From Raja brachyura (Eukaryota), in assembly GCA_963514005.1 (NCBI GenBank), contig OY740786.1:68014001-68078000 (forward strand): a DNA stretch of 64,000 nucleotides. The letters run 5' to 3'. Below are positions 1 through 64,000 of this stretch, piece after piece. Position 1 is the first letter of the stretch, and each line of letters starts with the position of its first letter. Under the pieces are notes generated by a model. The model was not told the DNA's origin. It saw only the letters and a list, made by a program, of their open reading frames with translations, and made no database searches. The translations under genes were made by a program, and so were the position numbers.

Positions 1-210
1 TGATCGTCGTTGCTGGCTTTGATCTGCCTTTTTGCATGTCTTTCATTAATTCGTTCTATTTACCTTTTCATAATCTCGATTCCCTCTCCCCTGACTCTGT
101 CCAAAGAAGAGTCTCCACCCGAAACGTCACCTATTCCCTTTCTGCAGATGCTGCCTGACACGCTGAGTTGCTCCAGCTTTATGTATCTATCTTCCAGTTC
201 CTTCACAAGT
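1..210 (+). mobile_element. 3' terminal repeat fragment of a Penelope-like element
   Basis: AAGAAGAGTCTCCACCCGAAACGTCACCTATTCC...GATGCTGCCTGA resembles the termini of the PLE copies at 12580 and 52400. Confidence 0.7.
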
Positions 211-408
211 CTTCAATGTTAGATAACTAACCAAAAACACAACTTGTTGGGCCACCGGTCGCTGCGGGCCCTGGCCCTGGGGTGATTGAAACGGTGGGGT
301 CGATGGAAGAGGAGGTGTGATCGCAGCAACAGGATCCCGTCTAAACTTCACTAAACTCGTGCAAAACAATTGCTGGGGCAACTCGGCGGGCCAGGCAGCA
401 TCTCCGGA

Positions 409-838
409 GGGAATGCAGGGCATGGGGGGGAATGCAGGGCATGGGGGGGGAATGCAGGGCATGGGGGGGGAATGCAGGGCATGGGGGGGAATGCAGGGCA
501 TGGGGGGGGAATGCAGGGCATGGGGGGGGAATGCAGGGCATGGGGGGGGAATGCAGGGCATGGGGGGGGGAATGCAGGGCATGGGGGGGGAATGCAGGGC
601 ATGGGGGGGAATGCAGGGCATGGGGGGAATGCAGGGCATGGGGGGAATGCAGGGCATGGGGGGGAATGCAGGGCATGGGGGGGAATGCAGGGCATGGGGG
701 GGAATGCAGGGCATGGGGGGGAATGCAGGGCATGGGGGGGAATGCAGGGCATGGGGGGGAATGCAGGGCATGGGGGGAATGCAGGGCATGGGGGGAATGC
801 AGGGCATGGTTTTAGGTGGGGGGAATGCAGGGCATGGT
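409..838 (+). repeat. G-rich minisatellite, unit AATGCAGGGCAT(G)6-9, about 22 copies
   Basis: Direct tandem repeat of an 18-21 bp unit that varies only in G-run length. Confidence 0.97.
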
Positions 839-1158
839 TTTAGGTCGCGGATGCTTCTTCAGAATGAAAAGTCTGACCCGACACGTTGTCTGTCCTCGTC
901 TTCCTTTATTAAACTCGCGCCACCGCCATTCGACGCACCTTTTAGGATCTGACTTGCCGCCAAGGTGCTTTGTTTTAATCTGTTGTTCGCTGGTTTCTAA
1001 ATGGAAGCAGCGTCCCCGGGCGAGCACGGCGACAACTCTCTGCCTCGCCTTGTGTGAGTGAAGAGGCCGCCGTTCTCCGGCCGGAACCCACCCACCCGCC
1101 CGCGCAGCCCCCTGGGATCTGGAGTCCGCATCACCCACCGCTCCGTTGACAGCGCTGG

Positions 1159-1179
1159 ACTGCAATTCCCACAAGGCAC
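1159..1179 (+). promoter_or_regulatory. ZNF143/Staf (SBS) composite motif
   Basis: ACTGCAATTCCCACAAGGCAC compared with the consensus ACTACAATTCCCAGAATGC; about 180 nt upstream of the NPAT ATG. Confidence 0.75.
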
Positions 1180-1230
1180 CCCGAGCGCCTCCTTCCGCCG
1201 GATGCGCCGCCAGGACAAACGCAACGTTGT

Positions 1231-1246
1231 TTTTACGCGCCATTTT
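1231..1246 (+). promoter_or_regulatory. YY1 motif (CGCCATTTT) overlapping an E2F-like site
   Basis: TTTTACGCGCCATTTT. The YY1 core is at 1238-1246; the E2F match is imperfect. Confidence 0.55.
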
Positions 1247-1359
1247 CGGTGCTGGGCTGGAGCTGGAGTTGGATTTGGATGGCGAGCGCTCTTCCCCGGG
1301 CGGCTCCGGTGTGAAGCCCGGCCGCTCCCTCATTCCCGTCTACTCGCGGGATAATAATA

Positions 1360-1396
1360 ATGCTGCTGCCGTCCGACATAGCGAGACTCGTCTTGG
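1360..1396 (+). CDS. NPAT: NPAT exon 1, coding part (MLLPSDIARLVL-G)
   Basis: ATG at 1360, donor G|GTGAGT at 1397; 37 nt. Confidence 0.96.
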
Positions 1397-1604
1397 GTGA
1401 GTGAGCGAATGAATGAGAGAATGGGAGACGACCTCAGTCCTGTCTGCAAATGCTGAAGGGCTGGAAGGCCACGGTGTTGATAATCTTCCACGGTGACTGA
1501 CAGCCTCCTGACCCCGTGCTAACTGTTCCCCATCACGTTGTAATGCAAATTAAATTATTCTTAAAATATCAGTTATATGTATTATAACTGCAATTTAGTT
1601 TTAC

Positions 1605-1875
1605 ACAGGAAGTGGAGGAGTAACTCAAGGGGTCAAGCAGCATCTGGGTCTGAAGGAGGGTCCTGACCCGAAATGTCACCTGTCCATATTCTCCAGAGAT
1701 GAAGGGTCTCGACCCGAAACGTCGCCCATCTCCTTCGCTCCTTAGATGCTGCTGCACCCGCTGAGTTTCTCCAGCTTTTTGTGTAACCCTTCTCCAGAGA
1801 TGCTGCTTGACTCACTGAGTTGCTTCAGCAGTTTCCATTTTTTTAACCAACATTAAACAGTTCCTTGTCTCTCCA
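1605..1875. mobile_element. Cluster of short PLE-terminus-derived repeats
   Basis: Several GAAGGGTCTCGACCCGAAACGTC / GATGCTGC...GAGTT modules. Confidence 0.75.
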
Positions 1876-2648
1876 ATTGAATTTTAGAGTTTGGCTCCTT
1901 AAATCGGAATTTTTTAAAAGAATTGTATTTGGAATGGTGTTCCAAATATTCGGTATTTGGTGGAATCGTCAATATCTCGCCGCTCACGATAGATCAGATA
2001 TATAAACACTTTAATGAACCAAATGTCAACATTGCTGTGGAGTACTCTGTTAAGTAATTAAATTATGCACCTTGAAGTTAAATGTATCTTGTTGATAGCA
2101 CACTGAATCAGAATCCATCTAATAGCCAATTTATGATTTATCTTGAAAATTAGTTGGTCATCAATTAACTGACAAATTAGGCAGTAAGCACATGTGTGGT
2201 GCCTCTCATGATTGGTGTCAGTGAGGTGTATTGCCTTTATAATCTTGATTGATATTGCAAGCAGTGAGAAGCCTTTGGATTATTTATCCTTATTAAATAC
2301 ATATCCTGTTGCTGTTGAGTAAAACTGGTATGCAATAAGAAAATACATGTATAAGTTCCCTTAAAATCGATTAAAAAAAGTTTGCAGTGTGATAATTTGA
2401 AGTGTCACTTTATGAAGGTTAGATGTGCAGTAACTAATTAGCATAATCAAGGACGAGTCGCACCCTGGTCAGTCACTCTTCTCTCCCATTGGGTAAAAGG
2501 GGTGAAAATGCACACCTCCAGATTCAGGGACAGTTTCTTCCCAGCTGTTAGCAGGCAACTAAACCATCCTTCTGCAACCAGTGAGCAGTCCTGAACTACC
2601 ATCTGATTGCCTTCTATCGGAGTTTACTGGCTTTACCTTGCACTAAAC

Positions 2649-3037
2649 CAGGGATCAACAACCTTGTTCAGCATAGGAGCCAGGACCCGTCCCTGTGAAC
2701 GGATGGCAGGCCACAACTATCGCCATACTTAATAAATAATTAATGATAGCTTTAAAAAATTGCAACAGAAATGTAACATAAAGACAATTACCCCTCCAGC
2801 TGGCCCGCTGCTGGGCTCCTAAGGAAACCACTCCAGCACAGCCTCGCTGAAGCCGCTCTCAGCCCGCTCAGTTTCACATATGCCGCGACACCGAGAGTGT
2901 CGACCATGTTGTGATATGGAATTAGCTGTGTATGTATGAGAACTACTCTCAGATGAGTGTGTGTGTTTTGTGTTATGCTTGCTGATTTCGGGTTAAGGGC
3001 CGAATCTGGCCCGTGGGCCGTAGGTTGCCGACCCCTG
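2649..3037. mobile_element. Non-autonomous hAT (Charlie-like) element with 8-bp TSD
   Basis: TIRs CAGGGATCAACAACCT and AGGTTGCCGACCCCTG; exact TSD CACTAAAC at 2641-2648 and 3038-3045. Confidence 0.9.
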
Positions 3038-3139
3038 CACTAAACTTTATTCCCTTATGCATCTACCTTGTGAATAGCTCGATCGTAATCATGTATTATC
3101 TTTCTGCTGGCTGGTTAGCATACAACATGTATAATGTTG

Positions 3140-4518
3140 CTGCTGGCACCGACTATGGTGGCCACGGTGTACTGCTCCTTGTTGTTTTGTTGTGTTTGTG
3201 CATTTGTGTTGTCTGTGAAAACCCTACAAAGATTACTTTCACGAGAGAGGTACTCATAAACATCGGACATACAGTACCTCCAAACATCGTTCCGGATTTC
3301 TTTCACTCGCTGGATTATTTGGACATACTCATCGGTGGGGCTGTGGCTGCATTCAAGGTCTTGAGATGGAGGAGGACCCGTGGGAAGCGCTCTAGAGCAC
3401 TCACTCCCGAGCATATTTCTGGCAAACGTATGTTCTCTCAAGAACAAAGTGGACGAACTGCAACTCCTGCATCGGACAAACAAGGACTTCTCTCGAGCTG
3501 CTGCCCTGTGTTTCACCGAGACCTGACTTTGGAAGTCGGCCCCGGACAGTGCGCTGCAACTGGCTGGCTCCCAACTTCACAGAGCGGATCACGAAGTGGA
3601 GGCAGTGGGGAAATCAAGAGGCGGTGGAATATGCTTCTATACCAACCAGGACTGGTGTAGCGACATCACGGCACTGTCAAATTTCTGCTCTCCCAACCTA
3701 GAATCCCTCTTTATAAACTGCAAACCCTTCTACTCTCCGAGGGAATTTAACTCTTTTTTCTCGCTGGAGTTTACATCTCCCCCCCCCAAAGCCTGTGTAC
3801 GTGAGGCGCAAACACAACTCGCTGACCAGGTAATGAGGGTAGAGAGTGACTTCCCGGACTCCATGGTCATTGTTTTGGGAGACTTTAATAAAGCTAACCT
3901 CAGTCATGACTTCCAAAATACAGACTTCATGTTACCTGGCCCACCAGAGGGGAGAGAACACTCGATCACTGTTATACGGCAATCAAGAACGCATATCGCT
4001 CCCCGGGCAGGTCTGGGTCTCTCTGATCATTGTCTAGTTCACCTTATTCCGACCTACAGGCAGAAACTAAAAGCTGCTAAGCCAGTGGTCAGAACAACGA
4101 AAAGGTGGACAAGCGAGGGCATTGAGAACCTACAATCCTGCTTTGACTGCAAAGATTGGAATGTGTTCAGGGAAGCAACCACAAGCCTCGATGAGTATAT
4201 GGACACTGTATTGTCATATGTCAGCTTTTGCAAGGACAGTTGCATTCCAACAAAGACCCGGACATGGTTGAACAACAACAAGCCCTGGTTCACTGGGAAC
4301 TCAGACAACTCCGACGGTCTAAAGAGTAGGCCTACAGGAATGGTGTTAGTTATTTTGTTGATCAATGGTGTTTTATCATTAATGTTTTATTATTATTACT
4401 GTTTAGTGTTTTCGGAGTCATTTGTAACTGTCACTGTATGTCATGTTGTTACTTGTGGGCAGAGCACCAAGGCTAATTCCTTGTTTGTGAATACTTGGCC
4501 AATAAACTTTCTTACTTA
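3140..4518 (+). mobile_element. Degenerate Rex1/Babar-like LINE (APE endonuclease region, internally deleted, 3' tail retained)
   Basis: GKSRGGGICFY, CKPFYSPREF, IVLGDFNKANL, LSDH and NNKPWFT; frameshifted; AATAAA plus a TTAC tail near 4500-4518. Confidence 0.8.
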
Positions 4519-5514
4519 AACCCCTGTCTCACGGTGCGAGTCCGCCCACGAGTGATCCCGAGTTTAAAATAAATCAAACTCGTGGTAATCACGTAGAATT
4601 AACGTAGCAGGAACGTCAGAATTCGTGGACGTAACTTAGCGACTCGTAACGCTAATGGCAGGTACTCGGGAAACTTGTTAACTCGTGAAATTTCCACAAG
4701 TCAAATTTACTCTTGAAGTAAAATGTTTAAACTCGTTGTAAGAACGCAGTAGCCCGTGGGTTTTCCGTAGTGTCTCGTGAGTCTACTGTTGGCACTCTTT
4801 AACTCAGCGGGACAGACAGCCAAGCTGGCAGCATCTCTGGAGAGAAGGGTCAAAATGTTTTTTCAGTTTGAAGAAGGGACTCGACCAGAAACATCACCCA
4901 TTCCTTCTCTCCAGATATGCTGCATGTCGCACTGAGTTACTCCAAAATTTTGTGTCTCTCTGCGGTGCAAACCAGCATCTGCAGTTCCTCCCGCCACAAA
5001 ACAGCCTATGTCTTTCAATGATTGATGCCACACCTTGAACAAATACAGTTCAAATGGACTTTTGAATGCAATTTTGGAAGAATTGTTTCTTGAAACAAAC
5101 TGCTCTAAAAGTTTGAAGGAAGGAATTGCAGATACTAGTTTAAACTAAAGATAGACACAAAATGATGGACTAACTCAGCTTGTCAGGCATCATCTCTGGA
5201 GAAAAGAAATAAGTGATGTTTTGGGTCGAGATTGTTCTTCAGGCTGGGTCTTTTTATAGTGTAAAAAAACTGCATGACATTTTTACCATGTGATGATTTT
5301 TCCACGCGTCAGTAGTTGTTGGCTCAAGAGTAACTCGGGAGAGGAACTTGGTACATCGCACAAAAGAGAAGTAAATGGCAAACTTAGACATACACGTGGG
5401 AACTCATTTAAACTCATGAACATAAACTTGGAATCTCGTAGACAACCACGAGTTTGATTTTTTTCTTTCATTCGGGATCACTCGTGTGTGGACTCGCACC
5501 GTGAGACAGGACCA
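4519..5514. mobile_element. PIF/Harbinger-like MITE with nested short repeats
   Basis: Long imperfect TIRs (CCTGTCTCACGGTGCGAGTCC...CACGAGTGATCCCGA...AAATCAAACTCGTGGT and its reverse complement at about 5445-5510), set in TTA/TAA context. Confidence 0.7.
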
Positions 5515-7169
5515 TTACTTAAACAAAAGCTTTTCACTGTTGCTCGGTACATGTGAGAATAAACTAACAACTGGAAGTGATACAATGAAGAACTATTAAT
5601 AACAAAAATTATGCTTTGGCGAGTTTTACTGAGGAAATCCTGCAGAACAAGGGGAAGATACCCCTGCTTCTCATCTACAAGCTAGTGCAGTTGAAAATGG
5701 AGAGCTCTTAGTCTTGCACTGACAGCCTGGGTGATCTGCTTATTAATATCTCTTCAATAGGGTCTACACCCAGAATCTGAGTTGATTGTGCATTTATGAG
5801 GCAAAGGGTTACTGACTAAATAACAGTGACCGTGGTTTGAGGTGTTTTGTATGCAGAGAATTGTATCGAAAGGTGTGTCACAGTCATATGTTATGTTTGT
5901 CGTATTATTATTTTGTGCATTTGTTTCAGTGATTACATTAACATTTGCAAACAGCTTGGAGTGCTAAGGGCATGCATGTATGGAAAATAGTTTTATTAAA
6001 ATTCTATGCAGTACGTGTATGGTGAATTTCCAGTAGCTTGTTCAAAGGCTTGTGCTCATTAATGGTTTAAGTTTTGTATTATATATGTTGATAGAAATTC
6101 TACCTAAACGTACTGTTTTAATGTTCATAATGTTTGCAATACTATTCATTCATGTTGTGTGATGTTATAATACTAAATAATAATACCATTATTTGAATGT
6201 ACATTATGGTCAATATGTTCTGGTGATCGTTAAACAAGTAGCAATGTTTCACTGTTCAGAGTTTGCATCGGCATACCACGTAGAATTGAATAGTTAGATT
6301 CTAAGCTTACCTAGACTGATTGCAAAGGCTATAGGGAGGTTGCATGATAGTCGGGTCACGACCCATGACCCGTACTATTGCTACGCTGCGCCAACTGGAG
6401 TACACGCGATGAACTGCAGGTAAGCATTTACCATAGTTAAAACCCGCCGAAATTGTCAATTTTTGCGCTGTAAATAATTATGAAATCAGGGTAAGCATGA
6501 GAGACATTTATCCTCCTTCAGAATTCCAAAAGTAAGTAGAAATGACGGTAGATAGAAGCGAGAGCCGAAGGGACAACAACAGCCAAAGTGCTTGGCGAAC
6601 ATTGGCCTTTTGCTCACTGCATTATTTGTGTTTTTTCTTGATTCCTTTGGCATCTAAAACGTTTCAGAAGTGATAAATCTGGCTGAAAATTTTTTTATTG
6701 CCCATGATTCTCAAGTAATTTTTTACATACAAAAAGAAATGCCTCTGGAGCAAAATTTATCATTAAAAAAAATCGCAAATCATACGTGGGTTTTGAATTA
6801 GATTTTACTGAGATGCAAGCTAAGGAATGGCATAATTGTTAGCTGTTAATTGGACAAAATCAACCTCAGCTACTTGACAATATCCTATTGAAAGGGAATG
6901 GGTGTAGACACCAATAATTTCTGACTTTCTAAATGTTCTTATTTTTCGAGCTTTTCAAAAATGTAGGGAAATATTGATTTTGTAAATTTAGAAACACTCT
7001 CTTGTGTCTTAATTAGCATCAAAGCTCCAACCTGAGATTATCATAAATGATGGGAGTAGAATCGACCCATCAAGTCTACTCTGTCATTCAATCATCTCTC
7101 CCTCCATCCCCCATTCTCCTGCCTTCTCTCCTGTATGTCTCTGACACCTGTACTAATCAAGAATCTATC

Positions 7170-7705
7170 TAATTTACCTAATCTGAGGAAAGACATTCTT
7201 GCCATAGAGGGAGTACAGAGAAGGTTCACCAGACTGATTCCTGGGATGGCAGGACTTCCATATGAAGAAAGACTGGATAGACTCGGCTTGTACTCGCTGG
7301 AATTTAGGAGATTGAGGTGGGATCTTATAGAGACTTACAAAATTCTTAAGGGGTTGGACAGGCTAGATGCAGGAAGATTGTTCCCGATGTTGGTGAACTC
7401 CAGAACAAGGGGTCACAGTTTATGGATAAGGGGGAAGTCTTTTAGGACCGAGATGAGAAGATCATTTTTCTCACAGAGAGTGGTGAGTCTGTGGAATTCT
7501 CTGCCACAGAAGGTAGTTCAGGCCAGTTCATTGGCTATATTTATCAGGGAGTTAGATGTGGCCCTTGTGGCTAAATGGATCAGGGGGTATCGAGAGAAGG
7601 CAGGTACAGGATACTGATTTGGATGATCAGCCATGATCATATTGAATGGCGGTGCAGGCTCAAAGGGCCGAATAGCCTACTCCTGCACCTATTTTCTATG
7701 ATTCT
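7170..7705 (+). mobile_element. CR1 LINE 3' fragment inserted in an older antisense CR1 3' end
   Basis: ORF 7135..7617 (EGVQRRFTRLIPG..LGLYSLEFRRLR..TRGHS..VVSLWNSLP) followed by a CR1 3' UTR ending TTCTATG. Confidence 0.92.
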
Positions 7706-8790
7706 AAGCCTGCCTTAAAAATATCCACTGACTTGGCCTCCTCGCCTTGTGTGGCAAAGAATTTCCTCCTGTCAAAAACGATCACTACTTTACACTACCC
7801 AAGACTTGCTCACTGCCGAGGTTTTGCTATGCTTTGCTAATGCCTCTCAGATATAAAGGGTTAGGGCTTGGATGCCCTTGCATAAGGCTTATTGTGAATC
7901 TATGCAAGTCCAAGTTTGATGCCAGGAAGTCCCTTTGAATGATAGGTATACAATCAGAAAAGTTATGTGGAATTTTCTTCCTTCTCACCCATATAGTCAG
8001 TTTCCCTAAGCTGTGCCATCATAGAAATGCTACCAGGAAACCAGGTGAAATCTATGGGTTTGTCCCAAATGGTCACCCATTCCTTCTCTCCAGAGATGCT
8101 GCCTGTCCTGCTGAGTTACTCCAGCATTTTGTGTCTATCTCCCGTGTAAATCAGCATCGGCAGTTCCTTCCTAAACACCTGACCCACTGAATTACTCCAG
8201 CATTTGGTGTCCACCAGGTGTAGTCTGCTGTAGCCAGAAGTGTGGTGGAAAGGAGATCAGTTTAGATGTATGGTGCATGATCTGTTGGAACGCCAACCTG
8301 TTGATATGTGGCTGGTTTATATAACAAATAGTGCTGGTTTGGGGTCAAGCAGATACTAAATTCCTGCTGTATGTTTAACTTGGTGTAGCTTCTCGGTTCT
8401 TTCCCCTACACCCCCCCCCCCCCCCCCCCATTTGAATGTCATCAGCCCAATGTGTCAATGTTTTTTACTGAGTTGAAATTTTGACGAGTAATAATACGAT
8501 TACTTTTATTCCATTGAGTTTTAGGAGTGAGAACATTTGCTAAAGCTTGATCTAACCAACTCGTTGATGAAAATATTTTTCCTACAAAGCAATTAAATGG
8601 ATACATTTCTAAAAACAATATTTAATCTTAATTTCTTCTGCAATTGCTTTGAGATAGTAATTCTAAAACCCTTTGATGATTTAACCATTATAATGCTAAG
8701 TGTGCCACAGCATACATGTGGCTATTACCCTCTCACATTCTGCATATGTTAGTGAGCAACCTCAATTCTGTTTATTATGTTTGTGTTTAG

Positions 8791-8909
8791 GATATCTGCA
8801 GCAGGAAAAGCTTTCTAATACTTGCAGAGCCTTAATACTGGAAAGCCATGATCTAAAGGAGTATGCTGAACACAGTACTGACGATGGGGTGGTTCCTGCT
8901 TGTTTACTG
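8791..8909 (+). CDS. NPAT: NPAT exon 2 (YLQQEKLSNTCRALILESHDLKEYAEH...ACLL)
   Basis: Acceptor tttag, donor GTATGT; 119 nt; LisH region. Confidence 0.95.
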
Positions 8910-10440
8910 GTATGTTATGTGCTGTAAATTTCTTTGGATGGTGGCAAAATTATTGTGACAATATCTTTATCAAGTTCGCGTTTATTGTCACTTAACTAAC
9001 TAAGGTACAGAGAAATTTGAGTTTACCATACAGCCATACTAAGTGAAAAGCAACAAAAAAACACAGCCACATAAAATAAAATTTAACATAAACATCCACC
9101 ACAGTGGAATCCACATTCCTCACTGTGATGGAAGGCAATAAAGTTCAGTCAATCTCCTCCTTTGTTCACCCATGGTCGGGGCCTTTTAACCCTCCGCGTT
9201 GCCATTGCCGACGGTCCGCTGTTCAAGCCTTCTCGTTGGGATAATTGAAACTCTGGCGTCGGGGTGGATTGGAACATTGGTGGCATGGAGCTCCCGGCTT
9301 CACTGTGTTAAAGTCCTCGGGCCCCGCGGTCGGAGCTCTGCTGGCCACCCTCGGCAAAGGATCGTTGCTCCCGATGATAAAGCTTGGCGCTCCGGGCCGG
9401 TCTCCAGGAAAGGCCACACCCACTCCACGTTGTAGGTCACAGGGGGAGACAGAGATGCGATTTTTCTCTGTGTCGCATGTCGAGGTAAGTGAGTGAAAAA
9501 AGTTTTCCTCGAGTTCCCCCCCATCCCCCCACAGAAAACACTAAATCATACTTTTAAAACATTCTTAAAATAATAAAAACAGAGGGGACTGACAGACCGT
9601 TGGCGAGGCAGCCACCACGGTGGCACCACCCGATGAACTCGTATTGGATGGGAATTAATTCTGCCTGAGCTAAAAGGTCAAACTTCCCATGTAATGATTG
9701 TGCCATCTAAATGAGTGGTGACATAAGATGGCATCATGCCACAATCCCTGGAGATAATGAGTAAAGCTATGACTTACACAGGTGGATGTAGATTGCATCG
9801 AACCGTTGAAAGATTGGTCTGCTCCCCATTCCCAGTGGGCAGTGGTTTGTAATGCAGATATCATGTTATTCAGGTGTCCAGTCTTACCAGTTCTATAGCA
9901 ATCTCATTAATACTTGCGAAGAAATATACATCCTAAAATTACATCTTACCTATTTTGATTGGACCTATTTTAATTTTAAATAATATTCTAAATTGTAAAT
10001 GTTTTTAATCCTTATCTGAAGGTCAATGGCCACCTTTTAGCCCAGTTTTTGCATGGTGGAGTGCACTGATAATGATGATTAACCACATATCATTGTGCAG
10101 AACGTTTTTCAACATTTCAATGTATTTTTGATTGTTGACCAAAACAAAATTCCTTGTTCTAGTTACACCAAAAATACAATTTGACAATTCCTTCACATGA
10201 CATGGATCTCCGAGTTGTGACTTCTATTTCATAGAAAACATAGAACATAGACATAGAAAAATAGGTGCAAGAGTGGGCCATTCAACCCTTCGAGCCAGCA
10301 CCGCCATTCAATATGATCATGGCTGATCATCTAAAATTAGTACCCCGTTCCTGCTTTATCCCCCATATCCCCGATACCTTTAGCCCTAAGAGCTAAATCT
10401 AACTCTCTTGAAAACATCCAGTGAATTGACCTCCACTGCC

Positions 10441-10918
10441 TTTTTTTTTTAAATGTGTTTTTATTAGAGGCTATACATATTACAAATAATATAACAATTT
10501 TTTTCAGATATAGTTAATACATCTTTCCAAAATTATATAAATATTAGCAAACCATATATATAGGCCTCACTTTTTTTATAGAGTGAAAAAGAGAATAAGA
10601 AAAAAGTATAAAGAAAGAATAGTGGGTAATTAAAAGAGTATGATTATATTTGATTAATATAAAAAAATAAAAAATAAATAAAACAAAAAACAAAACCAAA
10701 AAAAAACACAAAAAAACCCCTATAACTAGTAAACTGTTATTATACTTGTGGAAAAGAAAACGGTATACATCTTATCAATGAATGGAGCAATTTCTAAATA
10801 TAATATATAGAGACAAGTATATAAATCTGAAATTAAACATTTTGTTTGATCTTCCCACCGGGTACTTATTGAGTTTCAATGCCGAGCGCAGCTACCCCTT
10901 CATATAATCAGTGATAAT
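10441..10918 (-). mobile_element. 5'-truncated polyadenylated retroposon (L1/Tx1-like 3' UTR)
   Basis: Poly(T) at 10441-10450 with - strand AATAAA just before the tail; TSD CACTGCCTT at 10434-10442 and 10919-10927. Confidence 0.75.
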
Positions 10919-11497
10919 CACTGCCTTCTGTGCCAGAGATTTCCACAGATTCATAACACTCTGGGTGAAGGTTTTTCCTCAACTCAGTCCTAAATGGCCT
11001 ACCCTGTATTCTTAAACTGACGCCTGGTTCTGGACTCCCCCAACATCGGGGAAAAATGTCCCTGCATCTAGCCTGTCCCATCCTTTAAGAATTGTATATG
11101 TTTCTATAAGATCCCCTCTCATCCATCTAAATTCCAGTGAATACAAAATTCCTTGTTCTAGTTACAGCCCAAGCCCAGTCGACCCATTCTTTCATCATAT
11201 GTCAGTTCCGCCATCTGGGAATTAACCTGGTGAGCCTACGCTTCACTCCCTCAACAGCAATAATGCCCTTCCTCAAATTAGGAAACCAAAATTGCTTACA
11301 ATACTCCAGGTGTGGTCTCACCAGAACCCTGTACCACTGCAGTAGGACTTATTTGCTCCTAAACTCAAATCCTCTTGCAATTAAGGCCAACATGCCATTA
11401 GCTTTCTTCACTGCCTGCTGTACCTGCATGCTTGATTTCAGTGACTGATGTACAAACACACCCATGTCTCGTTGCACCTCCCCTTTTCCTAATCGGC

Positions 11498-12670
11498 GAA
11501 TTTCCGTTTACCAATACTCTCCTCCGCCTAGCAGAGCTGGTCCTTACCCTCAACAACTTCTCCTTTGACTCCCCCCATTTCCTCCAAATCCAATGGCACT
11601 CGCATGAACCCTAGCTGTGCCTGCCTCTTTGTAGGGATGATCCCTGACCCAGGCGTACCTGCCCTATCCCCGAACTCTACCTCGGTTACATTGACGACTG
11701 CATTGGTGCTACCTCCCGCACCCATGCAAAATTCACTGACTTCCGGCACTGAAATTCACCTAGACCATTTCCGACATATCCCTGCCGTTTCTAGATCTCA
11801 CAGTCTCCATCGCAGGTAACAGACTACTGACCGACATCTACTACAAACCTACTGACTCCCATAGCTATCTTGACTACACTTCTTCCCACCTTGCTTCCTG
11901 TAAAGACTTCATCCCCTACTCCCAATTCCTCCGTCTACGCCGCATCTGCGCCCAGGTTGAGGTGTTCCATACTAGGGCATTGGAGATCTCATTCTTTAGG
12001 GAACGGGGGTTCCCCTTTTCCATTATAGATGAGGATCTCACCGGGGTCGTCTCTATATCTGCTCCGCTCTTACTTCCCCTTCCCTATTTATAAGAAGGAC
12101 AGAGTCCCCCTTGTCCTCGCCTTCCATCGCATACAACATATAATCCTCTGACATTTTCCCCACCTCCAATGGGATCCCACTACTGGCCACATCCTCTCGC
12201 CTCAATCCCTTTCTGCTTTCCGCAGAGACCGCTCCCACCGTAACTCTGGTCAACTCGTCCCGGCCCACCCAAACTACCCCTTCCCCAGGTACTTTCCCCT
12301 GCATCCGCAGGAGATGCAATACCTGTACCGTTACCTCCTCCTCTCCTCCATCCGAGGACCCACACCGTCTTTCCAGGTGAGGCAGAGGTTCACTTGTACC
12401 TCCTCCAACCTCATCTACTGCATCCGCTGTTCCAGGTGTCAACTTCTCTACATCGGCGAGACCAAGTGCAGGCCCGCCGATCGTTTCGCTGAACACTCCA
12501 TCCCCTCCCCTTCCCAGTTCTCCCACTAGCCTTTGTGTCTCCGCATACATTCTATCTTTGTCCCGCCCCTGACATCAGTCTGAAGAAGGGTCTTGACCCG
12601 AAACATCACCCATTCCTTCTCGCTATAGATGCTGTCTCCCCACACTGAATTACTCCAGCTTTTTGTGTCT
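11498..12670 (+). mobile_element. Degenerate Penelope-like element (RT C-terminus plus GIY-YIG)
   Basis: YIDD-type RT remnant and SSNLIYCIRCSRCQLLYIGETK; terminal repeat at 12570-12670. Confidence 0.9.
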
Positions 12671-13478
12671 ACCATTCAAATAATAATCTGCCTTCCTGTT
12701 CTTGCCACAAGTGGATATCCTCACATGTATCCACATTATACTGCATATGCCATGCATCTGCCCACTCACCTAACCTATCCAAGTAACCCTGCAGCCTCAT
12801 AGCAATCTCATCGCAGCTCATACTGCCACCCAGCTTTGAACGCGACATCTCCAAGTTTTCAGAAGACAATTCCCTCGTCTAAATTGTTAAGTTATAATAA
12901 ATAACTTGGGTCTTAGCACCGAGCCTTGCGGCACCTCACAAGTCACTGCCTGCCATTCTGAAAATAACCCATTAATTCCTACTCCTTGCTTCCTGTCAGC
13001 CAACCAGTTCTCTATCCATGTCACTACCCTACCCCCAATACCATGTGCTCTAATTTTGCAAACTAATCTCTTGTGTGGGACCTTGTCAAAGGCTTTTTGA
13101 AAGTCCAGAAACACCACATCCACTGGCTCTCCCTTATCCATTCTACTTGTTACATCCTCAAAAATTTCCAGAAGATTAGTCAAGCATGATTTCCCCTTCA
13201 TAAATCCATGCTGACTTTGACCGATCCTGTCACTGCTTTCCAAATGCACTGATACAACATCTTTAACAATCGACTCGAGCATTTTCCCCACTGTAGACTG
13301 TGGACCGAGCATCAAAAATGTGTCTAGAAATCGTTTTTCGTGACCCAGGTCACAGAACTACATGACATTTTCCACAGATTTAGATGAAATATAATTGAGA
13401 AGGATGTCATAACTCAACACTGCCAAAAGTTGCACATTAATTAATTAAACTAATTAGAAAATGAGATCGGGGGAAGTA

Positions 13479-13496
13479 AGCGCCATCTAGTGGCCA
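13479..13496 (-). promoter_or_regulatory. CTCF motif inside a DNA transposon
   Basis: The - strand reads TGGCCACTAGATGGCGCT, a close match to the CTCF core TGGCCACCAGRKGGCGCT. Confidence 0.6.
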
Positions 13497-13554
13497 ATGC
13501 CCTTATTACACCATGGGCAGCCTATTTCCGTGTTGCAGTCCATTTAAACTATAT

Positions 13555-13557
<3 letters not shown>

Positions 13558-13607
<50 letters not shown>
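13558..13607. repeat. (TA)n microsatellite
   Basis: About 25 TA units. Confidence 0.97.
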
Positions 13608-13610
<3 letters not shown>

Positions 13611-14204
13611 TTTTTTTTAATGACACTGTCGCGGAGGTCCGGCTCCTGCACCAGCCTAATTAATGGGTGAGGGCAGTTCCTGTGGGATCCTCTCTTTACA
13701 GAACCCCACTGACTGCTGGTGTGCAGAGTGGGGGTCACGGCCATAGTGGGACTGGGGCAGTGCCAGGCTGGGGGACAGTCCTGCAAGGCATCTTCCAGTC
13801 GCTTTAATAGGAAATGTAATGAGACTGCAGCAGAGGTCCCGGGTTTTAAGGGCTCATGAACCTGCCTAATTAAAGGGTCAGGACAGATCCTCTGGGTTCG
13901 CTTGTTTACTGAACCCCACTGACTGCCATAGTGGGGAGAGTGGGGGTAACAGCCATAGTGGGACTGGGGCAGGGCCAGGCTGGGTGACAGACCTGTAAGA
14001 GACCTGTCTTATTTCTGATGTAAATGTCACATCCTGACCAAGAATCGAATGCTCTGATGTTTACTCGATGAGTATTCATTTTAAGCTACAATGAGCCTGT
14101 ATTTATGTTAGAGACCCCCCCCCCCCCCGATGGTGCCTTTGCAAATGAGGGCTATTACCTTTAACCTAAAATAACCCTAAAAGTGTTGCATTACTTGAGT
14201 ATCT

Positions 14205-14392
14205 GTAGTTTGTGTGTGTGTCTGTGTATGCCTGTCAAACGTGTATCTGTGGATGTAAGCGTGTATGTATGTGTGTGCATGGATGTGTACATGTATGTCT
14301 GCGTGCGGATGGATGGAGATGTGTGTGCGGATGTATGTGTGCGTGTGTGTGTGTATGGAATTGTGCGTACGGATGGATGTATGTGTGGATAG
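14205..14392. repeat. Degenerate (GT)n low-complexity tract
   Basis: GTGT/GTAT/GGAT mosaic. Confidence 0.9.
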
Positions 14393-17157
14393 ACTGTCGC
14401 ACTGTCATTCACCAGCACGCCATTATCATAAGTAATTCACTCATTGTTTAAATAATTTGACCAAATAAACAGTGAAATGATCGACACTAAAATAAAACAT
14501 ATAATCATTTATTTCCCCAATTTATTTGGTTGCATTACATCTGATCTTCATCTGAATATTCTTCATCATATTCCAAGTCTTTTGATAAGTTTTGATAAGT
14601 CCATTGATAAGTAAGTTCAAGTGGAGGGTCAGGCAGAGGCTACAAAAAAACCCATCTGATAGTCATTAAGTCAGCATAGACTTCAATTCATAAAATTCCA
14701 GCCCCTTCTTAATGTTAAAGAGAATAACACTGTTACTACCAAAGATAAATTAGTTCAAGTTCACATACACCAATTCATTTCTACATAAACATCAGCCATT
14801 TCTGACCATTTCTCACTCCAATGGAAGCCTATAAAGTGTAATGAATATTCGTCTGTTTTTCTCCCGCGGTCGGGGCCTAAAAACGGCCGCTACGGACGGC
14901 CCTATGTACAGCCCCCCCCCCCCCCCCAACGGACATGATCCAAACACACTGCGCGGCTCCGCGTTCGCGAATCGGCCGCTTCTTAATTGAGACCGCGGCT
15001 TCACTATGTTAAGTACATAGTGTATAATACTTAATAGTACATTAAGCCCTGCGATCGGAGCACTTGTATGCGGTAAGTTATCGCATCAGCTCCGAGATTA
15101 GATGTTAAAGACTTATTAGACTACAACAAGCTGGCATTAGTGACAATGCTTAATTTACCTTGTTATGGATACACATAGTTTAGGCCCTCAACTTCATGAA
15201 TTAATTGAGTGAATGAGCAAATGAATGAGCGGATGAGTGAGTGAGTGAATGAATGAGTGAATGTACAGTCTCCAAATCTCATTTTTTCACATTATAAAGG
15301 GTCTTCTTCTTTTCGTGTCCATCTTGTTACAAATGTTGGCCTTGCTGTCATTGTCAGTCCTGAAAAGGACGCAAGCTTCTGGCGACAATCAATGGAAGCC
15401 ATCACTTGTCGCAATAGATGATGGTGGTAGCAGAATTAGCTCGGGATACTTCCAGTTTCCAGCCCCGCGACATGGACGCTTCTGCTATGGGGCCACATTA
15501 TAAAGGGTGCAATTAAATTAATTAAAGTCCATACAGATTAATTTTCATAAATTCAGACTTTAGATCTTACCTTCCAGTTGATTCACAAAGTTTGACTGGT
15601 TTCACAACTTTGTGTTGCAGCATCTCAGCAGCGACTTTGCTTTCAAGACTTTCTACCACTTAGCTGCACATTCTTCAGACTTCTTAATGCTCTTCTCACT
15701 AAATTCAATTACCCTGATGCAAGTTTCCACGACATGTATTCCACAGAACTACAAAGAACCTTCATCGGAATCTCCAGTAAAACAGGCATCAGTGAAGTCC
15801 TCTCAGCCATGTTGTGTGCTCCCTGCCTAGCTAGCCTGAAACAAAGCACGTGATTGGCCAACTGGCATACAACTCAATGTTAAACGTGCTTTGATTGGAC
15901 TCAAAACACCCAAAAATCTTCTGGTTTTTCTCTAATTTAATAAAAATGTGCAAGTCTTGTTCTTGTCGAGTTTCAGGGGTGATTTATATAATATTTTTGC
16001 ACAATATGTGAAAATGTCATGTAGTTCTGTGACTTGGGTCACGAAACATTGGAATAAAGCTCCTCGGCCCACAGCCTACTACCGATATACGGCTAATTGG
16101 TCTATAATTCCCCGTTTTCTCTCTCCTTTCTTAAAAAGTGGGGTTACATTGGCTACCCTCCAGTCCACGGAAGCTGATCCATAGTCGAGAGAACAGTGGA
16201 CAATGATCACCAATGCATCCACGATTTTTAGGGCCACCTCCTTGAGTACTCTGGGATGCAGACCTTCAGGCCCTGGGGATTTATCTGCCTTCAGTCTCAA
16301 CAGTTTACCTAACACCATTTCCTGACTAATGTGGATTCCCTTCAGTTCCTCCCACTGGATCCTCGGTCCCCTAATATTTCTGGGAGATTGTTTGTGTCTT
16401 CCTTGGAACCAAAGTAGTTGTTTAACTGTTCTGCCATTTCCTTGCTTCCCATTATAAATTCACCTGTCTCTGATTGTAAGGGACCTACATTTGTCTTCAC
16501 AAATCTTTTCCTTTTTCCATATCTAAAGAAACTTTTAGAGTCAGTCTTTATATTCCCCGCAAGCTTTCTTTCATGCTCTTCCTCCCCCCCCCCCCCCCCC
16601 CCCTTAACTAACCCCTTTGTCCTCTTTTTTGAGTTCTAAATTTCTTCCAGTCCTCCGGTTTGCTGCTTCCTCTGGCCAATTTATATGTCTTTTCCTTGGA
16701 TTTAAAGATCTATGGAATTTATTGATCACCTTTATGCATGGGTTGACCTGTTAAGATGGCCTATTTGCAACATTTTTCACTTTCCATACTTTTTCGTGTT
16801 TCTATTGTCGCATTTTGTGCCACTGATTTTATTTTGTAGCTTATTCCATTGCCCTTCCCTGTTTTGCATTGTGTACAAATTTTGATTCCATTTTTTAACA
16901 ATGCAGATAAGGAACCATATAAATGGACAGCATCATTTGTAAATGACATGTATCTACTTTGATGCTATTAAGCTCAGGTGTTAATGGTGTCAAGCTCGGT
17001 ATATCAGTCATTTACTGATTAGGTCCAAGAATTTACACGTACACAGTTGGAATTACCTATAGTATACAAGATTATGTTATATCAAACACAATCCTATTAA
17101 AATATTTTTGTTACTTTCAGGTGTAATGTGTAAATATACGATCTTTATAACTCTTAA

Positions 17158-17450
17158 TAGTTTAGTTTAGAGATACAGTGTGGAAACAGGACCTTCGGCC
17201 CACTGAGTCCGCACCAACCAGCGATTCCCGCACAGCAACACTATCCTACGCACACTGGGGCCAATTTTACATTTATACCAAGCCAATTAACCTACAACCC
17301 TGTACATCTTCGGAGTGTGGGAGGAAACCGAATATCTTGGAGAAAACCCACGTGGTACAAACTCCGTACAGACAGCACCTGTAGTCGGGACCGAACCCGG
17401 TTTCTGACGCTGTAATGGCAGCCACTCTACTTCTGCGCCAGTGTGCCGCA
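17158..17450 (-). mobile_element. tRNA-derived SINE (HE1/V-SINE-like)
   Basis: The - strand has A/B-box-like GGCGCAGAAGTAGAG..GGGTTCGGTCCC, a V-domain-like TCCTCCCACACTCCGAAGATGTAC and a (CTAAA)n tail. Related copies at about 24700-24990, 25153-25360, 35560-35705, 39125-39400 and 58655-58930. Confidence 0.75.
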
Positions 17451-17995
17451 CTCAATGGGATCTCAAACTTGAGGGCCGCCCTCAAACTCAATAGTTGAGT
17501 TTGTTTGGCAAACATAACCTTTAGGGAAATTTGGGTCACCTCTTTTGAGAGTTGCTGCTTTATCAGTGCTCTCTCTATAACAAGTGTAAAATGATTTATG
17601 GTGTCATTTTGTTTGCATTGTAATTCTAAAGTGTGAGAACTGTGTGTGGTGAATGATGATAAAATTGAGCTAGATAGTATGCTATGTGTTATTGAAATTT
17701 TAATATTTAATTATCGGGCTAGATGCAGGCTATGTGAAAAGTTATGTAATTTACACACAAGCACATTTTTTCCCCTTCTGCCCTTTCAGCCAGTGTTGGC
17801 AAATTGTTGTATGATAATTATCTTCATCTCTTCTATAGCTTATGAGTATTAATATTTGGGATTTTCATTTGCTCCTTTTTGTAGGCCTATCAAACACTGC
17901 TTCTCACGTGCAAATTGTTGCAGTAGAGTAATTGAAATTCACACAACTTTACGTTGAATTGCTGACTAATATTGAATTCCTTTTGTTTTAACCAG

Positions 17996-18056
17996 TCACT
18001 ATTTGGAAAGAACTTGAAAACTATACTTAATGAATATGTTGTTATGAAGGCAAAAG
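17996..18056 (+). CDS. NPAT: NPAT exon 3 (SLFGKNLKTILNEYVVMKAK)
   Basis: Acceptor accag, donor GTGAGG; 61 nt. Confidence 0.95.
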
Positions 18057-18665
18057 GTGAGGATAATGTGTAGGGTTAATTTGGGGATTGTGTGGTATTA
18101 TTTCCCTAAATTTCAGATAACATTAATGTAAGAAATTTAGCCTGTGATATTGTTAGTCAATGGGAAATACACATTTGGGGCGAAGAGCTTATGATTGGGG
18201 TAATGCTTGAGAATAGAACAAAATGTAATGTCGGGACTGGTAAACATCAAACTAATGATCATCTGCATAACAAGGACATTATCTTGTTGAATAATAGGCA
18301 CGAACCTGTGTGCATCATGAACAATGGAATTTCATTTTTTCAACTATACAGATAAAGCAATATCTGTGATATTCCTCTTCCTAATGATCTCTCTCCTGCA
18401 CCTATGGTCAATTCTATACTGTCAAAAACAACTTAAATTTAATACTCTTGCTTATATCCTAACCATAAACTGTACTAAATGTGTAGGAAAGAACTGCAGA
18501 TGCTGGTTTAAATCGAAGGAATTGATTTAATAAATTTCCTTGACACTGTCCAGATAATTTAGCAATGCTAGTAATGAAAATGACCTTGTTTATTAATGAA
18601 AGCTGAATTTTCCATGTACTTTAATATGACAAGGTCCTTTTCTCATTTCACTAATTTTATTTTAG

Positions 18666-18738
18666 ATTCAATGCCAGAAGCTCCTGCTGTTTTGCCATCT
18701 TTGTGGAGGAAATTGGAGTATACTCTTTCTCAAATCAG
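18666..18738 (+). CDS. NPAT: NPAT exon 4 (SMPEAPAVLPSLWRKLEYTLSQIR)
   Basis: Acceptor tttag, donor GTAATG; 73 nt; matches the conserved SLWKKLDHTLSQIR segment. Confidence 0.95.
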
Positions 18739-19482
18739 GTAATGTAGTCTTCTCGGACTGTGAACTCTGATTACTGCTTTTGAAAAATAATTAATTCCAA
18801 AATTTATAGGCTCCACCATTTAATTATTTTTGACAAAAAAGTATTGATTCTTTGCTAACCTGGAAACAGAATTGTTCTCCTTGTTTATGCAGTTGATTTT
18901 GGTTATCTTTGTTGTAATTATAACCATTTGTGGTATTAAGTTCTTTCTACTTTATACTCTATCTCCATCATCAATCCCATGTCGTAAAACTAATCATCCT
19001 CTATTTTTGGCATGGACTTGTCAAATTATGATGCAGCTCACATGCAGCAGGAGCTGCATGAAAATCAATTAAACTGGATTGCAAGAACAACATTTAAAGG
19101 TGACATTCAATCACCTGATCTTGCAATTGTACCCAGGTACATGTGGTGAAAGGTTTTTGGAAAATGTACTTTCCAGAAACTATGTTTAATATAAAATATG
19201 AATATAAAATTTATCTGTTCAGCCTACCCCACCTCCCCATTTCTGAGCTGTAGGACAGATACTCTGAGAAGATCTGTTTTAGCTTCAGTGTGTAACAAAA
19301 AAGGCTGCTCTCGGTGGATATATTCTCCCTTTAGTTGAATCAGTTGATTTTCTTCCTGACATGAAGCTACTAATCTAGAGTTCCAATTGACTTGAATAGA
19401 CCTAAAACGGAACTATATTTCTTTAGTTTTAGATTTTTTAATATTGCTGCATTGTGACAAATGTTTTTTCTTTTATTTTCAG

Positions 19483-19526
19483 GAGCTTGCAACAGAGCTC
19501 TGTTGCACTTGCTGCAAACCAAAGAG
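19483..19526 (+). CDS. NPAT: NPAT exon 5 (SLQQSSVALAANQR)
   Basis: Acceptor ttttcag, donor GTAACT; 44 nt; phase 2 to 1 fits both neighbours. Confidence 0.88.
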
Positions 19527-19790
19527 GTAACTTTTAACAAAAATAATTGTTTAAAATAATTTAAGGTATGCCTGTTATGGATAAAGAATTGATACTATTT
19601 TTACTGTCTCTGGAGCCAGATTATGGGTTTAAAATAAACATATTTCTGATTACTAGGAATATTTATGTTAACCATGCTGCGAAATACTGAAATATTATTT
19701 TTTCTAAGTTGGGAAAATTTACATCGTGTTTGCCCAAGTGAAATGTAACGCCCATTCTTTAAAAGTAATATCAGGATTTGTTTCCACAAG

Positions 19791-20045
19791 CTCGAACAAA
19801 AAATGCTTTGAATGAATTGAGACGCCAAGGGAACTATTCTTTAAGACAGACGCCCAGGATTAGCTCTGGCCTTCTGGCAATATCTTCAGAAACAGAGCAG
19901 AGGATTATCACACCTTTGTCAGCAAGTCCAGTGGTCATTGCACACAGTTCTGGAACCAGTCCGTTCATTCCACAAGCTAGACTGGACAGTTATGCATGCC
20001 AAATCCACACGCAAGATGCAAATCATCCTGCCATTAATTCAGCTG
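19791..20045 (+). CDS. NPAT: NPAT exon 6 (ARTKNALNELRRQ...AINSA)
   Basis: Acceptor cacaag, donor GTAAGT; 255 nt; lies within ORF 19778..20053. Confidence 0.9.
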
Positions 20046-20591
20046 GTAAGTAGGTGCTTATGGAATATAAATGTTAGTTCGCTGGAAACACGTTTGGTTT
20101 GATTTCATAGGTACGTGGGCTTAGCCACGTTTCCTCCATTAACAAATCTGTGGTTTTGTGTTGCAAGGGTTTATGTGTTTGTAACGTCTACCAGCTTGGT
20201 GGAAGAATTTGGGGTGGGGTTCCTACTTTGTGATCAACATAGAACATAAAAAAGTACAGCCTAGGAACAGACTTGTCCCACAATATCTGTGCTGAACATG
20301 GCACCAAGCTAAACTAATCTTATCTGGCTGCACATAATCTATATCCCTCCATATCCATGTGCCTATCTAAAAGCCTCTTGAATGGCACTATTGTGTCTGC
20401 TCCCACTATCACCAGGCTGGCATCCAGGCAATCCAAGAATTGTTTAAATGAATCCGTAGATAAATTTAAAATTCCATTCGACAAGTAAAGAAGAGCATTG
20501 GGCTATTTACTGTGAATGTAAATCATAATGTGATTGATCTCCATTCTGCAGTGCATGTTTCACAGTTTTTTTAAATTTTTTTTTCATAAAG

Positions 20592-20673
20592 GTGAAGCTC
20601 TTCATGTTGTTATTTCTGGACCTTGTGATCGAAGATTACAATCTGAGCATATTTCTCCAGGGAAACGAAAATG
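20592..20673 (+). CDS. NPAT: NPAT exon 7 (GEALHVVISGPCDRRLQSEHISPGKRK)
   Basis: Acceptor taaag, donor GTAAAT; 82 nt; SPGKRK CDK/NLS-like motif. Confidence 0.88.
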
Positions 20674-21459
20674 GTAAATTAATAAGCTGTAAAAAACATT
20701 TTAAATATTGTACACAATATATAACTAGATAAGTTGTACATTTCTAATCTAATCAACTTTGCACAAGTGGTCTTTATATTTTCATAATTATAAGTGACAT
20801 TCATTTCTTGACCATTTTGCTTGCTTTTCATCTAAAAAATCAGTGCTGGAGTAATTCAGCGGTTCAGGTAGCATCTCTGGAGAACATGGATAGGTGACGT
20901 TTTGGGTCGGAACCCTTTTTGAGACTAATTGTGGGTGGGTGCATCCTACCCAAAACTTCACTCATCCTAACAACTAATACAAACATAACTCGAAATGGCC
21001 ACTAGTTTGTGTATGAAATTAAATCCCATACAATCTGGAGCAGTTTAATTTTAATTAATCTTTGTTTGTCATATTAATATGTTTAACTCAATTTTTATTG
21101 CATGATAATAAATTTCTTTGCCTGTTTAAAGATTAACGGTTAAAGATATACTCACATTCTGTTACAAGTTTACTCCTAAGAATAAGGTGGAAAATTGTAA
21201 TGCTGCTAGAATCCAATGCTGTCCATGACTGCCCAGGTACTTTTGAGTCCTTGTGCACACTCCACCTAGGAGAATGATTGCTTTCCAAAGCCTGACGGTA
21301 TGCAACCTTGTGTCAGGTGTTAGTTGGTTTTGAAAAAAATATTTTGAGTTCTCCCAGACCTGGATGGGCAGGCCTGCCTCTTTATACATAGTTATCCAAA
21401 GTTCTTTGCATCAGCATGTAAATACACTATTATATATATATATAACCATTTGTCCTGTA

Positions 21460-22700
21460 ATAGAATCATAGAGTCATGAAGTGATACAGTGTGGAAACCG
21501 GCCCTTTGGCCCAACTTGCCCACACTGGCCAACAATGTCCCAGCTACACTAGTCCCACTTGCCTGCTCTTAGTCCATATCCCTCCAAACCTGACCTATCT
21601 GTGTACCTGTCTAACTGTTTCTTAAATGATGGAATAGTCCCAGCCTCAATTACCCCCCATCCCCCCTGGCAACTTGTCCCATACACCCACCACCCTTTGT
21701 TTGAAAAAGTTACTCCTCAGATTCCTATTAAATCTTTCCCCCTTCAGCTCAAACCTATGTCCTCTGGTCCTCGATTCACCTACTCTGGGCAAGAGACTGT
21801 GCATCTACCCGATCTATTCCTCTCATGATTTTGTACACCTCTAAAAGATCATCCCTCATCCTCCTGCGCTTCATGGAATAGAGACCCAACATACTCAACC
21901 TCTCCCTATAGGTCACACCCTCTAGTCCTGGCAACATCCTCGTAATTCTTTTCTGAACCCTTTCAAGCTTGACAATATCTTTCATAACCTCTGCCCAGAA
22001 CTGAACACAATATTCTAAATGTGGTCTCACCAACTTCTTAAACAACTGCAACATGACCTCCCAACTTCTATACTCAATACTCTGACTGATGAAGGCCAAA
22101 GTGCAAAAACCCTTTTTTGACCACCTTATCCACCTGTGACACGACCTTCAAGGAACCATGCACCTGTACTTCTAAATTGTTCCACTCTACAACACTACCC
22201 TACCATTTATTGTGTAGGTCCTGCCCTTGTTCGACTTCCCAAAGTGCATCACCTCACACTTCTCTGTATTAAATTCCACCAACCATTCCTCCGCACACCT
22301 GAGCAATCGATCCAGATCCTGTAAAATCTTCCACCACCATCTTCACTATCTGCAAAATCACTCACTTTTGTATCATCAGCAAACTTTCTAATCTTTCGCT
22401 GTATGTTCTCATCCAAATCATTGATGTAGATGACAAACCGTAACGGGCCCAGCACCGAACCCTGTGGCACACCACTTGTCACAGGCCTCCAGTCCGAGAA
22501 GCAACCTTCCACCATCACCCTCTGCTTCCTTCCATGGAGCCAATTTGCTATCCATTCAGGTATCTCTCCTTGGATCCCATGCAATCTAACCTTCCAGAGC
22601 AGCCTACCATGCAGAACCTTGTTGAATGCCTTACTGAAATCCATGATCACAACATCTACAGCTCTGCCCTCATCGACCTTTTTGGTCACGTCTTCAAAAA
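21460..22700 (-). mobile_element. CR1 LINE, 5'-truncated
   Basis: ORFs 22249..22689 ([18 protein letters not shown]) and 21776..22099 (LVRPHLEYCVQFW). Confidence 0.93.
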
Positions 22701-24305
22701 AATGTAATATGTGGATGAGTGCCAGGGTTGTAATGGTATTCTGGATTGTTTATTAATGTGCTTGGCTTAGGTTTGGTTAACACCAGTTTAAATTTTGTAC
22801 CCAAGCAAATCTCAGTTCTGCTTCACTTCTGTCATTGTAGCATCCAGTTTTTTGTTAAACATATTGTACTTTAAGGACCAGGTCATGGTGTGAGATTTTT
22901 CTAGTCGACCAGTATGGCAGTGGTTTGAATCTCAACTTAGTGCTACACATGGGAAACTAAACAGTGCTGTTTTGATGAACTAATTAAAAAATATTGTGAT
23001 CATTACAAATAGGTTGGGGTGACGTTCAATTCTGGCTAAGCTATGGTAATAGATGCAAAATGAATTTCTAATTTGATGGATGCAGAATACAAGGAAAGAT
23101 GGGCCATAGGAGAATTGATGCGCAGGTGACTAATCACACATAATAATGATGTAGGGTGGAAGCAAGCAGTTATCTTCATTTATGGCTGGTAAATCTACAA
23201 ACCACTAATTTTGCCATCAGGTGTAGAAGCCAAAATGTGTGCGTTTCATAATATTTTTCTGATGATCACAGTCGCAAATCAGAAAAGGTTCTACTTTGTA
23301 TTGTATCATCATATTGCATGAGCTATCGAGATATGCCAGTAATCCACATGGGAGGTGTGGATGAGAAAAATGTATATATATGTTTGTAAATCTGCATTCC
23401 AAATGTTATCCAGGTTGTTATTGTCTTGAAGGTTGAACATATGGGTCCAGAGGGGTTTGCTTGACCTCAAACAATGACGAGGGACATGAAGTTCCCCCCA
23501 GTTTACTCATTTTGTTTGCTGTATAATAGCATTGTGATGATTGGATGGGGAACAATATTTGCCAGGGAGGCAGTCAGGGAGTTGGCTTGAGGGAGTCGTT
23601 TTGTAGGTTCCACAATGTTTAAGGATGTACTTGGATGTCAACAGACTGGGTATAGCTGTATCAAATCTGTACTGCTACATGTGAATCCCCTCCAATCTAC
23701 TGTATTCCCAAATTATTTCTTGTAATCATTTTGCCTACACCAGGCAGTTACTACTAATCTGGGATACTGCATTCATAAATCTTAATAAACTTTTACAGTG
23801 GATTTTGGAAAATGACACTCGATGTATGTATGTAGACACCAAATGAAAACTAACTTGAGATTCACTACATTGGAGAGACCAAATGCGATCGGGAGACAAC
23901 TTTACGGAGCACTCTTGTTCAATCTGAACTTCCTGTTACATGCCATCTTACTTTTCCATCCCACTCTTGTTCTGACCCATCACACAATGGCCTATACTAC
24001 TACAATGATACCCAATGTAAGCTTGAGAAGCAGGATCTCATCTTCTATCTGGTCACATTACAGCCTTCTTGACTTGATATTGAATTCTATAACTTCAGGT
24101 TACTTAATTTCTCATTCTGTGTGTCATCCATCGTGTGATATTAGCTCATCTTTTTCCTGTTTTATTTCTCAATTTTCCTCTGGGAGTGGAGGATGTGCCC
24201 AGCCTAATCTATTGGGCAAGTGCTCCTGCTGAGCATTCCACAGCTCCCACATGATTTTATCAATGTTCTTCTGTCTATGTACTTCCATGTCAGTCCTCCA
24301 CTCTC

Positions 24306-25755
24306 CAGGGCTCGAAATTAGTGGTTGCCCAGGTGCCAATGGCAACCTACAGTCCCGCCGGGCAACGTAAAAGAAGGGTCTCGACCCGAAACGTCGCCTA
24401 TCTCCTTCGCACCTTAGATGCTGCTGCACCCGCTGAGTTTCTCCAGCCTTTTGTGTACTGGCAATAAAACTCACGTGATTCTTGACTTGGACTTAAGCAA
24501 AAAAGGGTTCTTGGGGGGGAAAAAAAGCTACCTTAAATTTAGTTGCGTCTGGTTGGTACCTATGGTAGGGTGAAGACTATTCCATGCTTTAATTGTGCGG
24601 GGGAACTCCATAGAGCAGCCAGCATCTCTGGATAGAAAACATTGGGTGACGTTTCGGGTAGAAACCCTTCCTTACATTTCCTCTGGTTTTAGTGTTTTTA
24701 GTTTAATTAAAAGATACAGCGTGGAAACAGGCCCTTCGGCCCACCGAGTCCACGCCGACCATCGATCACCCGTACTATCCCACACATCAGCGACGTAAGC
24801 CAAGACTTTTATTCTCTCACGGCGCAGTTAGAACAATGAAATCCTTACTTGCAGCAGCACAACAGAATATGTAAACATAGTATTCTGTAAACAATGTTAT
24901 AAATGAGAAAACAAAACTCCATACAGACAGCACCCATATTCAGGATCAATTCCGGGTCTCTGGCAATTTTAGGCAGCAATTTTATGGCCAGTGTACTGCC
25001 CCAATAGCCTTGAACTGAATTAAAACATACAGTAGCTGTGAAGGGGGACATAGCGTCACTTAGAAATTTCAGACTGAAAATGGATATTTTTTTTTTAGTG
25101 ACCAACGTATAACTCAACGTATAATTTTTTGTTTGTTGAAAAATAAAATATAGTGGCACAGTTGGTGGACTTGCTGCCTCACACGCCAGAGATCTCTTCG
25201 ATCCTGTTCTCGGGCACTGTCTGTGTTGAATTTGCACATTCTCCCTGCAAGCATGTGGCTTTCCTCCCACATTGGCTTTGTAGGTTAACTTGTCTCTGTA
25301 AAATTGCCCCTAATGTGCAGGGAGTGGGTGAGGAAAGTGGGATAACAGAACTTGTGTGAATGGGTAGACAAAAATGCTGGAGAAACTCAGCAGGTGAGGC
25401 AGCATTCAGGTCGAGACCCTTCTTCAGACTGATGTCGGGAGGGGTGGGGGCGGGAAAAAGAAAGGAAGAGGCGGACAGTAAGCTGTGGGAGAGCTGGGAA
25501 TTGGAGGGGAAGGAGGGAGAAAGCAAGGACTACCTGAAATTGGAGAAGCCAATGTTCATACCACTGGGGTGTAAACTACCCAAGCGAAATATGAGGTGCT
25601 GTGCCTCCAATTTACGGTGGTCTGGCCATGGAGGAGACCCAGGACAGAAAGGTCGGATTCGGAATGGGAGGGGGACTAAACTGTCATTTGGCAACCTAAA
25701 AAGCTGCCGAGGTTGCCCGGCTGGCTACAGGGAAAAAAGTTAAGCGAGAGCCCTG
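24306..25755. mobile_element. hAT-like non-autonomous element with 5-bp TSD and nested SINE/PLE fragments
   Basis: Termini CAGGGCTC and GAGCCCTG; subterminal GGTTGCCC/GGCAACC motifs at both ends; CTCTC duplicated at 24301-24305 and 25756-25760. Confidence 0.72.
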
Positions 25756-26410
25756 CTCTCCCTACTTTTTAACGAGCTGCTTTAGCTTCAATCCCAGTTT
25801 GACACCAACCTGAAAATTAATTCTGTTTCTCCTCCTGCAAATGTGGCTTAGCTGATTGTCTTCTGTTTTTACATTAACAATACCTGCAGTTTTTTTTTCT
25901 TGTTTTTAACTTTCCCACCAGTTTCTTGCCAACCATCCTGGTTTTTCCCTATGCGTGCTCTCTTAATGATAAATGTCAGTTAACTCCATTAACTGAACTA
26001 TTGCCAAGTCTATATATATTTGAAGATCATGTGGTGGATCTCCTTTCAAGGTTGTTGCCAAGCAGACATGAAGTCACAGAATATGTTTCATTAATGGTTA
26101 CCATTAAGATGTAATTTTGTCACCAGTCATTTTTGACAGCTGGTAAACAGCTAAATATTGTATTTCAAAGGGTAGATTGACATCTTAAAAATCATAAATC
26201 ATTTTCAGATCTGGAGACCAAATGGTATGTTGGCTGAAATTATTAACTATTATTAATAATTATTGACTTAAATACTATTAAATTATTATTGTCCAATTGG
26301 CTGAAATTATTCACTGGGTCTTGTGAATGAATGCCTCTCTGTGAAATCTTATAGACGTTTTCAATTCTGTACAAATTTCATGATTTATTAATTTCACCGT
26401 ATGATTTTAG

Positions 26411-26522
26411 TGATTCTCCTCGCAAAAGAAGTGGCTTTGTGTCAGTGCAGAATTCAGCTACCAGAAGTGTATACAATGAAGTGGAAGAATGCCAAGTTGA
26501 AATTTCTGGTGAAAGTTTTCCG
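26411..26522 (+). CDS. NPAT: NPAT exon 8 (DSPRKRSGF...GESFP)
   Basis: Acceptor ttttag, donor GTAAGT; 112 nt; phase 2 to 0. Confidence 0.88.
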
Positions 26523-27138
26523 GTAAGTGTTGACCAGATAAATGTAATATAAAGGTGTAGAAATAAGAAATTGCAGATGCTTGATCGCCAAATAAAAGAT
26601 GCCAAGTGCTGGAGTAACTCAGTGGGTCAGGCAGCATCCCTGGAGAACATGGATAGGTAATGGTTTGCGGGACATATCAGTCTAAAGAAGGGTCCCGACA
26701 AAAAAGATCACCTAACCATGTTCTCCAGGGATGCCGTCTGAGTTACTTCAGCACTTTGTGTCTTTTTTTCCATATAACGGTTGTTTTCCTACTTGCCTAA
26801 AATGGAATTGCTGCAGCTTGAATAGATAGACTAAGAATATAAGGTACAGAAATTCAGAAGCAATTCTATCTAACACCATTGCCAACAGAACGTATACAGA
26901 GAAAGTATTCACATGTTGACTGTCTTTGCAGAAGATGTTTTGAGAAGTTGATAACGTCTATTGATTATTTTTATTCCCTTTGCTAGATAGGGGTTAATCT
27001 TTGTGATCTTGAAAATTATGCACGATTGTGTTTTCAAGATGGTCAGTAGCAATATTTAAACTGGGAAGCAAGATTGTTGAAACCTTTAACAAATTAGTGG
27101 ATTCCTCTGAAAAGTTAATGGGTCATTTTAGTGAATAA

Positions 27139-27873
27139 CTAGACCAGGTGCAGACCCGTTGGGTCTGCTCCCCCAAAGCACCCGTTCCCTACCCGTAGCC
27201 CCCACGGGAGGCGTGGTCCTCCAATTTAAGCCGTTCTGGAACGTAAGATTCCAGCACTCCCCTGCCTCCCTTAGCAGTCTGCTTTAAAAAAAATAATTAT
27301 ATGATATTGTATTGAATCATATCATAACCCTAACGCAGATGCTAAACTGTTCTGATGGCCAGCCAGGTGGTCTTAACCCTAAAGATAGACCCAAAATGCT
27401 GGAGTAACTCCACAGGTCAGGCAACTCTGATTCAGTCTTAATCCTAATCCAGGCTAAAAAATCGATGGGACAAGAAACTAAAATGCCTAGGTTCTTGCAC
27501 ATGATCCCAATTGGAAACAAGAAGTTGACATCACTAAAAGTCATCACAAGGGATAGCGGACTGTCAATGAAAGTTCAATTGGGTCAACGTTGTTTTATTT
27601 TGCAAGAGTCATGCAGGTTTTTACCTGCTGTGACTTGTGCATAACTACGCGTACTTGATTGGCTCCAAGATGCTGTCTTAAGTAGTTTGAAATTTTACAA
27701 CAAATTAAAAAAGGCCCACCACTACCATTTCAAGAAACTAGGATTGGATAGTAGAGAATGGGATTTTGGAAAAATAACTCTAGCTATCTATGCACGTGGA
27801 CGCCAAATGAGATCACTTTTGTTTCACTCCTTTCACGTCAGTAAATTGCCACTTTTTAAACGTTTTATATAGT
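27139..27873 (-). mobile_element. Non-autonomous Helitron-like element
   Basis: The - strand 3' end has the hairpin GCAGACCC-AAC-GGGTCTGC, then 7 nt, then CTAG followed by T. The 5' end reads CTATATAAAA. Confidence 0.7.
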
Positions 27874-27916
27874 CTATTTTTTAATGTTGGATATTTAGTC
27901 TCCAATTTGTCTGCAG

Positions 27917-28008
27917 CAAAGAGTCATTGAAAACGCCAGAGAGAAAATCCTGAAAGATCAATCTCTTCTAGAAAAACTTGCGGAAAACATTAACAAAGTT
28001 ATGTTCAG
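27917..28008 (+). CDS. NPAT: NPAT exon 9 (QRVIENAREKILKDQSLLEKLAENINKVMF)
   Basis: Acceptor ctgcag, donor GTAATG; 92 nt; conserved VIENAREKIL..LAENINK motif. Confidence 0.95.
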
Positions 28009-29350
28009 GTAATGTAAACTTGTTGCAGCGTTCAGGATTTCTCATTTCTATCTTGCTATGTAGATTTATCTGCCATTATTGTCTCTTTTTTTTATGGGAT
28101 TGCCCAATTCTTGCAGAATTATAGTTACAAAATTAAAACTGTCTGAAAACTTATTTGTGATCTTGAAGCATTGTTTGAATATGCAGATTACACATTTCAT
28201 TGCAAATTTAATCATTAAATTATTGAATGTTAGAATTTAAATAGACAATTATTTTTTAATTGAGTTGTACAGCATAGACGAACAATTCAGCCCATTTTAA
28301 CTGGTGAGGTTTCTGAAAGAACCTTTCATGATATACAGAATCAAATGGGTTATCAGGCTATGGGGTGGGTTTTTAAACAAGCCTCTCCACTCTGGGACTT
28401 GAAAGGTCTTGGGTTTCAGCTCTTTGGTCTTTCTCGTCCTTTTCAATGAATCTTGCTGATTACACCAAAACCGAATGATGCAAGCAGGTTTCAAAGATTC
28501 AGATCCATGGTGGAGAAAGTTCACTTCAAGGTAGCAAGGAAACTAAGTTTCTTACAGTGTAGTGAAATACACTACATGGGTTAGTAAATAATTAAATTAG
28601 TCGAGTCTCGCACCCTTTTGCTTGTCGGGAATTCACTGACACGGGCGTCAGCTAATAGCGATGGGTCTTGCGCCTTTCTTCTGCGTGCTGAGGACTCCTT
28701 AATAGGGCTTGGCTTGGAGTACTCGTGACTCGCTCGTGGTGTGCACTTATGTACTCACTATTGTCAAGTATAGAGATACAGTGGAACACTTTTCACATGG
28801 TTGTTAAGACGTTAATGTATATAATGTTGATGGTATTTGGATTGTTATTTTAAGATTGTTTCCAAAAGCCTTGCACCAGTGCTTTATATCCAAAAAAGAG
28901 CTGGTACGCACATCGTAACTTACTGTTGATGTCTAAATGCATTGTCGTCCTAAGTTGCTTAAGCAGTTTAAGGGTCTGACCATCTAATTTCATGCATACA
29001 TTTTATTTTTTTAAACTTAACTAATCTTTTATGTAATATTCTAAAAATTTAAATCTAGTTTTCCATTTTTTTTCCAGGTGTTAATACACTGTACCAGCAC
29101 GTGTTATCAAAAAAACCCACAACTTTGTCGTATAATCAATATAATGTAACACAATATTAAAAATATGTTTTGGTTACAGAAGTTTAGTAGACCTCCTCAT
29201 ATCTAGCGACATTTCATTTCAAATCTATATAATTTATCTAACTCATTTTTATATAGTCTGATAAAGTAAGCCATACCAAACAATCAGATGCAGATCATGT
29301 ATCACCTTTCAATTTTCTTTTACATACAACTTTTTGTTTTCTCTTTATAG

Positions 29351-29438
29351 TGAGACTTGTGCTGGACATTCTACAAAGCCACCTGACAGTAGTAGTACAT
29401 TACCGGATCAGTCCATTGATGAAATCCTAGGCCTCGGG
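29351..29438 (+). CDS. NPAT: NPAT exon 10 (ETCAGH...DQSIDEILGLG)
   Basis: Acceptor tttatag, donor GTAATG; 88 nt. Confidence 0.92.
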
Positions 29439-30029
29439 GTAATGTTCATGTTTGCCACATACTTCTGATTATTTTATGTAACACAATTGTTGATCAATCA
29501 AATAAACTAATTATTCCTGTCTTTAATTAGATTTGCAAACGTAAGAATAGAATCAAGGACATTGCTTACAAGATCTTTCAATAAAAATAATGAGCATGTT
29601 CTCTTTGGAGGGGGAAAACAGTTTGATGCTGCAATTTATAAAATGCAGTGAAATTTTAATCGTGATTGGAAATTAGTTTTAGTTTTTGAAATTTAATTTA
29701 TTAATCCATATTCCACTGGAGTTGTGAAAGGTTTCCTCCTCAAAAATGTTGGATTTAAATTTAATTGAAGAATGCCCGCAGTGCCATTTTGATAAGAGTT
29801 CTTCAGAATGATTGATCAAGGACCCAATCCGCAGAAATATCGCACTTGCCACTGAGCAGCCTAATTTTGAGTTCTGGTTTGCATGTAAGTAGGGAATATT
29901 GTGAAAATGCTAGAGCGAGAGAAAACATGAAACAAGGAAACATTCCTTAACTATCATTTCTTCTTTGTAAAGATAATATTCATATTCTAGACTAACGAGC
30001 GAACTGATATTTTCATTATTTTTTTGTAG

Positions 30030-30126
30030 GATGAAGTCCACATGTCTGATGAAGCTATTCACGATATCTTGGAGCAGACCGAGTCAGATCCAGCATTTCA
30101 GGCTTTGTTTGATCTCTTTGATTATG
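30030..30126 (+). CDS. NPAT: NPAT exon 11 (DEVHMSDEAIHDILEQTESDPAFQALFDLFDY)
   Basis: Acceptor ttgtag, donor GTTTGT; 97 nt; contains the DLFD transactivation motif. Confidence 0.96.
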
Positions 30127-30345
30127 GTTTGTACTGAACCCCCATCAGAAAGTGTACATTCAATAAGTTTATATATGAATGTTGCTTTTCCATTAACTGT
30201 GCAGCAAGCACAACATTCCTGTTCTGAAGACTTGCTCGCCTAATATCTATGTTGGATAGTGAAAGGAACTCCAGCGGCGCTGTTCTCTTACAGCCGCTTC
30301 CCACTTTACAGCCGATTCCCATCAGCTGCCAGCAATGAGGGATAG

Positions 30346-30409
30346 ACTTGGCCATCCCTCAGTACAGCAACATCGTTCTTGATATTGCTGTATTGAGGGA
30401 TAGCCAAGT
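30346..30409. repeat. 29-bp imperfect inverted repeat (26/29) with a 6-nt loop
   Basis: ACTTGGCCATCCCTCAGTACAGCAACATC-GTTCTT-GATATTGCTGTATTGAGGGATAGCCAAGT. Confidence 0.9.
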
Positions 30410-31068
30410 ATATATTTCTTGGCTAACAACCTAACCTTCGGCCTCCAAGACGCAGGTAAATTTCCGTGCCTTATTTTGGGGTATATAATAGCGTCTTCAT
30501 TGCTGGGAAATACGGTAATCTTTATTACCACAGATTAGGTCCCAATTTGGGACCCAGCATTTTGAGGGAATTTAGCCGTGTGCAGATTAGAATTATGACA
30601 GTCATGTCATGACTTTAGAGAATTGAATTATTTATTTTTGACCAGAGACTGTTAAGGGATAATTTGACAAAGATGTTTGCAATCTTAAATGCTTTTTATA
30701 ATAATACTGACGAAGCATTGCTAGTAGCAGTAACAGAAAGGTACAGAAATCAGGTAATTGTTCTAAGAAATCAAAGCAAGATTAGGATTTTTTTTACTGT
30801 TTGATTTGGCATATTATGTATTATAAATTGGAATAATAGATTAGTTATATAACTTACAATTTAAACTACAATGGGGAAAGGATATAAAAATGGCATTGAT
30901 AGGTTTATGGGGATCTGAATAACCTCTTTCAGTGAGTTTAACTTGTGTGAGTATTTTTCCTATACAGTTAACTGATAAAGAAATTATCTTTTTGTTGTAA
31001 AATTAATCAATATTTAATATATGCTCACTCTAATATAATTTGGCACATTTGTCTGTTTTTTCATTTAG

Positions 31069-31194
31069 GCAAGTCTAAAAAAAGTGAAGACTCAGATAAA
31101 GGACCATCTGTTCAGAACAATATAAATGAAATGGAAAATAGTGCAAATGCTGCATTTCTGGGCACCTTTAGTACATTTCCAACTGCGGGATTAG
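31069..31194 (+). CDS. NPAT: NPAT exon 12 (GKSKKSEDSDKG...PTAGL)
   Basis: Acceptor tttag, donor GTGAGT; 126 nt; phase 1 to 1. Confidence 0.88.
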
Positions 31195-31377
31195 GTGAGT
31201 TTTTTTATTGCTAATTTATAAAATCAAATAAATGTATTTATAGAATCTGTTCAAATTATAATTAAATGTTTTATCTTCAAAAGATAACTAACTTTTAAAA
31301 TAATTTGTAATTAATAACTCAAAACAATTTTATTGATATTATGTTACAAGTATGCATATCTGTTTTTGTTTCCCAAG

Positions 31378-33249
31378 GTAACTTGGTACCTTTACCTTCA
31401 ACAATCTCCGAGAAAGAACCAAATAGTTACACAAACAAGAGCAAAGATGATGGAACAACACATAGTACCAAAATATCTACAGAATCAACTTTAACTACAA
31501 AATCCAAAATAAATGAAAATCAGATTCTTCCAAACTTTAGTACAACTGATGCAAACAAATCTGTGCTTTCAATGGATAGTCGGAGTTCCAGTTCTCAGGG
31601 AAACAAAAGTAGTAGGAGCACTGGAGAAGCTACTTCTGCATCAGATCTTCCTACATCTGCAGCTGTAATCCAGTCAACTTTATCATCATCACTAGGAACA
31701 GGGGATGTTGCTGAAATGGAAATTAGGACTCTGAATCCATCTGCTTGTAATGAAAAAACACATCAATCTCCAGTTGTGCAACAGCAGCCCCCTGAGGATA
31801 CTCTGGCTATTGAAGAATTAAATAATCAGAGTGAGAAAACTGAACCGCTATCCATAATCGTAAGTCAAAATGGGCTTGCTTCAGAAGCTAGTGATATATC
31901 TTCAATTTGTGATACGAACGAATCAAACACCGCTACAAGTCAACCTAAACATGAAGTGCCGGCAATCAAAGCTCTCGGTGCTACAAAGACAAGTGTTGAG
32001 ACTGGAGCTGGAGTTTGTAATGCACCGGCATCAACTTGTTCTGAAGCATCAGTTCAATCAACTTTTGCAGTACAGAAATGTTCTGGTGATTCTTTTATTG
32101 CTGTGGTGCCAAGTCAACAAAATATTGTGCACATGTCAAGAGTATCTAGAAGTCCTGCTTTAGCCACTGAAACACAGTCTCAAACTCTTCTTTCTTCTTT
32201 CTCTGAAACATCAAATAGTTCTGCTGTAAGTTCTAGTTCGGTGAATATTCTTACATCTGATGCAGTAAAAATGAGCGTGGTTTCCGTGGACGTAGAGATG
32301 CCTGATCGGATGGAGCCAGTTTCTTCCTCCGTTTCATCTTCCAAGTCTGAGAGTAAGGTCACAACCTTACAACCAAATTTTGTTAGTTCCGGCTCGAATC
32401 CTGTAACTGAGAGTGTTTCAACTAACATGATGCCCAGGTCGACTGTCACTGCCACTTCTGCAAACTCTGAGGTTATCTCCACGTCTAAAGTTTCAAATGC
32501 TGAACCTTCCAGCACCATGGAGGTAGATCCCACAAATATAGTCACACTCAAGATAATTATTAGTGATGATCCCAAGCAATTATCTTCAGATACAGAGTTA
32601 AATAATGCTGTGTCCAGTATTACAAATGAAAATGTGCCAACAATCGTATTGTCTTCTCCAGGTGGTACCCCCACAAAAGGCAAAGAGTTAAGCCATGCTG
32701 GAAGTAACAATTGTGTTGCTGTTACAGAAAATATCTCCAGGCACAATTTGCACACGAGAAGCGAAGAAACAGAAAGTGCTGTGAGTAGTTTGGGAATGCC
32801 AGAGGAGCCCGAGAGCAGTGTGCAAAATGTTGCGTGTGCTGATGTGGAAACTATGCCCACGCAAAGCATAACCTCCAGTAACGTGTCTGTTACTGCACCA
32901 CCTCAGACTAACAATACACTGTCCTTTCAAAATCCACGGGGCCGAAGAAAAGACACTGGGCTTATACAATTGTTGCCCGCAGCCACCACGTTTGGGCAGT
33001 CCAGCAATGTTCTTATAGCGGCTTGTGTGCAAGATTCTGCAGGACAACCTTTGATGAAAGGAGATGAATCTAGTAACAGTAACGCATTCATTTTGGATAA
33101 CCGTGGGGGTTCTGCAAAAGTCTTGCTGCTACCGAGCAGCTCTGCTTCTACACCCATAACAACATCAGTTCCTCGGGCTTTATCTACACCTCCAAGGCCA
33201 AGCACTGTATTTCCCATGGGGCAGCCTGTATCTTCGAGTTTTTCACAAG
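31378..33249 (+). CDS. NPAT: NPAT exon 13, large Ser/Thr-rich exon
   Basis: Lies within ORF 31341..33314; acceptor cccaag, donor GTATCG; 1872 nt; conserved DPTNIVTLKIIISDDP, DTELNNAVSSI, VPTIVLSSP and STPPR. Confidence 0.94.
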
Positions 33250-35180
33250 GTATCGGTGCACGTAATGTGACTCAAGACAAGTCAAATTTATTGTCATATG
33301 CACACGTATGGTGAGGCGCAGGTACAATGAAAAGCTTGCTTGCAGCAGCATCACAGATGCATAGACTTAGACTCGGATAGCATTAAAACACAAACTATGC
33401 ATGAATTATGCAAGAGAGGAAAAGGGAGAAAGACTGCAATAAACTAGACATTAGTACAAATTACAATTGGAGAGAAAAACAAGTCCTTGGTAGTGCAAGA
33501 GGTGGTCTGTGGTGTTCCGTGGTAGGATTAGGTTTGTGCAGGTTGGTTCAAGAAGCTGATAATTGTAGGAAAGTAGCTGATCTTGATCCTGGTGGTGTCC
33601 AATCTTGGGCTTCCATACCATCTGCCCAATGATACTAGCGATAAGAGTTCCATACCCATGATGATAGATGCCACAAAAAGCTGGAGTAACTCAGCGGGAC
33701 ACTCAGCTGTGTTGGCCCGTTGAGTTACTCCAGCTTTTTGTGCCTATCTTTGGTTTAAATCTGCATCTGCCGTTCCTTCCTACATATGATAGATGTCACA
33801 TTCTTCAGGCAGCATTTCATTTGATGCTAGATGCTTGGAGGGATGTGACTGTGATGGACTTGGCTAAGTCCACTATTCTGCAGCCTCTTGCGTTCCTGTG
33901 TGTTGGAATTATCATGCCAGGCCATGTTGCAACGTCAGGCTAATTCCAACACTTCTACTCTTGTAGACATTTGTAAAGTAGTTATTAACATGTCAAATCT
34001 TTTTAACCTTCAAAGGAAGTAAAGCACTTGCCTGCTTTGTTTGTGATTGCATTGATGTAATCATGGGACAATTAACAGAATTTATAGATCAGAGTTATTA
34101 CTGTGACGTAGCCAACTTTTATTTTTATGGCTTTCCAAGTTAATTAGATAAAACATTGTTAAACACCCATTTAAAACCAATACTCAATGGTATAATTCAA
34201 TCAGACAGTGATACATTTTTTTTAATAGTAGGCAAGATAACTGCCTAGTGTCAGAAGCGGAAAGATAGCAGGCAATTGCCGGAAGCTTTTTCCCCTGCAG
34301 TTTCTTCTGTCTTCACTTCTACTCTCTGTAATAACTACATTGATGCCTTGGCACAAAATGCTGTTGAAACTAATACATTACAGAAGAGTAGCTGTGATTG
34401 TGCTTTTCTTGTCAACTCAGGGACTAATACATTTTTATTTCTTTCCTTTTGCTATTTCTTATGAAGACATTCAGCTGAACAGTAGTCGACAGTCAAGTGT
34501 TAATTTGTCACATGAACCAGAGCAATGAAATTCTTGAGATAGACACAAAATGCTGGAGTAAGTCTGCGGGTCAGGCAGCATCTTTGGAGAAAAGGAACAG
34601 TTGACGTTTTGCGTCTGAATATTTCTTCAGACTGGATGAAATACTTGCTGCAGCATTACAGGCACAATAGACACAACAACAATAAATGTGCAATAAGTTA
34701 TTGTTTGTTCTAAGTGAACTAGACCATGATAATGTAAAAAACAAAGTACATTGAGCAACTCCAGTAGTGCAAAGTCCACAGTGGTTCAGTGCTGTTATAG
34801 GCTTGTGCAGGGTGGTCAAGAACTGATGGTTGATGGGAATAAATTGTAAATTAACCTGGAGATAATGGTTCTTAAACTTCTGTTCCACCTTCCCATGGTA
34901 GCACCAGGGAAGAGAATGTGGCCAGAGTGGTGTGGGTCTTTGATATTACCTGCCTTCTTAGTCTGCACTTCCCATAGATCCCTTCAATAGGGGGGAGGTC
35001 AATACTTGTGATGTACCAGGTGATAGTGGCCAGTTAGTTGAAAAAGAGCTGTTGGGTGATTTTCATTTGTAATTTTTCTTCTCCATAAATCGGCTGTTAA
35101 TTGCCTGAAACCATAATAGCTAAAAATATAGTTTTCCAACTTGGCCTGCTACTAACAATTAAAATGTGATTTGTGTTTAG

Positions 35181-35299
35181 GTTCAACTTTTTTTATCACA
35201 TCCCCTGTTCAGCCAATGCTACAAGGTGTAATGGGAATGATTCCAGTTTCAATAATGGGTCCTAATAGTCTAACTTCATTCACGATGTCACCCCAACAG
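35181..35299 (+). CDS. NPAT: NPAT exon 14 (GSTFFITSPVQPMLQGVMGMIPVSIMG...SPQQ), followed by a GC donor
   Basis: Acceptor tttag, donor CAG|GCAAGT; 119 nt; conserved SPVQPxLQGxxGMIPVS. Confidence 0.9.
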
Positions 35300-36467
35300 G
35301 CAAGTTTGTGTGTCTTCTTTTGAACTGGATGACATTATCTGTGACTTAGAGGAAGTTTACAGGAAATTATTCTGTCCCAAATACTGTGTTAATCACTGAA
35401 ATTACAGCACAAAGATCATGTTGCTCACTGCAACAATTCAATTTGTTTGAAGTACATTTGCAGTAAAGCATTTGCATCACAGCTGAGATCACGTATGTTA
35501 TTACAGCACTTCACTGTTCCTCCTTATCCAAGTTCAAAGGTTATTGTTTTGATCGATTAAAAGAAATGGACCCTTCAGCTCACTGAGTTCATGCTGACCA
35601 TCAGTCATGGGGAGAACGTGCAAACTCCACTCAGACAACACCCAAGGTCAGGATCGAGCCTGGTTCTCTGGCACTGTGAGACAGCAGCTCTACCACCCGT
35701 GCCACTGTTTTAACCTTGCATTCTTAAATGTCACAAGGTGCTTCATGGGAGGATAATCAGAGAAAGGTTGATTGGACCAAATAGAATGTGACAATACGTG
35801 ATCTGGGAGGTAGGCTTTAAAGTGGACTTTAAATGAGGGGAGGGGCAGAGAGTTACGAAAAGACCAAACTTTTAGTATCAAGGCAGACAAAGTCAAAATG
35901 GGCAGTAAAGGGCATGTAGAGTGCGTGAGGAACATAGATAAAGGAGGAGTGGAGGGATGAGGCCAAGTTAGGGGTTTGAATTATTGAAAGTTAATTTCAA
36001 AATTCAGAGGTTGCAAGATTGGAGGTCTGTTTTGTCAGTGTAATAGGAAATTAACAGGAGCACCTGTTAGAATACAGATATTGAAAATATGTGGACGATG
36101 TATACAGTTGCTGTTGACTCAAGTAAACAAAGATTCTGACTTGCCAAATGAGCAGGAGACCAAGTATTTTTTTAAACTATTGCCAGCACTGTCCTAGTGT
36201 GTGAAGTTCACTCTGGTGCCTTGGAGGACTGTACAGTGTGAGGTGAGGGAGAGGTGTACAGATTCTCTGGATTATTGCTTCTTGTCTCTTTGGAGTCTGG
36301 CGTGTAAAGGGGCATGAGATTTGAGACTCACCTCGGAGATGTGAAAACTCCATAGCATATTGGATAGTGGTAAGAATTTATGTGGCCAGGCAAAAGGTGA
36401 AATGTATCTAGGCCAATCTCTATGTGATATTTTACAGTTACTGATTTTTCTATTTATTTATCAGCAG

Positions 36468-36582
36468 GTTCTCCGTATGCCAGTATCCTCTTCACTTGGC
36501 AAAAAATGCAACAGATTCAGCAAACTTCCCATTTCGAGGAAACCACCACAGTTAGCAGTTCAACCAAGCACCATAAGTACAG
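36468..36582 (+). CDS. NPAT: NPAT exon 15 (VLRMPVSSSLGKKCNR...TIST)
   Basis: Tandem acceptor tCAGCAG (alternative start 36465), donor GTTAGC; 115 nt; matches the VLHMP..CNR segment. Confidence 0.87.
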
Positions 36583-36744
36583 GTTAGCAACCATGGAAAG
36601 TAATTCCTATGAGAAAATATTATCAGCTTCAATATTCCTCGGTATCAAATTCCCTGTTGTGATCGTACTTAAGAAAATATAGATAAAAAGTTATTTTACC
36701 ATTTAATTCCTTTTGTGAACTTGTAGCGTTTCAGGATACACGGA

Positions 36745-37982
36745 CATAGAAACATAGAAATTAGGTGCATGAGTAGGCCATTCAGCCCTTCGAGCCTGCA
36801 CCGCCATTCAATATGATCATGGCTGATCATCCAACTCAGTATCCCGTACCTGCCTTCTCTCCATACCCTCTGATCCCCTTAGCCACAAAGGCCACATCCA
36901 ACTCCCTCTTAAATATAGCCAATGAACTGGCCTCAACTACCCTCTGTGGCAGAGAGTTCCAGAGACCCACCACTCTCTGTGTGAAAAAAGTCCTTCTCAT
37001 CTCGGTCCTAAAGGATTTCCCCCTTATCCTTAAGCTGTGATCCCTTGTCCTGGACCTCCCCAACATCAGGAACATTCTTCCTGCATCTAGCCTGTCCAAC
37101 CCCTTAAGATTTTTGTAAGTTTCTATAAGATCCCCTCTCAATCTCCTAAATTCTAGAGAGTATAAACCGAGTCTATCCAGTCTTTCTTCATAAGACAGTC
37201 CTGACATCCCAGGAATCAGTCTGGTGAACCTTCTCTGCACTCCCTTTATGGCAATAATGTCCTTCCTCAGATTTGGAGACCAGAACTGTACACAATACTC
37301 CAGGTGTGGTCTCACCAAGACCCTATACAACTGAAGTAGAACCTCCCTGCTCCTATACTCAAATCCTTTTGCTATGAAAGCTAACATACCATTCGCTTTC
37401 TTCACTGCCTGCTGCACCTGCATGCCTACTTTCAATGAATGGTGTACCATGACACCTAGATCGCGCTGCATCTCTCCTTTTCCTAATCGGCCACCATTTA
37501 GATAATAGTCTGCTTTCCTAATTTTGCCACCAAATGTGGAAACCTCACATTTATCCACATTATACTGCATCTGCCAAACATTTGCCCACTCACCCAGCCT
37601 ATCCAAGTCACCTTGCAGTCTCCTAGCATCTTCCTCACAGCTAACACTGCCCCCCAGCTTAGTGTCATCCGCAAACTTGGAGATATTGCCTTCAATTCCC
37701 TCATCCAGATCATTAATGTATATTGTAAATAGCTGGGGTCCCAGCACTGAGCCTTGCGGTACCCCACTAGTCACTGCCTGCCATTGTGAAAAGGACCAGT
37801 TTACTTCCAGTTTGCTTCCTGTTTGCCAGCCAGTTCTCTATCCTTTTCAATACTGAACCCCCAATGCCGTATGCTTTAAATTTGTATACTAATCTCTTAT
37901 GTGGGACCTTGTCGAAAGCCTTCCGGAAGTCCAGATACACCACATCCACTGGTTCTCCCCTATCCACGCTATAGTTACATCC
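36745..37982 (-). mobile_element. CR1 LINE, 5'-truncated and young
   Basis: ORF 36836..37774 is an intact RT C-terminal half; (CATAGAAA)n tail. Confidence 0.95.
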
Positions 37983-38293
37983 TGTGATCTGTGTTTTGAT
38001 CATCCTGTACATTCGGCCGTCCATAGCGGCGACTATGGAGGGTTCATAGCCCCGACCACGGATGAACAAAGGGAGGAGGACTGGCTGAACTTTGTTGCCT
38101 TCCACCACAGTGAAGAATGCTGTGGTGGATGTTTAAGTTGAATTCTATTGTGTATTGTGTGTGTTTTTTTTAAGTGTATCGCTGCAAATTCATGGCACTA
38201 TGCCTTCGTTGGTGCATGTGACGAATACATTTGGCTTTAACTGTGTCTTTATGAAGAGCTAGTTGAAGTACAAAGTTTTTATTTGTTTTCTAG

Positions 38294-38366
38294 GACAGCC
38301 ATCTGTAATTGGCACATTCATCTCAATAGATTCATCAATAACCCAAAATACAAACCAGCCCCAGAG
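38294..38366 (+). CDS. NPAT: NPAT exon 16 (GQPSVIGTFISIDSSITQNTNQPQR)
   Basis: Acceptor ttctag, donor GTAATA; 73 nt. Phase 1 to 2 is exactly what is needed to join exons 15 and 17; the sequence itself is poorly conserved. Confidence 0.78.
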
Positions 38367-39659
38367 GTAATATATCAGACTTGATATAATTCCAGTTGAT
38401 ATGATGTTAATATTGTCATTTCTTTGAACAACTTTTGTTCTGTTTGGAGTTCATGGATTTGAGTAGTTCAAACTCTAGTCTTGTGAATGCTTTTTTTCCC
38501 TAAGTGTTATTTCTGTCACAATTGTCAAACCTGTGGCGGGAGATCAAAATCAAGTTATTACAGAACTGTGAATACTGCATTTTTCAACTAAGATACAGAA
38601 TTGATGTAAATTAGATAGTTTTACAGAGAAAGGAAGCAGCAAAAAAATGCTTGGGATTTTTTTTAAATTTACATCCTAAGAAGTAGAAATTCCTAGAAAT
38701 GCAGAATAGATTAATTACAGGTCCTGCCTGGGTTATGAATACCCTACCCATAAACACCCTGTAGATATGAACCTGTGTTTGGGTGTTCAGTGGGATGGAT
38801 GATGGATTTGCTGGCTGTATCTTCTACTAGGTGGGAAGTGGGGCATTTTAGCATGCCTTTTCTCCTCTCCCTTCCCCCTCCAACAAGAGAAGCTCGGGGA
38901 GAGCAAGAGATGAGTAGATATTTTACCCCTGATTTCTCTTGATTGTTTTTCAGGAATGTTAAGGCACCTAACATAAAAATTCCTTGGATATTTACATATT
39001 TCATAATCAAAACAGAAACAAAAGAGCATTAGTGAAAAGCATCAGGAGTAAATTGGGGGGGTGAGAGAAGGAGGGGAAAAGATTAAGCATGACATAGCAA
39101 ATGCACTCCAGCATTTGGTGGTTATAGCGTGGAAACAAGCCCTTCGGACCACCATGTCCGGCCATCAGTCACCGTACACCAGTTCTATGTTATCCCACTT
39201 TTGCTGCCTGCATATTAGGCAATTTACAGAAGCAAATTAACCTACAAACCGACACGTCTTTAGAAAGTTGGAGGAAAACAGAGCATAAAGAGAAATCCCA
39301 CGCGGTCATGAGGGAATAACTCTGCGCAAAAGACACCCATCGTCAGGATCAAACCTGGGTATCAGGCGCAGTGAAGCAGCAGCTCTATCGCTGTGCCGTT
39401 GGAAAGTACTGGAATAGTTTCAAATCTGCAAGACAGAGCCACTGCTGCTAGCCAATGGAAAACTGAGTGGGTTTAACAAAAACAGAAAACAGTTGGTGGA
39501 TAACACAGAGGCCTTTACAATTGTCATTGTATATTCTGTACTAGAATGGTAAACAAGATGAATTGTAATACATATGCTCAAAAAATTATTCCAGCCAAAT
39601 TACATTTTTACTTTCACTGCGCATTAGAGACCTATTTTCTGAGCAGAAGATATACATAA

Positions 39660-41196
39660 AAATGGAAAGGATACTTGGAGATAATATATATAAGCATCTG
39701 GATAAACAGGGTCTGATCAGGAACAGTCAACATGGATTTGTGCCTGGAAGGTCATGTTTGACAAACCTTCTTGAATTTTTTAAAGAGTTTACTAGGGAAA
39801 TTGATGAGGGTAAAGCAGTGGATGGTGTCTATATGGATTTCAGTAAGGCCTTTGACAAGGTTCCCCATGGAAGGTTGGTTAAGAAGGTTCAATCTTTGGG
39901 TGTTAATGGCGGAGTAGCAAGATGGATTCAACAGTGGCTGAATGGGAGATGTCAGAGAGTAATGGTGGATGGCTGTTTGTCAGGTTGGAAGCCGGTGACC
40001 AGTGGGGTGCCTCAGGGATCTGTGTTGGGTCCACTGTTGTTTGTCATGTACATCAATGATCTGGATGATGGGGTGGAAAATTGGATAAGTAAGTATGCAG
40101 ATGATACTAAGATAGGTGGTGTTGTGGATAATGAAGTAGATTTTCAAAGTCCACGGAGAGATTTGGGCCATTTGGAAAAGTGGGCTGAAAGATGGCAGAT
40201 GGAGTTTAATGCTGATAAGTGTGAAGTGCTACATCTTGGCAGGACAAATCAAAATAGGCCGTACATGGTAAATGGTAGGGAATTAAGGAATGCTGTGGAA
40301 CAGAGGGATCTAGGAATAACTCCATCTGCCATCTTTCAGCCCACTTTTCCAAATGGCCCAAATCTCTCCATAGACTTTGAAAATCTACTTCATTATCCAT
40401 AACACCACCTATCTTAGTATCATCTGCAAACTTACTTATCCAATTTTCCACCCCATCATCCAGATCATTGATGTACATGACAAACAACAGTGGATCTAGG
40501 AATAACTGTGCATAGTTCCCTGAAGGTGGAATCGCATGTAGATAGGGTGGTAAAGAAAGCTTTTGGTGTGCTGGCCTTTATAAATCAGAGCACTGAATAT
40601 TGGAGTAATGAAGTAATGTTAAAATTGTACAAGGCATTGGTAAGACCAATTCTGGAGTATGGTGTACAATTTTGGTCGCCTAATTATAGGAAGGATGTCA
40701 ACAAAATAGAGAGACTACAGAGGAGATTTACTAGAATGTTGCCTGGGTTCCAGCAACTAAGTTACAGAGAAAGGTTGAACAAGTTAGGTCTTTATTCTTT
40801 GGAGCGCAGAAGGTTAAGGGGGGACTTGATTGAGGTCTTTAAAATGATGAAAGGGATAGGCAGAGTTGACGTAAGCTTTTCCCATTGAGGTTAGGGAAGA
40901 TTCAAACAAGAGGGCATGACATGAGAATTAAGGGACAGAAGTTTAGGGGGTAACATGAGGGGGGACTTTACTCAGAGTGGTGGCTGTGTGGAATGAGCTT
41001 CCAGCAGAAGTGGTGGAGGCAGGATCGATTTTAACATTTAAAAGTAAAGTGGATAGGAATATGGACCGGAAGGGAATGGAGGGGTATTGTCTGAGTGCAG
41101 GTAGATGGGACTAGGGGAAAATAAATGGTCGGCACGGACTGGAAGGGCCGAGAGGGCCTGTTTCCGTGCTGTAATTGTTATATGGTTGTATGGTTA
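39660..41196 (+). mobile_element. CR1 LINE with an internal inverted duplication
   Basis: ORFs 39662..40402 and 40490..40888; (ATATGGTT)-like tail at about 41180-41196. Confidence 0.93.
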
Positions 41197-41617
41197 AAAA
41201 GATAGAATAACTCATCGGGACAGGCAGTATCTCGGGAGAGAAGGAACGGGTGGCTTTTCGGGTCGAGACCCTTCTTGTGCCTATTTAAACCAGCATCTGC
41301 AGTTCTTTCTTACACATATTCTGAGTAGGATGAATGAGGTTTCCGTTCCCATTAAATATAACTACTACATATTGTGCATGTTGCAAATGTCAGCCAGCAC
41401 CTTAGCAAAATACACATTTCATATTTGCCTTTTTGATCCATGTTTGAAAAAGTGATGTTCACAAATTATGACTAGTGCCTCAAATCTGCCCTGCATCATC
41501 CTAGAAATTTGCAAATGGAAAATAAATGTGAAGTAGACAATGATTTCTGCTCTCTGTGAAGTTTGGTCTCCAATAAAACTTCCATTTGTATAATATGAAT
41601 TTTGCATTATTTTCTAG

Positions 41618-42740
41618 GAGTGAAAACTCAGATTTACGTCCTGCAGACCAAGCAGGAAAATCAAAAGAGCGACCAGTGGAGATATCCAGTGCATCAAGCT
41701 CAACATTGAAAACACAGCACCATAGACGTGTGCTCTGCTTTGATCACACATCTTCCACAGAATCAGGTCAACCAACCATCGAATCCAATGCTAGTCAAGA
41801 AAAGGAGGAAAATTGTGCAGATAATAAAAGTCAACCGGACAGACTATTTGTTTTCCAAAACAAGGAGCGATCTGAAAGGACAGATGCAGGAATTAATAAA
41901 GGGAGAGAAATACAGAGCAAGTCCGAGAAAAATAAAAATTCATCTTCAGGACCACCTCATGATTCATTCCACAAAGCAACAGCAAATAAGGAAAACGAAG
42001 CAATCAGGGACCAGGTTAGACAAAGAAGTAGAGAAACTTCAGATCCTTCAAATGCACAGATGCAAAAAAAAGGCAATCAAAGTGACCGACCTAATTCTCA
42101 GACAGATGTGCCGAAGGATGGCGTAAGCAAAATTCCCGAGTCTCATCAAGAAAGCAAAAAGGTAAACACTGCTCTTGTGGTCTCCACAGATATTGCTTCT
42201 AAAAGGAATGCAGATAAAAGTGATAGTTTTAGTCTGACGAGCACATTGACCAAACAGGCGGCCGAAATGCTCCAAGACATGCAGAGGCAAAGCCCTGTCC
42301 CAAAACAAACTAGCAATGGCGACTTGTGTGCGCCCAGGACACCAGGCTCTGCTTTACATGAAAGTCCAGATGATTGTTTGGATGTTCAACAGACTCCACT
42401 AAATAAAGGGCATGGAGATGAAAGGGCATCGCCGAGAGTAATGATACCTCCTACAACCCCAGACATACCAACGTGTAGCCCGGCAAGCGAAGCAGGAAGT
42501 GAAAACAGTGTTAGTATGGCTGCACACACACTCATGATTCTCTCAAGGGCAGCGATTGCAAGGACTGCTGGTACCACACCTCTGAAAGATAATACACGTC
42601 AAATCAAATCACCACTTAGCCAGACAAAGAAAAGAAAGCTGGACGAACAGGAGGAAGAATATAAACAGCAATCTTTATCCAGCAAGACAGACCTTCAAAA
42701 TTCCAATTCTCCTGGAAGGAAGAAAAGGTCAAAGTCACAT
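41618..42740 (+). CDS. NPAT: NPAT exon 17 (C-terminal conserved region)
   Basis: Lies within ORF 41586..42833; acceptor ttctag, donor GTAAGT; 1123 nt; HRRVLCFD, ANKENE, LTKQAAEMLQD, PRTPG and SPASEAGSENSVSMAAHTLMILSRAAI. Confidence 0.95.
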
Positions 42741-43484
42741 GTAAGTTTTGTAATTCAGCAGCTTGGTAACAGTAAAGCATATTCTATCAATCAATACATA
42801 CAACAACATTGTAGCAGTGTAACATTGAATTAAATCCAGAAAAGTTATGTAATGTTTTTAGTGAAGGTAAAAAAATTGCAGAATCATGGTAGGATACTAA
42901 GAATTGTAGAGGAAGAGAGGCAATGCATGACCATAGATCCCTGAAGATAGCAGGACAGGTCGACAAGGTTGCTAAGAAGACAAGATGATTACTTATTTCA
43001 GCTGAGACAACAAATCAAGAACAGGTAAGTATGAAATATAGATTGTTTGGCACTGAAACAGTGCACTTTGCCTATGCTAGTGGGAAATGCAGCTCGTTTT
43101 AATGGACCCCTTTATAACTGATTTTGGATATAGCAGATTGACCTGCCGACCCACTCCTGGCTCGCACCATCTCCCCGGCTGTTTGGAGCCCCTGCTTCCG
43201 ACATAATCCCCGACTTAGCATGGTGCACCGGCGAGCTGTGGTGACATGGCTATTGTGGTGGCCCACGCTGTAGCCTCTGAGGACAGTGTTTTCTCAGGGC
43301 CGCCGCCACCAACAGGAAGTGCTTGGTCACCGTGGGGCTCCCTCTTCTCACCTGCAGCTTTCTGTCAGCGGTGGCTCTTTTGCCGCCGCCTCCTCCAATC
43401 GCTCTGTCCACTTGGTCTCTCCCAATCACAATCCCTTGAACCAATGAAGAAGGGCTTGCTGGTGCCAGCAGCATCAGCGCCTAG

Positions 43485-46400
43485 TGAAATCCAAGTGGTG
43501 TTGGGTAAATTGAATGGATTAAAGGCCGATAAATCCCCAGGGCCAGATAGTCTGCATCCCAGAGTACTTAAGGAAGTAGCCCCAGAAATAGTGGATGCAT
43601 TAGTGATAATTTTTCAAAACTCTTTAGATTCTGGAATAGTTCCTGAGAATTGGAGGGTAGCTAATGTAACCCCACTTTTTAAAAGGGGAGAGAGAGAGAA
43701 AACGGAATTACAGACCAGTTAGTCTAACATCGGTAGTGGGGAAAATGCTAGTCAGTTATTGAAGATGGGATAGCAGCACATTTGGAAAGTGGTGAAATCA
43801 TTGGACAAAGTCAGCATGGATTTATGAAAGGTAAATCATGTCTGACGAATCTTATAGAATTTTTCGAGGATGTAACTAGTAAAGTGGATAAGGGAGAACC
43901 AGTGGATGTGTTATATCTGGACTTGCAGAAGGCTTTCGACAAGGTCCCACATTAGAGATTAGTATGCAAACTTAAAGCACACGGCATTGGGGGTTCAGTA
44001 TTGATGTGGATAGAGAACTGGCTGGCAGACAGTAAGCAAAGAGTAGGAGTAAATGGGTCAGTTTCAGAATGGCAGGCAGTGACTAGTGGGGTACCGCAAG
44101 GCTCAGTGCTGGGACCCCAGCTATTTACAATATATTATTAATGATCTGGACGAGGGAATTGAATGCAACATCTCCAAGTTTGCGGATGACACGAAGTTGG
44201 GGTGCAGTGTTAGCTGTGAGGAGGATGCTAGGAGAATGTAAGGTGACATGGATAGGTTGGGTGAGTGGGCAGATGCAGTATAATGTGAGGCTATTTACTT
44301 TGGTGGCAAAAACAGGAAAGTATTATCTGAATGGTGGCCGATTAGGAAAAGGGGAGTTTTCCTAATCGAGACCTGGGTGTCATGGTACACCAGTCATTGA
44401 AAATAGGCAGGGTTACACAAAAAGCTGGAGAAACTCAGCGGGTGCAGCAGCATCTAAGGAGCGAAGGAGATAGGCGACGTTTCGGGTCGAGACCCTTCTT
44501 CAGACTGGTCAGGGATCAGGGAAACGAGAGATATAAACAGTGATGTGGAGAGATAAGGAACAATGAGTGAAAGATATGCAAAAAAGTATTGGTGATAAAG
44601 GAAGCAGGCCATTGTAAGCTGTTTGTGGTGTGAAAATGAGAAGCTAGTGGGGGGGGGGGGGGGGGGAGAGGAGATGGAGAAGGAATGTCAGGGCCAGAGG
44701 GCTGAGGGAGAGGTTGGGGGGGAGGCAGTCTGGGTTAACAGAATTGAGAAAATTCAATGTTTAAGCCCAGAGGATGCAGACTCCCCAAGCGGAATATGAG
44801 GTGCTGTTCCTCCAACTTGCGGTGTTGATCACTCTGGCCGTGGAGGAGGCCCAGGACCGAGAGGTCGGATACGGAGGGGGAGTTGAAGTGCTGAGCCACC
44901 GGGAGGTCGGGTTGGTTATTGCGGACCGAGCGGAGGTGTTCGGCGAAACGATCGCCCAGCCTGCGCTTGGTCTCACCGATGTAGATCAGCTGGCATCTGG
45001 AGCAACGGATGCAGTAGATGAGGTTGGAGGAGGTGCAGGTGAACCTCTGTCGGACTTGGAATGACTGCTTGGGTCCCTGAAAGGATTGGATGGGGGAGGT
45101 GAAGGGACAAGTGTGGCATCTCTTGCGGTTGCAAGGGAAAGTGCCCGGGGAAGGAGTGGAGCGGGAGGGAAGGGAAGAATTGACGAGGGAGTTGCGGAGG
45201 GAGCGGTCTTTGCGGAAGGCAGACGGGTGGAGATGGGAAGATGTGGCGAGTGGAGGGGTCACGTTGGAGGTGACGAAACTGGCGGAGGACTATCTGTTGT
45301 ATGCGCTGGCTGGTGGGGTGAAAGGTGAGGACCAGGGGGACTCGGCCCTTGTTGTGAGTGGGGGAATGGGGAGAGAGGGCAGTGTTGCGGGGTATGGAGG
45401 AGACCCTGGTGCGAGCCTCATCTATAGTGGGGGAGGGGAAACTCCGTTCTCTGAAGAACGAGGACATTTGCGATGACCTGCTGTGGAACACGTCATCCTG
45501 GGAGCAGATGCGGCGTAGACGGAGGAATTGGGAATAGGGGATGGAGTCCTTACAGGAAGCAGGGTGGGAGGAAGAGTAGTCCAGGTAGCTGTGGGAGTCA
45601 GTTGGTTTGTAGTGGATGTCAGTCAGGAGTGTATCACCTGCAATAGAGATGGTGAGGTCAAGGAATGGTAGGGAAATGTCGGAAATGGTCCAAGTATATT
45701 TGAGTGCCGGATGGAAGTTGGTTGTGAAATGGATGAAGTCAGTCAGTTCTGCGTGGGTGCAGGAGGTGACACCAAAGCAGTCGTCAATGTAACGGAGGTA
45801 AAGATCGGGGATGGGGCCCTGGTACGCCGAGAACAAAGATTGTTCGACGTGCCCGACAAAGAGGCAGGCGTAGCTAGGGCCCATGCCTGTGCCCATAGCT
45901 ACGCCTTGTGTTTGGAGGAAATGGGAGGAGTCAAAAGAGGGTTACACAAAAAACTGGAGAAACTCAGCGGGTGCAGCAGCATCTAAGGAGCGAAGGAGAT
46001 AGGCGACGTTTCGGGTCGAGACCCTTCTTCAGACTGTTTGAAGAAGGGTCTCGACCCGAAACGTCGCCTATCTCCTTCGCTCCTTAGATGCTGCTGCACC
46101 CGCTGAGTTTCTCCAGCTTTTTGTGTAACCCTCGATTCTCCAGCATCTGCAGTTCCTTCTTTAACAAGGAGTCAAAAGAGAACAGGCAGTGAAGAAAGCA
46201 AATGGTATGTTAGCATTCATAGCAAAAGGATTTGAGTATAGGAGCAGGGAGGTTCTACTGCAGTTGTACAGGGTCTTGGTGAGACCACACCTGGAGTATT
46301 GCATACAGTTTTGGCCTTCTAATCTGAGGAAAGACATTCTTGCCATAGAGGGAGTACAGAGAAGGTTCACCAGACTGATTCCTGGGATGTCAGGACTTTC

Positions 46401-46825
46401 ATATGAAGAAAGACTGGATAGACTTGGCTTGTACTGGCTAGAATTTAGAAGATTGAGGGGGGATCTTATGGAAACTTACACAATTCTTAAGGGGTTGGAC
46501 AGGCTAGATGAAGGAAGATTGTTCCCGATGTTGGGGAAGTCCAGAACAAGGGGTCACAGGTTAAGGATAAAGGGGAAGTCTTTTAGGACCGAGATGAGAA
46601 AAACATTTTTCACACAGAGGGTGAATCTGTGGAATTCTCTGCCACAGAAGGTAGTTGAGGCCAGTTCATTTGCTATATTTAAGAGGGAGTTAGATGTGGC
46701 CCTTGTGGCTAAAGGGATCAGGGGGTATGGAGAGTTCAGGATACTGAGTTGGATGATCATATTGAATGGCGGTACAGGCTCGAAGGGCTGAATGGCCTAC
46801 TCCTGCACCTATTTTCTATGTTTCT
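43485..46825 (+). mobile_element. CR1 LINE interrupted by a Penelope-like element
   Basis: DKSPGPDSLHPRVLKE through HQSLK at 43485-44409; resumes at about 46183 (KKANGMLAFI) and runs to the TTCTATGT tail. Confidence 0.93.
44410..46182 (-). mobile_element. Penelope-like retroelement (RT plus GIY-YIG endonuclease) with pseudo-LTR repeats
   Basis: ORF 44973..45896 (MGTGMGPSYACLF, YLRYIDDCF, FLDLTI) and ORF 44735..45262 (SSNLIYCIRC..YIGETKR.L..RF.EH, GLN) are joined by one frameshift. Near-identical terminal repeats at 44410-44507 and 45939-46036, plus an inverted copy. Confidence 0.94.
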
Positions 46826-47004
46826 AGTTTTAAGGAAAAATGACACACGGTGCAAGAGTAACTGAATCAGTCTAAAAAAGGGTACCGACGTCCCCTATCC
46901 TTGTTCTTCAGCGATGCAACGCTGAGTTACTCCAGCACGTTGTCTCTTGCGTATTAACCATCATCTGCAGTTCTTTGTTTCAACTACATACATTAACAAT
47001 ACCT

Positions 47005-47083
47005 TACTCTGTTATAACGGATAATCAGCAATAACGAATACCATTCCCCCTCTCTCATGGTCTGTTATAAAGAGGGTTTACTG
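47005..47083. mobile_element. Right end of a Tigger/pogo-like element
   Basis: GTTATAAAGAGGGTTTACTG|TA terminus with repeated GTTATAAC motifs; possible degenerate left end near 43090-43135. Confidence 0.5.
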
Positions 47084-47559
47084 TATTCGGCTTGTTCCCT
47101 TCACTGCATAAGTCGAGCTTTGTGACTTGTAGGTTTCATTCAGGAACTTTTCAAATGAGGATTCTGCCTTATCTTTCCCTTGGATAATTCTAGCTATCTA
47201 ACCAAAGGAAAGATGTAGTAACACTGCATTTAAAAGAAAATTGTAGATGTGAGTGGAGGGCGATTTGCTTTTCTTTACCAGAGAAGGCTTGGGTGAAATT
47301 TAATTGAAATCTTCAGTATAATAAGATCTTTCACTTTGTTCGATCCTCTGTATCCTTTGGGCAAGAGGCAGATAACTAACAGATTCAGATTTAATTGGTA
47401 GAAGATTTAAACCACCAATTAATAACTTATTTTCATCCAAAACGTAATTGGGTAAAGGGATATTTTGAACTTGCTGCCTGAAGTGGTAGTAGCTGTTATC
47501 AAGAAGTGCTTGAAAAGCTGTAATCTGGAGCTTTGACTTGAGAGGGTGGACATTCATTA

Positions 47560-48210
47560 GCATAGAACAGTACAGCACAAGAATAGGCCCTTCGGTCCAC
47601 AATGTCTGCCGAACATGATGCCAAGACCAACTCTTATTTGCCTGCATATCCAAAGTCTCTTATGCCGTTATCGTATCTATCTACACCACCACCCCAACAG
47701 CACGTTCCAGGCACTCGTCACCCTCAGTAAGAAATACGAGCCCAGCACATCATCTTTTAAATTTTGCCCCTCTCACCTTACATCTATGGCCTCTAGTATT
47801 TAATATTTCCATACTGTGGAAAAAGGTTCTGACTGTCTTTCCTATAAATGCCTCTTAATTTAATATACTACTAACTGGTGTTCCAGGGAAAATAATCCAA
47901 GTCTGTTCAACATCTCTCTGGAGCTAATGCTCCCTGTTCCAGGCATTATTCTGGTAAACCTCTGTAACCTTTTCAAAGCCTCCACCTCTTTCCTGTAATG
48001 GGGCAACCAGAACAGTGCATAGTACTCCAAATGTGACCTAACCAGAGTCCTATAAAGCTGCATCATGTTTCCATGACTTTATACTCAATCCCAACTAATA
48101 AAGGCAAGCATACCAAATGCCTTCTTTACCTCTTTTAACTGCGTATGTTGCTACTTTCAGGGGACCCTCTGTACATTAATGTTGTTATGGGTCTTGCTAT
48201 TAATTGCATA
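47560..48210 (-). mobile_element. Old CR1 LINE 3' fragment
   Basis: ORF 47860..48066 (LYRTLVRSHLEYYALFWLPHYRK). Confidence 0.85.
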
Positions 48211-48654
48211 TTTTCCCCTTGCATTAACCAAAGTAATCCAGGACTGAATGGCCTCTTTCTCTGGTAAAGTAAAATGCATATGAACAACAGGTCGTTTGGA
48301 AGGGCACGGGAGGATTTCAGTGGTGAAGATTACTGAGTGACAGCACGTGATCATAGAGGGATTTCAAAATGACAAAGGCACAAACATAATGAGAAAATCA
48401 ATGACAAAGTCAAGTTTTGGCAAAGGACACCAAAGAGAGCAGGGTATGATAAATGAAAGGATTCAGCCATTTGTAGCTGAATGTACAAAGGTGATCGTGA
48501 AGAGTTGGCTTCCCAGGACGTACCGACTCTACCAGGTTGAAACATTTTTGCAACCAGCTCAATTTCATACAGGAAATGGTGGAATAAAGTTAATGGATAT
48601 GCAGTATTTGTTTTATTCAGCGTGAATATATGGTTCTCTCTGGGGCTACAATGA

Positions 48655-49270
48655 CTAAGGCAGATGCAATGCTAGCATTTATTTCAAGAGGACTGGAATA
48701 CAAAAACAGGGATGTAATGCAGAGGCTTTATACGGTAATGACCAAACTATATTTGGAGGATTGTGAGCAGTTTTGGGCCCCATATGAGGAAAGGTGTACT
48801 GGCATTGAAGATAGTCCAGAGGAGGTTTATGAGAATGATCCCAGGAATGATTGGGTTAACATATGATGAGTATTTGACGGCACAAGGCCAGTACTTGCTG
48901 GAGTTTAGAAGGATGAGGGGAGACCTTGTTGAAACTTACCAAATAGTGAAAAGCTCAGAGAGAGTGAATGTGGAGAGAATGTCTCCACTAATGGGAGAGT
49001 CTAGGACCAGAGGCCATTGCCTCAGAATAAAAGGATGTACCTTTAGAAAGGAGATGAGAAGGAATTTAGTTAGTCAGAGAGTGGTGAATCTGTGAAATTC
49101 AGTGGAAAAAATTATATATTTAAGGCAGAGATTGACAGATTCTTGATTAGTGAGGGTTTCGGGGTAAAGGCAGGAGAATGGGTTTGAGAAGGAAAGATAG
49201 ATCAGCTATGATTGAATGGCAGAGTAGACTGTATGGGCCAAATGGCCTAATTCCACTCATAGAGCTTATG
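48655..49270 (+). mobile_element. CR1 LINE 3' fragment
   Basis: ORFs 48630..48866 and 48763..49095 (EFRRMRGDL, SRTRGH, SQRVVNL). Confidence 0.88.
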
Positions 49271-49405
49271 AACCATTTCGCAAGGTACATTTAAAGATCC
49301 TAGATCAATTATTTTACTTGATTTCTTGCAGTCATTAACTTCAGAATTATATATTACCTGAAAGAAATGAAAAAAAATCTTTAAAATGTAATGTTTTCTT
49401 TTCAG

Positions 49406-61232: not shown

Positions 61233-62884
61233 CAGTGAAGCGGCGACAACACCCGGAGTGAGCGGAGACTTGGCAAGGTCCAGGGAGCATTTCCCTCTCT
61301 CTCCCCCTCCCCTGGAATGCGGGCCGGCCCAGGTGCTCTGTGTCCAGATGGGGTCCGGGGGAGGAAAGGGACAGTGACCCAGGGGTCGGGCATCGGAGTG
61401 GAGCTATAGCCAGAGATTCATCCCCGTGGCTCCGGAGACGGCACCAACGCCCCCACTCACCCGGTTCGCTCCTGGCAACTCCATGCGGTGTAGACAGAGC
61501 GGCCGCCGGACACAGAGCCGCCGCAGGAGGTGCCTCGGGGAGGGGGGGGGAGTCGGGGCTGGGACCACCGCCGCGTCTCACCTCTCACAGCATCTGCACG
61601 GGAATGTGAATACGGGTGAGGCAGCATCTATAGAGCGGTAGACAAAATTTCTGGAGAAATGCTTGAGTCTGAAGAAGGGTCAAACTCAGACATACATGCT
61701 GCCTCACCCACTGAGTTTCTCCAGCATTTTTGTCTACATTGCCATTTTAAATAGTGTGTGATGGGCTTAAGCTAATTAAATTGCTCGTTTTTACGGCGAA
61801 CCCGCCGACAAAAAAAGTGAAGTGTGACTTTATTTATTTATTCATATGTTTAAAAAAAAAATGAGCGTGAGAACTTGCCATCAGCGTGAGAATTTCCTCA
61901 AATGCGTTAGTCTCACACTTAAAGCGTGATAGTTGGCAGCCCTGCATACTCCCTATAACCACCAAAGCTCTGCATATGTTTACATCTCTAAAATTAGGTA
62001 ACCCCTCATCTTTCTTATAAAAAAACAATATGTCCAGTCTATTCACTCTTTCTTGATAACTTTACATTTCTATAATCATTGTACTAAATGTCATCTGCAC
62101 TCTAAAAAATTTATATATAATAGTGACCAGAGCTGAATATACGACAAAACCCACTTGTTTTTACTGTAACCTCTACTTTTTAAAATTCAGAATCAATGGA
62201 AAGGCAACAAAATGCATTGCTGACTCTCGCTTTGCTGCAGAGAATAGAATAAGGAAAGCTGTTTGCAGTGGAAGATGGGTAATAGTGTTCCACAATGCTA
62301 CAGTCATTGCTAACCAAATTTACATTTATGATCAAGACTCTGGAATCAAAAAAACATTTTCTAAATTCATAGACAATACAAAATTGGAAAAAATTATTTA
62401 TAGGAGCATATAAATTTGCAAGGGGGGCAAATAGCAGATATGAAATCCAACTGATGAATCTTAGCAAGTATACAGAAAGAAGTAATAGGGAGATTACCAA
62501 TCACCAGAAGTTTCAAGACGGATTAACAATGCCACTAAACTGGCATAAACCAAGCACTACGGTTTAATTCAAGGAGAAAACAGGATTGAAAAGTAGGGAA
62601 TCTTACAGGCACTAGAGATATATAAGGATACTAGAGGTGCTGTTATTTACCAGAATGGCAGAAATTAGAGGATACACATATTAAACAAAAATGAATAGAT
62701 TGGGTATCTTTGGAAATGGGAAGCAGACAAGCAATCTTAAAAAGATCTTTAAAACAATGCTGTGTTCTGATGCCGTGTATGTAAGGCTACAGGATAACTA
62801 GAAGCCATCAATACAAGACAAACATCAGAAGTCCCAAAGGAACTTCAGAAGAAAGTACCCAGAGAGTGCTGAGAATATGGAACT

Positions 62885-63862
62885 GCCGCCCTCTGTGGCA
62901 GGGAATTCCACAAATTCACAACTCTCTCACCTCAGTCTTAAATGGCCTCCCCTTTATTCTAAGAATGTAGCCCCTGATTCTGGACTCGCCCAACATTGGG
63001 AACATTTTTCCTGTATCTAGCTTGTCCAGCCCTTTTATAATTTTATATGTTTCCATAAGATCCCCCCTCATCGTTCTAAACTCCAGTGAATACAAGCCCA
63101 GTCTTTTCAATCTTTCCTCATATGACAGTCCCGCCATCCCAGGGATCAATCTCGTGACCCTACTGCCTCAATCACAAGGATATCCTTCCTCAAATTAGGA
63201 GACCAAAACTGTACACAATACTCCAGATGTGGTCTCACCAGAGCCCTATACAATTGCAGAAGAACCTCTTTACTCCTATACTGAAATCCTCTTGTTATGA
63301 AGGCCAACATTCCATTAGCTTTCTTCACTGCCTGCTGTACCTGTAAGCCAACTTTCTATGACAGGTGTACAAGGACGCCCAGGTCTCGCTGCACCTCCCC
63401 TTACCTAACCTAACCCCATTGAGATAAGAATCTGCCCCCTTGTTTTAGCCGCCAAAGTGGATAACCTCACATTTATCTATATTATTCTGCATCTGCCATG
63501 CATCTGCCCACTCACTCAACCTGTCCAGGTCACCCTGCAACCTCCTAACATCCTCTTCACAGTTCACACTGCCACCCAGCTTTGTATCATCCGCAAACCC
63601 GTGCTAGTGTTGCTCCTAATTCCCTCTTCCAAATCATTAATATATATGGTAAACAGTTGCGGCCCCAACACCGAGCCTTGCGGCACTCCACTCGCCACTG
63701 CCTGCCATTCTGAAAAGGACCTGTTCACTCCTACTCTTTGCTTCTACTCTGCCAACCAATTTTCTATCCATGTCAACACCCTACCCCAAATACCATGTGC
63801 TCTGATTTTAGTCACCAGTCTCCCGTGCGGGGCCTTATCAAAGGCTTTCTGAAAGTCTAGAT
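62885..63862 (-). mobile_element. CR1 LINE fragment
   Basis: ORFs 63146..63328 and 62916..63149 are typical of the CR1 RT C-terminus. Confidence 0.92.
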
Positions 63863-64000
63863 AATGTTTAAAATTAAGACACTAAGCTCGTCAACAGTTA
63901 TGTGGGTCCTGTTAAAAAGATCTGTAATATTAAAAATGATTAGAAAATGCATTGAGGTTTTGGTTAGACATCTGGAAAGGCAGGTCACAAGGAAGAGAAG

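Follow-up and report, generated by a model that had tools for sequence, protein, structure and literature searches.

A truncated Penelope-like element in the last intron of NPAT

The window analysed here is a 64,000-nucleotide stretch of the genome of Raja brachyura (contig OY740786.1, positions 68,014,001 to 68,078,000), and coordinates refer to this window. Its forward strand carries the penultimate coding exon of NPAT at 41577-42740 (Pfam NPAT_C, 41580-42833, E 1.9e-80) and the last exon near 49410-49492. A Penelope-like element (PLE) lies antisense within the last NPAT intron, where it interrupts a host LINE fragment, presumably CR1-like, on the forward strand at 46181-46791, of which there are many uninterrupted copies at other loci. 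At the insertion junction 11 nt of the host LINE are missing and a duplication of host DNA is absent. A separate 177-nt inverted repeat (40030-40494, 98% complementary, 111 nt between arms) is found in a LINE reverse transcriptase (RT) fragment upstream of the NPAT exon.

On the minus strand, the PLE comprises a 5'-truncated open reading frame (44735-45938) for the C-terminal half of the RT, a CX4CxxC linker and a GIY-YIG endonuclease, as judged from translation, Pfam (GIY-YIG, E 1.8e-4) and alignment to L192, an intact genomic copy. The linker, CNRKRCHTC, lies upstream of GIY-YIG and fits CX2-5CxxC, which in that position is described as a mark of Neptune and Nematis elements (PMC8557442). 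In the alignment the copy at 44409-45938 begins in mid-RT, at +2530 of the 3971-nt unit, and its frame differs from that of L192 by a 2-nt deletion near 45224, which causes a frameshift, and a 6-nt deletion near 44873. The initial annotation of a young Penelope-like element is borne out by identity to L192 at 1509 of 1528 nt (98.8%), and the locus is a dead, 5'-truncated, frameshifted copy. The frame is followed by the remaining pseudo-LTR (pLTR) or 3' UTR (44504-44734, minus strand), which ends in an initiator-like sequence, CC-A-GTCT. Next comes a minimal type I hammerhead motif of the 3' pLTR (44476-44503, minus strand), with C3 at 44503 and cleavage predicted at 44476, after C17. Beyond it, a stretch at 44409-44475 (minus strand) has the 3' strand of helix I (GCC), the 5' leader, a probable start of the ORF (ATG, 44453) and, at +94 from C3, the short tail end, which is one of two fixed 3' ends in the family. 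The 5' ends of the family cluster at positions equivalent to 44501-44511.

At the truncation point the RT fragment adjoins a 228-nt head-to-head palindrome (arms 45937-46034 and 46036-46133, 98% complementary). Its short arm (45939-46036, minus strand) starts 4 nt before C3, holds a hammerhead at 46005-46032 and ends at the short tail site, and its inverted arm (46036-46166, plus strand) ends at the long tail site (+128) and holds a third hammerhead (46038-46065, plus strand), in which C3 is changed to U and which was overlooked in the initial annotation. A 14-nt duplication of the first bases of the RT fragment (46167-46180, partner 45926-45939, minus strand) flanks the palindrome in the manner of a target site duplication. 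Hammerheads had been placed in both terminal repeats of the element; the two motifs are indeed present, but the upstream repeat is not a 5' pLTR, its 99 nt joining mid-RT directly. Since this upstream repeat is a palindrome arm, only the 44476 copy lies in a true pLTR, and a pLTR flanking a PLE frame is found for that copy as well as in intact units, L192 among them. The 44476 and 46005 copies are antisense in the pre-mRNA of NPAT, the only sense copy being the C3U hammerhead inside the hairpin.

A known minimal hammerhead motif

Both minus-strand copies, at 44476-44503 and 46005-46032, read CTGAAGAAGGGTCTCGACCCGAAACGTC (in order CTGAAGA, A, GGGTC, TC, GACCC, GAAA, C and GTC). The search with type I hammerhead models or descriptors that had been proposed as a check gave a divided result. 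The relaxed pattern CTGANGAN{5,30}GAAACGT found both copies, with 2 matches in the window versus a mean of 0.01 in 100 shuffles, and the Rfam hammerhead models were silent over the region, with zero matches both under the gathering cut-off and when E was relaxed to 10; an E-value scan of the region with Rfam returned hairpin-driven miRNA models only. In the standard hammerhead numbering (C3-A9, G12-A14 and C17), each copy carries CUGAAGA, GAAA and GUC, which are the CUGANGA and GAAA boxes with an NUH triplet. An extra A lies between positions 9 and 10.1, the G10.1-C11.1 pair is present, helix II is GGGU/ACCC with a CUCG loop, and helix III consists of A15.1-U16.1 and the palindromic C15.2-G16.2 (A-C-G-U), loop 3 being absent. 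Helix I (AGT/GCC) is weak, as the initial annotation had pointed out, with 2 bp only, U-G and G-C.

This anatomy matches the published minimal type I hammerhead (min-HHR) of Penelope-like pLTRs, as had been supposed. The min-HHRs of metazoan PLEs described in PMC4209133 share with the motif here the boxes, the extra nucleotide after A9, G10.1-C11.1 and the loopless palindromic 15.2-16.2 pair, as well as the position in the pLTR and the occurrence mostly as single motifs, with some opposite-strand pairs. Low dimer activity is reported for that class, whose genomic copies are described as single and opposite-strand. Fish rows in supplement file 2 of that paper (CUGAAGAA ... C G U C) resemble the motif here, and cartilaginous fish are not named in that file. 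Helix II has 4 bp and a 4-nt loop here, whereas 7-8 bp are described for Schistosoma, and helix I has 2 bp, whereas 4-5 bp are described, with 2 bp only in D. virilis (PMC4209133). The motif is already known from Penelope-type elements, and the present family is one addition to the class described in 2014.

Twelve more occurrences of the motif, belonging to this family or to older ones and either decayed or truncated, are scattered over the window (101-128, 1650-1723, 4868-4895, 5215-5242, 12580-12607, 20896-20923, 24368-24395, 24648-24675, 25400-25427, 41252-41279 and 52400-52427). The one at 52400 closes an older Penelope-like copy on the plus strand that is ~75% identical at 51154-52239, and another older Penelope-like copy occupies 11564-12496.

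The family in the genome

The 28-mer motif has 50,608 exact copies in the genome (control 0), whereas thousands of varied copies are described in PMC4209133. The relaxed pattern gave 159,563 matches genome-wide (control 300), a tail 31-mer 70,586, the 28-mer extended 18 nt upstream 14,349 and a 29-mer from the 5' ORF 222. With a 5'-ORF pattern, 41 matches in 40 loci were obtained, 5 of them with an intact frame of 1152-1153 aa, and at five loci (L164, L166, L184, L186 and L192) hammerheads 3.97-4.05 kb apart mark intact pLTR-ORF-pLTR units. The 1153-aa product of L192 matches RVT_1 (E 2e-4) and GIY-YIG (E 1.6e-3), both matches falling under the Pfam cut-offs. The family has the features of EN+ PLEs, namely a single ORF of RT and C-terminal GIY-YIG, partial tandems, an inverted 5' copy and an optional 30-40 bp tail, and would be of Neptune type, the CX4CxxC linker motif being the one character used for this assignment. 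Insertions of EN+ PLEs (Arkhipova et al. 2013, PMC3846280; Craig et al. 2021, PMC8557442) are described with the same head-to-head inverted 5'-side copy, one-sided tail of 30-40 bp, partial tandems and target duplications; unlike those, the upstream repeats here are 98 and 131 nt long, stop at the 5' edge of the hammerhead and join a mid-RT truncation.

L192 (G000:C4:85302900-85309900, minus strand) has a predicted 122-nt phase-0 GT-AG intron at +161..+283, between a first exon of 37 codons and the 1153-aa frame; the genomic copies examined retain this intron. Its joint was not found among the joints listed when RNA contigs from 4 of 24 runs were compared with L192:4600-6300.

Ends of genomic copies were mapped in the first 100 tail matches listed, which lie within the initial 2.9 Mb of a single contig, the hammerhead not being a criterion. 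The 5' end fell at -8..+2 of C3 in 53 copies, beyond -300 in 25 and at -145 to -71 in 2, these last being the only copies that start between -9 and -295; the remainder began at +4..+22 (16 copies), at +28/+29, the cut site (2), and at +34/+37 (2). At the 3' end, 60 copies were short (+86..+106) and 40 long (+120..+128). The same 5' end is seen in 11 of the 41 5'-ORF copies (-7..+4), though their cDNA was initiated hundreds of nucleotides further downstream, and loose ends of RNA contigs at -3/-4 in two runs, which may be DNA, agree with this pile-up. A flanking duplication of at least 8 nt within 60 nt was present in 23 of 47 short solo copies. Close head-to-head pairs combine one long and one short tail in 29 of 32 cases, with two long tails in 2 and two short in 1 (p ~1e-6), the pairs being partly non-independent, with two duplicates and several from one locus; of 12 informative pairs, just 7 have arms with a variant haplotype in common, which speaks against the account proposed below. 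Among 67 solo copies, 28 have a G immediately before the 5' end where 18.9 would be expected (p 0.012; compared with other truncations, 8/32, p 0.08), and the preceding base genome-wide is G in 1815 and A in 1602 cases, both mixed with palindrome junctions. A weak enrichment of non-templated G, the signature of a cap, is suggested by these counts.

Copy starts at the predicted cut site

If cleavage set the end of the template, copies would be expected to start at the cut site. No excess of such starts was found, either among the 100 tail-anchored copies (2/100) or genome-wide, where 245 copies start exactly at the predicted cut site and 231 at +32, the one control position used. A SINE of 190 nt with an HDV/CPEB3-like ribozyme at its head (417 exact pattern matches) served as positive control: all 26 of 26 copies have no common sequence upstream of the predicted cut, and an adjoining duplication was found in 16 of the 26. 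In this SINE the ribozyme sets the template end and marks the genome clearly, so that such a mark is detectable, and the hammerhead leaves none. The test is blind to cut RNA that is religated or never serves as template. Since the PLE copies start just before the motif and not at the cut site, the RNA was likely copied uncut, and likewise the templates that integrated were, as far as their copies tell, likely uncut.

The window itself contains one such SINE-like element of ~190 nt, headed by an HDV-like ribozyme, at 15303-15500 on the minus strand. It has a GAA-rich tail and a target duplication of 14-15 nt, and is nested in another repeat. Its ribozyme matches the mammalian CPEB3 model of Rfam at 36.5 bits (cut-off 35); no paper on the element was among those listed in a literature search, and the element offers a clue to where the CPEB3 ribozyme may have come from.

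Proposed origin of the copies

In the best account, to which we give a probability of roughly three in four, the locus carries the known minimal type I hammerhead of an abundant Neptune-type PLE in a dead copy, with the upstream motif predicted to be locked in a hairpin and the templates uncut. On balance we also favour a more specific course of events, in which a capped transcript would open with the hammerhead, as its first ~31 nt, and be copied uncut; the insertions of 100-135 nt, of which there are tens of thousands, would be run-offs comparable to the strong-stop DNA of retroviruses, made from two internal RT starts, one per nicked strand. Under the best account, the element RNA would begin ~3 nt before C3, at the initiator-like CC-A-GTCT, and RT would initiate inside the ORF, either at +92-94 or at +128. 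Starting from whichever of these sites it meets first on an RNA, RT would run off the 5' end after 100-135 nt to give the short copies, and from a downstream tandem unit it would give long copies such as 44409-45938. The palindrome would consist of two run-offs, one per site, placed head to head at CAG-N-CTG. Integrated templates would be uncut, and any cleavage would be weak, protein-assisted or dimer-dependent, and confined to transcripts of intact tandem units. If the more specific course is correct, a full-length copy would come only from the start site of a downstream unit, and the tandem layout would therefore be needed; the genome would then record, at the level of single nucleotides, that template ends are not set by the hammerheads of PLEs.

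By analogy, the two fixed 3' ends match the two internal RT starts of an Anolis element. In Poseidon of Anolis carolinensis (Frangieh et al. 2024, PMC11167929), RT is described as initiating in vitro at two internal positions within the start of the ORF, with both strands nicked and extended, and the two elements share two fixed 3' ends ~35 nt apart inside the ORF start. They also share a hammerhead at the pLTR-ORF junction and ends at the cut site that are unseen, RNA-seq reads ending there being absent according to that report. The Anolis hammerhead cleaves only with protein, and its mutants leave in vitro insertion unaffected. The ATG lies 50 nt after C3 here but inside the core in Anolis Poseidon, and the predicted 122-nt intron and the CX4CxxC RT-EN linker of Neptune/Nematis type set the present family apart from it. 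Catalysis has been shown, with protein, for Anolis Poseidon.

A transcription start in the pLTR is known from D. virilis, where it lies 46 nt before an intron (PMC2377424), though not at the hammerhead edge. Our literature search, which covered titles and abstract openings, found no report of 5' ends piling up at the hammerhead edge; supplements might hold one. The role of the hammerhead in PLE mobility is called unclear in PMC8557442 and its preprint. The present family is a large natural dataset in which integrated templates appear uncut, with their ends immediately 5' of the core; this argues against cleavage defining the template and agrees with the in vitro result for Anolis. A single dead locus makes a poor test construct, to which an intact tandem unit such as L192 is to be preferred.

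Non-LTR retrozymes (PMC7229834; bioRxiv 10.64898/2026.07.22.740005) likewise have a type I hammerhead, are PLE-related and are described from one chondrichthyan genome. They are tandem arrays with a hammerhead in each non-coding unit, whereas the locus here is a truncated coding copy with a palindrome. Identity as a retrozyme was rejected, as an RT-EN coding fragment lies between the co-oriented copies and the third copy is inverted.

Alternative explanations

The 28-mer may instead owe its retention mainly to a role as promoter or as binding sequence for a protein where the transcript begins, catalysis being vestigial in the family. We regard this as doubtful, and it is compatible with the best account given above, not opposed to it. 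Conservation of the motif bears on it directly. At non-CpG positions of the 100 copies the core differs at 6/770 versus 30/944 for the rest of the motif (p 3e-4), a contrast that is due to an 11-copy subfamily (helix II U-A to U.G, a loop change, and GUC to GUU); in the main subfamily of 89 copies the figures are 6/699 versus 8/855 (p 0.55), as under neutral decay. An older-family set, consisting of the 85 copies with diverged 3' flanks out of 327 anchored copies, has as its commonest base that of the motif at all 28 positions, loop included, with the next 20 nt varying by family, and its core is set off from non-core by just p 0.04 (86/850 versus 120/935). These features favour retention as sequence, as does the nature of the helix changes. 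Two-sided (compensatory) changes at family level were not found in the 85 older copies, which have one-sided changes only, and in their helix I of 2 bp the first pair is U-A in 55 and U.G in 17, the second G-C in 56, and the third position mostly an A-C mismatch (49/85). On the other hand, the family-level changes either preserve pairing, as with U-A to U.G in helices II and I, or respect the NUH rule, as with GUC to GUU, and the Anolis motif cleaves with protein, with C3/G8 rescue reported (PMC11167929). Judging from these comparisons, source elements keep the motif under constraint, constraint on RNA structure and on sequence being inseparable in this genome. An extended, bulged helix I was rejected as inconsistent across families.

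It is unlikely that the 5' pile-up reflects a stall of RT, or a 3' splice site with its pyrimidine tract and CAG|TCTG, rather than a transcription start. The sequence upstream is acceptor-like, and the D. virilis intron is described as ending at the 5' end of helix I (PMC4209133). However, the short copies have no upstream exon in common and many adjoin a target duplication with 0-6 extra nt. The ends also scatter over ~10 nt with no single junction, which speaks against splicing but not against a stall.

Less likely still, the hammerhead would cut in intact tandem transcripts and religated circles would serve as templates, so that the copies look uncut. Such a model was put forward in PMC4209133, intact units with hammerheads 3.97-4.05 kb apart exist, and the subfamily changes spare the core. 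Circles would, however, have no end 3 nt before C3, where 53 of 100 copies stop, and an excess at the cut site is absent; this would be a minor route at most.

The two copies cited in the initial annotation had also been proposed to dimerise within one transcript. RNA folding predicts a hairpin of 98 bp (-210 kcal/mol) for the palindrome. Since minus-strand read-through RNA carries the inverted arm, the helix II pairing probability of the 46005 copy falls to ~1e-19 (0.002 without the arm), and that of the 44476 copy is 0.013. Helix II is self-complementary and its intermolecular duplex is favoured (-16.9 versus twice -3.4); the dimer fold reaches -6.7 versus -22.3 kcal/mol for the best cofold. 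These figures are equilibrium predictions without protein or Mg2+. That 46005-46032 and 44476-44503 pair via ACGU in one minus-strand transcript, are cut after GUC and free a 1.5-kb RNA is thus predicted to be very improbable, even though both motifs are intact, in the same orientation and 1529 nt apart, and dimeric and trimeric min-HHR constructs are reported to have low activity (PMC4209133), for the copy is truncated, its upstream motif is buried in the hairpin, the locus is antisense in an NPAT intron, and the freed piece would have no ORF start and be frameshifted. For the family as a whole the dimer idea may hold, with intact tandem units placing two hammerheads ~4 kb apart.

Other copy forms

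Some copies start at +2 and therefore have no C3 and U4, among them L109, L111, L112, L161, L175, L177, L183, L187, L188 and L081; AG precedes 12 of 17 such copies. In others (L162, L167, L169, L177, L179, L181, L183 and L196) the first 430-770 nt of the element are combined with a second short hammerhead-tail unit. Splicing was rejected as the source of these chimeras, as their junctions differ by nucleotide and donor sites are absent. Their break points group near +540..+590 from C3, which suggests a further RT start or jump site.
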